From Candidatus Eremiobacteria bacterium (GTDB lineage Bacteria > Vulcanimicrobiota > Vulcanimicrobiia > Vulcanimicrobiales > Vulcanimicrobiaceae): a stretch of DNA of 64,000 nt. A program made the position numbers and the translations under genes. Shown piece after piece: positions 1 through 64,000 of the stretch. The notes under the pieces are model-generated. The model searched no databases, was not told the DNA's origin, and saw only the letters and a program-made list of their open reading frames with translations. How positions within the stretch are numbered: position 1 is the stretch's first letter; every line of letters begins with the position of its first letter. The stretch spans positions 896,001-960,000 of the forward strand of contig CAVWUU010000004.1 of assembly GCA_963758295.1 (NCBI GenBank), in the 5' to 3' direction.

Positions 1-483
1 CAGCAGCTTTTCCGGCGTGTAATCGGCATAGGGGTCGTCGCTTGTTGCATTGAGGTCGTCCGGGACCCGCGGCAGGCCCGAATGCTGCGTCGCAAGAGTC
101 AGCAGCGTGATTCGCTTTCCGTCTTTCGACGGAACGGAGGCAGAGGGCGGAAGATAGCGCGACACCGGGTCGTCCAGATGGACCTTGCCTTGCATGACCA
201 GTTCCGCGAGCACCGTCGTCGTGAAGGTCTTCGTCACGGAGCCGATTTCGAAGAGCGTATGCTCGTCCAACGGGCGCGCCGTGCCGCTGGAGCCGGCCTT
301 ATAAACGGTAACCTTTCCGTTATCGATGACGCCGAGGATGATGCCCGTTTGCGGCTGCGCCGCAACGCGCGCTTGGAGGATCTGCTGGATTTCCTCCGGC
401 GTTGCGCTCGCCGCCGAAGCAGCGGCCGCGGTAGCGGCACCCCAAAGAAAAGCGGCAGCAATGCCAAGGCAAGCTATCTTCAT
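1..483 (-). CDS. Serine hydrolase, beta-lactamase class C-like (3' end runs off the window)
   Basis: Not in ORF track. Manual translation from ATG at 483: signal peptide MKIACLGIAAAFLWGAATAAAASA, then LFEIGSVTKTFT (SxxK) and HSGLPRVP motifs. Confidence 0.85.
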   Translation of the reverse strand, partial: MKIACLGIAAAFLWGAATAAAASAASATPEEIQQILQARVAAQPQTGIILGVIDNGKVTVYKAGSSGTARPLDEHTLFEIGSVTKTFTTTVLAELVMQGKVHLDDPVSRYLPPSASVPSKDGKRITLLTLATQHSGLPRVPDDLNATSDDPYADYTPEKLL

Positions 484-537
484 AAATGGAGAATGCGGGC
501 CGGGTGAAGGCAATCCTTCCACGAAATCGTGGTCGTT

Positions 538-2118
538 ATGGCACGGGATCTCAACGCCAGCGGCGTTCCGCTGAAGCCGCACTACGATCGCCCCGGTGGC
601 ACGCCGCACGAATCAGGCGAACCCGGGACGTTTCCGTACACTCGCGGTATTCGCAAAGACATGTATCGCGGGCGCTTGTGGACGATGCGGCAGTATGCCG
701 GCTTTGCAACCGCCGCGGAATCGAACGCGCGGTACCGGTACCTGCTCGATAGGGGACAAACCGGTCTTTCCGTCGCGTTCGACCTGCCGACGCAACTCGG
801 CTATGACTCTGATGCGCCCCAAGCGCGCGGCGAGGTCGGCAAAGTTGGCGTTGCCATCGATTCGGTCGACGACATGGCGACGCTCTTCGATGATATTCCA
901 CTCGATCGAGTCACCGTCTCGATGACCATTAATGCGCCGGCGTCGATTCTTTTAGCAATGGTGCTCGCTGTTGCCCGGCGGCGCGGCATCCCGTTCGAGA
1001 AGCTCGGCGGCACGATTCAAAACGACGTGCTCAAAGAGTATGTCGCTCGCGGGACCTACATTTTTCCCCCGTCCCCGTCGATGCGCCTGGTGACCGACGT
1101 CATGGCTTACTGCGCGCGCGAAGTTCCGCAATGGAACACAATCTCGATCTCGGGCTATCACATCCGTGAGGCCGGCTCAACCGCGGTAGAAGAAATTGCG
1201 TTCACGCTTTCAAACGCGAAAGCATACCTCCGTGCCGCTAAAGCAACCGGCATTGACCTCGATACGGTGGCGCCAAGAATCTCGTTCTTTTGGAACGCGC
1301 ACAACGACTTTTTCGAAGAGATCGCGAAGTTCCGCGCCGCGCGCTTCCTTTGGGCTCATATCACGCGCGACGAGTTCGGCTGCAAAGATCCTCGTTCGCA
1401 GATGCTGCGCTTCCACACGCAAACCGGCGGATCTACCCTCACTGCGCAGGAGCCCGATAATAACGTCGTCCGGGTAACGCTTCAGGCGCTTGCAGCCGTT
1501 CTCGGCGGTACGCAATCGCTCCATACGAACGGCAAAGACGAAGCGCTCGCGCTACCTACCGCGGAGAGCGCAAAGCTGGCGCTGCGGACCCAACAAATCA
1601 TCGGTTACGAATCGGGCGCCGCGGACGTCGTCGATCCGCTTGCGGGGTCGTACTACGTCGAAACCCTTACGAACGAGCTGATCGAACGGGCAACGAGCCT
1701 CATCCGCGAAGTCGACGAAATGGGCGGCAGCATTGCGGCTATCGAAACCGGATGGATGCAAACGCGCGTCGCCGATTCAGCATACCTGGCGCAGCAGGCG
1801 ATCGAACGCGGCGAAGCCGCGGTCGTCGGCGTAAATAAATTTGCCGAAGCCGGACGCGACGGCGTCTCAATCCCCTTGCAACGCATCGACGAGCGCGTGG
1901 AACGGGAACAGGCGCAACGGCTCGCGGCCTTCCGCGCCTCGCGGAACGGCTCGCTCGTGAAAGCACGGTTGGAAGACGTGCGAATCGCGGCTGCAGGCAT
2001 CGACAACCTGATGCCGCACTTCGTCGAAGCGGTCGACGCAGGCGCGACGCTTGGCGAAATCTGCAACGTGTTACGCGACGTCTTCGGCGTCTATCGCGCA
2101 AAGGAAATCGTAGCTTGA
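538..2118 (+). CDS. Methylmalonyl-CoA mutase family, substrate-binding (N-terminal) subunit
   Basis: [65 protein letters not shown]; lacks the DxHxxG B12-binding domain; ATG 538 preferred over GTG 529. Confidence 0.95.
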
Positions 2119-2516
2119 AAATCGACCACGTCGCGATCGTCGTCAAAGATCTGGACGCGACCATTGCACTCTATACCGAAACGCTCGGGTTCCGCCAAGT
2201 TTACCGTGAGATCGTCGCCGACCAGGGCGTCGAAGCCGTGGGATTAGAAGCCGGCGATTCGATTATCGAACTGCTGCGTCCGCTCGATGAAGCTTCATCG
2301 ATTGCGAAATATCGAGGCGACGCCGCGACGAAACTGCACCATACCGCCTATCGAGTCGACGACATCACCGCAAAACTTGCCGAATTGAAAAGCAAAGGCG
2401 TGAGGCTTATCGACGAGGTTCCCCGGAAAGGCGCGCACGGCAATCTGATCGCGTTCCTTCACCCTAAATCGTCCGCCGGCGTGCTCGTCGAGCTATGCCA
2501 GCGCGAAAATAAATAA
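2115..2516 (+). CDS. mce: Methylmalonyl-CoA epimerase (VOC family)
   Basis: [35 protein letters not shown]; 4-nt overlap with the mutase stop. Confidence 0.93.
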
Positions 2517-2620
2517 GTCGCAAATAGCGGCGCGAGCGCGCAGAGCGCTCGAAGTATCAGGACGAACGCCTCACCCGTAGGTACGTGTGAGCCGTTCACC
2601 ACTTGGGTAGCGTCAATTTC

Positions 2621-3290
2621 ATGAAGGCTTCCGCGTTAATTTTCGATTTGGACGGCACCCTTGTCGATTCAGTTTACGAGCATGTCGCGGCATGGCACAA
2701 GGCGTTTTCCGATGCAGGCGTTGCGATCCCCGCGTGCGAGATGCATAAGCGTGTCGGCATGACGGGCGCTCTGATGATGGAAGCGCTTGACGATGCTTTT
2801 TCCCTCGGCTTAAGTGCGGATACACGAGCGCGGATCCGCGAAGAACACGGCCGCATCTACCGCGACAAACATCCATTGCGCGCAAGCGCTTCCCGGGGCC
2901 GTCGATCTTTGGCAGATTCTCGAAGCGCGAAAAATCCCGTGGGCCATCGCGACAAGCGCCGAACCGCAAGACGCAAACGTTTTGCTCGAAAAACTCCATC
3001 TTCCAGAAAACGCGGTAGTCGTTACTCAGGCGGAAGCAACGGCCTCCAAGCCGGCGCCGCAGCCGTTCGAAGCAGCAGCTAAAAAGCTGCGAGTGGACAT
3101 CGAAGACTCGCTCGTCGTAGGCGATGCCGTGTGGGACGTTCTTGCGTCGCGTCGTGCGGGCGCGTTCGGGATCGGCGTGCTGACCGGCGGATACGGACGC
3201 GAAGAACTGACCGCCGCGGGCGCGTATCGCGTGTACAACGACGTCGGCGAAATGGGGCGAAGGCTCAGCGAACTGGGACTTGGCGGTTAA
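2621..3290 (+). CDS. HAD-superfamily hydrolase (frameshift near 2870)
   Basis: IFDLDGTLVDS motif I in ORF 2603-3082; motifs II-IV (IATS, SKPAPQPF, VVGDAVWDV) in ORF 2814-3290. Confidence 0.85.
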
Positions 3291-4903
3291 AGATTCGGCG
3301 CGAGCCGCACGTCGAGACCGGTTTCGAACGTGCGGTTCCACGGCAGCGTGATTTGCATCGCCGCGATATGCAGTTCGGGATAGAGTTGCGAAAGCGTCGC
3401 TTGCGCTTCGTTCCACAAGAGAGTGCGGTTTCTATCCGCCGTAGCGCTCGCAAGATCCGGCAACAGGTACGTGTGATCCGCAACGCCCTGCGCGTCCAGC
3501 CAACGATTCAAATCCGGCCGGACGTCGACGTGGAAGTCGACGTCATCGACGAATCGCATGAACGTAAATGTTTGATGCGCAAGTTGGCTGTAACTGTGCG
3601 TGCGGCGGCCCGCGCCCGCAGCAATCGCTTCGGCAAGCGCCGTTCCAACCGTGTTGGCATCGGTATTCCATGCCGCGTAGGCGTCCAGGTGCGAGGCGAT
3701 ACCGCTGCTCAAGAGCCGTTGCGCAAAGGCGCCTTGCACCGCGTAGCTTTGTTCGTAACTGAGATCGGCGAGCGCGACGGGACGATTTGCCTCAACGTCA
3801 TTGGAAAGACTTTGCAGGAATGCATCATCGAGCGGGCCGGTTCGTGGAACGTGAACGGCCAGAACGATATCGGGATTCGCCTCGTCCTCGACACCCCCGC
3901 AGAGCGCGATTAAACTTTGAATCGTCGAGGCGATCGGCGCAAACTCGAGCGGGTCCTGATACCGGGCACCGCTTGGTGTTGAGTAGTGGACCGCAATTCG
4001 CGGCGTCCACCGCGCGTCGCGGGCCAACGCATTAGCCACGAGAGCCATGCCTAATTCATCCGCGCCCGGTTCGATAGAAGCGCGATCGCCGCTGATGCCG
4101 CCGAGGAACGACTGCAACGAATGGACCTCCGGAACGTGCAAGCCCACGGGCCCCGCATCGTCTTGTCCAAGCACGAGCCGGTCGATGCTTCCGCTCCGGG
4201 TGAGATCGAGCAACAACCGGTCGACGCCGTAATTACGGGCGCGTGTTTGCAAATACGCATCCAGGAGCGGCTCGCCCATCAACCCGCGCAAATGTGCGGC
4301 AGTCGCTTCTTCTTCAGGGAGCACCGGGTCGTGCAAGTTTGCGTACCGCTGAAGATACGACCATTGCGGATACGCCGCGAAGAACTTGGCCGCGTCGCCG
4401 ATCGCCGGAACGCCGGTGGGTGCAAGCCGCATAATGGTTCCAAACACGCCGATCCATGCGTTGGGCCGGGTCGCGCGCAACATCGAGACCTGACGGAGGC
4501 GAAAATAGGCGTCGGCATAGGTTGTGCCCGGAACCCGCGAGCCCACAAGCCCGCCATAGGCAAGCATGTCGCTGGAAAGAACGTAGGCCCGCGCGTCCCG
4601 CGGGGCCTGCGCGTTTAGCCAGAAGCTGATGGCATCCGGCTGACCGAATTGTAAGTAGCGCCCGATCACGCCGGCGGGCGGCGTTGCAATGCGGCGCCCG
4701 GCAATATCGCCGAGCATTACCGGAAGTTGCAACGTTACGGGACGATCGTCCAACGGAACAAGCACGATCGGGGCAGACTGCGCGTACGACATCGCGGTCA
4801 TCAAACAAAAGACCGTCACCGCCGCAACGAAGCAACGCATCATAAACGGCAACGGGGCGACGCGCGGCGTCATGGCGGTGGTGTGGAACCCCGGTTGCGT
4901 CAC
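3287..4903 (-). CDS. DUF4127-family protein, probably secreted
   Basis: VPLDDRPV, SSDMLAYGGLVGSR, LVLGQDD, PGADE and YAAWNTDANTVGTALA are typical of DUF4127; hydrophobic N-terminal signal. Confidence 0.8.
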   Translation of the reverse strand: MTQPGFHTTAMTPRVAPLPFMMRCFVAAVTVFCLMTAMSYAQSAPIVLVPLDDRPVTLQLPVMLGDIAGRRIATPPAGVIGRYLQFGQPDAISFWLNAQAPRDARAYVLSSDMLAYGGLVGSRVPGTTYADAYFRLRQVSMLRATRPNAWIGVFGTIMRLAPTGVPAIGDAAKFFAAYPQWSYLQRYANLHDPVLPEEEATAAHLRGLMGEPLLDAYLQTRARNYGVDRLLLDLTRSGSIDRLVLGQDDAGPVGLHVPEVHSLQSFLGGISGDRASIEPGADELGMALVANALARDARWTPRIAVHYSTPSGARYQDPLEFAPIASTIQSLIALCGGVEDEANPDIVLAVHVPRTGPLDDAFLQSLSNDVEANRPVALADLSYEQSYAVQGAFAQRLLSSGIASHLDAYAAWNTDANTVGTALAEAIAAGAGRRTHSYSQLAHQTFTFMRFVDDVDFHVDVRPDLNRWLDAQGVADHTYLLPDLASATADRNRTLLWNEAQATLSQLYPELHIAAMQITLPWNRTFETGLDVRLAPNL

Positions 4904-5784
4904 AACAGCTCGCGCAATCTTCCTTGCTGCGCGTCGAGTAACGTGCGCGCCGCGCCGGCATCGACGTTTCGTTTCTCCATGACCGCTGCAACTTTCACGC
5001 TTCCCGCGGCTGCGGCAAGCAACTCGAACGCGCGCTCTTCATCGACACCGGCAAGCATTCGCACGAGGCGCACCGCGCGCCGGCGCAATTTCTCGTTCGT
5101 GGCGACTACGTCGACCATAAGGTTGTCGTAGACTTTTCCGAGCCGAACCATAACCGCGGTCGAGAAGGTATTCAACGCAATCTTCTGCGCCGTGCCGGCT
5201 TTCATTCGCGTCGAACCCGCAATGGGTTCGCGCCCGGTTGCCAACACGATCGTCAGACGGGCCACATTGGCAAGCGGTGAATCGGCGGCATTCACGATCG
5301 CCGCGGTAAACGCGCCGGCTGCTTTGGCCGTGGCTATTGCTGCGACGACGAACGGCGCACCGCCGCTTGCCGAAATCCCGATGACGACGTCTTTTTCTCC
5401 GGCATGCGAACGCATTTCGGACGCGCCGGCTTCCGCATCGTCTTCGGCGCCTTCCACGGCGGAGCGAAAGGCTCGCTCGCCGCCGGCAATGTGTGCGCAC
5501 ACGAGATCGGGCGGCGTGCCGAAGGTCGGCGGCATCTCCGCCGCATCGAGCACCGCTAGCCGTCCGCTCGTTCCCGCGCCGACGTAGTGCAAGCGGCCTC
5601 CGCTCAGCAGCCGCGCTACCGTTTCGTCCACGGCTTGCGCAAGCGCCGCGCTTTCGGCAATAACCGCGTCCACCGCTTGGCGTTGCGCAACCGCGAGCGT
5701 CGTGACGACTTGCTCTACCGGCAGCAGGTCCAGTCCGGCGGTCGCAGCGTCGGCGAGTTCGGTTACCGGCAGCGAATCTTTCAT
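4900..5784 (-). CDS. murQ: N-acetylmuramic acid 6-phosphate etherase
   Basis: YVGAGTSGRL, DAAEMPPTFG, VEGAED, GSTRMKAGTAQK, GKVYDNLMVDV. Confidence 0.96.
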   Translation of the reverse strand: MKDSLPVTELADAATAGLDLLPVEQVVTTLAVAQRQAVDAVIAESAALAQAVDETVARLLSGGRLHYVGAGTSGRLAVLDAAEMPPTFGTPPDLVCAHIAGGERAFRSAVEGAEDDAEAGASEMRSHAGEKDVVIGISASGGAPFVVAAIATAKAAGAFTAAIVNAADSPLANVARLTIVLATGREPIAGSTRMKAGTAQKIALNTFSTAVMVRLGKVYDNLMVDVVATNEKLRRRAVRLVRMLAGVDEERAFELLAAAAGSVKVAAVMEKRNVDAGAARTLLDAQQGRLRELL

Positions 5785-6686
5785 ACCGCCGAAAGGAGGT
5801 TGCGCGCCATGGCGAGCGCCCCGAAGTGCGGAGCCGGCGCGCCTTTCACGATATGCACGAACGGCATCTCATTGCTGATGCGCGTTTCCAATAAGTACGT
5901 CAGCAGCGAGTTCTGCGCCAAGAGGCCGCCGCCAAAAACCAGCGGCACTTCCCGGTCTTGCAAGCCGGCCGACTTGACGAGCGACTTCAGCAGATCGAAG
6001 AGTTCCAGTGCCGCGTTCTGCACGATCTTCGCGGCGCCGCGTTCGCCCGCACCCGCCAAACGGAGAACGTCCGGAGCGAGGGCGGCAATTCGCCGAGTCG
6101 GATGCGGCATCTCGTACACTTCGTTCAGAACGGCCTGCGCCGACGTGGCGCCAAGCCGCGCTTCGACGGCTTCGATCAACTCATCGCGCGGCGAGCGGCC
6201 GTCATACGAACGCAAGGTCATACGCAAGGCCGCGGCGCCGATTGAGAAAGCCGAACCTTCGTCGCCGAGCAAATACCCGTAGCCACCGGTGCGAAAACGT
6301 CGGCCGTCGCATTCGGCATACGCAATCGATCCGGTTCCCGCAACTAAAACCATTGCGTCACCGGACGGGACGCCGGCGCGCAACGCAATAAACGCATCGT
6401 CGGAAACACCCAGTGCTACGCCGGGAAGGCGCACCGACAGCGCGCGCTGCAACGACTGCGCGAGATCGTCGCGACCGGCGCCTGCCGCGCCGACGAAGAC
6501 GGCGGCTGGGGCCACTCCTTCAAGCGCGCTGCCGACGGCGCGGGCGATGACGTCCGCCGCGTCGTCCACTCCGGCGATGCGCACGTTGGCGGGATCGCCG
6601 ACGAATTCGCCGATCGTCGCGTCGCCCTTCACGGCAATTACATTCGTCGCCGTTCCACCAGCATCGACGCCTACGACGATCGACAT
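5781..6686 (-). CDS. BadF/BadG/BcrA/BcrD-type sugar kinase (GlcNAc/MurNAc kinase, MurK-like)
   Basis: VGVDAGGT, VAGTGSI, GGYGYLLGDEGS; located in the murQ/anmK operon. Confidence 0.88.
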   Translation of the reverse strand: MSIVVGVDAGGTATNVIAVKGDATIGEFVGDPANVRIAGVDDAADVIARAVGSALEGVAPAAVFVGAAGAGRDDLAQSLQRALSVRLPGVALGVSDDAFIALRAGVPSGDAMVLVAGTGSIAYAECDGRRFRTGGYGYLLGDEGSAFSIGAAALRMTLRSYDGRSPRDELIEAVEARLGATSAQAVLNEVYEMPHPTRRIAALAPDVLRLAGAGERGAAKIVQNAALELFDLLKSLVKSAGLQDREVPLVFGGGLLAQNSLLTYLLETRISNEMPFVHIVKGAPAPHFGALAMARNLLSAV

Positions 6687-7819
6687 TCCCGTTCTACCTC
6701 CGAAAGCAGTTCTGCAAGCCGCACCGGCGCAATGGCGCCGAGCGGCACGGCACGCGAAGCGCCGGTCACGCGCGGCACATTTGCGGCTCGCTCGCGAAGC
6801 GTTTCGTATCCCAGCATCGCGAAGGCAATCGCCTCTTTTGCTTCGGCCGGAATTCCGTGCGCATCGCTCGTTTCGACGGCGACGTCTGGAAGCCGTTTCT
6901 GAAGTCGCCGCATCAGCTCGTGGTTATACACGCCTCCGCCGCTCACGATCAGACGCCGCGGTAGCGCGGACGCCTGCGAAAGCGCAGCGGCGACCGACGC
7001 CGCGGTTAACTCGGTCAAAGTCGCCGCCCCGTCTTCCAACGAGAGCGCGGCCAGTGCGGGGTACGCGCGTAAAAATTGCGCGCCGAAACGTTCCCGCCCG
7101 GTGCTCTTCGGCGGATGCCTATCGAAGTACGGCTCTTCAAGCATGCGGCTCAACAGGGATTCGTCGACGGCGCCGGCGGCCGCAAACGCTCCCTCGCGAT
7201 CGATTGTCATGGCGCCGTTCGTTCTTTCACGTACGAACGCGTCGATCAACATGTTCCCGGGGCCTGTATCGAAGGCCATTACGTCGTGCGTTCTCACGCT
7301 TGCCGGCAAAAACGTGACGTTTGCGATGCCGCCGATATTCAGCGATGCGCGGTCTTCATGCCGATCCGAAAAAAGCAGTCCGTCAATGTAGGGCACGAGC
7401 GGCGCTCCGTGTCCGCCGACCGCGCAGTCGGCGCTGCGAAAATCGAAGCACACGGTTGCATTCAAAGCTTCGCGAATAACGAACGGATCACCGATTTGCA
7501 ACGTGATCTGCGCTTCGCCGTCGTGCCAGATGGTTTGTCCATGCGAAGCGACGTAATCGACACGCAAAGCGCCGGCAACTTGCCTCGCTGCGCGCGCAAG
7601 AGCGCTTCCGACGCTGCGGTGCAATCGTGCAAGGTCGGGTACCGTTGCGGTATTTGGCGGCAACGCTGCGCGTAGCGCCGCGTGCAGCTCTTCGTCGAAC
7701 GGCACGGTGAGAAACTTCAGGAGTTCCACGCCGTAAGTTACTCCGCGCGGCGACATTTTAACGAGTGCGGCATCGATTCCGTCGAGCGACGTTCCGCTCA
7801 TCAAGCCGACGGCGATCAT
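6671..7819 (-). CDS. anmK: Anhydro-N-acetylmuramic acid kinase
   Basis: GLMSGTSLDGID, SHGQTIWH, GGHGAPLVP, NIGGIAN, FDTGPGN, PPKSTGRE, KEAIAFA. Confidence 0.96.
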   Translation of the reverse strand: MIAVGLMSGTSLDGIDAALVKMSPRGVTYGVELLKFLTVPFDEELHAALRAALPPNTATVPDLARLHRSVGSALARAARQVAGALRVDYVASHGQTIWHDGEAQITLQIGDPFVIREALNATVCFDFRSADCAVGGHGAPLVPYIDGLLFSDRHEDRASLNIGGIANVTFLPASVRTHDVMAFDTGPGNMLIDAFVRERTNGAMTIDREGAFAAAGAVDESLLSRMLEEPYFDRHPPKSTGRERFGAQFLRAYPALAALSLEDGAATLTELTAASVAAALSQASALPRRLIVSGGGVYNHELMRRLQKRLPDVAVETSDAHGIPAEAKEAIAFAMLGYETLRERAANVPRVTGASRAVPLGAIAPVRLAELLSEVERECRSS

Positions 7820-8850
7820 GATGCGATAGCCTCGACGATGCCTTCGTAGAACGCCGCACGCAGCGGCCGCGAGTCGCGCCGGCCGTAGTAGACGGAGTTG
7901 GTCAAAAGCACCGCCTGAAGATCGCGGTCAGGATCGGCCCACACGCAAGTTCCGGTAAAACCGGTGTGACCGAAGCTGCGCGGTGAGAAGTACCGCCCGC
8001 ACGAGTTGTCGTCGTTGGTTTTCAAAGCCCACCCGAGCCCGCGCCGCAACACCGGATCGTACGCAGCTTCCTCGATGGCCGCGCACGCGAGCGAAGACGG
8101 CAGCAACATCTGCTCTCGACCCGCGGCGGCATCCAAATACGGCTTCGTCAGCCAGGCAACGTCGGCCGCAGTCCCAAAAAGGCCGGCGTGGCCGGACACG
8201 CCGTTCATTAACGCCGCCTTTTCGTCATGAACGCGTCCCTGCACGCGTCCGCGCCAACCATCCTTTTCGGTTGCGGGAATCTCGGTCCGTTCGCGCTCAG
8301 CGGGCATGAATTCCACGGACGAGCGATTCGTGCGTTGCGCGACGACGGCGCCGAGCGACTTGCCTTCGATGCGCGCGACGAGCGTTCCGAGCGCAATCAT
8401 CCCGAGGTCGCTATAAATCACACGTTCGCCCGGCGACGCGAGAAGCTCGCGCGTGAGGGCAAAATGCTCGACGTTGCGATCGAAGAGCGTGCGATAATCG
8501 GCACCCGAGTACATCCCGCCGGTGTGCGCGAGAAGCATCCGCGCCGTAACTGCTGCATGCGGCCGGTTTTGCCATTCGGGAATCCACCGAACCGCCGGCT
8601 CGTCGAGGTCCAGCCTCTGTTCCGCGGCCAGCTGCAATGCACACGTTGAAACGAAGAGTTTCGTAATGGACGCGAGATCGAATCGCGTGTCGACGTAAAC
8701 CGGACGTGCGCCGCCATCGTCGCGCGTCGCTCCGTAGGCGCGTTCGAAGAGCACGCGATCGCCGGTTTGGACGCGCGCAACGATGGCGGTCGCCCACGAA
8801 CCGATCGCCTCGTTCAACGCGCGATCGACGCAGCCGAATCGTTTATCCAT
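7816..8850 (-). CDS. Serine hydrolase, beta-lactamase-like (AmiE-like muropeptide amidase candidate)
   Basis: FDLASITK (SxxK), YSDLG, VHDE, GHAGLFG, FGHTGFTGT; start re-called at ATG 8850 (MDKRF), overlapping the nagZ stop. Confidence 0.85.
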   Translation of the reverse strand: MDKRFGCVDRALNEAIGSWATAIVARVQTGDRVLFERAYGATRDDGGARPVYVDTRFDLASITKLFVSTCALQLAAEQRLDLDEPAVRWIPEWQNRPHAAVTARMLLAHTGGMYSGADYRTLFDRNVEHFALTRELLASPGERVIYSDLGMIALGTLVARIEGKSLGAVVAQRTNRSSVEFMPAERERTEIPATEKDGWRGRVQGRVHDEKAALMNGVSGHAGLFGTAADVAWLTKPYLDAAAGREQMLLPSSLACAAIEEAAYDPVLRRGLGWALKTNDDNSCGRYFSPRSFGHTGFTGTCVWADPDRDLQAVLLTNSVYYGRRDSRPLRAAFYEGIVEAIAS

Positions 8851-10351
8851 CGAGTCGCACCGGTAGCGTCCCGCCCGCTGCCGCATTGCCGAAGAGCACG
8901 TCTGCGACGGCACCAATCGATGATTCGTCGTCACCGTACGCCGCAATCAGGTGACGCGCTTGCGGGACCAGCGCGCAATCGTAGGGTTCGCGGAGTGAAA
9001 CGACGAGCGCATCCGGAAATCGCTCCACAACCCTCCGGACCGCCTCGAGCTGTTTGCGATAAACATGCGCGCGGCGCATCAACACGACCGGCCGCCGTCC
9101 CGTCGCCGCCACCGCGTTGACGAGAGTTCGAACCTCTTCCGCTTCGGGTTCCAAAGCGGCAACGAGAATTTCCAGCGCCGGCGCTTCGCGCTGCAGCGAA
9201 GCATGCTGTTCGTGGCGTCCTTGTACGCCTTCGCTTGTAGCGCCTTGAAACGAAATCGCGAGCGCTGCCGTCGGATCGACGTGCGGTGTTCCCCGAATGA
9301 CGGTCACCCCTGTGCGCGCGAGTTCCCGGCCGATGCCGGGATGCGGAGGGGCGGCCTCAAGCGGAATGGGATCGTGCGCGCGCACGCGCAAACGGTGAAC
9401 GCGTTCGTAGGCTTGCTGCAAGCGCGTCAAAGGCAGTCGCCCTTCGTGCACCTCGTCCATCAAACGCTGCGCGGCCTGATACGCGAGATAGGGATCGTGG
9501 CTGACCAGCGCGCAGTCGGCGCCTGCGAAAATCGCCTGCGCGACACCTTCGACGGTTCCAATATCGCGAGCAATGGCGTCCATCTGCATGCAATCCGTGA
9601 AGCAGACACCGTCAAAATGCCATTCGTCGCGCAACACTCCGGTCAACAATGCGGGTGAAAGCGTCGCCGGACGCTCCGCATCAAAAGCCCGCATCACGAC
9701 ATGAGCGGTCATGATCGCTGAAGCGCGGGCCGCATTGCACTGGAACGGAACGAGGTCGCGCGCTCTGATGGTTTGCGCATCCGTGTTGACGACGGGCAGC
9801 TGCAAATGAGAATCGAACGCGGTTGCTCCATGGCCCGGAAAGTGCTTGAACGTTGCCGCGACGCCGCCGCTTTCCAACCCTTCCGCAAGCGCGGCGCCGA
9901 GATTCGTGACATGCTCGACGTCACTGCCGAACGAGCGGGTTCCGATTACCGTATTTCGCCCATCCAACGCCAAGTCGACATCGGGAGCGAAGTCGATGGT
10001 GAATCCGGCGCGCCGTAAATCGAAGGCCATTTGCTCGCCGGCATGGCGCACGAGCCGCGCGCGCCCTGCCGCGCCTGCCGCCATCATCGGTGGGATGGTT
10101 TCCACCCCATCGACAAGTCGCGCGACGCGGCCGCCTTCTTGATCCACCGCGAGCACCGGCGTCACGGAATGCAATGCGCGTAAGTCGTCGGTCAACGCGC
10201 GCACTTGGACAAGACTTTCCACGTTGCGCGCAAAGAGCACGTATCCCGCGAACTGCCTTTCCTTCAAAAACGCCCCAAGGCTGCCGTCCAGCGACGTTCC
10301 GCCGAAGCCTGTGACGATTACCCCGCAGGCCAGACGCTCCAACTCGTTCAC
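8843..10351 (-). CDS. nagZ: Beta-N-acetylhexosaminidase, GH3
   Basis: VDQEGGRVAR, IGTRSFG, KHFPGHG...DSH, FTDCMQM. Confidence 0.93.
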   Translation of the reverse strand: MNELERLACGVIVTGFGGTSLDGSLGAFLKERQFAGYVLFARNVESLVQVRALTDDLRALHSVTPVLAVDQEGGRVARLVDGVETIPPMMAAGAAGRARLVRHAGEQMAFDLRRAGFTIDFAPDVDLALDGRNTVIGTRSFGSDVEHVTNLGAALAEGLESGGVAATFKHFPGHGATAFDSHLQLPVVNTDAQTIRARDLVPFQCNAARASAIMTAHVVMRAFDAERPATLSPALLTGVLRDEWHFDGVCFTDCMQMDAIARDIGTVEGVAQAIFAGADCALVSHDPYLAYQAAQRLMDEVHEGRLPLTRLQQAYERVHRLRVRAHDPIPLEAAPPHPGIGRELARTGVTVIRGTPHVDPTAALAISFQGATSEGVQGRHEQHASLQREAPALEILVAALEPEAEEVRTLVNAVAATGRRPVVLMRRAHVYRKQLEAVRRVVERFPDALVVSLREPYDCALVPQARHLIAAYGDDESSIGAVADVLFGNAAAGGTLPVRLDG

Positions 10352-11334
10352 GTGATCGCTCTTCCGCTCTCGGCGTCAAATCTCCGCACGTACGCGGCGT
10401 CGTACGAGAAGCTCACCGTTTCACCGGCTGACGCCGCTTGCGCCGCGGGGACGCGCGCCACCACAACGCCCTCGCGGCTTTCGATATAGACGTAGGCGTC
10501 CGCGCCGGTGCTTTCCCGACGGATCACCCGTCCCTCGAATGGCCCGCCCGGACCGATGCGAACGTGTTCGGGCCGGATGCCGATCGCGCCGCCCGAAGCG
10601 CGCGGCAGCACGTTCATCGGCCGGTCGCCGAGAAACGCCGCAGCCCGAATCGTAGCCGGGGCATCGTACACGCGCTGCGGCTCGCCGGCGTCTTCCACGG
10701 CTCCGTCGATAAGCACGACGAGCTCGTCGCCAATGGCGAGTGCTTCGGCATGATCGTGCGTCACGTATACGATGGGCCCTTCAAAGCGTTGACGAACGCC
10801 AAGCAATTCGTTGCGCACTCGAGCGCGTAGTTCGGGATCCAAATGCGCAAGCGGCTCATCGAGCACAAGCACGGCCGGATCGGAAAGCATCGCCCGTGCA
10901 ATCGAAACACGCTGGCGTTCGCCGCCGGAGAGCATTCCCGGGCGCCGGTTCAAATGCGCGGAAATATCGAGCGCGCGCGCAAGCTCGTCGACCCGCGCAT
11001 GCGACGGCCGCGTGCGAAGCGCAAACTCGAGGTTTGCGCGCACGGAAAGATGTTCGAACAGTGCGTCGGTTTGGAACACCATAGCGATGCGGCGCTCTTG
11101 AGCATTGAATTTCTCGAGCGAACAACCGCCAAGCGCAACCGTTCCCGCTTGGACGCGCAGAAGGCCCGCAATCCCCCGAAGCAGCGTGGTCTTTCCCGCG
11201 CCCGACGGTCCGACAATCGCCAACGTGCGTCCTGGCGATACGGAGAACGAAACGTCGCGAACGGCGCTTCGAGTCGATCCGGGATACTGAATGGAGAGAT
11301 TATTGACGTGCAGCGTCTCAGGCGACGTCGTCAC
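10348..11334 (-). CDS. ABC transporter ATP-binding protein with TOBE domain (MalK/PotA-like)
   Basis: GPSGAGKT, LSGGERQR, VLDEP, YVTHD, GIRPEH. Confidence 0.93.
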   Translation of the reverse strand: MTTSPETLHVNNLSIQYPGSTRSAVRDVSFSVSPGRTLAIVGPSGAGKTTLLRGIAGLLRVQAGTVALGGCSLEKFNAQERRIAMVFQTDALFEHLSVRANLEFALRTRPSHARVDELARALDISAHLNRRPGMLSGGERQRVSIARAMLSDPAVLVLDEPLAHLDPELRARVRNELLGVRQRFEGPIVYVTHDHAEALAIGDELVVLIDGAVEDAGEPQRVYDAPATIRAAAFLGDRPMNVLPRASGGAIGIRPEHVRIGPGGPFEGRVIRRESTGADAYVYIESREGVVVARVPAAQAASAGETVSFSYDAAYVRRFDAESGRAIT

Positions 11335-11337
11335 GTG

Positions 11338-11700
11338 CTATTTAAGGCGAATCATCTGCGCGACGAGGCCGCCGCCCACTTCGAAAACCGAGATCTCCAC
11401 GTTCTCGCCGCGCCGCAAGTCGCCGACCGAGGCGAACTCGCCGCCGCGATAGATCGCCGTGCTCGGCACTACCGCCACCACGATGTCACCGCCGCGGCTG
11501 CGGACGACCAGTGTGCCGCTGGAATAATCGATATTTTCGATCTTGCCGTGAATCACGCCGGCGTCGTGCGCCGCTTTTCCGGATTCCAGCGACCGGTAGA
11601 CGTGATTGGGATAGGGCGGGGGATCAGCGGGCGCAACAAGGGGAGCCGCGATTAGAGCGGCGAGGGTCAAAGCGAACGCTGAAAACTTCCCCATGGTCAT
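11338..11700 (-). CDS. Small secreted OB-fold-like (DUF5666-like) protein
   Basis: Signal peptide MGKFSAFALTLAALIAAPLVAPA; G-x-I...DLRRGENVEI pattern; start re-called. Confidence 0.6.
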   Translation of the reverse strand: MTMGKFSAFALTLAALIAAPLVAPADPPPYPNHVYRSLESGKAAHDAGVIHGKIENIDYSSGTLVVRSRGGDIVVAVVPSTAIYRGGEFASVGDLRRGENVEISVFEVGGGLVAQMIRLK

Positions 11701-11773
11701 TTCATGAACGTGAAGCGACGGCTTTCCGTTTCCCAAGCACGGTTTCCTTATCCGGCACAGCAGCGAGCCCAGC

Positions 11774-12073
11774 TTAGGCAAGGGCTTGCCGGTAGGCGCT
11801 TCGAGCCTCCTCGGCGTCCGGGCCGCCGGCCCGAGCTCGTTCCACGGCGTCTCGGAGTTGCACGACAGCGGCATCCTCGGCTTTCCTTCCGCTTAAAACC
11901 AAGCGCAGCGCGATAAGCGTGAGGTCCGGCGTGCGCGCTCCCAGGAGCTTCATTCCCTCGTAGAACGGCCGCGCGGCGGCGACGTCGGACGGCGAGGCGA
12001 GCAGTGCGGTGACTACATCACCTTTTGCAGGCGAACCGTCGAGAAGATACCGGTCGATCAACTCGAAATCCAT
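11774..12073 (-). CDS. Hypothetical protein, 99 aa
   Basis: Protein-like C-terminal part (MDFELIDRYLL...) of the shadow ORF 11774-13204. Confidence 0.55.
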   Translation of the reverse strand: MDFELIDRYLLDGSPAKGDVVTALLASPSDVAAARPFYEGMKLLGARTPDLTLIALRLVLSGRKAEDAAVVQLRDAVERARAGGPDAEEARSAYRQALA

Positions 12074-12076
12074 GGC

Positions 12077-13540
12077 ATGCCATTCGCCGCTCGCCTCGCG
12101 CTGCTCTGCGCCGTCGCGGTGATTACTTTCGGAGCCGCGCGGCCCGAGCCGGTTTCCCAATTGTTGGACCGCATGCGTTCCCACGGCGGTCCCGTTTGGC
12201 GCGCGCATCTGTCGTCGCGCTCGTTGATCGCGGTCGGAGACCGTAGTGCCAACGTCGAAAGCGAATCTCAGGGCGTCCGGTTCTCGACGTACCAATGCGC
12301 GCAGACGCTGTGCACCGGCACCTATTTCGACGGTGAGCGGACTTACGCGATCGACATCAACGGCACCATTCTTCCGCAGTCGGATCTGCCCGATACCTTT
12401 TTGCGCGCTGAGCGCACCGTCGCGTCTCACGCATTTCTGGATCCGGCGTTCCAAGATGACGGCGGGAAAATCACCGACGGCGGCGCGTCGACGATAGACG
12501 GAACGAAATACCGTATGCTCCTCGTCTCGCAGCCGGACACCGTCGCAATGCAAGTTTACGTCGATCCGGCAACGGGTTTCGTTCGGTATCTGCGCGACGT
12601 GAACGGCGATGCGACGCTTGAGTACCGGGATTACCGGAAGATCGAGAGCGGGTTGTGGCTGCCGTTTCTCGTTCTGCGCAACGGGAGCGTCCTCGAACGG
12701 TACGACGACCGCAGCATTCGCCCGGGAGACTTCGAAGAACCGCACGGTCCCGTACCGGCTTTCAACGGCCCCGCGGTCGCGATCGATACCGATCCTAACC
12801 GCTCGATTCCACTCTTTCCATGCACGCTTGGCGGCATTGAGACGACGTGTTTGCTCGACACAGGAAATTCCGGCCTTGCCATTAGCACCGAGCTCTCCCA
12901 TCGCCTTCACGCGCCCGTCGTAGGTGAAATGCAGGTCGCCGGTCTCGGAAGCTACGCAACGCAGGTCGTACACGCCGGGCCGATGGCTGCCGGCAATGCG
13001 ACGTTCCCGAACGCGAATTACGTCGTGTTGAACGACATTCACCGGTTCGGTTACGACGTCGTGCTTGGAGCGGACGTGCTCGCGGCGACGCGAGTGCGTC
13101 TCGACGCAAGCAAACACACCGTTGCCTTCGACGCGCCGGAACCGGCCGAAAGCGTAAGCGTCCCCGTGCACTTCCAGAACTTCGTGCCGACCGTCGCGGT
13201 GCAACTCGGGAATCTGGGCGCGCAGCTAGCGGTCGACACGGGCGACGAATCGGTCATCAATCTTTCGTACGATTTCTATAACGAACACCGGGACTTGTTT
13301 TCAGCGACCGAACAGCGAACGGTCACCGGAATAGGCGGCTCGAGCGTGGAGCTCATCGGCGTCATTCCAAACGTGCGCATCGGCAGTCTTGTCGTGCGCG
13401 ATCAACGAATCGGAACGACGACGACGTTGCACAGCACCGCATACGGGCATCTTGGCGCGGGCTTCTTGCAACAATTCACGGTGCTGCTTGACTATGCGCG
13501 CGGACGCGTCGATTTCGTTTCTCCTTCACCTGCTCCGTAA
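12077..13540 (+). CDS. Secreted tandem retropepsin-like aspartyl protease
   Basis: Signal peptide; two catalytic motifs LLDTGNS and AVDTGDE, each followed by a VLGAD/HLGAGFL-type motif. Confidence 0.85.
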   Translation: MPFAARLALLCAVAVITFGAARPEPVSQLLDRMRSHGGPVWRAHLSSRSLIAVGDRSANVESESQGVRFSTYQCAQTLCTGTYFDGERTYAIDINGTILPQSDLPDTFLRAERTVASHAFLDPAFQDDGGKITDGGASTIDGTKYRMLLVSQPDTVAMQVYVDPATGFVRYLRDVNGDATLEYRDYRKIESGLWLPFLVLRNGSVLERYDDRSIRPGDFEEPHGPVPAFNGPAVAIDTDPNRSIPLFPCTLGGIETTCLLDTGNSGLAISTELSHRLHAPVVGEMQVAGLGSYATQVVHAGPMAAGNATFPNANYVVLNDIHRFGYDVVLGADVLAATRVRLDASKHTVAFDAPEPAESVSVPVHFQNFVPTVAVQLGNLGAQLAVDTGDESVINLSYDFYNEHRDLFSATEQRTVTGIGGSSVELIGVIPNVRIGSLVVRDQRIGTTTTLHSTAYGHLGAGFLQQFTVLLDYARGRVDFVSPSPAP

Positions 13541-13668
13541 GCGCCCGCCCCACGGCGCGCGCGGCCGGCAGAAACTTTTCGAGATCGACGGCATAAACGG
13601 CGCCGAACTCCTCGAGCTGCTCGAGAACGAAAGGTAAGCGCGGCCCGGCGCGCCAACGCGAAGCGATA

Positions 13669-14220
13669 ATGAAAGCCGGCGCCTTTGCGTTGCTCCTTGC
13701 TTGCGTCGCGATGCTTCCTGCAAAAACCGCGGCGGCATCCGAATCCGTCGACGAGTGCACCGTCGTCGCCGTCGAAATGGTGGACAAGGTTGATTCGTCC
13801 GAGGCCCGCGCGGGTGATTTCTTCCGCTTTCAAACGATCAACGCGGTAACGCACGGCGACCAGATCGTCATTCCGGCTCGGACGATGGGTTATGGGATCG
13901 TGGCGATTGCTTCGGCCGCGGGAAGAAGCGGCCACGCCGGCTCGCTCGTTTTGGAGCCGCGCTACCTAATAATGCCCGATGGAAGGCACTTGGGCGTGGT
14001 GCTCAATCACAATACCGCGAATTTGGAACGCAGCGGAGCCAGCGGAAACATGCCGGGCTATCTTGGAGCCATCCCGGTTCCGGGCGTCGGCGCCGCAGTC
14101 GGCGTCTTCAATTACTTCCATAAAGGCAAGAACATCGTCGTTACGCGCGGCAGCGTTTTTACGGTGTTTCCGAGTGACTCGCCGTCGGTCGAGCACTGCC
14201 AGGACCACCCGACGTACTAG
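13669..14220 (+). CDS. Secreted hypothetical protein (beta-rich, TrbI/LssY-like pattern)
   Basis: Signal peptide; VDSSEARAGDFF...VIPART.GYG...AGRSGHAGSL.L pattern. Confidence 0.65.
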   Translation: MKAGAFALLLACVAMLPAKTAAASESVDECTVVAVEMVDKVDSSEARAGDFFRFQTINAVTHGDQIVIPARTMGYGIVAIASAAGRSGHAGSLVLEPRYLIMPDGRHLGVVLNHNTANLERSGASGNMPGYLGAIPVPGVGAAVGVFNYFHKGKNIVVTRGSVFTVFPSDSPSVEHCQDHPTY

Positions 14221-14977
14221 CGATCCACTCGGCCGCAGCGCTTTCTACGTAATCCGCGCGATCGCGATGAGGCGAATGTCCGCATCCGGATAAAACGAGG
14301 CGGTCCACCGGGCCGCCGCTTTCTTTGGCAATCATGTCGATTTGCGCGAGAGTCCCGTACTCGTCATCGGAACCTTGAATGCAAAGCGCGGGCGCCTTGA
14401 TTGCGGGCAGCATTGCGGTGATGTCCCATTCCAAGAATGCCGGCGCGAGCCAGATGTCGTTCCAGCCGAAAAATGTCCGGTCGACGTCGCGATGATAACG
14501 CGCCATGCGTTCGCGCAGCGAACTGTTCCGAAAGCGCTCGCCGATAGCGGCGATACTCTGCACCGACAACGCCTCCACGAAGACATGCGGCGCTTCAAGA
14601 ACAAGAGCGGAGACTTGCTCAGGATATGCAGCTGCAAATATCGCGGCGATGGAAGCGCCGTCGCTGTGGCCGAAGAAAATCGGGCGGTGCAGCGCCAGTT
14701 TCTCAACGAGTTCCGGCAGAGCGTCAAGCGCCTCGCGGTGCATGTACTCGATCGCACGATGCTCTTCGAGCGTTTCCGAGAAGCCGTTGCCGTACCGGGA
14801 ATACACGACGCCCGGAAATCCGCTTTTTGCGCAAAGCCGATCGGGGAAATCGCGCCATAGCGCGATCGATCCTAAGCCTTCGTGCAGAAAGACGATCGCG
14901 GGCGCTTGCGAACGTTTGCCCGCGATGCGACGGATCTCCAAATTTCTGCCGGCGATGCGGATCGTTCCGTTCTCCAC
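14159..14977 (-). CDS. Alpha/beta hydrolase
   Basis: FLHEGLGS, GHSDG nucleophile elbow, QGSDDEYG, CGHSPH. Confidence 0.9.
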   Translation of the reverse strand: MENGTIRIAGRNLEIRRIAGKRSQAPAIVFLHEGLGSIALWRDFPDRLCAKSGFPGVVYSRYGNGFSETLEEHRAIEYMHREALDALPELVEKLALHRPIFFGHSDGASIAAIFAAAYPEQVSALVLEAPHVFVEALSVQSIAAIGERFRNSSLRERMARYHRDVDRTFFGWNDIWLAPAFLEWDITAMLPAIKAPALCIQGSDDEYGTLAQIDMIAKESGGPVDRLVLSGCGHSPHRDRADYVESAAAEWIASTSGGPGSARPTASHSETP

Positions 14978-14994
14978 CCGCGGCGAATTCGGAG

Positions 14995-15513
14995 CTAGTG
15001 CGGCTTGCTCTTCTCGATCTTGTAGTACTTTTGCGCCAGCGCCAGATGCGATTCTAACACCGGCAACGTCTTTTCCGCGAAAGCCTTCACTTTCACGTTG
15101 TCACCGGAAGCCGCTTCTTTCTTGAAAAGCGCGATGGCCTGCTCGTGGTCGAGTATCTCTTTCTTGAAGTAGGCCGCGGGTGCCATCTTGGCCGCCCGCT
15201 CGGGCTGCGCGTTCATCGGTGCGGGCGAGTAGGTCGGCGGCACTTGCCCGGCAACGCCGTTAGGCACGGAAACTTTCAGTTCGTTGGCGAGCGCAAGCAA
15301 TTCGCGATTTGCCGTCGAGTGATCGGTGACCATCTTGTTGGCGAAATCGTGCACGTACGAATCGGAAACGTCGGCCTGAACCGATGCTTCTTTGATTTCA
15401 GCGGTTCCGGACTTCAACGCCGCTTGGATGAACGTGGCGTCGTTTGCCGCCGCTAAAACGGGCACGGCTGTGGAAAAAATGGCGGCAGTCGCGAGAATCG
15501 TGCGAATCTTCAT
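14995..15513 (-). CDS. DUF4142-domain secreted protein
   Basis: Signal peptide; DATFIQAA, FANKMVTDHS, VKAFAEKTLPVLESHLALA; start re-called at MKIRT. Confidence 0.85.
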   Translation of the reverse strand: MKIRTILATAAIFSTAVPVLAAANDATFIQAALKSGTAEIKEASVQADVSDSYVHDFANKMVTDHSTANRELLALANELKVSVPNGVAGQVPPTYSPAPMNAQPERAAKMAPAAYFKKEILDHEQAIALFKKEAASGDNVKVKAFAEKTLPVLESHLALAQKYYKIEKSKPH

Positions 15514-15529
15514 GGGTACAAGTGTTCCC

Positions 15530-16384
15530 ATGAACGCAGGTCTCCCACCTCAACATCAGAACCGGCAGCCCGGAATTCAGGGCGAACTTCGGCCGCAGCC
15601 GAAGGAAGACGACGCGCGCTTGCATTCGTCGCGGCGCTTTGAAGACAAAATCTTCGTGATAACCGGGGGCGACAGCGGTATCGGTCGCGCCGTAGGTCTC
15701 GGCGCGGCACGCGAAGGCGCAAACGTTGCAATCGTCTACCTCAACGAAGACGAAGATGCCAAGGCCTCGCAAAAGCAAATGGAAGAGCTCGGAGCGCAGA
15801 CGCTTTCATTCCGCGGCGACGTCGGAGACGAGGCCTTCTGCAAATCCGTAATCGACGAAGTCGTCAAGCGCTTTGGAAAACTTGACGTGCTGATCAACGA
15901 TGCGGGCGAACAGCATCCGCAGGAACGAATCGGCGATATCTCGGCGGAACAGCTCGAACGCACGTTTCGCACGAACATGTTCGGCTATTTCTTCATGGCG
16001 AAAGCCGCGATCGCGCACATGTCCGAAGGCAGTGCCATCGTAAACGTCGCGTCGGTAACGGCGTACGAGGGCAATGCGACCCTCATCGACTACTCGAGCA
16101 CGAAAGGCGCCATCGTTTCGTTCACGCGCGCGCTTTCGAACTCTATCGTCGGAAAACAGAAGATCCGCGTGAATGCCGTAGCGCCTGGACCGATTTGGAC
16201 ACCGTTGATTCCGGCAAGCTATCCGGCAGACCGAGTGAAAGACTTCGGCAAAGACACGCCGATGGGCCGGCCCGGCCAGCCGGAAGAAGTCGCCGCCGCG
16301 ATTCTCTTCCTTGCGTCGGATCAAGCGTCGTACGTCAGCGGACAAACGCTGCACGTCAACGGGGGAACGGTCGTCAACGGCTAG
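15530..16384 (+). CDS. SDR oxidoreductase, general-stress YdaD/YhxD-like
   Basis: PPQHQNRQPG N-terminus, ITGGDSGIGRA, YSSTK, VAPGPIWTPLIP. Confidence 0.92.
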   Translation: MNAGLPPQHQNRQPGIQGELRPQPKEDDARLHSSRRFEDKIFVITGGDSGIGRAVGLGAAREGANVAIVYLNEDEDAKASQKQMEELGAQTLSFRGDVGDEAFCKSVIDEVVKRFGKLDVLINDAGEQHPQERIGDISAEQLERTFRTNMFGYFFMAKAAIAHMSEGSAIVNVASVTAYEGNATLIDYSSTKGAIVSFTRALSNSIVGKQKIRVNAVAPGPIWTPLIPASYPADRVKDFGKDTPMGRPGQPEEVAAAILFLASDQASYVSGQTLHVNGGTVVNG

Positions 16385-16731
16385 AGCCGTTGGATGCCCG
16401 CGCCCTCTTCTCCGGGAATCGGCTGTTCTTGCGTAGCCTTTTCGACGGGTAGGCCATGCTCTTTCCACTCGTCGATTCCCCCGCGCAACAGCAGCACTCG
16501 GCCGTAGCCTTGCTGTTCCAAACGGTTCGCCACTTCTTCGGCCTCTTTTTCGTTGTCGGCGCAGAGCGCGATCGTTCCGTCTTTCGCAAGAGGAAGCACG
16601 AGTTTATCGGCTTCCAAAAGCTTCTTCGGGTCGTAGCGCACCGCGCCGCGAATCTGTTCGTTGTGCGTGTGCTTGCGAATGTCGAGCACCGGCGTTGCGG
16701 CGTCGAACTCGTGCGGTTCTATCGTTGTCAC
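16381..16731 (-). CDS. Rhodanese-like domain protein
   Basis: VLDIR...IRGA...LLRGGIDEWKEHGLPVE. Confidence 0.85.
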   Translation of the reverse strand: MTTIEPHEFDAATPVLDIRKHTHNEQIRGAVRYDPKKLLEADKLVLPLAKDGTIALCADNEKEAEEVANRLEQQGYGRVLLLRGGIDEWKEHGLPVEKATQEQPIPGEEGAGIQRL

Positions 16732-16895
16732 TTCGCCGTCACTTGGTTGGGATAGTTTGGCTCGTGACGCGCCGCCAAAGCGGGATCGAGCGCCGTTTTC
16801 GGATCGTTGTCACCCGGAACGGACGACTCTTCAACGTAAGGTTTCTTGCTGGACACGTCGCGGTCGGGATGCGGACGGTCATCATGCTTGTCCAT
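16728..16895 (-). CDS. Small acidic hypothetical protein
   Basis: MDKHDDRPHPDRD...; stop overlaps the rhodanese start (GTGA); fills the gap in the operon. Confidence 0.55.
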   Translation of the reverse strand: MDKHDDRPHPDRDVSSKKPYVEESSVPGDNDPKTALDPALAARHEPNYPNQVTAK

Positions 16896-16902
16896 ACGCG
16901 AT

Positions 16903-17487
16903 TCATACCTGGACGCGCCGCATGCGAAACGCCACGCTGATTCTCGCGTCACTCGGGCGCGGCGACTTAGCGACGGTATGTTCCCAAAATTCTTGCGCGC
17001 GGCCGCTCATCACGAATAGGCTGCCTGCCTCGAGGTCCACGGAGTGCATTCGGCGCGGCTGCGCCTTGGTGCGGACCTGCATGCGACGCGTTGCACCCAA
17101 ACTCAGGAGCGCAATTGTCGGACGGTGGACCAACTCGTCGAGATGGTCGTTGTGCCACGCCACACTGTCGCGTTCGCTTCGATAGTAGTTCAAACCGACC
17201 GAATTAAACCGTTCGCCTAGGGCCGCTTCGACGTCGGTTTTGACGGCTGCCACCTGGTGGGGAAGTGCGTCGCCGGGACGATACGCGTAGACGAGGCGCG
17301 GCACGTCGACCTCCCGATCGTACATCCACATGGTTTCCGTCTTCCAAGGCGTGTTCTCGAGCAAATACCGGAACAGGCCGTCGGCCTCGGACGGGTCGAT
17401 GAGTGAAGGGTAGTAGCGGATTGTCCCGGTCTCGGCGTCCTCGAGCGTACGTGGGCCGGCGTCAAAAAGCGGTAGTTGGGCACCCAT
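16903..17487 (-). CDS. AlkB-family 2OG-Fe(II) dioxygenase
   Basis: VPRL, LNYYR...DSVAWHND (HxD), LSLGATR, WEH, RISVAFR. Confidence 0.92.
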   Translation of the reverse strand: MGAQLPLFDAGPRTLEDAETGTIRYYPSLIDPSEADGLFRYLLENTPWKTETMWMYDREVDVPRLVYAYRPGDALPHQVAAVKTDVEAALGERFNSVGLNYYRSERDSVAWHNDHLDELVHRPTIALLSLGATRRMQVRTKAQPRRMHSVDLEAGSLFVMSGRAQEFWEHTVAKSPRPSDARISVAFRMRRVQV

Positions 17488-17502
17488 CTCTTAAAGTCTT
17501 AG

Positions 17503-17561
17503 TTGACAATCCCGGCGGCGGGAAGTACCCTTCTCTTAACGAATTAGTATTAACGAATTAG
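17503..17561 (+). promoter_or_regulatory. Sigma70-type promoter followed by a 12-bp direct repeat operator candidate
   Basis: TTGACA(17503-08)-N17-TACCCT(17526-31); TTAACGAATTAG at 17536-47 and 17550-61, overlapping the AGGAG RBS. Confidence 0.7.
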
Positions 17562-17573
17562 GAGTTGCGTCGT

Positions 17574-17777
17574 ATGTCGATGAAGACGGCCCTGGCTCTT
17601 CTCGCGTTCTTCGTTGCGGCCGCGCATTGTGCCGGCCACGCGTTGGCCGAGCAGCGACTCTCCATACGCGCCGTTTCGGCCGCTGCGCGCATTGACGGGA
17701 AGCTTCGCACCGCGTTCCTTATGACAGACGAAAGGCTCGCTACGTTGCATTCGGCGCCGGTAAAGGAAGTGAATTGA
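17574..17777 (+). CDS. Small secreted hypothetical protein
   Basis: AGGAG RBS, signal-like MKTALALLAFFVAAAHCAGHALA, strong promoter upstream. Confidence 0.55.
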   Translation: MSMKTALALLAFFVAAAHCAGHALAEQRLSIRAVSAAARIDGKLRTAFLMTDERLATLHSAPVKEVN

Positions 17778-17910
17778 CGGTGCTTTCCCCCATGCAAATC
17801 GAGCGGATCGTGAAAGCCTTCTTTTCAGACAATCGCAAACCGGGTCGGCTTCTTGCGCCGTCGCAATACACGGCAACGACACGGCAGACTGGTCCGCTTC
17901 GCGGCTGGAG

Positions 17911-18744
17911 CTAGATGGTTCCTCGAACAAAAGATTCGAATTTCGGCAGCGCCTCCGGAGAAAAGGCCGCGAAATTCGAGTATTCGTAGTATTCCTCGTA
18001 CAGCGCATAGTTGAGGTCGTATAAGCCCTCCCGCTTGAGCAAGAAAACCCGGTATCCCGCCGCTTCGAGCATGCGATAACAACCGCGAAGTGTTTCCCCC
18101 GCCATTTGCCAAGCGCGATTGTACTCGAACTGCACTACGCCGATCCGGCGATCTTGCAAAGCGTCGAGCGCGCCGCGAATGACGCGCGCATCGTAGCCTT
18201 CGGCATCGATTTTCAAGAAATCCGCGTTCGCCCAACCGAGACGCGCCAATTCCGCATCCACCGTGGTAACGCGAACCGAGCGCTGCACGCCTTTGATGCG
18301 GCCAAGCCCGGGAACGAGCGTGCTGCCTTTGCCGGCGTCGCGTTCTTCCACGAAGATAAGCTCCCCCGGTGCATCGCCGGCGGCCGCTTCAATCAGCGCA
18401 ATGCGCGCGTCGGCCTTGAAACGAGCGCGCAGCCGCTGTAGGGCGCTATGCGAAGGCTCGAAAGCGACGGCTTGGAACGGCGCTCCATTCTTTAGCGCAA
18501 CAACGCCCGCCAGCCAATCCCCGACGTTGGCGCCGACGTCGATGAAATGCGTACCGTGTGACGCCACCGCGTCTCGCAGCCAGCCTTCGCCGGTATCCGC
18601 GACGTTCGGGCCTTCAGCGAGGTGGTATTTGATCACACAGCGTGCCTGATTCCGGACCAAAATCGCCAAGCGAACCATGATGCGAGAACGCCCCAGCGTT
18701 TGCTGAGCGCGATCGGCGACCGTACGTATCCAGGAATGCGGCAT
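17911..18744 (-). CDS. FkbM-family methyltransferase
   Basis: FIDVGANVG, AFEPS, FLKIDAEGYD, VQFEY; start re-called at MPHSW. Confidence 0.9.
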   Translation of the reverse strand: MPHSWIRTVADRAQQTLGRSRIMVRLAILVRNQARCVIKYHLAEGPNVADTGEGWLRDAVASHGTHFIDVGANVGDWLAGVVALKNGAPFQAVAFEPSHSALQRLRARFKADARIALIEAAAGDAPGELIFVEERDAGKGSTLVPGLGRIKGVQRSVRVTTVDAELARLGWANADFLKIDAEGYDARVIRGALDALQDRRIGVVQFEYNRAWQMAGETLRGCYRMLEAAGYRVFLLKREGLYDLNYALYEEYYEYSNFAAFSPEALPKFESFVRGTI

Positions 18745-18754
18745 TCGCCCCATT

Positions 18755-19783
18755 TTAGGCAACCCACTGAAAACGCGCAAACGCCATGGCATCTACGACC
18801 AGCGCGACGCAGGAAAAAACCGCGGCTGCATAGCCAAGTGCCGGGGCGCGGCCGAATGTCAACGCCAGTACGAAAGAAACCGGAAGCACCGCGTACAGGC
18901 TTCGGTCTGCCGACAGCGGCGTTCCCCCGAATACGAGTGCCGCGAGCGTCCCAAAAATAAACACCGTAGCGGCCGTGCCTAGCCTTTCGCGATAGATCGT
19001 TACGCCGGCAATCGCCGCCCCCAGCAGAGCGATAGCGATCCAGTCGTGGACCCTTCCGCCGGCTGCGCCACGAAGCAGGCCGAGCCAGGCATTCGGATCG
19101 ATCCATGTCGCGCGGCGCCAAGCCGCCTGCGCATGAACGAAAGCTAGCGCGTCGCCGAAACGCCGTTCGCAAAAGATCGAAAACAGCGCAACGCCGGTGA
19201 AACCAATAGCGGATTGCGCTGCGGCGGACGCGCTTCTTTTGTCGACGAGCGCCCCGGCTACGAGCCCGAGCGCAAGAGCAACTCCGAGGGGGCTCGTCGC
19301 CGATGCCGCGGCGCACGCAAGCCCGGCCACCCAAAATCGATCGCTCGAGTACGCCCAAAACGCGACCGCGACGAAGAGCAAAAATAGTCCCTCAGAATAG
19401 GCCACGCTGCAGAACAGGGACAGCGGAGAAAGACAGAGCGCGACGGTGCACCATCGAGCGATCCGTTCGTCGAAGCGTTTCTTTGTGTAGGCGTACGCGA
19501 CCAAGACCGCGCCGAGAAATGCGCCATTCGCAACGATCGCTCCGGCGAGCGGCCACAAAATGCCGGCGCGAAGAAGCACCGATGCGAACATCGGGAACAG
19601 CGGAAAAAAAGCGACGTTGTGCTGATTTCCGTCTCGCGCGAACTCGTAGCCATGCGCCGCGATCGATCCGTACCATGCGCCGTCCCAATTGCCGAATGCG
19701 GCGAGTCGATGTGGCGCCGCTGCGAGGACTGCACAAACGACCGCAACTCGAGAAAAGAACCAAACAGTGAGCGGGAAGCGCAT
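18755..19783 (-). CDS. PIG-V-like (GT-C) membrane mannosyltransferase
   Basis: WDGAWYGSIAAHGY, AFFPLFP, YSEGLF; multiple TM helices. Confidence 0.85.
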   Translation of the reverse strand: MRFPLTVWFFSRVAVVCAVLAAAPHRLAAFGNWDGAWYGSIAAHGYEFARDGNQHNVAFFPLFPMFASVLLRAGILWPLAGAIVANGAFLGAVLVAYAYTKKRFDERIARWCTVALCLSPLSLFCSVAYSEGLFLLFVAVAFWAYSSDRFWVAGLACAAASATSPLGVALALGLVAGALVDKRSASAAAQSAIGFTGVALFSIFCERRFGDALAFVHAQAAWRRATWIDPNAWLGLLRGAAGGRVHDWIAIALLGAAIAGVTIYRERLGTAATVFIFGTLAALVFGGTPLSADRSLYAVLPVSFVLALTFGRAPALGYAAAVFSCVALVVDAMAFARFQWVA

Positions 19784-19911
19784 CGGCCGTTCCTAGGCTA
19801 GAAAGCAAGCGAAATCTTCCTAAGCAACATTGGCGTAGGTCGAACGCCCCTGGTCCAACGAACCTGGTTGGCCGTTGTGGCGACGAGGCTGGCGCCGTAG
19901 TGTGATGGAGC

Positions 19912-22071
19912 ATGTTTTTGCGCGACAGACGGCCATCCCGTTCAGTTGACTACTTGCTTTCGGCACTGAGTCCGCAAGAGGTCGCGACGTCCACGGCCTC
20001 GTTCGTTCGCTCACGCGATGCGGTTTTGATGGTGCCGGAGATTCGGCGCAGTATCACGCGAATGCAAGGCAGCGAGCGGGCGCAGTACGCTTTGGCGCTG
20101 GGGCACGAGCTGGCGATCCGGGACGATTTTCCGATCGCTGAGCCCACAATGGAGGCGCCCGATCTCATTGCGATCGTAGATGCCGACCGCGACGGCGCAA
20201 TCGACCGCTTTGCAACGTTCCTCGGACGCAATCCGCGCGTCATCCGCACGCTGGATCCCGAATCGATTCGTTCGATCCTTCTGCCCGTTATCCGGTCGCG
20301 TGAAGCCGACGTTCAGGGCACGGACCTTCCGGACGATGCACCGTATTCCCACGAACTGGCGACGGCGCTGCAAAGCCTGGTGCCGGCCATTTCGTTTAAA
20401 GCCCTTGGCCGGACCGCTGCGGCACCGTTCGTCGCGAGCGGGCGCGGCGTTGCGTCCGCATCGATGTTTTTGTTCTCGCTTCCACGGCGGCTGTGGAGCG
20501 CGTTTATACGTTTCGCGAAGTCGCTTGGAAACGTGACGATCGCCATAGCGCGGATCCTCGGAAAAGCGATTGCCGCGCCGTTCGTCGGGCTTTATAAAGT
20601 TCTGGTTTGGACGCTCGCCGCGATCGGACGCGGCGTAACGGCGCTCGGCAACGGAACGATCGCGCTGATCATGGCCATCGCGCGTGCAATTGCCGCGAGC
20701 GCGCGTTTCTTTGCGAACGCGATTACGAACGGCACACGCGCGGTAGGTCGCGCAATGGGAAGCGCAGCTCGCTTTACCGGAAAGACTACTGTCGTAGGAG
20801 CGCGCTTCGCTCGGACAACGACGGCTGCCGGCGTCCGTTTCGCCGGCAGAAAAACAGCCGCCGGGGCGCGTTTCGCGGGGAGTACAACCCTTGCAGGCGC
20901 GCGTTTCGCGGGGAGTACAATCCTTGCAGGCGCGCGTTTCGCGGGGAGCGGCATTGCAACGGGATCGCGGTACGGGCGCAATGGCTTCGCTACCGCAGCA
21001 CGCCTTGCGCTGCGTATTCCGGCGGCGCTTTGGAAGGCCCTTAGCGTTGCGGCGCTCGCACTTTGGCGTCCACTTGTTGCATTTGGATCGTTCGCGGCGA
21101 CAGTGCCTGCGCGCATCGCGTCCTCAACGCGGCGCGCGGTGTCGGGGCCGGTCGCATCGGCGGGACGGAAGACCGCTGCGGCTTCCAAAGGCGTTGTTGC
21201 TGCCGCAAGCGGCGCAGCCGTTGTGGCAACGGCATCTTCTGCGCGAGCCTTAAGCGCAACGCGCAATGGGCTGGCGATAGCGAGCCATTCAGCCGGCGAC
21301 GCCGCGAAGAAGGGTTTGCCCTGGGCGCCGGTTTTTGGAACGCCGCTTGCCGTCGTTACGAGCGGCGCTCTAGCCGCCGTGTTGTTCGCTGCAATCGTCT
21401 TACCGTTTGCGCGTTCGTTCCATGTCGCTCCGTCGAGCGCTCCGGTGGCAGCCGCGACGGCGCCCGTTGTAGCGCACGTGCCACATCGCATACACGGACG
21501 AGTCGCCCTTAAACCGCAACCGAAACGTATCGCGCGGGTGAAGATCCATCGCGCCCAACCGCGTCCGGTTCGCGTAGCGGCAGCGCCGCATAGACCCCGC
21601 GCAAGCCATAAGGCTGACGGTGTCGCGTGGAAGTTCGATCCGTTGGCGAATCCGTTCACGTCGAAACACCGCATCGTCGCTCGAGCACCGCGGCCGCGCA
21701 ACGTTCGCGTAGCGCAGGTTGCGACGGCGCGCGTTGAGCCGCAGATCGTGCAACGCGCACGCTTGATCGTTACGTCGTACCTCGCATCGCTGATGCGGGG
21801 CGATGCCAGCACGGCGCTCGGTCATCTGGGCCTGAGTGCAAACGCGCCGATCAGTAACTTAAGCGAGGGCCCGGTCCTCCAGCGCGCAGCCGGTTTCCGG
21901 ATCGTGCACGCGACGGCGCCTAACGGGGGCACGGCAAAGATCGACGTGGAGATTACCGGACCGCAAGGCCGCTACTTTGGCGTCTATACCGTCCAAGCGA
22001 ATGGCCCGGCCGCCTGGATTACGGACCACACGGTTATTCCGACAAACGCCGCCGTGGCCGTCCACCGTTAG
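19912..22071 (+). CDS. Large hypothetical membrane protein with 11-residue repeat array
   Basis: 719-aa ORF; ARFAGxTxxAG-type repeats; TM segment near aa 475-497; basic Pro/Arg linker; small C-terminal domain. Confidence 0.7.
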   Translation: MFLRDRRPSRSVDYLLSALSPQEVATSTASFVRSRDAVLMVPEIRRSITRMQGSERAQYALALGHELAIRDDFPIAEPTMEAPDLIAIVDADRDGAIDRFATFLGRNPRVIRTLDPESIRSILLPVIRSREADVQGTDLPDDAPYSHELATALQSLVPAISFKALGRTAAAPFVASGRGVASASMFLFSLPRRLWSAFIRFAKSLGNVTIAIARILGKAIAAPFVGLYKVLVWTLAAIGRGVTALGNGTIALIMAIARAIAASARFFANAITNGTRAVGRAMGSAARFTGKTTVVGARFARTTTAAGVRFAGRKTAAGARFAGSTTLAGARFAGSTILAGARFAGSGIATGSRYGRNGFATAARLALRIPAALWKALSVAALALWRPLVAFGSFAATVPARIASSTRRAVSGPVASAGRKTAAASKGVVAAASGAAVVATASSARALSATRNGLAIASHSAGDAAKKGLPWAPVFGTPLAVVTSGALAAVLFAAIVLPFARSFHVAPSSAPVAAATAPVVAHVPHRIHGRVALKPQPKRIARVKIHRAQPRPVRVAAAPHRPRASHKADGVAWKFDPLANPFTSKHRIVARAPRPRNVRVAQVATARVEPQIVQRARLIVTSYLASLMRGDASTALGHLGLSANAPISNLSEGPVLQRAAGFRIVHATAPNGGTAKIDVEITGPQGRYFGVYTVQANGPAAWITDHTVIPTNAAVAVHR
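20866..20948 (+). repeat. 33-bp intragenic tandem repeat (degenerate copies from about 20701 to 21030)
   Basis: GCGCGTTTCGCGGGGAG recurs at 20866, 20899 and 20932. Confidence 0.9.
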
Positions 22072-22179
22072 GAAGTCGTAAGGATCTAATAAAGGAGGCC
22101 GGTTTCGGCTGCACAACGAGGTGTGGCGGCCGGCTCCCGACTTATCGCCCGGCTGCCTCGTACCGATTACTTTTAGTAG

Positions 22180-22848
22180 ATGCTGAACGACCTCATCACG
22201 TTTTTCACGGGAGCGCCTCAGAACCGCCGGAAGTATCCGCGCCGTTCGGGCCCGTTTCAGGCGTGGGTTGCGCAGGGCACCGGTTGGACCGCCATTACGT
22301 GCTTGGACGTTTCAGGCAGCGGCGTCGGCGTCGTTTCAAGCGTCGAAATGAATTCCGAAGTCAACATGCGCCTCGCGATAGAGAATCGCAACATTCTCAT
22401 CCGGGCGAAGCGCGTCTGGCAGCAGCCCGGAATGGTGAAAGGCAAGCCCGCGTGGCGTTACGGTTTGACCTTCATCGGGATCAGCGCCGACGATTGGGAT
22501 GCCGTCATTCGTTTCTGCAATAACGATACGGTGGTCCAAGAAAATAAAGCACAGCAAGAGCTCGAGCTCGTACGCATGCAAGCCGACGACGTCGCTCGGC
22601 TTATCCCGAAAAAGCTGCAGGATCAATTGCTCGCCATGCTGGTTCAGCGTGGACGGCTTGCGCCGCTCAGCGAAAAGAATCCGCTAGTGCAATACTCCTA
22701 CGGCGGCGTGCTAAAAAGCAGCGGCCGCGCTTTGCATCGTTTGACGATTCATTCGCGGGTTCGTGACGAAGTAACCGGTGACGTGAACTCGTACAACACG
22801 CGCTTTCTCTTCGACGACGCCGGCGGAAGCGTCAACATCGACGAGTAG
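22180..22848 (+). CDS. PilZ-domain protein
   Basis: NRRKYPR (RxxxR) and DVSGSG (DxSxxG) c-di-GMP-binding motifs, YGLTF. Confidence 0.85.
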   Translation: MLNDLITFFTGAPQNRRKYPRRSGPFQAWVAQGTGWTAITCLDVSGSGVGVVSSVEMNSEVNMRLAIENRNILIRAKRVWQQPGMVKGKPAWRYGLTFIGISADDWDAVIRFCNNDTVVQENKAQQELELVRMQADDVARLIPKKLQDQLLAMLVQRGRLAPLSEKNPLVQYSYGGVLKSSGRALHRLTIHSRVRDEVTGDVNSYNTRFLFDDAGGSVNIDE

Positions 22849-22855
22849 GGGCGCC

Positions 22856-25450
22856 TCACTCATAACGCAGCGCGTTCGCGGGTTCGACCCGCGTCGCGCG
22901 CATCGCCGGAACAAGCCCCGCTAAGATTCCAAACGCCACGATTGCCACTGCGACGCCTACGAACGTCGACGGATCGCCCGCACTCACCGCAAACAGCATG
23001 CTTTGCAGCAGGCGGCTCACCCCCGCAGCCGCAATCGTCCCGGCCGCGACGCCTATGCCGATAAGCACGATCGTTCGCCGTAATACGAGCGCTACGATTT
23101 CGCGCCGGCGCGCCCCCAAGGCAATACGAATGCCGAGTTCTTGCGTGCGTTGAGCGACGCTGTAGGCCATCACGCCATAGACGCCGGCGAGCGCCAGAAA
23201 TAGCGCAACCGCTGCCAGCGTTCCCAGGACCATGGAGGCGATTCTCCATTGCGCGAAGAGGGCAGAGACTTTCTCGCGATACGGAGTCAAGACCACGTCC
23301 GGCATTTCGGGATCGACGGTTCGCCACGCTCGCGTGACGCGCTTGGATAAAAGCGCAGCCGGAACCGGCGATCTCAACAACAGATGAACTCCGGAAACCG
23401 CCGGATCTTGCAAGAGCGGCTCGAAAAATTGCAACGGTGCTGCGGCTGCCGGATCGTCGGTTTTGAAGTCCGAGACTATGCCGACTATGCGCAGCGGCGT
23501 TTGAACCGTGTGATACGGCGCGAATTGCGAAATGGATGAGTAGACGAACCGTCCGACCGCGTCGGAGCCGGGGAAAGTTTCACGCGCGAATCGCTCGCTC
23601 ACGAGCGCGACGCGTTCGTGCGTAACGTCATCCGCGGCCGTAAAAAACCGCCCCCTCATAAGGCGCACGCCAAGCATCTGCAAAGCGCCCGGTGTCACGA
23701 GATTGAAATGGGCGTCGACTTGATTCGCCGTGCGGCGGTGCATGGGGATCGCGAAAACCGTTATGTCGGACCCTTCCCCGCTCAGCGGCGCTTCCGTCAT
23801 GAGTTCGGCCCGGCGCAACTCCGGCACCGCGTGGAACGCAGTCAGGAGATTGCGAACGTAAGCCGCTCTTTGAGCTTGGCCTTTCATCTCATTCGGAAAT
23901 TGCTGGGATTCGGAAAGCGCGATACCGTCGTACCGAAGGCCAGTGTCGACGTGCACAAGGCCGATCAAGCTGCGCACGATTAGCGTGGAAGCAACCACGA
24001 GCGTCAGCGCCAGCGCGATCTGCGCTATCACAAAAATACTTCGCAGGCGCGCAGTCGCCACCGCAGCGGACCCTCGCGTTCCGCTCTTTAAAACCTCAAC
24101 CAAGTTCGTCCGCGAAAGGACGATGGCCGGCGCGGTTGCGCAACCCACGGCAGCGGCCGCAGCTGCCGCAAAACAAAAGGCGAACACCCAGCCGTCCAGC
24201 CGGATGTAAACCTCGTACGGCAACGACCGGCTCACAAGCGCGCCGAACCGGTTCATCAGAAGCGCCGTAGCGCAAAGTGCAACGGCGCCGGCAAGCACCG
24301 CATAAAGCGCCGACTCGACGAACAACTGGGAGGCGACGCGCGTCTTCGAACTACCGACCGCAAGACGCACGGCAACTTCGCGTGCACGCGAGGCGGCGCG
24401 CGCAAGCAGCAGATTCGCCGCATTCGCGCAGCAAACCAGAAGCACGCCCGCCATGGCGATCGCGATCATGATAAGCAAAACGGCGTCATCGCCGGCGATT
24501 GCTTCTTGGTACGTGAGGACGGCAATCTTCGCGTCCTTATCGTTTTGCGGAAAATCCCGCGCCATCGATTCAGCGACACGGTTCATGTCCGACCGCGCCG
24601 CACTCAAAGGTACGCTGGATTTTAGGCGCGCGATCGTAGTGAAATCGGCCAGGCCACGGTCGAAAGCGTCGGCTGTATGTGGAGCGACCCAGACGTCCGC
24701 GGACCCTCGAGTGAAGAAATCAGCCGGGACGTCGGGCATAACGCCGATGATGTGATATTCGCGATCGTCAAGCACGATCGTGGCGCCAAGAGCGCTTGTC
24801 GTCGCCTGAAATTGCGAGCGCCAAATCGATTCGGAAATCACGGCGTTCGCGCTTCCGGCCCGCATATCGCGTGCGTCGAGAAGCCGTCCGAGCAGCGGCC
24901 GCACGCCCAAGACGGCAAAATACTGCGCCGTCACCTGCGCTTCCGCGAGGCGCTTCGGGACTCCGCGACGCGTCTGGACCGCGGCGATGTGATTGAAAGC
25001 TGCGAGCGCGCTGAACGAGCGGTTGCGCCGCGCCCAATCCAAGGCGTCGGGAATGGAGTTACTGTCACCGTCCTTGATGACCGTGACGATTCGTCCGGCG
25101 TCCGGATACGCCATCGGGTGGAGCACCAGCGCGTTCAACACGGCGAACACCGACGTATTCGCTGCGATGCCGATGCCGAGGGTCAACACGACGATCGCCG
25201 TGGACAACGGGGATTTCACGATCATGCGCCACGCATACGAGACGTCGCGTGAAACCGATGCGCCACGCTCGGCGAACGCGACCGCCAAGATATCGCAATA
25301 GGCTCGCAAGAGCGTTTGGAATACAGCCGGTTCGCCGCGACCTTTGGCTTCTTCCAAGGAGTCGCGCAGATCGCGCACCATATCGCGCCCGTACTGCCGG
25401 CGGAACTCCGCAGGCGCGAGCATCATAAGCAGCCGGTAGAGCGCGATCAC
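22856..25450 (-). CDS. Duplicated FtsX/MacB-type permease (ADOP-like)
   Basis: Two MacB_PCD+FtsX halves; RAREVAVRLAVG, QRTQELGIRIALGA, PAMRATRVEPANALRYE; N-terminal FRRQYGRDM prefix. Confidence 0.93.
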   Translation of the reverse strand: MIALYRLLMMLAPAEFRRQYGRDMVRDLRDSLEEAKGRGEPAVFQTLLRAYCDILAVAFAERGASVSRDVSYAWRMIVKSPLSTAIVVLTLGIGIAANTSVFAVLNALVLHPMAYPDAGRIVTVIKDGDSNSIPDALDWARRNRSFSALAAFNHIAAVQTRRGVPKRLAEAQVTAQYFAVLGVRPLLGRLLDARDMRAGSANAVISESIWRSQFQATTSALGATIVLDDREYHIIGVMPDVPADFFTRGSADVWVAPHTADAFDRGLADFTTIARLKSSVPLSAARSDMNRVAESMARDFPQNDKDAKIAVLTYQEAIAGDDAVLLIMIAIAMAGVLLVCCANAANLLLARAASRAREVAVRLAVGSSKTRVASQLFVESALYAVLAGAVALCATALLMNRFGALVSRSLPYEVYIRLDGWVFAFCFAAAAAAAVGCATAPAIVLSRTNLVEVLKSGTRGSAAVATARLRSIFVIAQIALALTLVVASTLIVRSLIGLVHVDTGLRYDGIALSESQQFPNEMKGQAQRAAYVRNLLTAFHAVPELRRAELMTEAPLSGEGSDITVFAIPMHRRTANQVDAHFNLVTPGALQMLGVRLMRGRFFTAADDVTHERVALVSERFARETFPGSDAVGRFVYSSISQFAPYHTVQTPLRIVGIVSDFKTDDPAAAAPLQFFEPLLQDPAVSGVHLLLRSPVPAALLSKRVTRAWRTVDPEMPDVVLTPYREKVSALFAQWRIASMVLGTLAAVALFLALAGVYGVMAYSVAQRTQELGIRIALGARRREIVALVLRRTIVLIGIGVAAGTIAAAGVSRLLQSMLFAVSAGDPSTFVGVAVAIVAFGILAGLVPAMRATRVEPANALRYE

Positions 25451-25800
25451 AACGCACCGGCCGGCAATAGTTTGCGCGATTGTGCCGCACGCACTACGAC
25501 GGCAAGACGCGCCGCCTCGGCGCGAGCGACGTCGCGGCCGCGCGCGGTAAGCCGGTACGAGCGGCGACGTTGCGCGTCGTCACCGGGCGCGTCGATTTCT
25601 TTGATCCAGCCGTCCGCCAAGAGCTGCTTCATCATGCGGTAGAGCGTCGCCGGCGGCAACGCCACCTCGCCGCCGGTTAACTCGGCGACTTCTTTGCTGA
25701 TGGCGTACCCGTGCCGGTCCGCATCCGCGAGGGACAGCAGGATGTAAAATGTCGTACTGCTGAGCGGCAGTACTTCCCGGGCGCCGGCCGATACTCTCAT
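25447..25800 (-). CDS. PadR-family transcriptional regulator
   Basis: ILLSLADADRHGYAI, TLYR, RRRSYRLTARGR; coupled to the permease. Confidence 0.93.
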   Translation of the reverse strand: MRVSAGAREVLPLSSTTFYILLSLADADRHGYAISKEVAELTGGEVALPPATLYRMMKQLLADGWIKEIDAPGDDAQRRRSYRLTARGRDVARAEAARLAVVVRAAQSRKLLPAGAL

Positions 25801-25836
25801 TTTGAGACTATATCCAAAATGAGACTATCCCGTCAA
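25795..25836 (-). promoter_or_regulatory. Leaderless promoter and palindromic operator of padR
   Basis: Minus strand TTGACG-N18-TATAGT-N6-ATG; perfect inverted repeat TCTCATTTTG(25795-804)/CAAAATGAGA(25815-24); direct repeat TGAGACTAT at 25803 and 25820. Confidence 0.75.
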
Positions 25837-25837
25837 A

Positions 25838-26332
25838 TCATCCTTCGTAGAGTGTGGAAAGCGCGAGCGTGGTGGCGGTGGCAGCGGCCTTGGGCAAATT
25901 GCGAATCTGAGCGACCAGCTCTTCGAGGTCGGACGAGCTGCGCGCACGCACTTTCACGAGGAGGCACCATTTGCCGGTGATTCGATGGCACGTGTCGACG
26001 GCCGCGGAGTCGCTCGAGAGCTCCATTACCTGTTCGGCAAAAACGCGGCAGTCGCCCGACTTCGTGCGAACGCGAATGAAGGCGAGGAGAGGATAGCCCA
26101 AGTGTTCCCAATTCACGTCGACGGTGTAGCGAGTAAGCACACCGGCCGCTTCTAAGCGGCGCATGCGCTCGCGAATGGCCGGCCGCGAGAGCGAGAGCAG
26201 CTCCGAAAGCTCTTCTTGGCTTCGCCGTCCGTTGTGCCGCAAAGCCTGGAGCAGTTGGAGGTCGATCTCGTCGACCTTAGGGCCGGCCGTTACGGGCTTT
26301 CGATTCGAAGATTTGGGTGCTTCGGCCAGCAT
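25838..26332 (-). CDS. Lrp/AsnC-family transcriptional regulator
   Basis: VDEIDLQLLQALRHNGR...LSRPAIRERMRRLEAAGVL; CHRITG..CLLVKV; start re-called. Confidence 0.92.
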   Translation of the reverse strand: MLAEAPKSSNRKPVTAGPKVDEIDLQLLQALRHNGRRSQEELSELLSLSRPAIRERMRRLEAAGVLTRYTVDVNWEHLGYPLLAFIRVRTKSGDCRVFAEQVMELSSDSAAVDTCHRITGKWCLLVKVRARSSSDLEELVAQIRNLPKAAATATTLALSTLYEG

Positions 26333-26376
26333 GGCGAAAGGTGCCTCGACTTTCCAAAACGTAGGATTTCGACAAC

Positions 26377-26411
26377 TTGCATTGACGTTATGCAATGTGC
26401 TTTCGTAGTAT
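26377..26411 (+). promoter_or_regulatory. Promoter and inverted repeat upstream of the EamA gene
   Basis: TTGACG(26382-87)-N18-TAGTAT(26406-11); TTGCAT-N7-ATGCAA overlapping the -35. Confidence 0.5.
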
Positions 26412-26421
26412 AGCACTCATT

Positions 26422-27339
26422 ATGGAAAGCGCACTCCCTTCGGCTTCGCCCCGTTTTCGGACTCGGGCGCTCCCGTGGGTAGCGCTGGTGACCGTCTGGA
26501 TTCTCTGGGGATCCACGTATATCGGGATCCGCGTTGCGGTGGAAACCATTCCACCCTTCTTGATGGCCGGGATCCGGTACATCATCGCGGGACTCTTACT
26601 TTCCGGGGCGCTAATCGTTTGGAAGCGTTCCCTCCTGACGCAGATTACCGCTTCGCAGTGGAAGTCGCTCGCCATCATGGGCTTCTTGCTGCTGGTCTGC
26701 GGCAACGGCGCACTGTGCTTCGCCGAACAAAGACTCGCCTCGGGCGTCGCGGCGCTCATCGTGGCCACCGTCCCGATCTGGATGCTCGCGATCGACGCGG
26801 TGCTCGAGCGGCGAATGCCTGCTCCTCTTGCGAGTGCCGGATTGATCCTCGGGACGCTCGGAATCGCGCTGCTTGTTGGATTGCACTCCGCGTCGATTCC
26901 GCTCGCGCCCACCCTGATCGTCTTAGCCGGCTCCTTTGCGTGGGCGGCAGGCTCCGTCTACGCGCGACGGGATACGTCGGGACACGGCAACCCGCTCTTT
27001 CCGGCCCTGGAAATGCTGCTCGGCGGCATCATGCTCACGATCGCGGGTCTCGCGACCGGCGAAGGCGCGCACTTTCACTTTAACGCCATTTCGCACGCAT
27101 CGATTCTGGGATGGTTATGGCTCGTAGGCCCGGGCGCAATTGTGGGTTATACCGCGTATGGGTACGTCGTGCGCACGCTTCCGACGCACGTTACGGCTAC
27201 GTATGCTTACGTCAATCCGGTTGTTGCGGTGCTGCTTGGAACCTTGATCCTCAGCGAGCCCATCACGGCCAACATCTTGGCCGGCGGCGGCGCCGTAATT
27301 TTATCGGTGGTTGCGATTCTCTTCAGCCGTCGCGCTTAG
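26422..27339 (+). CDS. EamA/DMT family transporter (YedA-like)
   Basis: VWILWGSTY, PPFLMAGIR, TYAYVNPVVAVLLG; about 10 TM; divergent from Lrp. Confidence 0.93.
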   Translation: MESALPSASPRFRTRALPWVALVTVWILWGSTYIGIRVAVETIPPFLMAGIRYIIAGLLLSGALIVWKRSLLTQITASQWKSLAIMGFLLLVCGNGALCFAEQRLASGVAALIVATVPIWMLAIDAVLERRMPAPLASAGLILGTLGIALLVGLHSASIPLAPTLIVLAGSFAWAAGSVYARRDTSGHGNPLFPALEMLLGGIMLTIAGLATGEGAHFHFNAISHASILGWLWLVGPGAIVGYTAYGYVVRTLPTHVTATYAYVNPVVAVLLGTLILSEPITANILAGGGAVILSVVAILFSRRA

Positions 27340-27518
27340 CGACATTTTTCGACTGCATTCCGCGCTGTTTCATCAACGTGTGAATGGCGGAATGCGATCC
27401 CTTGTGTTCTTCGCAGTGAAGCTGGTTGCAATTGAATTGTTTGCAACGCTCGCGGGCCAAGTTTTCGCAACCCGGCGTCTCGCAACCGCGGCGTTCCGCA
27501 GACGTGACGCGCGACCAT
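27323..27518 (-). CDS. Small Cys/His zinc-finger-like protein (5' end apparently frameshifted)
   Basis: CETPGCENLARERCKQFNCNQLHCEEHKGSHSAIH in ORF 27323-27538; ATG 27518 (MVARHVC) is in another frame. Confidence 0.55.
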
Positions 27519-27619
27519 TTTCTTTTACGTTGATGCACCCTTGATCTAAGCTCCTCGCGACAGGCTTCCAGCCGGCTTCGACGACTCCCCTCCAGGACTT
27601 CTACGCGGCGCTTCGCGCA

Positions 27620-28483
27620 TCAGCCGCGCGACTGACGATCGATAGCCTCAAAGTCTTCGTCGGAAAGCCGAATCTCGGCGGCCGCCACGTTCTCGACTAA
27701 ATGTTTCGGGTTCGAGGTTCCCGGAATGGGCAGCATGACCTTGGACCGCTTTAATATCCACGCCAGCGCCAATTGCGACGGGGAGATATTCAATCGCCGC
27801 GCGATGTGCGAGAAATCAGATCCTTCGTTCGCAAGGTCTCCGGCCGCCAGCGGAAACCACGGGATGAATCCGATGCCGTTCGCTTCGCAAAAATCCAGCA
27901 CGTCTTCATGCTTGCGGTCAGCCAGGTTAAACAGATTTTGTACGGTCACGACTTCGAAATACTTTTGCGCAGCTTCGACCTCTTCAACCGAGACCTCACT
28001 CAAGCCGACGTAACGGATCAAGCCTTCTTGCTGCATTGCGGCAATGGCTTCGAACTGCGCTTCGCGCGGAATGTCGGGATCGATGCGATGCAGCTGCCAA
28101 AGATCGATACGTTCGACGTGCAGACGCCGCAAGCTCATGTGCACGGCTTGCCGCAGATACTCCGGCTTGCCGTCGGGCGTCCATTCATCGGGACCGGTGC
28201 GAAGCAAACCGCCCTTGGTAGCGATCAGAAAGCCCTCGTACGGATACAAAACCTCGTGAATGAGGTTCTCGCTAACGAAGGGGCCGTAGCTATCGGCGGT
28301 ATCGACAAAGTTAACGCCCAGCGAACGCAGCCGGCTCAGTGTTTCACGCGCCGCATTTGCGTCGTCGGGTTCTCCCCAGATGCCTTTTCCGGTAACGCGC
28401 ATAGCGCCGAAACCCAAGCGATTTATGCTCGCGTCGCCAATGCGAAATTCTCCGGCCGCAGCGGCCGATGGTGTGCCGATCAT
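27620..28483 (-). CDS. Aldo/keto reductase
   Basis: [38 protein letters not shown]. Confidence 0.94.
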
Positions 28484-28573
28484 AACTACCTCTATCAGCG
28501 ACGGTGCCCTGGCATTATAACCCGTTCACGGTTGATTCATGTTTTCGGAAAAAAATCAGGTGCAGAGGTGGCC

Positions 28574-28914
28574 ATGAAAACGGTTGCATACTCGCCGGCC
28601 GGAGTAACGGCAAACGCCGGGCTGCTAAAGCTTGGAACTGCGCTTGCCGCGCTGTTCGGCCTGCGTTCGTCGCTTCCGGCGTTCACACGATGCGCACGGA
28701 ACTCGCAACAATGAATGCGCCACTGGATTGCGTCAGTGGAACACTCGTTCAAAAGAACGTTCTTGCTCGTACCAACCAGGGGCTTGGAATGATGACCAAA
28801 GCTTTGCGTTTGACGAACGTCCAACTTGCACAAATGTCGGCGGAGCTTACGGTAATGAGAAAGAACCTCGATGCCATGACGCACCGCATCGCCCATGCGA
28901 AGCTCCGCTTTTGA
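28574..28914 (+). CDS. Hypothetical coiled-coil protein (probable frameshift near 28665)
   Basis: GAGG RBS + ATG 28574 (MKTVAYS...) in one frame; heptad-like C-terminus in ORF 28504-28914. Confidence 0.4.
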
Positions 28915-29624
28915 GGACTTCCCTTGCGTCGATCTGGACGCTGCAGGCACGCTCGTTACAATCCGAACTGATCGACGGCGACGTCGACTCCCGGGAAGAG
29001 CTCTACAAGAGTTTTCATGACATTGCGTTTGCCAATCGGTGGTTCGGTGGAATCGCGGCCGCACGGAGCGCCTTGCGCGGCGTGCCCGCCGGAACGGTGC
29101 TTGACGTGGGCTGCGGCATCGGTGACATCGTGCGCACGTTGCGCTGTGAAAGCCGCACCCGCTCGGAGGACGTGCGCTACACGGGCCTCGATTCGAATCG
29201 CGAATTGATCGATGAGGCAACGGCGCGAGCAGGCGGCGATGCCGGCCTGGCCTTTGTGCACGGCGACGGAACCGTCTTGCCGTTTCAAGACGCATCGTTC
29301 GACGCCGTTACGTGCAATCTCGCGCTCCATCATTTTGCCCCGAGCGCGGCGGTTGCGCTCTTGCGAGAAATGCGACGGGTCGCTCGTCTTGCGCCGATCG
29401 TTACGGATCTGCAACGCAGCGCGCTCAGCTGGGCGGCTTCCTATGCATTCAGCCGCGTTTTCTCACGCAATCGTCTTACAAGACACGATGCGCCGCTTTC
29501 CGCTCGGCGCGCTTATACGCCCGGCGAAGCTCTTGACCTCGCGCGGCGCGCGGGATGGAAGAATCCGCAGGTGCGAACGTTCGGCTTGATCCGGATGGTG
29601 TTGATCGATGCCCCAGCTCTTTGA
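28911..29624 (+). CDS. Class I SAM-dependent methyltransferase
   Basis: ELIDG, NRWFGG, VLDVGCGIGD, LALHHF, DLQRS, HDAPLSARRAY; TTG 28911 overlaps the upstream TGA. Confidence 0.88.
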   Translation: MRTSLASIWTLQARSLQSELIDGDVDSREELYKSFHDIAFANRWFGGIAAARSALRGVPAGTVLDVGCGIGDIVRTLRCESRTRSEDVRYTGLDSNRELIDEATARAGGDAGLAFVHGDGTVLPFQDASFDAVTCNLALHHFAPSAAVALLREMRRVARLAPIVTDLQRSALSWAASYAFSRVFSRNRLTRHDAPLSARRAYTPGEALDLARRAGWKNPQVRTFGLIRMVLIDAPAL

Positions 29625-30771
29625 CGTTGCCGTCGTCGGAGCCGGACCGGCCGGCGCGGCATGCGCGCTGCGTCTTGCGCGCGCGGGCTTTTCCGTCGCC
29701 CTCGTTGACGAACGGGAATTTCCCCGCCATAAGCTCTGCGGCGAGTATCTGAATCTGGGAGCGGTGCGCGAGCTTCGCGACCTTGGCGTCGGGGAAAGCC
29801 TCGCATCACGCGCGACGCCGTTGCGAGGGATGCGGCTCTTCGCGCACGATGAGTCGGCCGAGTTCGTCTTTTCTTCTTCAGCCTGGTCGATGCCGCGAAC
29901 GATGCTCGACGAGGCACTACGGTGTCGTGCGATCGATGCCGGCGCGCACGCGATCTGCGCGCGGGTTCAAGGCGTGCGCATTGGCAGCGACACTGTTTCC
30001 CTCACGTTGGCTCACGACGGCGAACCTGAGATCCAAGCGTCCTTTGCAGTCGGCGCCGACGGCATGCGATCGAAAATCGCACATATCCTCGGTTTGAGCG
30101 CGCTGACCAACGGCAAACGTTTTGCTACGGGCGGCCACTACGCCGCTCCTGTGACGGGCGAATGGATCGAAATGTTTGCCGGCACAGAGGGATATTTGGC
30201 GATAAATCCGTTGTCCGAGGCATCCGCAAACGTAATGTTCGTCTTCGATGAGCAGCATTTGCGCCGTCATCGCGGCACGCTGCCTGCCGAGCTTCTGCGT
30301 TTTTCCAAAGGTGTCAGCAACGGCCGGTACATTCTAGACGACACCAAACTGTTGGAACGGCGGCGCGCGGTAGGTCCGCTTTCGCACGTTACGCGCAGCC
30401 TCGTGCAAGACCGGGTATTGCTCGTGGGTGACGCAGCGCGTTTTGTGGACCCGTTTACGGGCCAGGGCGTGTTCTTAGCGCTCGCCGGCGCGCGTTTAGC
30501 AGCTGCAGCGATCGCCCGGGCATTCACCGATTGCCGCTACGCTCCGGCCTTTTCGTGGTACCGTGGCGAGCTCGCGGGCGTGTATCGCGAGCGGGAACGA
30601 GTCGCGATGTTGATGCGAACCATGCTGCGGAGCCGGTTTCTTTCCCGCCGGGCAGCAGCCGCTTTACGGAGACACCCGTTGGATTTTTCACCGCTCGTCG
30701 ACGCGGTTTGCGGGGCGAATCAAATCCCTGCATTGCAGCTTGCTCGCGCCGCCGGCAACGCACTAAGATGA
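29608..30771 (+). CDS. FAD-dependent oxidoreductase (geranylgeranyl reductase/monooxygenase-like)
   Basis: GAGPAG, FPRHKLCGE, GADG, LVGDAARFVDPFTGQG. Confidence 0.9.
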   Translation: MPQLFDVAVVGAGPAGAACALRLARAGFSVALVDEREFPRHKLCGEYLNLGAVRELRDLGVGESLASRATPLRGMRLFAHDESAEFVFSSSAWSMPRTMLDEALRCRAIDAGAHAICARVQGVRIGSDTVSLTLAHDGEPEIQASFAVGADGMRSKIAHILGLSALTNGKRFATGGHYAAPVTGEWIEMFAGTEGYLAINPLSEASANVMFVFDEQHLRRHRGTLPAELLRFSKGVSNGRYILDDTKLLERRRAVGPLSHVTRSLVQDRVLLVGDAARFVDPFTGQGVFLALAGARLAAAAIARAFTDCRYAPAFSWYRGELAGVYRERERVAMLMRTMLRSRFLSRRAAAALRRHPLDFSPLVDAVCGANQIPALQLARAAGNALR

Positions 30772-31211
30772 GATCCGTCACGAGCATCACCATCGATGCC
30801 CCGGCTTCGCGCATCTATGAATTCGCGCATGCCACCGATCGTTGGCCGCAGATTCTTCCGCACTATCGATACGTGCACGTTCTTTCGGAGAATGGGAACG
30901 AGCGTACCGTGGAAATGGCGGCGCGGCGTTCGATCTTCCCCGTTAATTGGACTGCCGTTCAAACGGACGACCCGCAGACGCCCGCAATTTATTTCCGTCA
31001 CGTTCGAGGCTGGACGCGCGGAATGGACGTCGTTTGGAGTTTCGAAGAGCGCGGGTCGCAAACGCACGTTTCGATCGTCCACGATGTGGCTTTTCATTTT
31101 CCGGTTGCAGCGAGCCTCATCGAACGGCTGATCGTTACGCCGTTCTTCATCGAAGGCATCGCGCGGCGCACGCTCTCGCGCATGAAGTCCCTGGCGGAGG
31201 GCCGTGCGTGA
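30768..31211 (+). CDS. SRPBCC/polyketide cyclase-aromatase family protein
   Basis: ITIDAPASRIY...WPQILPHYR...GMDVVWSFE; ATGA overlap with the upstream gene. Confidence 0.85.
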   Translation: MRSVTSITIDAPASRIYEFAHATDRWPQILPHYRYVHVLSENGNERTVEMAARRSIFPVNWTAVQTDDPQTPAIYFRHVRGWTRGMDVVWSFEERGSQTHVSIVHDVAFHFPVAASLIERLIVTPFFIEGIARRTLSRMKSLAEGRA

Positions 31212-32443
31212 TGGAGCCGCATCGCGTAGCCATAACCGGACTGGGAGCGATCACGCCGATCGGTACCGGCAAAGAAGCCTTCTGGAATTCATTACTGGAC
31301 GGCACGGTTGCCGTCGACCGGCTGACGCGTTTTGACGCTACCGAATATCCGTCAAAGATCGCCGCGCAGATCGACGATTTCGACGCCTCGACATATCTGG
31401 ACAAGCGGCGGCTGCAGTGGACGGACCGTTTTTCGCAACTTGCTGTTGCCGGTGCAAAACTTGCGTGCGAGGACGCGGCCTTCACTTTACGCAACCGCGC
31501 AGACGTTGGCGTATACACCGGGTCGGCGTTGGGCGGCCTAACCTTCGCCGAAGAGCAAATCGAGCGCTTTCATCGTGAAGGGTTGCGCAGCGTGCGGCCC
31601 CTCTTATCGCTCTCCGTTTTCGGAGGCGCTGCTGCATCCAATATTGCCATCGAGTTCGCATTTCACGGGCCCACGATTGCCAACGCCGATTCATGCGCGG
31701 CGGGCGCAATCGCGGTCGGCGAGGCCTTTCGGGCAATTCGCAACGGCGACATCGCTGCGGCCATCGCGGGAGGCGTGGAAGCGCCGCTCGCCCCTTTGAC
31801 GTTCGGCGCGTTTACGGTTGCACGCGCGATGTCGACAAGAAACGACGATCCCAAGCGCGCCAGCCGCCCCTTCGACCGCGACCGGGACGGGTTCGTAATG
31901 GCCGAAGGCGCCGGCTTCGTGGTGCTGGAGCGTTACGAAGATGCGCTAGAGCGAGGCGCACACATCTATGCCGAAATCACGGGCTTTGGAACATCGAACG
32001 ACGCGCATCACATGGCGGCGCCTTTACCGGACGGGTCGCAAGTCGCGCATGCTATCGGCGCCGCATTGAGCGATGCACGCCTTACACCCGACGAAGTCGA
32101 AGCCATCAACGCTCATGGGTCTTCTACGCCGGCGGGAGATCGCGCCGAAATCCGCGCGTATCAAAAGGTGTTCGGTGAACGGACGGGCCGGATTCCGGTC
32201 TGCGCCACCAAAGGTCAACACGGGCATGCGCTTGGAGCAACGGGCGCATGGGAAATCGTTATTTCAGCGCTGTCGCTCGAACGTCAACGGATCCCAGGTA
32301 ACGTAAACTTCGTAGCGACGGACGACGGCTATCAGATCGGCTGCAGCTCCTCGCACGTCGAATCGACGGCGCGCACGCTGGTGAGCAACTCCTCTGGGTT
32401 TGGCGGCATCAACGCCGCTTTGGTTTTACAGGCCGTGGAGTAG
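31211..32443 (+). CDS. Beta-ketoacyl synthase, FabF/KS-alpha-like
   Basis: VAITGLG, DSCAAG (catalytic Cys), SRPFDRDRDGFVMAEG, NAHGSST, KGQHGHALG, NSSGFGG. Confidence 0.92.
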   Translation: MEPHRVAITGLGAITPIGTGKEAFWNSLLDGTVAVDRLTRFDATEYPSKIAAQIDDFDASTYLDKRRLQWTDRFSQLAVAGAKLACEDAAFTLRNRADVGVYTGSALGGLTFAEEQIERFHREGLRSVRPLLSLSVFGGAAASNIAIEFAFHGPTIANADSCAAGAIAVGEAFRAIRNGDIAAAIAGGVEAPLAPLTFGAFTVARAMSTRNDDPKRASRPFDRDRDGFVMAEGAGFVVLERYEDALERGAHIYAEITGFGTSNDAHHMAAPLPDGSQVAHAIGAALSDARLTPDEVEAINAHGSSTPAGDRAEIRAYQKVFGERTGRIPVCATKGQHGHALGATGAWEIVISALSLERQRIPGNVNFVATDDGYQIGCSSSHVESTARTLVSNSSGFGGINAALVLQAVE

Positions 32444-32446
32444 CGG

Positions 32447-32803
32447 CTACTGCGGCTGCAAGAGCGCGATGACGTTATTTTCGCAGTCCATCGCGTAGCC
32501 GAAGCGCCCGATGCCGGGAATGTCTTGCACGCGGGCCTGGCGACCGCCCTTCGTCGCAATGTCCAACATCGCTTGGTCGATGTCCGCGACTTCGATCGTT
32601 GGAACCGGTGCTTTTACGACGTCTTGGCGCTTGGTGATCGCCGCCGGAATGCCGGCGCCGTCTTCACCGGCGCCGCCATGCGTCATGTACGCGGCCGGCG
32701 CCTCCGGGTGCGGTACGAATTCCCAGCCGAAAACCTCGCGATAGAACTTCGCCGCTCGCTCGACGTCGTCGGCCGGCAGATGGAAATTGACGATCTTTGG
32801 CAC
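32447..32803 (-). CDS. VOC/glyoxalase family protein
   Basis: ADDVERAAKFYREVFGW; DIPGIGRFGYAMDCENN. Confidence 0.88.
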   Translation of the reverse strand: MPKIVNFHLPADDVERAAKFYREVFGWEFVPHPEAPAAYMTHGGAGEDGAGIPAAITKRQDVVKAPVPTIEVADIDQAMLDIATKGGRQARVQDIPGIGRFGYAMDCENNVIALLQPQ

Positions 32804-32810
32804 GATGGCG

Positions 32811-33701
32811 TTAGCCTTCGCGTTGCGCGATGAGGGCGGCCTGCTCCGGTGTGATAGTGCTCGTCACCAAAAACATTGCGGCTTCGCGCTGAGCATTCAC
32901 GTGCGTCGCCGGAACCCAAGCGTTGGAAAACGACTGCCTCAGGCGATCGTTGATCGCGAGAACCGATGAAGCTTCAGAGACGCTGAGTTGCTGCGCGATC
33001 TCTGCAACGGCTTCGTGGACGGTCACTCGTCCCGCAACCGCAGCTGCGACCGCGCTATGAAGCACCCCGGTGGAACGGCTGCCGATTGCTTGCAGCGCGG
33101 AATCGCGTGCCGTACTTTGCGCCCCCGCGATAGCGTCCGCAAGAGAGGCGCTAACATCAACCGGCGATGCGCTTCGCACGTGCGCGGAATTCGCAAGGAG
33201 GCCGCGCGCCTCCAGCGTTGCGGGTGCGGGCGCACTCGGCGGTTTGGGCGAAGCGGGTCGCGCGCCCGGGCCAAGCGACGCCTGGTAGCTGGTTCTCCGC
33301 AGTTGCGCAAGCGCTCGCGGGTTCGAAGGCACGGTGCCTTTCGCCGCGATTATTACGCCGTTGCTCAAGTTGGGCAGCGTGAAGGTTTTGGCATCCTTGT
33401 CGCCCGGCGCATGACCGAGGACCGAGAAAAGTTGCGGATTGTCGGCGATCGAAAGCTTTTGGCCTTGCAAAAAGAACCAGTTCGCCGGCGCGAGGCTTCC
33501 AACGAAGCGGTGCGCTTCACCAACGATGGGGTTCGCAAGAACGCTCGCCGGAATGGCGTCGGGAATCTCCGGAACGAACTTGAACGCGCTCGACGCCACA
33601 GGATGTTGTGCGCTCGCAGGGGTCATTCCCGGGAGCACGTGCTTTCCGCATCCGGCAAGTACCGCCGCGCTCGCGGCGCTCAAGAAGTATAGACGCTTCA
33701 T
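32811..33701 (-). CDS. Lipoprotein with a phage tail-collar domain and helical C-terminal domain
   Basis: MKRLYFLSAASAAVLAGC lipobox; IVGEAHRFVGSLAPANWFFLQGQKLSIADNPQLFSVLG...TFTLPNL; start re-called at 33701. Confidence 0.75.
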   Translation of the reverse strand: MKRLYFLSAASAAVLAGCGKHVLPGMTPASAQHPVASSAFKFVPEIPDAIPASVLANPIVGEAHRFVGSLAPANWFFLQGQKLSIADNPQLFSVLGHAPGDKDAKTFTLPNLSNGVIIAAKGTVPSNPRALAQLRRTSYQASLGPGARPASPKPPSAPAPATLEARGLLANSAHVRSASPVDVSASLADAIAGAQSTARDSALQAIGSRSTGVLHSAVAAAVAGRVTVHEAVAEIAQQLSVSEASSVLAINDRLRQSFSNAWVPATHVNAQREAAMFLVTSTITPEQAALIAQREG

Positions 33702-33711
33702 AGAATTGCCT

Positions 33712-34227
33712 CTAGCTCTGGGTCGGGAATATGCCGGTAAGCGCAATGCAGAAGGCAAGCGCCATGAACGGCTGCTGGTTTGCGTGAGGCTGACCTCCGC
33801 CGAGCGACGTAACCATTTGCGGCGACATCGCGACCATGTTACTGCTCCCGGTTGAATAGGCAAGCATCGGCGCCGCGTTGGCCGGATACGCATTTGCCGA
33901 ATTAAAAGAGTTGTTGTTTCCGGACTTTGCATCGGCTTGCGCGGGATGAACGTGTGCGGGCATCTCTGATGACGTCAGCGTATGGGTGATCTCGCCTCCG
34001 AGTTGGCCGAGCGTGTACCCGCTCCCCATGTGCATCGGCACGCGGCCTTGCAGGTTCGGAAGCGCGAACGTCGTTTGACCGTTCCCGCCGTACGTCGTCC
34101 CAAGCAACGCAAACAGCGGTTGATTCTGATTGATCGGCAAAAGCTGGCCGTTGCAAAATGCCCAGTTCTTGGGAGCGAAATTAAAGGTGTATATCTGGAT
34201 CTCGCCCAGAAACGGACTTAAGCTCAT
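33712..34227 (-). CDS. Phage tail-collar domain protein (microcystin-dependent protein-like)
   Basis: PFLGEI..FNFAPKNWAFCNGQLL...LFALLGTTYGGNGQTTFALPNLQGR; MPAHVH; CIALTGIFP. Confidence 0.92.
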   Translation of the reverse strand: MSLSPFLGEIQIYTFNFAPKNWAFCNGQLLPINQNQPLFALLGTTYGGNGQTTFALPNLQGRVPMHMGSGYTLGQLGGEITHTLTSSEMPAHVHPAQADAKSGNNNSFNSANAYPANAAPMLAYSTGSSNMVAMSPQMVTSLGGGQPHANQQPFMALAFCIALTGIFPTQS

Positions 34228-34763
34228 CAGGTCCTCGGCGGATACACGCCTTGCAGCGCGATGCAGTAGTTAATAGTGAGATAGGGCATTAGATTGTTGT
34301 GCGGCTGGCTGCCGCCGGCAACGCTGACCATCGCCGGGTTCATCATCGCCATCGTGCTCGACGAATTGCCGTTCGAATACGTGAGATTCGGCGCGTCGTT
34401 GCCCAACATGGAACCGCTGGGGGACGTTTGCGTCGCGTGGAAGTGATTGCCGTCGGCCTGCACCGTGTGGGTGTGCGCGGGCATTTCAGCCGTGAGCAGC
34501 GAGACGGAAGCCGTTCCGCCGGTTTCGCCAAGATCGTAGAGCGACAAGCCCGGCCCTTGTCCGCAATGCATGGGCACCGCGCCTTGGAGGTTTGGTAACG
34601 CAAAATTGCTCCTGCCATCGCCGCCGTACGTCGTTCCGAGCAGTGAAAAGAGCGCGGTATTTTGCGTGATCGACATGATCTGCCCGTCGCAAAACGCCCA
34701 GCCTTGAGGCGCAAAGTTGAACGGAAAGAGGCAAATCTCGGCTACGAAGGGTTGATAAGACAC
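34227..34763 (-). CDS. Phage tail-collar domain protein
   Basis: PFVAEI..FNFAPQGWAFCDGQ...ALFSLLGTTYGGDG; MPAHTH; CIALQGVYP. Confidence 0.92.
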   Translation of the reverse strand: MSYQPFVAEICLFPFNFAPQGWAFCDGQIMSITQNTALFSLLGTTYGGDGRSNFALPNLQGAVPMHCGQGPGLSLYDLGETGGTASVSLLTAEMPAHTHTVQADGNHFHATQTSPSGSMLGNDAPNLTYSNGNSSSTMAMMNPAMVSVAGGSQPHNNLMPYLTINYCIALQGVYPPRT

Positions 34764-34773
34764 GAACGGCTCC

Positions 34774-35298
34774 TTACGTTGCGCTCGGAAACGTTCCGAA
34801 CAACGAGATGCAGAACGTCACGGCGAGAAACGGCTGCAAGTTTGAGTGCGGTTGTGAACCGCCCTGCGACGGCAGCATCGCAGGATTCATCACGCGTAAC
34901 AAAGGAGCACCCGAACTGCTGTAAAGCTTGTCCGGTGTAGTCGCGGCGTAATACGCGTTCGTGGGATCGCTTTGCGTGCCGCTATTGCCGTCGCCGACGA
35001 CCGTGTGCGTGTGCGACGGAATTTGCGATTGCACTAACGTTACGCTTTCGACGCCGCCTGTCTGGCCTAACGCGTACGAACTTCCGCCGCCGCTGCCCAG
35101 GTGAAGCGGAATGCGCCCGCGCAGATCCGGCAGCGCAAACGTCGAGCTTCCGTCTCCCCCGAATGTCGTGCCGATCAACTGGTAGAGCGTGTCGTACGTG
35201 GCTATGTCGAGCAGCTGCCCGTCACACGTGAGCCACCCGGCCGGCGCAAAGTTCCCGGCGAAGAGCATGATTTCACCAACGAATGGATCGCTAGCCAT
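34774..35298 (-). CDS. Phage tail-collar domain protein
   Basis: PFVGEIMLFAGNFAPAGWLTCDGQLL...FALPDLRGR; IPSHTH; CISLFGTFP; start re-called at MASDP. Confidence 0.92.
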   Translation of the reverse strand: MASDPFVGEIMLFAGNFAPAGWLTCDGQLLDIATYDTLYQLIGTTFGGDGSSTFALPDLRGRIPLHLGSGGGSSYALGQTGGVESVTLVQSQIPSHTHTVVGDGNSGTQSDPTNAYYAATTPDKLYSSSGAPLLRVMNPAMLPSQGGSQPHSNLQPFLAVTFCISLFGTFPSAT

Positions 35299-35312
35299 CG
35301 TCCTTTGTGCCT

Positions 35313-37444
35313 CTACGGTTTGTACGCCGCAGCCTGCGGCGGGTTTGTGGTGAAGTTGAGGAAGCCGGTTTGCTTCGGGCTGGCCGGCTCTTGCGCCGAT
35401 TGCACGGGATCGTAACAGGTGCACGGCGACGTCAATTGCGTAACGTCGAAAATGTAAACGCCTTGCTTCGCTACCATGTTGCTATCGCTTAACGTCACGA
35501 GCAGCTTAGTGCCGGAGAGGAACTTCAGGCTCGTTACGACCGGATTCGTTCCGTACACGAACGTGGCGCAAGTCGGATCGGCGCAAGCATCGAACGGGAT
35601 TACTCCGCCCACAAGCCCGCGCGCGGCAGTTCCGTCGTACACCTGAACTGCGGGCAGACCGTTGAAGTCTAGGCCCGCTACAGCGACGTATCCGCTGGAA
35701 CTCGCAGCAACTTTGTCGCCTTCGAAATCCGAATACCCGCCGTCGGAACCGATGAGCACGGACTTCACCTTTACTCCCGCAGCCGTATAGAAGTCCAGAT
35801 ACGCGGTGCTCGTCGCATTATTGTATCCGCTCGCGATCACCAACTGAGAATTGAATGAATCCCACGCCAGTGCATGCGGTGAAAAGATCGTCGAATCGGT
35901 CAGCGCCGTCTGCGCACCGTTGGGCGCGACCATGACGACCTTCGACGTGCTCGTACCGTCGGTAACGGCCGCGGCATAAGTTCCGCTTTGCGCTGCGCCC
36001 GGAACTGCAACGACGTCGAAGGTTCCCAACGTACCGCTTGCGTTAGAAATGTCACGCGATATGGGTGCGGCCGCATACGTATTGCCGAGCGTATAGGCAA
36101 CGGTGTTATAGGCGGCGCTCGCCGGAACGTTGCCGACCACGACGCTGGTGTCCGTGTTCAAAGCAATCGATTCCGGATCTTTAGCATTTGTCGACGTAGT
36201 GGTAGAGACGCTGGCGCCCGTGCTGATCGCGCCGGCCGGAACGCAGGCGAAGTCGCCATAGTCGCTCGGGATGCCGTCTCCGCCATTGGCGATGAGCAGA
36301 TCGCCGCTTCCGTCGAAGACCATAGCGCGCGGATTATCGACGTCGGGCTTGCCTTCGTTGAGGGAACTCGTAGTCGCCAGCGACTGAACGGCGTATGGCG
36401 AGAACGTATCCGAACCGCCGAGGGTCACGGTATAGAGATCGATTTTTCCGCTGTTCGCGCCGGTCTGTTCAACGACGGCGAGGAAGCTCGGCGGCGGTGC
36501 TGCGCCGGTAGAGAATGAGAACGATTTCGTTTGCGCAAAGGTGAGGCCGTCGCCGCCGTTCGCTGGGACGCCTTTAACGGAGACCGTAGCGCTGGTCACC
36601 GCAGAATTGCTCGGCGTGAGCGTGATGGTTTGCGCCGACTGGTTGATGGTGAACGAAACGTTACCCCCGGTGCCGTTGATCGTGCCCGCGGCGCTTTGGT
36701 ACGTGCTCGTATTATCGAGAATTTGAATTAGCGGCAGGCCGGGCGCCGTAATCGTTTTTCCGGCCGGATCGGTGAACGTTACGCTCATCGTTACCGGCGT
36801 GGTGCCTACCGATCCGAACGAAGCGCCGACGGGGCCGTTGGTGCATGCCGCCGTTCCGCTAATGGTCATCGCCGAAGCATTGGCATCAAGCGAGATGGCA
36901 TACGCATTCGCGGCGCCCTGACTCGTCGTGACCGTGGAAATTTGTTGCGAAAGCTTATTGCCGGTACCGCCGGCGGCATCCCATGCGGTGATCGTAATGG
37001 TGTTTATGCCGATCGGAAGCTGGAACGTTGCCGTGCATTTATAGTTGCCGCCGTTGGAGGGGTCGGTGCCGCATTGACCGGCGATCGATCCGTTTCCCGT
37101 CATGTTCGCGAAGTTTGCGACCTGCACGGCTTTTAGCGCTGCCGCGACGTTTGCGTAAATGTCGGCAATTGTGCCGGCATTTTTCGTATCCGTCACCTGC
37201 ACGCTGACCGACTTCGTGGCAGACGAGACGTACTTGCGGCGAGCGCACTCCTTTTGCGAAAGCCGTAGCTTTCTTTGCGGAACGTGAAACTGAACGTCGC
37301 AGGTGCCGAAGCAGCCTTCGATTGTGCGGACCCCGGCCCGCTTACGGCCGGGAGAGCAGAGGAACCGTGTCCGCCGCCGCACGCGCTAACGAGCGAAGCG
37401 GCCGACACAAACGCAACCGTGCGTACGAGCCGGGATCCAAACAT
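35313..37444 (-). CDS. Large Ser/Thr/Gly-rich lipoprotein with Ig-like and beta-propeller-like regions (frameshift near 37260)
   Basis: GAGG-containing junction and MFGSRLVRTVAFVSAASLVSACGGG lipobox in ORF 37193-37444; body in ORF 35313-37382 (YVSSATKSV; PRAMVFD, PESIALN, PHALAWD). Confidence 0.75.
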
Positions 37445-37456
37445 CGAGGTACTTTC

Positions 37457-38698
37457 CTAGTGGGTGTGCGGTTTCGAGTTAACGGTGATCGTCGCGGAGG
37501 TTACGGAGATCCAGAACGTTCCGTCATGGGTCTCGCTGCCTGCCGTGTTCGCCGTATGCTGGGTGATCGGATAGCCTGTGCCGTGCTCTTTAAGGCGCGC
37601 TTTACAGACGCCGACGCCCGTCGCCGTGATCGTGAACGCCGTTGCCGGGCTCGCGCTCGCGGTCGCAATTCCGCTACAGCCCGGGTCGAGCTGGAGGTCG
37701 AACTGCTGGCTGTACGGCGCATTCGTGAAGCCCGCTTCGGAACCGGTTACTACTTGCGATCCGCTCGCCTGCGAGAAGAACAGCGTTTGCTGACCCCAGT
37801 TGGAATCGCCGGCGACTCCGCCGTGCGCGGCAGTGTCGTCGGTCGTCCCGCTGAATGCGACATCGCTTACGGTCGATGTGAGCGTGCCGCCACCGGAAAT
37901 TCCGGTTCCGGACGCCGTAATAGTCGGATTGTTCACGGCTTGGCCGGTGTAATCGAGAGTCACCGCGTCGCCCGGGCTGGTTACCGTGACGCTCGTTGCG
38001 GCCGAGCCGCCGTTGAGGTGCAGCTTCGTTTGACCGGCCGCATCGTTGAGCGTAAGGGTGATGGGGTTATTGTAGTCAGCGCTGCCGACGATCTCGGCGC
38101 CCGACGCATCGAACGCAGCAACGGTCACCGCCGCCGCCGTCTGGGAGGTATTGGCAGCCAATGCCGGACCGGTAACGGTAACGCTTTGAACGACGCCGCC
38201 AAGCGTGACGGCCAACGGGTTGTTCGAACCTTGCGTAATCGTAAAGTTCGCCGTGAAGGTTGCCAACACGTCGTTGCTGCTATCGAGCACGGAAAACGTA
38301 TAGTTTACGTTTCCGGGGGGCGCGGCTACTTGAATGTTACACGTCGCCGTCCCGCTCGACACGCTGCAGTTCGCATTTGCGCCGCTGAAGACCAGTTGCG
38401 TGGTCGCATCGGCCGTAACCCAACTCGGCGCAGCGCCGCCGTTTACCGAGTTGACTTTGACTTCCACTTGCGTCGCGTTCGGCGAAACGTATTGCGGACG
38501 GTTGCCGGTCGGCGCGGTAACGGTGGTGCCGGCCGGTGCAACTTTCCACGTGAGCGACATCTTGGCGTATTGCGGCTGGCTCACTGGGCCCGTCGTGGGA
38601 TGCGGCGTCGGCGTAGACGATCCGTAAGGGACCGTGCCGCCGCCTCCGCACGCCGTGAGTGCGAGCGCCGTTGCCAGCGCCAAGAAACGAGTTTTCAT
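37457..38698 (-). CDS. Lipoprotein with Ig-like beta-sandwich regions
   Basis: MKTRFLALATALALTACGGGG lipobox; RPQYVSPNA motif similar to the neighbour's N-terminus; Thr-rich beta strands. Confidence 0.8.
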   Translation of the reverse strand: MKTRFLALATALALTACGGGGTVPYGSSTPTPHPTTGPVSQPQYAKMSLTWKVAPAGTTVTAPTGNRPQYVSPNATQVEVKVNSVNGGAAPSWVTADATTQLVFSGANANCSVSSGTATCNIQVAAPPGNVNYTFSVLDSSNDVLATFTANFTITQGSNNPLAVTLGGVVQSVTVTGPALAANTSQTAAAVTVAAFDASGAEIVGSADYNNPITLTLNDAAGQTKLHLNGGSAATSVTVTSPGDAVTLDYTGQAVNNPTITASGTGISGGGTLTSTVSDVAFSGTTDDTAAHGGVAGDSNWGQQTLFFSQASGSQVVTGSEAGFTNAPYSQQFDLQLDPGCSGIATASASPATAFTITATGVGVCKARLKEHGTGYPITQHTANTAGSETHDGTFWISVTSATITVNSKPHTH

Positions 38699-38959
38699 TA
38701 GTATTGAGGCCTTTCGTAACGAGGCGGCTCTAGCGACATAAAGCACCGCATAAAAGAAAATGCGCCGCTTGAAACCGCTCGCCACGTTACGGACATGATT
38801 AGCCCGGTCCTTTCAAACCGGAGCTAAGTGAACCCTAATACCCATGGTTTGTAAATTATCAGCAAACTCTCAACAAGGAACCTAATTTTACAACCTCGCG
38901 TTGCCCGGGTAGAAAGCGATTGTATCGCCTTCATCTCAATCGCAACACAGAGGTACACA

Positions 38960-39559
38960 ATGGTTCGACTCTTCACCGTCCTCTCGCTCGCACTCAGCCT
39001 CGGCGCTGCTTCCGTGGTATCGGCTAGCGCGCAAGTGTACGGCCAGTACGGCGCTCCTTCGGGCTCGTATCAACAAAGCTGCAACAACATCCAGATGCAC
39101 GGCTCGACGCTCTCGGCCTCATGCCCGAGAACCAACGGGCAGCGTGTCAACACTTCGCTTAACCTCGGACGCTGCAACGGCGGAGACATTTCGAATCAAA
39201 ATGGCAATCTGACGTGCAACGGCAACGGCAACGGTTACGGCTACAACAACGACGGCTACAACAATAACGGCCAGGGCCATCACCATCACCACCACAACGA
39301 TAACAACGGCAGCTACAACGGCAATTATAACGGCAACTACAATAACAACGGATACAATGGGGGCTACAACAACGGCTATGGCTCCTTGCCGCCGGGGTCG
39401 TACCAGCAAAGCTGCAATAACGTGCAGATGCGCGGCTCGATGCTTTCCGGTTCTTGTACGGCCGCGAACGGCAACCGCGTCTATTCGACGATCGACGTGA
39501 GCCGCTGCAGCAACAACGCCGTTAAGAACGACAACGGCCATCTTCGCTGCGGATACTAG
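38960..39559 (+). CDS. Secreted CVNH (cyanovirin-N-like) repeat protein with N/G/Y/H-rich linker
   Basis: GAGG RBS, signal peptide, two PxGSYQQSCNN.QM.GS.LS.SC...NG...C...N.NG.L.C repeats. Confidence 0.82.
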   Translation: MVRLFTVLSLALSLGAASVVSASAQVYGQYGAPSGSYQQSCNNIQMHGSTLSASCPRTNGQRVNTSLNLGRCNGGDISNQNGNLTCNGNGNGYGYNNDGYNNNGQGHHHHHHNDNNGSYNGNYNGNYNNNGYNGGYNNGYGSLPPGSYQQSCNNVQMRGSMLSGSCTAANGNRVYSTIDVSRCSNNAVKNDNGHLRCGY

Positions 39560-39581
39560 GCCCATCGCAACAAAATCCGCC

Positions 39582-39613
39582 GAGGCACCGGGAATTCCGG
39601 TGCCTCTTCTTTT
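39582..39613 (+). terminator. Rho-independent terminator
   Basis: GAGGCACCGG-GAATT-CCGGTGCCTC then TTCTTTT. Confidence 0.85.
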
Positions 39614-39693
39614 CTGTCCGGGCGGCTGATTGCGTCTTAGGAGGCACCAGCGGTATTCTAAGCACACCCGCGACTGGAAGCCCGAGGTAAAGC

Positions 39694-42200
39694 GTGCTCG
39701 ATATAGTCATCGCTGCTCCGCCATTGCCCACGTACTCGCTTCTCGAGTCGGACCTCGGAATGGGAGCGAGCTACGGAAATAGCGCCGTTTGGATCCACAC
39801 GAAGGGCACCGGCGCCCTCGAACGGGTCTTCCTCAATTCCATAGGGCGACCGCTGCTCGGGGGAATGTCGTTACGGTACGGCGCTCGTTCGCGATGGATT
39901 TCCGAAGTCGGACCGTCCAGGAATGGGCGTGATTCCGAAGAGAATTATTGCGGCCTTTTTGCCACGGTCGGCGCCCGCCGCTTCGAGCTTCATCCGGCAT
40001 ACCAGCGCGTTTCTTTTCAGCTAGCCGGTGTCGTGGATGTGGAAGAGACGACGTTTCTTCCCTTGTCCGACGCTCGTCCCGGCCACGACGATCCGCCGAT
40101 CGTGTATGTAACGGTGAGCCTTCGCAACCGCGATGACGTCGCGCATCACGTGCGCATCGTCGGATCGGCGATGTTCCGCGGATCAACGCCGCCCGACGTT
40201 CAGGCCTACTACGAAGAAAACGCGCGCGCCCTCGTCGCGTTCAATGCAAGTCACCCGGAGTGGGTGCGACTTTTCAGCGTGTCGGAAGAGCCGACCGGCT
40301 ATGCGGCCGACCTCGACTACGGCTCAACCTACGATCCAACGACTCTGCGTCCCGTCACAAACTCGGTTCACGCCCAGGGCGACTTGATCGGGCATTTGCA
40401 AGTTGACGTTTTACTCGAGCCCGGAGAGCGCCGGCAAGTGACTTTCACCATTGCGGTGGGCGCTTCGGGACCGGAGCAAGCGATACATCAATGCAATCTC
40501 GCGGAACCCGCCGACGTCGTGCTGGAGCGCTCCATCCGCAACCTGCAGGAGCAATTGCGTTACGGGCGGGTGCTCACCCCCGACGCGATGATCAACGAGG
40601 GCGCGCTGTGGAGCAAAGTCAACATGCGCCGCGTGATGGCGCCGCTACCCGCAGGGCCCCGCCTTCACCAACGAACCGGGAGGTTCGTCCAACGTCGTCG
40701 GGCGCGACTGCGCCTGGTTTGTCTACGGCAACGACCACTTCTGCCCGAGTTCTCGCGCGTCTTCTCGATACATTCGCCGCTTCGCAATACCCGAACGGCA
40801 AGATCCCCGAATACTACAACGCGCTCGACGGCCACGTGGAAGACTACGGCCTTAACATCAACGACGACACCCCGCTGTTCATCCTGGCGGTAAACCACCA
40901 TTTTCGCGCCAGCGGCGAACCGAGTGGCTGCGCGAGCATCTACCCCGCCGTCGCGCAAGCCGGCGCGCTACATCATCTCGCAGGAGGACGAGCGGGCGCT
41001 GGTCTTCTGCTCGGCCAACGATCCGCGCGGCAACGTCTGGGCGATCGCCGGTTGGCGCAACGTCATCCCCGAGTACAGCATCAACGGCGCGGTGACGGAG
41101 TTCAACGCCGAGTGCGTCGCCGCGCTGCGCGCGGCGGCCACCTCGCCGAGAACCTCGGCCTCCGGACGACGAGGCGCAGGAGTTCTTCGCGGGCCGCCGC
41201 AGCAGCTGCGAGCCGCGATGAATACGCATCTGCTCAACCCGGACAACGGCCTGTACTACCTCAACATCGACGTCGACGGCAATATTCACACCGACGTCAC
41301 CGGCGACGAGGTTTTCCCGGTCATCTTCCGGGTCTGCGACGAGGACACCGGCTTCCGCATCATCAGCCGCCTGAACTCGCCGAAGACTTCTGGACCTCCG
41401 CCGGCCTGCGCACGGCCTCGCGCGGCGACCCGCTCTACGACCCGCCGCTGATGGCGGGACTGATCGGCGGCGTCTGGCCGGGCTTAACGTGGTGGTACGC
41501 TTTCGCGCGCCGCGCGCTACCACCCGAAGTGTCATGGTCGCGCGCGTTGCGCTCCTCGTTCGCAGCATTACGCCGCCGACCCAAGCGCAACAACACCGTG
41601 CCGGGGCAGTTCAGCGAATGGTTCGACGGCGAGAGCCTGGTGAATCGCGGCATGCGGTTGTCGCCCTGGGAGCCGCCGCGTTTCTTGTGGGCCGCGGTGG
41701 AAGGCGTCTGCGGCTTGGTGTTACAGCCCGGCTTGCCGCGGATCAGCCCGCTCATCCCAGCCGATTGGACGTGGGTTGCGATCCGCGACCTGCCTTATCA
41801 CGGTGAACTGCTGTCATATTTCGTCGTTCGGGAAGGCAGCACAGGATTCCGGATCTTCTCCACCGCGCCCGTCGAGAGCGAATGGGACGTCGCCGTGTAT
41901 CAACGAGACGTATCGGACGAGGTCCGGCTCTACTCCGATAGCGCCGTTGCAATAGCGCTAGCCCGCGAAGGGGGCGCGGTTATAATCATCGGAAACACCG
42001 GTGCGCAAACGCTGCACACCCCGGTAACGTTCAACGTTCCAAAACCGCTCGCACCACACTTCCAGGTGCGTATCTACGACAGCGAACGTTGCGCCTGGGA
42101 AGAACACGGCGTACTCTCGCTCGAGGATTTGCACAGCAATTCTCTCGCGATCGGCGCCAACGGTTTCCGCCTGATCGAATTGTCGGTGGTAGAGTCGTAA
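39694..42200 (+). CDS. Six-hairpin glycosidase-like protein (amylo-alpha-1,6-glucosidase/GH116-like); many frameshifts 40640-41600
   Basis: Joined fragments: RDCAWFVYG, QYPNGKIPEYY, DDTPLFILAV, GGVWPGLTWW, GQFSEWFDG, LSPWEPP. Confidence 0.7.
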
Positions 42201-42269
42201 CCAAGCCCCTTCGAGACTCGGTCGTCCATGCATCTTGTCATCTTCTCCGGAATCGAAGCGTGGTTATCC

Positions 42270-44108
42270 TTAGTTTGAGGCCGCCGCGTATTGCACGTCG
42301 GCTTCGACTGCATTGGTTCGCGGATCCGGCGCCTGAAGCGTGTAAGTGATGGTCATCGTTTGATGTTCCCAGCTGGCGCTATACGGAGCGGGTGACGGCG
42401 CCGAGAACGTCCACGTGCCGTCCGGCGCCGGCTTGCCGCTGGAGAAAACGATGCCCGTGCCTTGCAGCGTAACGCGATCGATGTATTTCAACCCCGTCCC
42501 TTGCAGCACGAGCGTTCCTTTCGGCAGATACGCTATTGCATGCGCGATCGACGGCATAGCGGGAAATATCTTGAAGGGAATTGGAGCGCTTGCGATACCG
42601 CCCGATTCCATCACGACCGCTGAACCGCCCGCGCCGCCGGCACTAGAGGCATCCAGCGTCGCCGTGATGCCGTCGGCAGTTCGCGCGAGATCCGTTACCG
42701 GAATCGCATGACCTAAGCCGTCTTGCACCGCGATTGACGCGACGCAGCTGCCCATCCCGCTCTTCCCGTCCGAGAACGTAAGCTTCGACGCTTTGCTCGA
42801 TTCGACGACCGACACGGCCGCCGCGTCATTCAAGCTCCACGTCGTTGGTCGCGGCATCACGATGTTCATTGGCGCGGACGTAAAGGCATCAAAGCCCCAC
42901 ACGCTTCCAATCGTTGCCGTCGCGCCATCAGCGATCGCCGCCGTCTGCTCCGGCGAAAGGCCGGCGTGATACCCCTTGAGCGGGTCGTACGAGGCGGGAA
43001 CGGTGAAGGATTGCGCCGGCGTCGTAAATTTTACGTTGTGTTCGCGGAAATAAATCGGGAGGCCGGTGAACGGCACGTTTGCGTCAAACGAGCCGCCGCC
43101 GACGCATACCGGCAGTTGCGCCACAGGCCCGTACGCCGGTTCTTGCGGATGCGTTGCTTGCGACCCGATTTGGAAATAAACGATCGTTGACGGCTTTGCC
43201 GCGCTTGGATCGTACGCCAAGTGTTCGTTCACATAGACGTCCGTCGAAGACGACCCGGGCTTCAACGCACCTGGGATGAAGACATAGTGTGCTTCGACAC
43301 GACGCTTTGCCAACAACTGATAGAGTCCACCGATGAGCATGCCATACGTTGCCGCGTTAATCGAGAGCTGATTTCCGAGCATCGACGTCACGTTAGCCGT
43401 TGTCGGCGCTTGATAGCTCGACGAAATCGCTTGGGCGGCGCAGGCATACTGCGTGCTCTGTGCGACCGAGTCGTTGAAACAGGCAGCATCGGCGAGGTCG
43501 TAGCCGAAGAGCGACTGCGTTGCCGAAGCAACGCGGCTGCGGCCGTCGTTCACCTGACCGGGCTGCAGCGACGAAAGAGAGTGCAGAAACGCGTCGAGCG
43601 TTGAGCGTTTGGCCATTGCACTAGCCGTGATCATCGCAGAATTGAGCAGCAGAGACCGATTGCTCAGCTCCGAGATCGCGCCGCGCGCGTCGCCGATGCC
43701 GAGGCCGCGCCGGTTCCCGTTCTCAGGCACCAGGAAAATGATCGGGGTTGCCGTTCCATCGTACGGAACTTTCCACACGTAGCCCGGTTTTGCGCGGCTC
43801 AGATCTTGATCGGCAATCGGAAATGACGGCCCGTGCTGCAGATAATTCTCATACATATCCGCGACAATGAGATGCCACCGAGGCGATTTGCTGTATTGAA
43901 CGCCTTTGGAAAAAGAAAGCTCTATGACGTCCCCTGACTTCAAAAAGGGAACCAGCGTCGCCGGCAATACGGTGCCGTTACGCGCGACACTTACGTTCAT
44001 GCTTGCGCCGAGGATGTTGAAAGCATTCGACGGCTTTTCCGGCGGCGACTGAGAAACCCCGAGCAGAACGACACAGGCTAGAAGCAGGCACAGTGCGCGC
44101 GATCGCAT
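42270..44108 (-). CDS. Secreted hypothetical protein, 612 aa
   Basis: Long ORF with signal peptide; beta-rich C-terminal half; no recognised motif. Confidence 0.75.
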   Translation of the reverse strand: MRSRALCLLLACVVLLGVSQSPPEKPSNAFNILGASMNVSVARNGTVLPATLVPFLKSGDVIELSFSKGVQYSKSPRWHLIVADMYENYLQHGPSFPIADQDLSRAKPGYVWKVPYDGTATPIIFLVPENGNRRGLGIGDARGAISELSNRSLLLNSAMITASAMAKRSTLDAFLHSLSSLQPGQVNDGRSRVASATQSLFGYDLADAACFNDSVAQSTQYACAAQAISSSYQAPTTANVTSMLGNQLSINAATYGMLIGGLYQLLAKRRVEAHYVFIPGALKPGSSSTDVYVNEHLAYDPSAAKPSTIVYFQIGSQATHPQEPAYGPVAQLPVCVGGGSFDANVPFTGLPIYFREHNVKFTTPAQSFTVPASYDPLKGYHAGLSPEQTAAIADGATATIGSVWGFDAFTSAPMNIVMPRPTTWSLNDAAAVSVVESSKASKLTFSDGKSGMGSCVASIAVQDGLGHAIPVTDLARTADGITATLDASSAGGAGGSAVVMESGGIASAPIPFKIFPAMPSIAHAIAYLPKGTLVLQGTGLKYIDRVTLQGTGIVFSSGKPAPDGTWTFSAPSPAPYSASWEHQTMTITYTLQAPDPRTNAVEADVQYAAASN

Positions 44109-44378
44109 CCGGGCGTTTTATGCGTTGGGCCTCCGGCGGCCTACAAGTTGGGTGCTACGCTCGTCCCGAGCGTACGCCAATGGCCCCTCCTCGGGGCATC
44201 CGTAGCGATAAGACCGCACAGCGTAGCAATGATGACGGTTTGAATGAATGCGGACGTAGTTAGACGCGTATTCTAATCAAACGCAGCGATACACGTCATG
44301 ACCATCGCGCCACGCGCAGACGCTTCGAACATTGATGCGGCAATCACGTGGCGGAAAGTGCGGGAGTGGTAAGCCTCG

Positions 44379-44642
44379 TCACGTGCCGGCGTTCGCCGCT
44401 TCAGTGATGACGGTAATGAGAATGCGCGCGTCATCTTTGTTCAAACCGTTCATCATGATGAACCCTTGCAACTGTGCCATGCTGACGCTTAGAACGGCAC
44501 CGCGACGTGCCGCCACGGTTACGTAGCCTTGAACGGCGGGTTCGACTTCGTCCATCGTACCGTTACCGGCGATAGTCCCAATATTGATAGTGCGTCCGGC
44601 CACGTCGTTGATTCGTACGTCGGAGAGCAGATGATAACTCAT
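44379..44642 (-). CDS. Hypothetical protein, 87 aa
   Basis: Protein-like composition, ATG start; no motif recognised. Confidence 0.45.
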   Translation of the reverse strand: MSYHLLSDVRINDVAGRTINIGTIAGNGTMDEVEPAVQGYVTVAARRGAVLSVSMAQLQGFIMMNGLNKDDARILITVITEAANAGT

Positions 44643-44807
44643 GTCGCCGGTGTTCGGGCGTCGATGCGACCCCGCCCTCTTGCTCTTGAAAGGCTGCCTA
44701 AACCGCTCCGAGTCGCGAGCGCGCGACTTCTTGTGCGCGGCGCAGGCGAGAGGGAAGTCGTCCCCGCCGCCATGGTTTCGAAGGAACGGTACAGCCTTGA
44801 TTTTAGG

Positions 44808-46314
44808 CTAAGGCACGATCGCAATGCCAGTTGGGGAACTCATAAAGGGAAATGAGCCGCTCGGCATCACAACGTTGCCATTCTGGTCATACACTGATAT
44901 AGATCCATTGAAGTTGCTACCAGCGCTGTCCGTCATGTAGTACTCCAGATTAGACGGATCAAATGCAATGCTAGTGTGAAGACGGCCATTCGGGTTGGGA
45001 AAACCGCCCGCTGTACTGACCTGGTTTCCATCTTCGTCGTAGACGGTCACAGTTGTATCGGCGTTCGTTACGTACAATCGCTTATTTGATGCGTCGAAGG
45101 CGATGCCAAGTGGTTGCACCAGGCCGGGAAAATCACCAGTTGTACTGACTTGATTGCCATCTTGGTCGTAAGCGGTTACCGTGTCGGTAAGCCGGTTTGC
45201 AACGTACAAGCGCTGATTCGATGCATCAAAAGCCACGGCACGAGGATCAGCAAGGCCCGGGAACGTCCCGCTCGGGACAATCGAGTTCCCTTGTTCATCG
45301 TAGACAAGTATGACCTTCGCCGATTCGAAGGCGACGTAGAGATGGCGGTTTATTGGATCGAATGCGATCCCAGTGGCTCCGCCAGCTGGCTCACCAGCAA
45401 ATGGCGCGCTCGTTAAGACCGGCTTTCCGTTTAAATCGTAAACTACGACGGCGTTTCCATTGGCCGATGAAAAGTATAAGAACTGATTGAATGAGTCGAA
45501 TGCGACAGCGGTTGGCACGCGCGCTGTTATATTTGGAAAAGTGCCCGCTACCGGCAGCAAATTGCCGTTTTCATCGTAACGTGCAACATAGGCTGGCACG
45601 TTCACGCATCCGTTGATCACATACACTTTCGTGCCGGGAGGCGTGGGCCCCGGGGTTGCGACCGGGGGTGTCGCGCAAGCGATTGGGCTTGGCGAGGGAG
45701 TTGGTGTTGGAGGCGGCGTGGGGCATGCAGCCCCTAGAGTGCCCGTAAACGGGATTACGACGTACGTGACGCCGTGGCGCATGGTGACACCATTAGCTCC
45801 TCCGCCAAAAGAAATCGTGGATCCGGAGACAGTGACGGCTCCGAGAATCCGTCCAGATCGACGCCGTAGAGTCGTACATCCAGACGTAAAACTTTCCTTG
45901 ACTCTTAGGAGTCGATGGCAACGTCATTCTGATCTTCGGAAAGGCGCTAAACGTAACGTCTGCCGACGTATTCATCGCGAAATATTCGAATGCCGTGCTG
46001 TTGCTAGCTGGAATGGCCGGCGTACCTTTCGGCGGCGAAATTGACACGCTGACGTTTAATTGCGTACCCGGCGGCGCATTGTTTTTTGGAACTGCGATGA
46101 TGCTAGTGATATTGCTCGCTGTTGGGAGCGCGTTCGAACCAGCTTGCGAGAGAGCAATCGAAACACTTAGGGGTTGCGTTACCGGTCCCGGATTGTTCGG
46201 CTGTGTTGGCGTCGTAGAAACACCCGGTCCATTTCCACTGCACGATACGAGAACTACGAGTAAACCGACTATCCCTCCACCGGACACCGTGGCGTGGATT
46301 TTATGACGGATCAT
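44808..46314 (-). CDS. NHL/YVTN-type beta-propeller lipoprotein (frameshift near 45850)
   Basis: GAGG RBS, VLVSC lipobox in 45793-46314; PTPTPSP linker; about six repeats P.GIAFD.SN.RLYV.N...V.VYDE.GN.V...G.FP in 44808-45782. Confidence 0.8.
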
Positions 46315-46643
46315 CGTATCGTCCTCTCTGGGGACTTCACAGCAAAAACGAACCGGCTTTGCTATGAATGACAGTTAAGGAGCACAGCGAGGAATTTCTT
46401 CAGTAGATGTATGGTATCACCCGAATCATTGGGCTATATACAAGCGACCACTCCTGTATGACAGTGCGCTCCCTCTCGCTATCAGACCAATGCCAAGCTG
46501 AATCGACCGAACATTGCGTCGGCGCATATAGCGGCGTGATGAGTTTTCGGCGCAAAGTTTAATCGCCCGCAAACCGAGCAATGATTATCCCGGCGTGCGA
46601 GATTGTGCGTGTTTCTATTGTCTCTATTTGCTATATAAACTTC

Positions 46644-47252
46644 GTGAACAGTGAATTTGCGCTAGAAGGTGATACCGTGCGCCTCGAACCGCTCTCGCGC
46701 CATCATCGCAAGGGCCTGGCGGCGGCAGCTAATATTGACCGTTCCATCTATCAATATAGCCTTGTTCCTCAATCGAACGAAGAACTCGATGAGTACATCG
46801 ATACGGCGATCTCCTGGCGCAATGCCGGTAGCGCGGTTCCATTCGCTACTATCCGCAAGTGCGACGATGTGATTCTTGGTTCGACGCGGTTTTGCAACAT
46901 CGAGAGATGGCGATGGCCCCAGAAACATGAACGCCACGGACGCCAATTTCCGGACGCATGTGAAATCGGCTATTCGTGGTTGCGCGCCGATGCGCTGCGC
47001 AGCGGCGCGAACGCGGAAGCAAAGCTGCTAATGCTAACGTACGCATTCGAGCATTGGGGCGTCCTGCGCGTGTGCATCCACACGGACGTTCGGAACGAGC
47101 GCTCGCGTAGGGCCATCGAACGTCTCGGTGCACGATTCGAAGGAGTGCTTCGTTATAATAGCGTGGCGGCTGACGCTACGCCGCGCAACTCGTGCCGCTA
47201 TTCGATTGTACGCGAAGAATGGCCGACGGTGAAACGGCGCCTTAGTGATTAA
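46644..47252 (+). CDS. GNAT/RimJ-RimL family N-acetyltransferase
   Basis: VRLEPL, GSTRF, EIGYSWL, EAKLLMLTYAFE, NERSRRAIERLGARFEGVLR. Confidence 0.92.
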   Translation: MNSEFALEGDTVRLEPLSRHHRKGLAAAANIDRSIYQYSLVPQSNEELDEYIDTAISWRNAGSAVPFATIRKCDDVILGSTRFCNIERWRWPQKHERHGRQFPDACEIGYSWLRADALRSGANAEAKLLMLTYAFEHWGVLRVCIHTDVRNERSRRAIERLGARFEGVLRYNSVAADATPRNSCRYSIVREEWPTVKRRLSD

Positions 47253-47872
47253 GTGCGCAGTCTTCGCAAGCACTATGCTGTAAAACGTTCCCATGCGATA
47301 GAGGCAACCAGCGCAGTACGCCCCGAGCCGCTCCACGTAAAACCGCCGCCCTCATAGGCGTGACAGTTGTCCGTGTTGAGTACCACGCCGTGGCAGTGGC
47401 CCGTGCAGACTCCCTTGGTGGATCCCTCGATGTAGAATCCGGATGGCCAAGGCATGCTGCACGGCTCCGTCCCGCTCGTGCACACGTACGCACCCGACGT
47501 CACGATCGGGCTATCGCCCAGTATGTATCGGGCACTCGAAAGGTTTCACCGATCGCGATGCGCGACGGCCCTTATTGCCCCGCGTGCAGCCGGACACAAA
47601 CACGGAATCGTCACGTCGTATCAGCAATTGAACTGCGAAAGCTTCCAGTGCGACGCCGCGCCGAAATGCCGCGCGAACAACAGAACCGTGTTCATGGCCG
47701 ATTACAACTCGGAGGCGGCGGCTTTGACGCGCCGATCGCGTGCGACCTTGCGGACGGCATGGTCTTTTACGTAACTCACCTGGGCGGCCGTCGATCCTAA
47801 ACCTTAAAGAGACAAAAGGGATCAGCGAGCTATACTCGCTGCGCGAACACTCTGGCCTGGCTCCGATCATGC

Positions 47873-47910
47873 AAAAACGCCCGCATTACGCACGGGCGCT
47901 TTCATTTTTT
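47873..47910. terminator. Probable bidirectional terminator downstream of mazF
   Basis: AAAAA-CGCCCG-N9-CGGGCG-CTTTCATTTTTT. Confidence 0.55.
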
Positions 47911-47924
47911 GATATCGAGCCTCG

Positions 47925-48263
47925 TTACGTGAGCTTCAACAATGCCGCGATGCGCGCGACGACTTCATCGACGAGAGACTCCGGCGCGATCTCTTCGAAA
48001 ACGGCGTTTCTAGATCTCCAATCGACGCTTCGAACGTGATCCGAAAGCACGACGCCATGCGTCGCCAGATCGCTCGGCAGCGGAACCTCGAACCGGAAGC
48101 CTTTGACCTTGCTCGTGATCGGGACGACCAACGCAAGCCCTACGACTCCGTTATAAGCGCTGGGACTCAACACGAGACCCGGGCGCCGATTCGCCTGCTC
48201 CGAACCCGACTGCGGCGAAAAGTCGATATAGACGATGTCCCCCCGGTCGGGCGTATACGGCAT
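47925..48263 (-). CDS. mazF: MazF/PemK endoribonuclease toxin
   Basis: PDRGDIVYIDFSPQSGSEQANRRPGLVLSP..YN; VPITS; DHVRSVDWRSR. Confidence 0.95.
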   Translation of the reverse strand: MPYTPDRGDIVYIDFSPQSGSEQANRRPGLVLSPSAYNGVVGLALVVPITSKVKGFRFEVPLPSDLATHGVVLSDHVRSVDWRSRNAVFEEIAPESLVDEVVARIAALLKLT

Positions 48264-48266
48264 ACC

Positions 48267-48512
48267 TTACCAGACGTTCTCGGCGCCTACGTCGCCACCA
48301 AAATCAGTTTCTTCGTGGAGCGTTTCCGGCGTCACGCCCTCAAGCAATTCATCGAGAGTATATCGAGGCCGGACCGGATGGATGATGACGTATCCCTTTT
48401 CGACTTGGATGGAGACGCGATCGCCCTCTTGGAGCCCGGCAGTTTCGACAACACTTTTGGACAGGCGAACAGCCAAGCTGTTGCCCCAGCGATCAAGTAC
48501 CGTAGAAGTCAT
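48267..48512 (-). CDS. mazE: MazE/AbrB antitoxin
   Basis: RWGNSLAVRL, YTLDELL..VTPETLHEETDFG..VGAE.W; start re-called at MTSTV. Confidence 0.92.
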   Translation of the reverse strand: MTSTVLDRWGNSLAVRLSKSVVETAGLQEGDRVSIQVEKGYVIIHPVRPRYTLDELLEGVTPETLHEETDFGGDVGAENVW

Positions 48513-48553
48513 GCGTGCATACTTTCTGCGCCGTCCGTTGCGCCGAAACATCG

Positions 48554-48574
48554 AAGTATATACAAAGTATATCC
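48554..48574 (-). promoter_or_regulatory. mazEF promoter/operator candidate
   Basis: AAGTATAT repeated at 48554 and 48565; GTATATAC palindrome; TATACT -10 on the minus strand. Confidence 0.6.
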
Positions 48575-48612
48575 GAACCCCTGTTCGCTTTAACACCGAA
48601 CAGCAAATTAAT

Positions 48613-48735
48613 TTACGCCCTTGGCTTTCGCCGCAGAGCCGCCGCTGGGTTGACGGTGATGATTTCGCGCTTGACCGCAGCCTCCAGCACGCGCCCAATG
48701 AGGGAATAGAGCCGCTGCTTCGCGACGTCGCCCCG
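48613..48735 (-). pseudogene. Remnant resembling a tyrosine integrase core-binding domain
   Basis: Manual translation GDVAKQRLYSLIGRVLEAAVKREIITVNPAAALRRKPRA*, matching the l...Av....i..NP pattern; in-frame stop upstream. Confidence 0.5.
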
Positions 48736-48818
48736 GGGGCAGCGCTTGATCTTATGCGACTATTGGTATGGCAGCGCTCTCCGAGAGGCTCAAGAGGGCG
48801 GCAAAGCTGACGGGGCTC

Positions 48819-48926
48819 AAATCAGGAATAGCGACACCGCAAGCCGATCTCGATCGCATCGAGCAACGATTGAAACAGGCTCGTGCCCTCGCCGCAGAGG
48901 CTAAGAGAAGCACTCATGAGCAATAA
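48819..48926 (+). pseudogene. C-terminal remnant of a Gp49/DUF891 RelE-like toxin
   Basis: Manual translation KSGIATPQADLDRIEQRLKQA...*, overlapping the start of the cognate-type HTH antitoxin; the N-terminal part is absent. Confidence 0.65.
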
Positions 48927-49275
48927 GACTGAAAAAATCAAGGTAACCGAAAGTAGTCGCAACGTGTTTGCCGATCTTGGACTGCCAAACGCCGACGAAC
49001 GTCTGGCGAAAGCGAACCTTGCCATCGTGATCAAACGCGAACTCGACGATCGCAAATGGACGCAAGCTCAGGCAGCGGAGTATCTCTTCCTCACCCAGCC
49101 GCAAGTCTCCAAAATTCGTAACGGACGACTCGAAGATTTTTCGCGCGACATGCTACAGAAAATCTTGCGCAACTTAGGGATCGACGTCGAGATTTCACTG
49201 CACAAGCGCGCAGACGGTGGGGATCGGAACGCTCCGCGTCCTCCAAGCCGGTTAGCGCATGAGTATCGAACCTGA
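48916..49275 (+). CDS. XRE/HTH_37 HigA-like antitoxin
   Basis: SSRNVFADLGLPNA, WTQAQAAEYLFLTQPQVSKIRNGRLEDFS, LGIDVEI. Confidence 0.88.
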   Translation: MSNKTEKIKVTESSRNVFADLGLPNADERLAKANLAIVIKRELDDRKWTQAQAAEYLFLTQPQVSKIRNGRLEDFSRDMLQKILRNLGIDVEISLHKRADGGDRNAPRPPSRLAHEYRT

Positions 49276-49454
49276 CGGTGAAGCGGACATTCTACCTCCT
49301 ACCATGTGCTCCGACGACTGACGGTCGAGCGTAAACCCGATTCCTCGGAAATGCGGCCGGCCATTGAGCAATTCGACACATAATCATCTCGACGCAAGAA
49401 GCGGATAACCTGAACGGTGTGCCGGTTTTACAATCACGATCGCCCGAAAATCAA

Positions 49455-49487
49455 AAGCCCCGCGAAATGTTTCATTTCGCGGGGCTT
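49455..49487 (-). terminator. Terminator downstream of tRNA-Asn
   Basis: Perfect 15-bp stem AAGCCCCGCGAAATG/CATTTCGCGGGGCTT followed by T-rich tract on the minus strand. Confidence 0.85.
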
Positions 49488-49492
49488 CGACA

Positions 49493-49568
49493 TGGCTCCG
49501 GATGCTGGACTCGAACCAGCGACCCGCTGATTAACAGTCAGCTGCTCTACCAACTGAGCTAATCCGGA
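49493..49568 (-). tRNA. tRNA-Asn(GTT)
   Basis: TCCGGATTAGCTCAGTTGGTAGAGCAGCTGACTGTTAATCAGCGGGTCGCTGGTTCGAGTCCAGCATCCGGAGCCA; 76 nt, GTT anticodon, encoded CCA. Confidence 0.98.
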
Positions 49569-49582
49569 ACGTTGACTGCGGG

Positions 49583-49611
49583 ATTGTATCGGATTTAGAA
49601 ACGTTCCGCAA
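49583..49611 (-). promoter_or_regulatory. tRNA-Asn promoter
   Basis: TTGCGG-N17-TACAAT on the minus strand, 14 nt upstream of the tRNA. Confidence 0.65.
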
Positions 49612-49758
49612 CCGTTTCGGGCCCTATTGCGGCAACTCCGTACCGAGCGGGCCGGGAGCCTCGTTCTGCGACCCGACCCGTACCCCTCCCGGCTTACCAA
49701 CGGCTTACAATCGTCCGACCAAAGTCGAGGGCAGCGATCGGCCAGGGGCCAAGCAGCG

Positions 49759-50442
49759 TCAGGCAGCGTTGTGAAAGATTATCCCCAGAGCATATCGCAA
49801 GCCGCCGTCGATGCTGCTCACTCCGTGTCGCATCTTCACGCGGTAGTATCCGGTTCGTCCGCGCACGGGGCGTTCGTTGGTACAGAATACGATCGCTTCC
49901 CCTTGCTTGGCGCGGATTACCATGGGCTTCGACTGCATGCGCGGGCGCTGTTCGACCAGCACGAATTCGCCGCCGGAATAATCGCGCTCCGGTTCGCTCA
50001 GCATGACGACCATTTGAAGCGGAAACGCGAGGTCCCCGTAAAGATCTTGGTGCAAGCAGTTATAGCCGCCGCTTTCGTACCGTAAAATCAGCGGCGTCGG
50101 CCGGCATTGTCCCGCCTCAGCGCATCGCTCCAGAAACGCATCAAGCGTCGCCGGATAGGAAACGCCGGAGCGCATTCGATCCATCCAACGGTTTGCCACG
50201 GGCGCAAGTTGCGCATAGACTTCGTGTCGCACCGAATCAATTAGCGCCGGCAGCGGATTCGCGAAATACTTGTATTCGCCCAAGCCGAAGTTGTGGCGTT
50301 CCATAACTACGCGGCTGCGAAAGCGCGCATCGTCGTCATAGAACGAAATCAGCTCCCGGCATTGCGTTTCGTCCAGCACGCGGCCGGCGCGGAAGTAGCC
50401 CTTCTCATCCAATTCACGCGTGAGCGCTTCTTCGTCGAACAT
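49759..50442 (-). CDS. 2OG-Fe(II) oxygenase (DUF2086/prolyl-4-hydroxylase-like)
   Basis: FRSRVVMERHNFGLGEYKYF, YNCLHQDLYG, EQRPRMQS, MRHGVS, LGIIFHNAA. Confidence 0.92.
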   Translation of the reverse strand: MFDEEALTRELDEKGYFRAGRVLDETQCRELISFYDDDARFRSRVVMERHNFGLGEYKYFANPLPALIDSVRHEVYAQLAPVANRWMDRMRSGVSYPATLDAFLERCAEAGQCRPTPLILRYESGGYNCLHQDLYGDLAFPLQMVVMLSEPERDYSGGEFVLVEQRPRMQSKPMVIRAKQGEAIVFCTNERPVRGRTGYYRVKMRHGVSSIDGGLRYALGIIFHNAA

Positions 50443-50503
50443 CGCTCAATAATAACAAAAGCGGCCGGATTGCTCCGACCGCTTTCTTGCGGGACGAGGG
50501 AGC

Positions 50504-51107
50504 CTACCGTTGACCGCCGCCGGATTGACGGCGAATGGTCACGGTATTGTTCAGCGTGATCTGCACGTTCGAGCCGTGCGGCAGATCGAAGTTGGTCTTC
50601 TTGTTGACGCCGTAGAGCAGGCCGCCCGCCGCGCCCAGCGACGCCGCCGCCGCCCGTGTGGAAGATCGTCTTGCCGAGCACGTTGCCGAGCAGCATGCCG
50701 CCGAGCGTCGTCAGCGCGACGTGGCCGCCGTTGGCTTGTTCGGTCTTCCGCTGGTCTTGCGTCATCGTTGCCGAGATATCGACGGTGCTGCCGTCGGCCA
50801 AGCCGCAGGTAATCAAACTGCAGGCCGAGTGCGGGCTTCTTGCCCTGTCCGGCTGCCGTGACGCTCGTCACTTCACCGGCGATGATCGCGCCTTGAAACG
50901 CGGGGTCGCCGCTCGGATACGGCGGCACGACGTCCATCACGAAGCGATCGCCGACATGCGCGTTGCCGGTGTTGATGTCGTGCGCAGGCGTCCGTTGATT
51001 TGCGCTCCCTGGTAGAGCGTCAGCGTGCTCTGCGCCGACGCCGCGAACGTCGTTCCGACGAAGGCCGCGAGCGCTGCGAGCGCCATCAAGCCGTTGCGAA
51101 ATTTCAT
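50504..51107 (-). CDS. Secreted protein with glycine-zipper-like segment (several frameshifts)
   Basis: GGAG RBS, MKFRNGLMALAALAAF signal; INTGNAHVGDRF; LGGMLLGNVLGKTIFHTGGGG. Confidence 0.6.
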
Positions 51108-51210
51108 TCTGTTCTCCTTTGTATGCGCGATGCATACTCGTCCTACAAACGCGAAGACCCCGCGGGTGCGTTCCGCAGGGCCTTGAAGTTTTCTGGCCGA
51201 TGCCAGCTAA

Positions 51211-52441
51211 CTATTTTGCGAAGTTCGGTACGCGCAGCGCCTCGCCGGTAAACCCGGTCGCTTCGCGCAGCGCGTCGACTTTATCGAGGCGCTCCCACGG
51301 CAGATCGAGGTCCGGACGTCCGAAGTGGCCGTACGCCGCCGTCTGCTTGTAGATCGGACGGCGCAGGTCCAGGTAGTGAATGATCGCGGCCGGACGCAGA
51401 TCGAAGACTTTCTTAACGGCTTCAGCGATCTGTTCTTCCGCGATCTTCGCGGTGCCGAACGTTTCGACGAGCACGCTCATCGGTTCGGCGACGCCGATCG
51501 CATACGCGACTTGCACTTCGCAGCGATCCGCAAGGCCCGCCGCGACGACGTTTTTCGCGACCCAACGCGCCGCGTACGCTGCCGAACGGTCCACCTTCGT
51601 CGGGTCTTTGCCCGAGAACGCGCCGCCGCCGTGACGCGCCATGCCGCCGTAGGTGTCGGCAATGATTTTGCGTCCGGTCAATCCGGCGTCGCCCATCGGG
51701 CCGCCGATGACGAAACGGCCCGTCGGATTCACGTAGATGCGCGTGTTCTCGTCCATCATCGCCGCCGGAATGACGTGCTTTGATGACGTGTTCCGTCACG
51801 TCTTTGCGGATCTGCTCGAGCGTCGCATCCGGATCGTGCTGCGTCGAAATGACGACGGCATCCACGCGCACCGGCTTGTCGCCTTCGTACTCGACCGTGA
51901 CTTGCGACTTGCCGTCGGGGCGCAGATACGGCAGCGTGCCGTCTCTTGCGAACGTGCGTCAAGACGGCGCGTGAGGTTGTGCGCCAGCACGATCGGCAGC
52001 GGCATCAGCTCCGGCGTTTCGCGGCACGCGTAACCGAACATCATGCCTTGATCGCCGGCGCCGGTCGATTCGAACTCGTCGCTTCTTGCCGGTGCGCGCT
52101 TCGAGCGACTTATCGACGCCCATCGCGATGTCCGGCGACTGTTCGTCGATCGACACGTTCACGCCGCACGTGTTCGCATCGAAGCCGACGACGGAATGGT
52201 TGTAACCGATCTCGCGGATCGTTTCGCGCACGAGACGCGGAATATCGACGTAGCTCTTCGTCGTGACTTCGCCCGCGATGTGTACCTGTCCGGTGATCGC
52301 GAACGTTTCAACGGCGACGCGCGACATCGGATCGTCGCGCAGCATCGCGTCGAGAATCGCGTCGGAAATTGCATCGGCGACTTTGTCGGGGTGCCCTTCG
52401 GTGACCGATTCAGAGGTAAAGAGACGGCGGTACTGATTCAC
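51211..52441 (-). CDS. metK: S-adenosylmethionine synthetase (frameshifts 51770-52090)
   Basis: [73 protein letters not shown]. Confidence 0.96.
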
Positions 52442-52443
52442 GC

Positions 52444-54416
<1,973 letters not shown>

Positions 54417-54431
<15 letters not shown>

Positions 54432-55271
54432 GATCAGCGGCAGTTTCTCGCCCGACATATATGCGGTAATCTCTGCGTGCGCAATTGCATCGGCGGCAAA
54501 CGTAAACGTTCCGTTCTCGTGCACTTCACGCGCCGCGCGAACGAATGCGCCAAATGCCGCCCGAGCAAACGCGCCGCCGACACTGATGCGTTTTACGCCC
54601 GCCGCGGCAAGCTCTTCCACGGTGAACGTCGCACCCTTAAGGCCCATCACCACGTTTACCGGCCTATCGACCGCGGCGCAGACCTCACGAATCGCGTCTA
54701 AGCTAGGCAGCGCGGGAGCGTATACGACATCGGCACCCGCTGCTGCGTACGCCTGCAGCCGGCGAATCGTATCATCGAGATCCGCACGCCCGTGTAAAAA
54801 GTTCTCGGCGCGTGCCGTCAGGACGAACGGCAAGGACCGTGCGGCCTCGCAGGCCGCGGCTACTCGTGCCACGGCTTCTTCGAATCCGTAGATCGGATCG
54901 GCGGCATTGCCGGTCGCATCTTCGATCGAACCACCGGCTAAGCCGATTGCGACAGCGCGGCGGATCGTTTCCGCACAGGCCGGCGGCTCTGCGCCAAAGC
55001 CGTCCTCCAGATCGGCTGAAACGGGAAGATCCGTTGCCTCCACGATTTCGCGCGCATTCTCGAGCACTTCATCGCGCGAAAGACCGGCTGCCGAATCCCG
55101 GCGGCCGACTGAAAACGCGTACCCGGCACTCGTCGTCGCAATCGCTTCAAAGCCGAGGGCCGCCAGTATGCGAGCCGATCCCGCGTTCCACGCGTTGCCG
55201 ACGACAAATGCACCTGGGCGCTCGTGCAAACGGCGAAAAGCCTCGCACTTTTCGGTTGCGGATACCGGCAT
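54417..55271 (-). CDS. Isocitrate lyase/PEP mutase family protein
   Basis: NAWNAGSA, ATTSAG, PVSADLEDGFG, GGSIED, LTARAE, AGADVVY, RISVG. Confidence 0.92.
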
Positions 55272-55282
55272 CAGGCCAGCTC

Positions 55283-57958
55283 CTATTCGGGCGCCACGAC
55301 CACACGACTCAAGTGCGCGGGATCGATCCAGCGCCGCATCGCGTCGCGCAAATTTTGCGGCGTAGTCGAAAGCAGGCGCGTGTAGTACTGATACGTGTCG
55401 TTGGCGTCGATGCCGCTCTCGGCCGAACTCAGCAAGTCGTCTGCGACGCCGTTATAGGTATCGAGTTCCACGATGTCGCGCGCGATCAGCAGCGCTTTGG
55501 CTTGCTGAAGCGTCTGCACCGGCAGCACGTCGTGCCGCATGCGTTCGATCTCGGCAAGCGCCGCCGTCTGCGCGTGCTGCACGTTCTTCGGGTCGGATGC
55601 GAAGTCGATCGAGAACGTTGCGCCGCTGCGGCTCACGTCAAAACTTGAATCAATCGAATAAACGTAGCCCTTTGCTTCACGCACGTTGCGGAAAAGTAAC
55701 GAACCCGTTCCCTCGCCCGAAAGAATCGTATTCGCAAGCTCCAGCGCGACCACGTCGGGATCGCCGCGGTGAAGCGCGAGCGCCTGCGTGAGCGTAACGC
55801 TCGACTGCTTCGCGCTTGCGGATTTCACGGTAACGCTAGTCGCGCTCTTTCGATGTTCCAGGTTCGGGAATTTGAACGTTGGACGGGGTCCGGTGGCCTT
55901 CCAGCTGCCGAAGTACTGTTGCACGATGGCTCGCGCATGATTCGGATCCACGTCGCCGACGATCGAAATCGTCGTGAGGTCCGGGCGGTACGCGAAAGCA
56001 TACCACCGCTTCACATCATCGAGTGTAATAGAGGAAAGAGTCTTTTCCGTCGCCCGGCGGCGGCGGGGATCGCCCTTGGCGTAAATGGCATTCAAACGTG
56101 CAATCAGCGCCTGCGTTTCCGGACGGCCGTCCATGGCCACTGTAGTTTGCAACGCGTTCTTCTGCACGAGCGCGAAGTAATTTGCAGCGAATGACGGATG
56201 CAACTCGCCGTCGGCAAGCAGCGCAACCGCCCGGTCGAAATCTTGCGCACGCGCTTTCATGGCGAAATCCGTGCCGAGCGAGACGCTCGCCGCAATCGCA
56301 TCGAGTTGCGCTTGAAAATCCTTGTAGTCGTACGTCGTCGTTCCGAAATCGAGAAGGCTGGACGCGAGCGAAGCAACACCGTCCTTTCCTTTGGGTTCGT
56401 AGAGCTGCGGGCTCGTGTGAACATGCGCGCTGAGTACGATGGTCGGCAAGAGCTTCAGGCGCACCGTGAGCACCAAACCGTTGGAAGTTTCACGGTCTTA
56501 GTTTGTCGTCGACACGCGGCGCGTGGAGCGGCGCAGAAAAATACGGCGCCGTCCATTCGGGCAGCTTGGTGCTGCTCGTTGCGGTTACTTGGACGTGCTC
56601 TTTAGATGCATTGGGGTCGACGTGCGCGACCGTTGCGCCGGTGGTCGCAGAAAGATCCATCGTCACTTGCTGGCCACCCTCGACGTACTGTTTGAGCACG
56701 CGATTCACGTCCGCCACGGTGACGTTTGCATAGGCGTCGTACGACGCATCGGGCGACGGCATGCCTTCGGCCAATGCCAGCGACCAGTCAAACGCCTGGC
56801 CCGGAATGGATGCCGCAGCGTAAGCTTTAGATGCGAGCAAACGCGTACGCGCTGCCTCAACGAATTCCGGCGGCACCCCGCTTTTGGCATACTCGTCGAT
56901 CACGGCGCGAAGATCGGCGATCGCGGTCTTCGTGTCGCCACCCGGCCGCGCAATACCGAGCAGCATGCCGAACCCAACTTCGGGATACGCGCTCGAAACT
57001 GCGAACGCACCGAGGACTTTGCCTTGCAGCGTAAGACCCGTTAAGTCGCTGCGCCCGTTGTTCAGCGACGCAAACAACACTTCGGAGGCGGCATAATCTT
57101 TGTCGGTTGCGCCGGGAAGTCGAAAACCGAGCGCCACGATCGGCACCGGGAAGTCAATCTTCTGCGCGATGGTCGTCGATTTGACCGGGGTAACGACAAT
57201 CGGTTTGTGCGAAGGAACCGTCGCCGAAGGGACGGCTGTAAATGCGGTTTGCACCTGCGAGAGCGCCGCTTGGGGATCCACGTCGCCGGAAATCACCAGC
57301 GTCGCGTTGCCCGGGTGATACCACGTATGGTAGAACGCCGAGATGTCGGCCGCGGTCATCTTGTCGAAGCCGGCAATCGTCCCCACCGCGTCGCTTGCGT
57401 ACGGCGTATCGCCGAAGAAAAACGCCTGCAACCGCTGCGAAACGCCGTATAGCGGGCTGCTCTCGTGCGCGCGCACTTCCTGTTCGATCGCGCCACGTTC
57501 GGTTTTCCAGTCAGAAGCGCGAATCGCGGCGTTGGCCATACGGTCGGCTTCGAGCCGAAAGCCACCGGCAGATATGCCGACGGCATGGTGAAGTAGTATC
57601 GCGTGTATTGGTTCGTCGTTTCGGCATTGTATTCGGCGCCCGTTCGCGTAGCGATGTCGGCGAACTGATTGGCCGTCACATCGGTCGTACCACGGAACAT
57701 CATGTGTTCGGTCGCGTGAGCAATTCCGGGAATCGAGTCGTCGTCGGAGCCGACGTTATACGTCAACGAAGTCGTGACAACCGGAGCAAGTTTGTTGGGC
57801 ACGACGACGACGCGAAGGCCGTTGGGAAGCGTCGCTTGCCTTACGGAGTCGGAAACCGCGGCCGGCGAAGGCGCCGGCGATGCGGTTTGGGCAGCCGCCG
57901 GAGAACACAAAAAGACGCCGATTGTAAGAACGGCGGTCGCGGAACGGAAAAATGGCAA
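55283..57958 (-). CDS. Secreted M16 (pitrilysin-like) zinc peptidase; frameshifts near 57560 and 56490
   Basis: AGGAGG RBS + TTG 57958; TLPNGLRV, GIAHATEHMMFRGT (HxxEH), YHPGNATLVISGDVD, LFRNVREAKGYVYS. Confidence 0.9.
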
Positions 57959-57974
57959 GGGACCCTCCTGAATT

Positions 57975-58787
57975 TTACCCGGAAGCAACGCGTTCGAGGA
58001 ACGGACGGATATCTTCCTCGTGTACCTCCATACCGACGCCCCGGGCGTGGTAGCGAATATCGTGAAAATCCGACCCGGCCGTCATGACCAGCTTGTAGCG
58101 CTCCGCCAGTTCACGGAATTCCCGGACGTCGCCGGTGTCGTGAAGCGGATAAAAGACCTCCAGCCCCGCGAGACCTTCTCGTGCGAGTTCGTGGATGAGC
58201 GAGCGGTCTTTTAGGCGGCCGGGGTGTGCAAGCACCGCGACGCCGCCTGCAGCGCCGATGATTCGAATCGCTTCTTGGGGTGTGATGTGCGCCGACGGAA
58301 CGTAGCCCGGCTTCCCGCGGCGCAGCAAGTTGCGAAACGCTGAATCGACGTTTTCGACGAGCCCGGCGCGAATGAGCGCCTTGGCCACATGAGGGCGTCC
58401 GAGCGCCTTCGCCTTGGTGCCGCCTTCGCGCAGCACGTCGGCGACGCTGATCCCGTACCCGGCGCGGCGCAGCTGATCGACCATTTTCTCTACACGCGCC
58501 CGCCGCTCGGAACAATTGTTCTCGACCATCGCGACCAGTTCGTCGTTCGCAAGCGGCAAATTAAAGCCGAGAATATGGACTTCGTTCTCACGGTAAGTCG
58601 TGTTGATTTCTATCCCGGTCACGACGCGCGCTCCATTGCGCGCCTCGAAGTTTCCGTAGGCGGAAAGCGAGTCGTGATCGGTTATGGAAAAGGTTTCCAC
58701 ATTGCGCTCGCCCATGAAGTTGGCGAGCTCTTGAGGCGAAAGCGTTCCGTCACTCTCGTAGGTGTGACTGTGAAAGTCGACGATCAA
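57975..58787 (-). CDS. PHP-domain phosphoesterase (TrpH/YciV-like)
   Basis: DFHSHTYESDG, ITDHD, GIE, VHILG, GRPH, LAHP, GSDFH. Confidence 0.93.
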   Translation of the reverse strand: MIVDFHSHTYESDGTLSPQELANFMGERNVETFSITDHDSLSAYGNFEARNGARVVTGIEINTTYRENEVHILGFNLPLANDELVAMVENNCSERRARVEKMVDQLRRAGYGISVADVLREGGTKAKALGRPHVAKALIRAGLVENVDSAFRNLLRRGKPGYVPSAHITPQEAIRIIGAAGGVAVLAHPGRLKDRSLIHELAREGLAGLEVFYPLHDTGDVREFRELAERYKLVMTAGSDFHDIRYHARGVGMEVHEEDIRPFLERVASG

Positions 58788-58797
58788 CGAGCGAGCT

Positions 58798-59103
58798 TCA
58801 ATTTGGCGATAGGTGGCGGCGCTCCACTGCAAGTGAAATGCCGGTACGCTCGTTGTCGCTTATTTCAACCGTAATGAATGAAGGGACGACGATCACGTCG
58901 ATCTCGCTCCCTTTAAGGTAGCTACGCGCGATCGCAACGGCCTTGATGGCCTGATTGATCGCGCCTGCACCGACCGCTTGAATTTCGGCATTATCCCGTT
59001 CGCGAATGACGGCAGCAAGTGCGCCGGCAACCGCATTAGGATTGCTGCGTGCCGAGACCTTAAGCGTACCCGGCGTGACCTGAATCATCTGGTCGCCGTT
59101 CAT
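58798..59103 (-). CDS. spoVS: SpoVS-family protein
   Basis: LKVSARSNPNAVAGALA, AEIQAVGAGAINQAIKAVAIAR, ERTGISL; ATGA-coupled to ymdB. Confidence 0.93.
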   Translation of the reverse strand: MNGDQMIQVTPGTLKVSARSNPNAVAGALAAVIRERDNAEIQAVGAGAINQAIKAVAIARSYLKGSEIDVIVVPSFITVEISDNERTGISLAVERRHLSPN

Positions 59104-59897
59104 GCAATGCCTCGCAGAAAGATTCGTTTTATGTCTGCGGCTTTGCCCGACACCCGGTCGATCGAGACGATCGCCGCGCAAAACTGCTTCGTACCGGTCT
59201 TTTGTACGTTGAAGCGCTCCGACATGCCGGTTAAGAAGCGATCTAATACAGCTCCAACCTCCATGCCGATGACGCCTTCGGTCGGGCCGGTCATGCCCAC
59301 GTCCGTGATGTAGGCAGTGCCGCCCGGCAGGACCTGTTCATCCGCCGTCTGCACGTGTGTATGCGTACCAAAGATAGCAGAGGCGCGGCCATCCAGGAAA
59401 CGAGCGAGCGCTACTTTCTCCGATGTTGCCTCGGCATGCACGTCCACAATGACGATGGGCGTTGCAACGCGCAAGTCCTCGATCAATTGATCGGCGCAGC
59501 GGAACGGATCGTCGACGGTCGGCATAAACGTGCGGCCCATGACGTTCAGCACGCCGACGGTTACGCCGTCCACGCTAAACGTGCCGCTGCCGCGTCCCGG
59601 AACGGTCGGCGGATAGTTCGCCGGACGAATCACCCGGTCGGTGTTATCTAGATACGTCTTGAAGTCGCGCTTGTCCCAGATATGGTTGCCGCTGGTAATG
59701 AAGTCGACGCCCGTTGCGAACATCTCCTCGGCGGTCTGCGCGGTAAGCCCAAATCCGCCGGCGGCATTTTCGCCGTTGGCAATGCAAGCATGGACGTTGT
59801 ATTGATCGCGGACAAGCGGCACACATCGTTTCAACGTGTCCCGCCCCGGCGAACCTACGACGTCCCCAATGAGCAGAAGATTTAGCGGGTCGTTCAG
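59100..59897 (-). CDS. ymdB: YmdB-like metallophosphoesterase
   Basis: LLIGDVVGSPGR, NGENAAGGFG, TSGNHIWD, RPANYP, DVHAEATSEK, GTHTHVQTAD, TDVGMTGP; start probably CTG 59897. Confidence 0.93.
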   Translation of the reverse strand: MNDPLNLLLIGDVVGSPGRDTLKRCVPLVRDQYNVHACIANGENAAGGFGLTAQTAEEMFATGVDFITSGNHIWDKRDFKTYLDNTDRVIRPANYPPTVPGRGSGTFSVDGVTVGVLNVMGRTFMPTVDDPFRCADQLIEDLRVATPIVIVDVHAEATSEKVALARFLDGRASAIFGTHTHVQTADEQVLPGGTAYITDVGMTGPTEGVIGMEVGAVLDRFLTGMSERFNVQKTGTKQFCAAIVSIDRVSGKAADIKRIFLRGIA

Positions 59898-60445
59898 CGG
59901 CGCGACGATGCCTTCGCTTTCCGTTGAGATTTCAAGAAGTAGACAAGCACTCGGGCTTCTTCGCGAAAGCCCACCAAACTCTTCGATTGCGCCGGATCGC
60001 GCAACGCCTCGATCGCGTAAAGCGCCGCCTCGTCCTGCGCGACCGGATCTGAATCCAAGTGATCCTCGGGAAGCGGGTTGCGTACGAGTGTATCGCCGTA
60101 CCGCTCTGCACAGAGCGTTACCAGCATCTCCAGTTCTTCTTTAGAGAACGTCTCCAGATCGCGCGTGACGTGAATGAATGTGGTCGTGCGATCGCTTTCG
60201 AACTCGACGCGAACCATCTGCGCTTCGTCTTTGGCCAGCAGCAGATACCCGCCGACGTGATCCTCGATGCCGTCGCGGAGCGCCGCCTGTGACTTCTTGT
60301 CGAGCCGGGACTTCACGGCAAACGTAAGCCGCACGGTGCGTTCGGCCGGCACCGACCGGATCGATGCGAGCTCAGGGAAGCGCACCAGCAACGCACATAC
60401 GAGGCTGACGGTGTCGGCATTTTCGACGGGTAGACGGCTATTCAT
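59894..60445 (-). CDS. Conserved-looking hypothetical protein
   Basis: 183-aa ORF (LLVRFPEL, VTRDLETFSKEE, LVGFREEARVLVY) overlapping the ymdB start. Confidence 0.75.
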   Translation of the reverse strand: MNSRLPVENADTVSLVCALLVRFPELASIRSVPAERTVRLTFAVKSRLDKKSQAALRDGIEDHVGGYLLLAKDEAQMVRVEFESDRTTTFIHVTRDLETFSKEELEMLVTLCAERYGDTLVRNPLPEDHLDSDPVAQDEAALYAIEALRDPAQSKSLVGFREEARVLVYFLKSQRKAKASSRR

Positions 60446-60586
60446 AATTTTTGGAGAGTTCTTACTTGAGGATATCCCGCAGAGTACGCCACCCGCCCAG
60501 GGCCGGGTGACTCATCTTTCGGGGGACGCCATGAATACGACGCGGGCTCAAGGCCACACCTGGCCCGTATACGAAAGCAAACCCGC

Positions 60587-61138
60587 ATGAAGGTACGGGA
60601 GTTGCCCGGAGCCTTTGCCCTCGGCCTGCTAGCTTCGGTCCTCGGCCACTCGGCCGCGTATGGAAACGGGCACACCATGGGCGGCCCCTACCACAGTCTT
60701 TTGATCGCGCTGGTCGATGCCGGCGTGGGCGCATTCGTGCTGGCCGCGATTGCCTTAGCATGGTCCTGCGCAGGGCGATGCCTCGACGGAAGCGTCTTAG
60801 CAGCACGCCTTGCAACCTGCCTGCCGGGCATCCCCTTGTTAGGTCTAGCCACGACCGGCTGGTACTGCTTGTTCGAAAGCATCGAAGGTGCGCATGCCGA
60901 CGACCCGCTGCTCTTAATCGCGCTCGCCCTCGGTCTTGCAGTAGTCGTCGTCCACGCCGCGGCAACCGCCGCCATCGCGGCCGTGGCAAAACTCGTCCTC
61001 GCCATCTTCAGGAACGCCTTCGTTCAGCGAACACGGGTCTGGCTATCGTGCTTCGAACTGCCGGTTTTCGTATCGCGAATCGCCACAAGCCGCAAGCTTT
61101 TCGTTCGCCCGCCTCCTTGCATGACGGTCTGCGCCTAA
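60587..61138 (+). CDS. His-containing membrane protein ending in RPPP (putative leader/sensor of the TonB receptor)
   Basis: About four hydrophobic helices; GHSAAYGNGHTMGGPYH and EGAH; C-terminal KLFVRPPPCMTVCA. Confidence 0.72.
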   Translation: MKVRELPGAFALGLLASVLGHSAAYGNGHTMGGPYHSLLIALVDAGVGAFVLAAIALAWSCAGRCLDGSVLAARLATCLPGIPLLGLATTGWYCLFESIEGAHADDPLLLIALALGLAVVVVHAAATAAIAAVAKLVLAIFRNAFVQRTRVWLSCFELPVFVSRIATSRKLFVRPPPCMTVCA

Positions 61139-61186
61139 GGCGCTCCCCAGCTATCGTCACTAAAACTACATTTAATCGAGGAGAAC

Positions 61187-63576
61187 ATGCAACGATTGCT
61201 CGCGGCGTTCGTCGCCGTCTTGTTCTTTTGGTGCGCGCTGCCTGCGTCTGCTGCAACCAGCGGCGTCGTGCGAGGCACCGTGGTCTTCAAGAACAAACCC
61301 CAGGCCGGCGCAGCCGTTTCGCTTACCGGCGAAGGCTCGCGCTTCTCTACCACTACAAACGCGAACGGTGAGTTCGTCTTTCCGGAAGTGCCGTTCGGTC
61401 ACTATCACGTAACGATTCACTCGAGCGGTGCGGCCGATCGCACGATCGACATCGACGTCAGCAGCGACTCGGTCGCGCGCGTCGACGTGTCGCTCGACCA
61501 GCTCAAAGAAATCGCCAACACCAATGTCACCGCGCATGCCGGAGTGGGCGGAACGCCGGTATCCGTGACCGCCGTTTCGCGCGCGCAAATCGCCACGTCG
61601 CCGAACCGGGACAGCCTCGACCGGTTGATTCAAACGGTTCCCGGGATCGTGCGTTTTTCGTACAACGAGCCGGTAGCGCACGGCTTTCACGGCTTGACCT
61701 ATGAAATCGACGGGGCGCCGCTTCCGCAAGCGACGTCTTCCAACTTTGCTGAGTTGATCGATCCGAAGTCGATCGATTCACTCGAAATTTTCACGGGCGC
61801 CATGCCGGCGGAATACGGCGGCAGCCGCGCCGGCGCCATCGTCAACGTCGTGACCAGCCGCCTTTCCGACGTGCCACCGGGCGCATACGGGACGGTGAGC
61901 CTTGGCGGCGGCAACTACGCTTCCGCCGTCGGCAGCATGAACGAACTCGCGCGTTTCGGGAACACCGAAGTCTCCCTCAATCTGAACACGCAGCGCACCG
62001 CTCGCGGCATCGATGCGCCGACGTATCAACCGATTCACGACGACTCGTCGCAAAGCGATGGCTTTTTGCGAGTCATCACGCAGCTCAATCGCGCAATCGA
62101 CGCTGGCGTTCGATCTGTCAAATCAGTTCGCGCAGTTTCAGATCCCCATCAACACGGATTCCAATAATCCGAACGACCCAATCTTTCAGGTTCCGGGCAC
62201 GGACGACGTGCAGCGGGAGTACGACCGCTTCTTCAACCTGAATTACACGCGGAGTTCGAAGGACGGCAACAGCGTTTTCCAGCTGATTCCCTGGGTCCGG
62301 TACACCCGCGTTGCGTATGAAGGCGATCTGCCAAACGACGTACTTGCTCTTGCGCCCAATGGCTCTACCGATCCGAACGCTCCGGCGTTTGCCCAGCAGG
62401 TTGGCCTTGCGCAAGATAGGCGCGCGACGTACACCGGGTTGCGCATGTCCCAGCTGCACACCTCAGAACACCACAACGTGAAGGTGGGGCTCGACGCAAG
62501 CCGCGAGAACTTCGACGCGACGCAACTCTTCGGTTGCTACTCTGCAGATTGTAATCTGGCGCCGTCTACTCCGCCGCCCGCTCCGCCGTCGCCGCCTGGA
62601 TACTTCGGCTTTTCGACTGCGCAGCAACGTGCCGGATCGCAAATCGGACTTGTACGCGCAAGATCAATGGGAGCCGTCGCGCAGCCTCGCAGTTAACTAC
62701 GGCCTCCGGTACGATCATTCCACGGGATACACCGGCGGGTGGCAACTCAGCCCGCGCATCGGCTTCAATCTCTCCGATGGCGACCGCAACATCTCCACGC
62801 GTACTACGGCCGCTTCTACGCTGCACCGCAGTTGGAAGACGTGCGGCAAGATTGCGTTCTTTTTAGCGGATGCACGGGATCGCCGGCGTACGACTTAAAG
62901 CCCGAAGCGCGACTCTTACCTGGAAATGGGCGTCGCGCACACCTTCAACGCACACATGAAGGGTTACGTGAACGTTTTCAAGCGCACGGCCGTGAACGTA
63001 TTGGATACGACGCAGTTCTTGAACACACCGCTCTTCGCGGTATTCAACAACGCAATCGGTGAAGACACCGGCGTGGAATTCCGGTTAGAGGACTCTTCGC
63101 ACTCCGGCGACTCGTGGTTCCTCAGCGGCACCGTATCGGGATCGTATGCGGGCGGCATCTCCGGTTCGACGTTTCTGTTTCCGCCGGACGTGAACGGCGG
63201 ATTGCCGCTCACGTCGCCCGCGCAGCTTGCCCCCGAAGACCACGATCAAACGGTCGCGCGATCGAGAGGATACACGCACCGCTTCGGCGCCGGTCACGCA
63301 TGGTATGGGAGCCTGCAGGCAAACTACGGCACCGGCTATCCGGTCGAGTTTGAAAGCACGAACCAAGATCTAAGTGGGCGTTTGCCCTCGCACACGACCT
63401 TTGACCTCGGCTTCGGAAGGACGCTGCCGATCGACGCACGGCGCGGGCTCGGCGTGAGTCTCGACGTCGAAAACCTGTTGAACCATCAGTACGTCATCAA
63501 GATTGCCAACGGCTTCAACACGACGCAAATCGGGAGCGGCCGGCGGATTTTATTTCGCATAACCGCTCCCTTTTAG
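61187..63576 (+). CDS. TonB-dependent receptor with N-terminal carboxypeptidase-regulatory-like domain (several frameshifts)
   Basis: GAGGAG RBS; signal peptide; GVVRGTV..TTNANGEF.F..VPFG.Y; plug IDSLEIFTGAMPAEYG...GAIVNVVT; GLRYD, LSPRIG, VENLLN; terminal F. Confidence 0.9.
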
Positions 63577-63579
63577 AGG

Positions 63580-64000
63580 CTACTTCAGGTTGACCTGAAT
63601 CATGACGCTGCGGGGACGCGCATAGTGCGTTCCCTGCAGCGAGTTGTCCAGCGTCAACGCATAGCGGTCGTCGAACAAGTTCGCGATCGCGAGCGACATC
63701 GTGGCATGCGGCGAAAGCTGCACGCCTTTTTCCGCGTTGAAGATCAAATGCGGCGGAACTTTGCAGTTAATAACGTTCCCGTTGCAGTTTGCGGGGTCGG
63801 TCGAAAGACCGCTGCCGTACTCGCCGTTGAACGAGAACCAGCCGCCGTGCGTGTCGTTTAACAGCACGCCGCCATTGGCGTCCCAACGTTGATCGTGATC
63901 CGACTGCACGAACATGCCGCCCGGCAGAGCGCCGGCCGCGCAGTTCTGCAACAGCTGTGTTTCGCAGTTTTCGCTGTTTTGCGCCATGCTGTGCGTTAGC
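63580..64000 (-). CDS. C-terminal part of a second TonB-dependent receptor (5' end outside the window)
   Basis: SDHDQRW, YGSGL, IANLFDDRY...YARPRSV; similar to the C-terminus of the neighbouring receptor. Confidence 0.8.
   Translation of the reverse strand, partial: LTHSMAQNSENCETQLLQNCAAGALPGGMFVQSDHDQRWDANGGVLLNDTHGGWFSFNGEYGSGLSTDPANCNGNVINCKVPPHLIFNAEKGVQLSPHATMSLAIANLFDDRYALTLDNSLQGTHYARPRSVMIQVNLK

Follow-up and report, generated by a model that had tools for sequence, protein, structure and literature searches.

A polytopic RPPP-ending membrane leader as a probable metal-responsive ribosome-arrest switch upstream of TonB-dependent receptors in the Vulcanimicrobiaceae

Translational arrest in upstream open reading frames (ORFs) has been linked to copper in two DUF2946 proteins, CutF of Rhodobacter capsulatus and CruR (Bp2923) of Bordetella pertussis, with copper reported to cause the stall in CutF (PMC9973294; bioRxiv 10.1101/2025.02.05.636593) and to relieve it in CruR (PMC9426467). 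The PPP stall of CutF is described as EF-P dependent (bioRxiv 10.1101/2025.02.05.636593). In Streptomyces, SLIV_18480 is a leader with four transmembrane (TM) helices and three His residues whose RAPP/RGPP arrest has been validated both in vitro and in vivo (PMC12992588). The proteome screen published in that report covered RAPP and RGPP only, and the leaders that it describes in front of TonB receptors are almost all signal-peptide proteins; how an outside ligand changes an RxPP stall, and whether it does so by pulling force, is named there as an open question (PMC12992588). In nine of the ten supplements of this report that were searched, the terms RPPP, Eremiobacter and Vulcanimicrob did not occur, and a literature search whose coverage excluded most subscription journals found no paper on the leader family described below.

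The stretch of DNA analysed here (the window) comprises 64,000 nucleotides from a Candidatus Eremiobacteria bacterium. On its forward strand, a leader ORF of 183 aa (60587-61138), encoding a predicted four-helix inner-membrane protein with a C-terminal arrest motif, is followed after a gap of 48 nt by the ATG (61187) of a TonB-dependent receptor. The original prediction had placed the ORF, its RPPP codons, this gap and an anti-Shine-Dalgarno/Shine-Dalgarno (anti-SD/SD) pair, all at coordinates that proved exact. Judging from sequence and comparative analysis, the leader is likely to be a cis-acting ribosome-arrest switch resembling CruR and CutF, through which the status of a periplasmic metal, most likely copper, would govern how the downstream gene is translated.

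The leader belongs to a family that is, by its sequences, real and conserved. A word-indexed search retrieved 53 proteins including the query, several of them named from Candidatus Cybelea or Eremiobacteraeota, and a profile search retrieved 222, the best 150 of which were used; the pooled set, including these 150, held 202 proteins, of which 188 reach the profile end and 14 truncated or frameshifted ones were left out. The profile had matches in 191/296 genomes of the taxonomic family of the source (four genomes in the tally are flagged unpublished) and in 0/104 genomes from other Vulcanimicrobiota (Eremiobacterota) families. With a broader profile, 9 of 20 formerly negative genomes of the taxonomic family became positive, and 201 Actinomycetota genomes gave one weak partial match (G465, within a 641-aa frame); a search of plasmids returned no match. 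The expectation that an RxPP motif would be conserved near the stop codon was borne out in 186/188 homologues among the matches listed (RPPP 177, RAPP 8, RSPP 1; none in 2).

The AlphaFold2 model of the leader (125-sequence input; pLDDT 90, pTM 0.78) consists of a confident bundle and an extended tail, with helices at residues 3-25, 33-64, 68-76, 82-100 and 108-142 and none beyond residue 142. Together with hydropathy and the distribution of K/R versus D/E by loop, it defines a helical membrane domain of residues 3-142 (60593..61012, forward strand). The N-terminus, the middle loop and the tail are enriched in basic residues and loops 1 and 3 in acidic ones, a charge bias from which we infer an N-in/C-in topology. 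All six conserved His/Glu residues would then lie on the periplasmic side of the model, at outward helix ends or in outward loops. These candidate metal ligands (60647..60895, forward strand), selected by conservation and topology, are H21 (60647), H29 (60671), H36 (60692), E97 (60875), E100 (60884) and H103 (60893), conserved at 100%, 100%, 80%, 99%, 99% and 92%, respectively, in 164 full-length homologues among the matches listed. In the same homologues M31 is kept in 46%, and there is no conserved Cys column and hence no conserved CxxC/CxxxC. The proposed His sensor thus needs correcting to a set of His and Glu, E97 and E100 being as conserved as the His residues that had been recognised. 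Conservation and position suggest that this set binds metal; His/Glu ligands without Met or Cys suit Zn, Ni, Co or Fe equally. Pfam gave no family at E<=1 for the 183-aa leader, Pfam and NCBIfam together gave none for the leader or five distant homologues, and Foldseek against the PDB gave no match to the model at E<=0.001. VIA-align returned only FtsX/MacB-type four-helix arrangements (Z about 8, rmsd 3.6-5), which it rates as common for helical bundles, and a transporter reading of the leader was dropped.

Upstream of the leader, a bipartite promoter-like motif, AGGYY-N17-19-GAA, lies at 60551..60575 of the forward strand, its end 11 nt 5' of the leader start. The motif occurs in 50/91 leader upstream regions, ending 9-11 nt before the start in 44, compared with a mean of 0.5 and a maximum of 3 in shuffled regions. 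An SD-like sequence precedes the leader in just 11/91 upstream regions, and a sigma-70 consensus promoter was looked for at the leaders and not found. The position of the motif suggests that the leader transcript is nearly leaderless.

The R-P-P-P motif, of the RAPP type, occupies 61106..61117 on the forward strand, with a P-site codon at 61112-14 and an A-site codon at 61115-17 predicted by analogy with the CruR toeprint; six residues follow before the TAA at 61136-38, and in the family the distance from RxPP to the stop is mostly 3, 6 or 7 residues. The motif is preceded by an unstructured, basic linker (61013..61105, forward strand), variable in sequence and fixed in length, which may act as a ribosome-tunnel spacer. 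In 125 sequences, the H103-R174 spacing has a median of 71 (range 69-76) and the A134-R174 spacing a median of 40 (range 39-45), the H21-E100 spacing being more variable (range 58-86); the spacer length is constant although mean column identity is 29%. The stretch between the last helix and the P-site Pro is about 34 residues long, close to the 30-40 residues that fit into the ribosome exit tunnel. RAPP-like motifs by themselves frequently give no arrest (PMC12992588). As to RPPP, it stalls more strongly than any other XPPP in the NlpD context (PMC4176338); in B. subtilis, ApdP with the equivalent A132P change arrests almost as the wild type does (2.4 vs 1.9 units), with partial arrest in E. 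coli, and ApdA A121P is partly permissive (PMC12992588). By analogy with these cases, the RPPP of the leader family may support arrest. PPP stalls are EF-P sensitive and normally rescued by EF-P (PMC4176338; bioRxiv 10.1101/2025.02.05.636593), and the source genome encodes EF-P, with one intact and one split copy of efp. Since RPPP includes three consecutive prolines, EF-P may take part in setting the threshold of the switch.

The downstream gene (61187..63576, forward strand) is, as had been proposed, a TonB-dependent receptor, with CarboxypepD_reg and Plug domains and with a barrel found in intact relatives. As assembled, its coding sequence runs through three frames. In relatives the protein is about 800 aa long, 20 aligned ones being full length bar one internal frameshift (L066), and metK and ahcY of the same window also seem to be split over frames; the receptor split is therefore probably due to assembly indels, and pseudogenisation is unlikely. 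No NCBIfam/TIGRFAM receptor model, that of the OprC type included, scored over its cut-off for two intact relatives, and a recognisable copper-receptor signature was looked for in the receptor and not found.

For comparison across loci, 100 loci with 102 leader copies were fetched, of which 99 copies have RxPP in frame and 3 do not (one cut by a contig end); after one duplicate and L033 (next start 244 nt away) had been dropped, 97 loci from 38 genera were analysed. In all of them the leader lies directly upstream of the next gene on the same strand, the Arg codon preceding the next start by a median of 78 nt (range 57-117), and the motif is RAPP instead of RPPP in 10/97. The partner is a TonB receptor in 79/97 loci, these 79 being classed by default and by their N-termini, with a Pfam barrel in 3 and a plug in a further 2. 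Others include an outer-membrane protein of ~300 aa resembling the Phenol_MetA_deg barrel family (8/97; Atlas 0.95), followed by CopC in L064; a CopC-CopD-signal-peptidase fusion (4/97), followed by YcnI in L100; CusF (1/97); a cytochrome c protein (1/97); and a short ORF followed by TlpA or a multicopper oxidase (4/97). In addition, a multicopper-oxidase motif lies just 5' of the leader in 7/97 loci from 7 genera. The anticipated link to TonB receptors and metal-uptake genes therefore holds, the copper-gene partners being a minority of loci that are clustered in few genera; kin are not independent. That the partners change while the leader stays directly upstream was counted in favour of a cis switch.

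These partners also bear on whether the arrest might monitor membrane-insertion capacity, as in MifM or ApcA, with the His/Glu residues being structural. A polytopic substrate with a tunnel-length spacer would fit such a monitor, and RAPP-like motifs were first found 5' of sec/yidC genes (PMC12992588); against it, sec/yidC genes lie downstream in 0/97 loci, where receptors and copper proteins are found instead, and one face of the bundle carries invariant, charged His/Glu residues. Insertion monitoring is accordingly regarded as improbable, and the metal-responsive switch is preferred.

Control of the next gene would be exerted by an RNA element that overlaps the arrest motif. The anti-SD sequence CTCCTTG (61113-61119), identified by folding and codon comparison, lies inside the Pro codons and is predicted to pair with the SD region of the receptor, CGAGGAG (61177-61183), the two being joined by an inner stem (61122-28/61153-59) and a stop-codon hairpin (61131-43) that together span 61122..61159, all on the forward strand. 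The three helices, including both nested stems of the original prediction, are present in the MFE and centroid folds. By itself the fold at the source locus is unremarkable (z = -1.36; 21/200 shuffles fold as well), and 28% of 81 control ribosome-binding sites (RBSs) from the same genome cost as much to open as that of the receptor; it is comparative evidence across loci, not the single-sequence fold, that indicates an element beyond chance. The P-site Pro codon is CCT in 74/97 loci, against 60/717 (8%) of other leader Pro codons, and CCT is the majority P-site codon in 24/38 genera. Where the predicted partner of the SD lies within the motif codons the count is 66/75, whereas it is 6/16 where the partner has shifted to the following nucleotides or the stop codon, with the SD changed to match. 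Slow decoding of a rare CCT is disfavoured as the cause, since the bias drops where the anti-SD shifts. Of the 64 synonymous ways of writing the Pro codons at the source locus, the native one ranks fifth in sequestering the RBS.

Opening energies agree with the proposal that a stalled ribosome frees the receptor RBS. Over the 97 loci, opening the RBS costs a median of 12.4 kcal/mol, which falls to 7.7 with the stalled footprint masked and to 8.7 after synonymous recoding; masking lowers the cost by >2 kcal/mol in 82/97 loci, with a drop of <=2 kcal/mol in the other 15, among them 7 with no drop. The 81 control RBSs have a median cost of 8.1 kcal/mol, equal truncation lowers it by a median of 0.4, and the drop is >2 kcal/mol in 13/81. 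At the source locus the cost goes from 10.6 to 2.1 kcal/mol with the stalled footprint masked. A terminating ribosome opens this RBS equally (2.1), so the switch must act by dwell time. The SD is still predicted to be largely paired after masking in many loci (median 0.78), a pairing probability that was considered an uninformative measure and replaced by opening energies with controls.

Pairwise evidence for the helix is mixed. Set against those of the three nearest relatives, cognate anti-SD/RBS pairs come out ahead in only 60/96 cases (the two copies of one locus being merged). The pair count used 64/97 junctions, chosen without most of the lineages with a shifted anti-SD; in these, two-sided change is seen in more cells than in shuffles (19 vs 7.5, 0/500) but not in more pairs (4 vs 3.4, 224/500), and a slide by one column gives a nearly equal covariation score (0.121 vs 0.123). 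The 64 aligned junctions have as their consensus a GC-rich hairpin whose loop contains or adjoins the stop codon. Codon bias, anti-SD turnover and some compensatory change speak for the RNA pairing.

Since termination opens the RBS too, the leader might instead be a working membrane protein, such as a metal-binding receptor accessory, with RPPP and hairpin providing constitutive coupling or an EF-P-level sensor for co-expression. The well-folded, conserved bundle would suit a working protein, and the two efp copies, one of them split, and the EF-P sensitivity of PPP stalls would suit an EF-P sensor. This explanation is still less probable than insertion monitoring: the leader and its RBS hairpin travel together as a cassette placed immediately 5' of partners that are unrelated to one another, RPPP interchanges with the EF-P-refractory RAPP, and the spacer length is fixed. 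Least probable is a metal-sensing leader whose main output is Rho-dependent transcription attenuation, with anti-SD pairing secondary, the mode described for CruR (PMC9426467) and compatible with C/U-rich single-stranded stretches before the SD at many junctions, as the gap is short (a median of 78 nt as against 162 nt in cruR) and selection on the anti-SD codons points to RBS control.

The favoured mechanism, an arrest switch acting on the next RBS, can be set out in four steps. From its topology, the leader would be inserted co-translationally as a four-helix bundle with His21, His29, His36, Glu97, Glu100 and His103 facing the periplasm. Motif and spacing suggest that, once the bundle is out, the fixed linker would fill the exit tunnel as the ribosome halts on R-P-P-P. 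In the computed folds, the halted ribosome covers the anti-SD Pro codons and the receptor RBS opens, the hairpin hiding the RBS when no ribosome is present. Metal bound to the bundle would then alter the pull on the nascent chain and hence the dwell time. Given uptake partners such as the receptor, CopC/CopD and YcnI, a CruR-like sense, in which metal relieves the stall and turns the receptor off, is slightly favoured over a CutF-like sense, in which metal prolongs it.

Related leaders occur in the same lineage. The window ends within a second, convergent TonB receptor, the C-terminal end of which lies at 63580..64000 on the reverse strand and which is headed, outside the window, by a second RPPP-ending membrane leader (G000:C4:961936-962466, reverse strand). 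The second family aligns weakly with the first from end to end (167 columns, E 0.0036, probability 9%) and was found in 15/151 genomes (one flagged unpublished); RxPP is present in 14/14 loci examined (RPPP 13, RGPP 1) and CxxC in the last outer loop in 11/14, the source-genome copy lacking the latter. A third leader type, ending in RGPP, lies before TlpA. It may be speculated that Vulcanimicrobiota built interchangeable polytopic sensor-leader cassettes (a His/Glu family, a sister family often with CxxC and an RGPP family before TlpA), in each of which a folded metal site in the inner membrane would signal by way of the nascent chain itself; RPPP in its natural use would then serve at once as an arrest core of the Arg type and as a substrate of EF-P, its codons doubling as anti-SD, to give a two-input switch for metal and EF-P.

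The leader family offers a compact test system: its sensor is modelled with confidence and has six candidate ligands, the spacer varies by no more than a few residues, RPPP and RAPP replace each other naturally, and the proposed output is a single hairpin open to silent recoding. Screens limited to RAPP/RGPP miss this widespread RPPP class, and the leader singles out the TonB receptor and the outer-membrane protein of ~300 aa as candidates for metal import in an abundant soil lineage.

Compared with described arrest leaders, the family resembles CutF in being an upstream ORF with a predicted C-terminal PPP stall, in the proposed sensing of periplasmic metal during co-translational export, in a predicted SD-shielding stem-loop and in a multicopper oxidase partner (PMC9973294; bioRxiv 10.1101/2025.02.05.636593). 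CutF, however, is described as a small secreted CxxxC protein with no Arg before PPP and an intergenic stem-loop, whereas the present leaders have a four-helix His/Glu membrane bundle, RPPP, an anti-SD in the stall codons and no DUF2946 match. With CruR they share RxPP near the stop, a fixed sensor-to-motif spacing and a downstream TonB receptor, and the partner list of CruR homologues (CopC, YcnI, Sco, AhpC-TSA) overlaps theirs (PMC9426467). CruR differs in its CxxC, its RAPP, its poor structure and its EF-P independence (PMC9426467; toeprint PMC12992588), as well as in Rho termination across a 162-nt gap (PMC9426467). The family thus stands outside DUF2946, with no PF11162 match, no conserved CxxC/CxxxC and a four-helix bundle versus a small, poorly structured body behind a signal peptide or one N-terminal TM segment.

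SLIV_18480 and the other Actinomycetota leaders upstream of YcnI are alike in having four TM helices, conserved His residues predicted to bind copper and copper genes downstream (PMC12992588). Actinobacterial look-alike loci were fetched with a tail motif, and 40/80 with full flanks were aligned (A4), the tail columns being invariant by construction; from the description in the paper alone, we infer that A4 is the family of SLIV_18480. Many of these loci precede YcnI-like genes; upstream of YcnI in a Rubrobacter locus there is a two-component system and no such leader. In A4, as in the leader family, a His lies at the end of helix 1 and a ligand at the end of helix 3, and the last His precedes the Arg by a median of 72.5 residues versus 71; A4 differs in having His in place of Glu on helix 3 and RGPP in place of RPPP, and in its monoderm host, which lacks a TonB receptor. 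An hhalign comparison of the leader family with A4 found no profile-profile similarity (probability 0.2%, E 0.3); an Atlas cluster with Actinomycetota as its commonest phylum, which scored 0.96, leaves room for remote homology. The models, compared without superposition, each have four long helices in similar order, their library matches differing. The likeness may reflect convergence or very remote homology. The idea of a distinct polytopic His-based family hence stands in that no homology was detectable, and falls in that polytopy is not new, SLIV_18480 having been published (PMC12992588).

Finally, SecM, ApdA, ApdP and ApcA, too, are exported or membrane proteins encoded by upstream ORFs, with an Arg-x-Pro-Pro core close to the C-terminus; they differ as Sec/YidC monitors in front of sec/yidC genes, in which RPPP is a partly or nearly fully permissive mutant (PMC12992588). 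By sequence and position, the leader family is of the RAPP type, with R-x-P-P near the end of a membrane ORF of <300 aa, upstream on the same strand. What is new in it, as read from sequence, is the polytopic His/Glu sensor, the natural RPPP and the anti-SD within the stall codons.

The region upstream of the leader, the 183-aa four-helix membrane protein that ends in RPPP, carries a promoter-like bipartite motif (window positions 60551-60575) that is retained also where the leader has moved to a new place, and most leader copies are without a Shine-Dalgarno sequence (SD) of their own. Some 50 nt before the leader, between divergent genes, a TACGAC word (60530-60545) is conserved in the orthologous locus. 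In 56 of the 97 loci analysed (17 genera), a conserved, unannotated 183-aa gene (59894-60445, minus strand) runs divergently to the leader; it is followed downstream by what we take to be ymdB and a spoVS-like gene.

At seven loci (L034, L035, L037, L039, L041, L052 and L055), the anti-SD no longer lies in the Pro codons but has shifted into the leader's final codons and stop; it is accompanied by a matching A-rich SD, and the Pro codons revert towards CCG/CCC. At L068, L081 and L094, where the downstream partner is TlpA, the sequestered SD is followed by an ORF of 16-17 aa whose stop overlaps or abuts the TlpA gene start; this ORF looks like a frameshifted remnant of the receptor signal peptide, as if the cassette had been captured and then coupled to a new partner. 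A third leader type, ending in RGPP, is found upstream of a TlpA-like gene (L088, L089 and L099) and, at L088 and L099, lies back to back with the leader of the CopC-CopD operon. In L088, L091, L099 and L100, a signal peptidase S26 domain is fused to CopC-CopD, giving a protein of 673-679 aa.

Directly beyond the window, a second RPPP-ending membrane leader (L222; G000:C4:961936-962466, minus strand) heads a second, convergent TonB receptor, of which positions 63580-64000 (minus strand) lie inside the window. A CxxC in the last outer loop is present in most relatives of this leader but is lost in the L222 copy. By their translations, the genes adjoining the twin receptors (G000:C4:963000-968300) appear to be one TlpA-like, two SCO-like and one Nramp-like. 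The genome also holds two efp genes (G000:C3:10328-10879 and C4:1336728-1337280), one of them frameshift-split in this assembly; metK, ahcY and the receptor each appear split over reading frames (window 51211-53835 and 61187-63576), and the assembly seems indel-rich.

Fur-family-like genes occur near L005, L065, L090, L093, L097 and L098, in some cases next to a receptor of the second type, which hints at a possible role for other metals (Zn, Ni, Fe). At L007, L008, L031, L035, L061, L064, L070 and L093, an unannotated exported protein of ~300 aa resembles the MetA-pathway barrel; its predicted mature N-terminus carries His, and CopC/CopD often comes next after its gene. This protein is a candidate outer-membrane copper channel.
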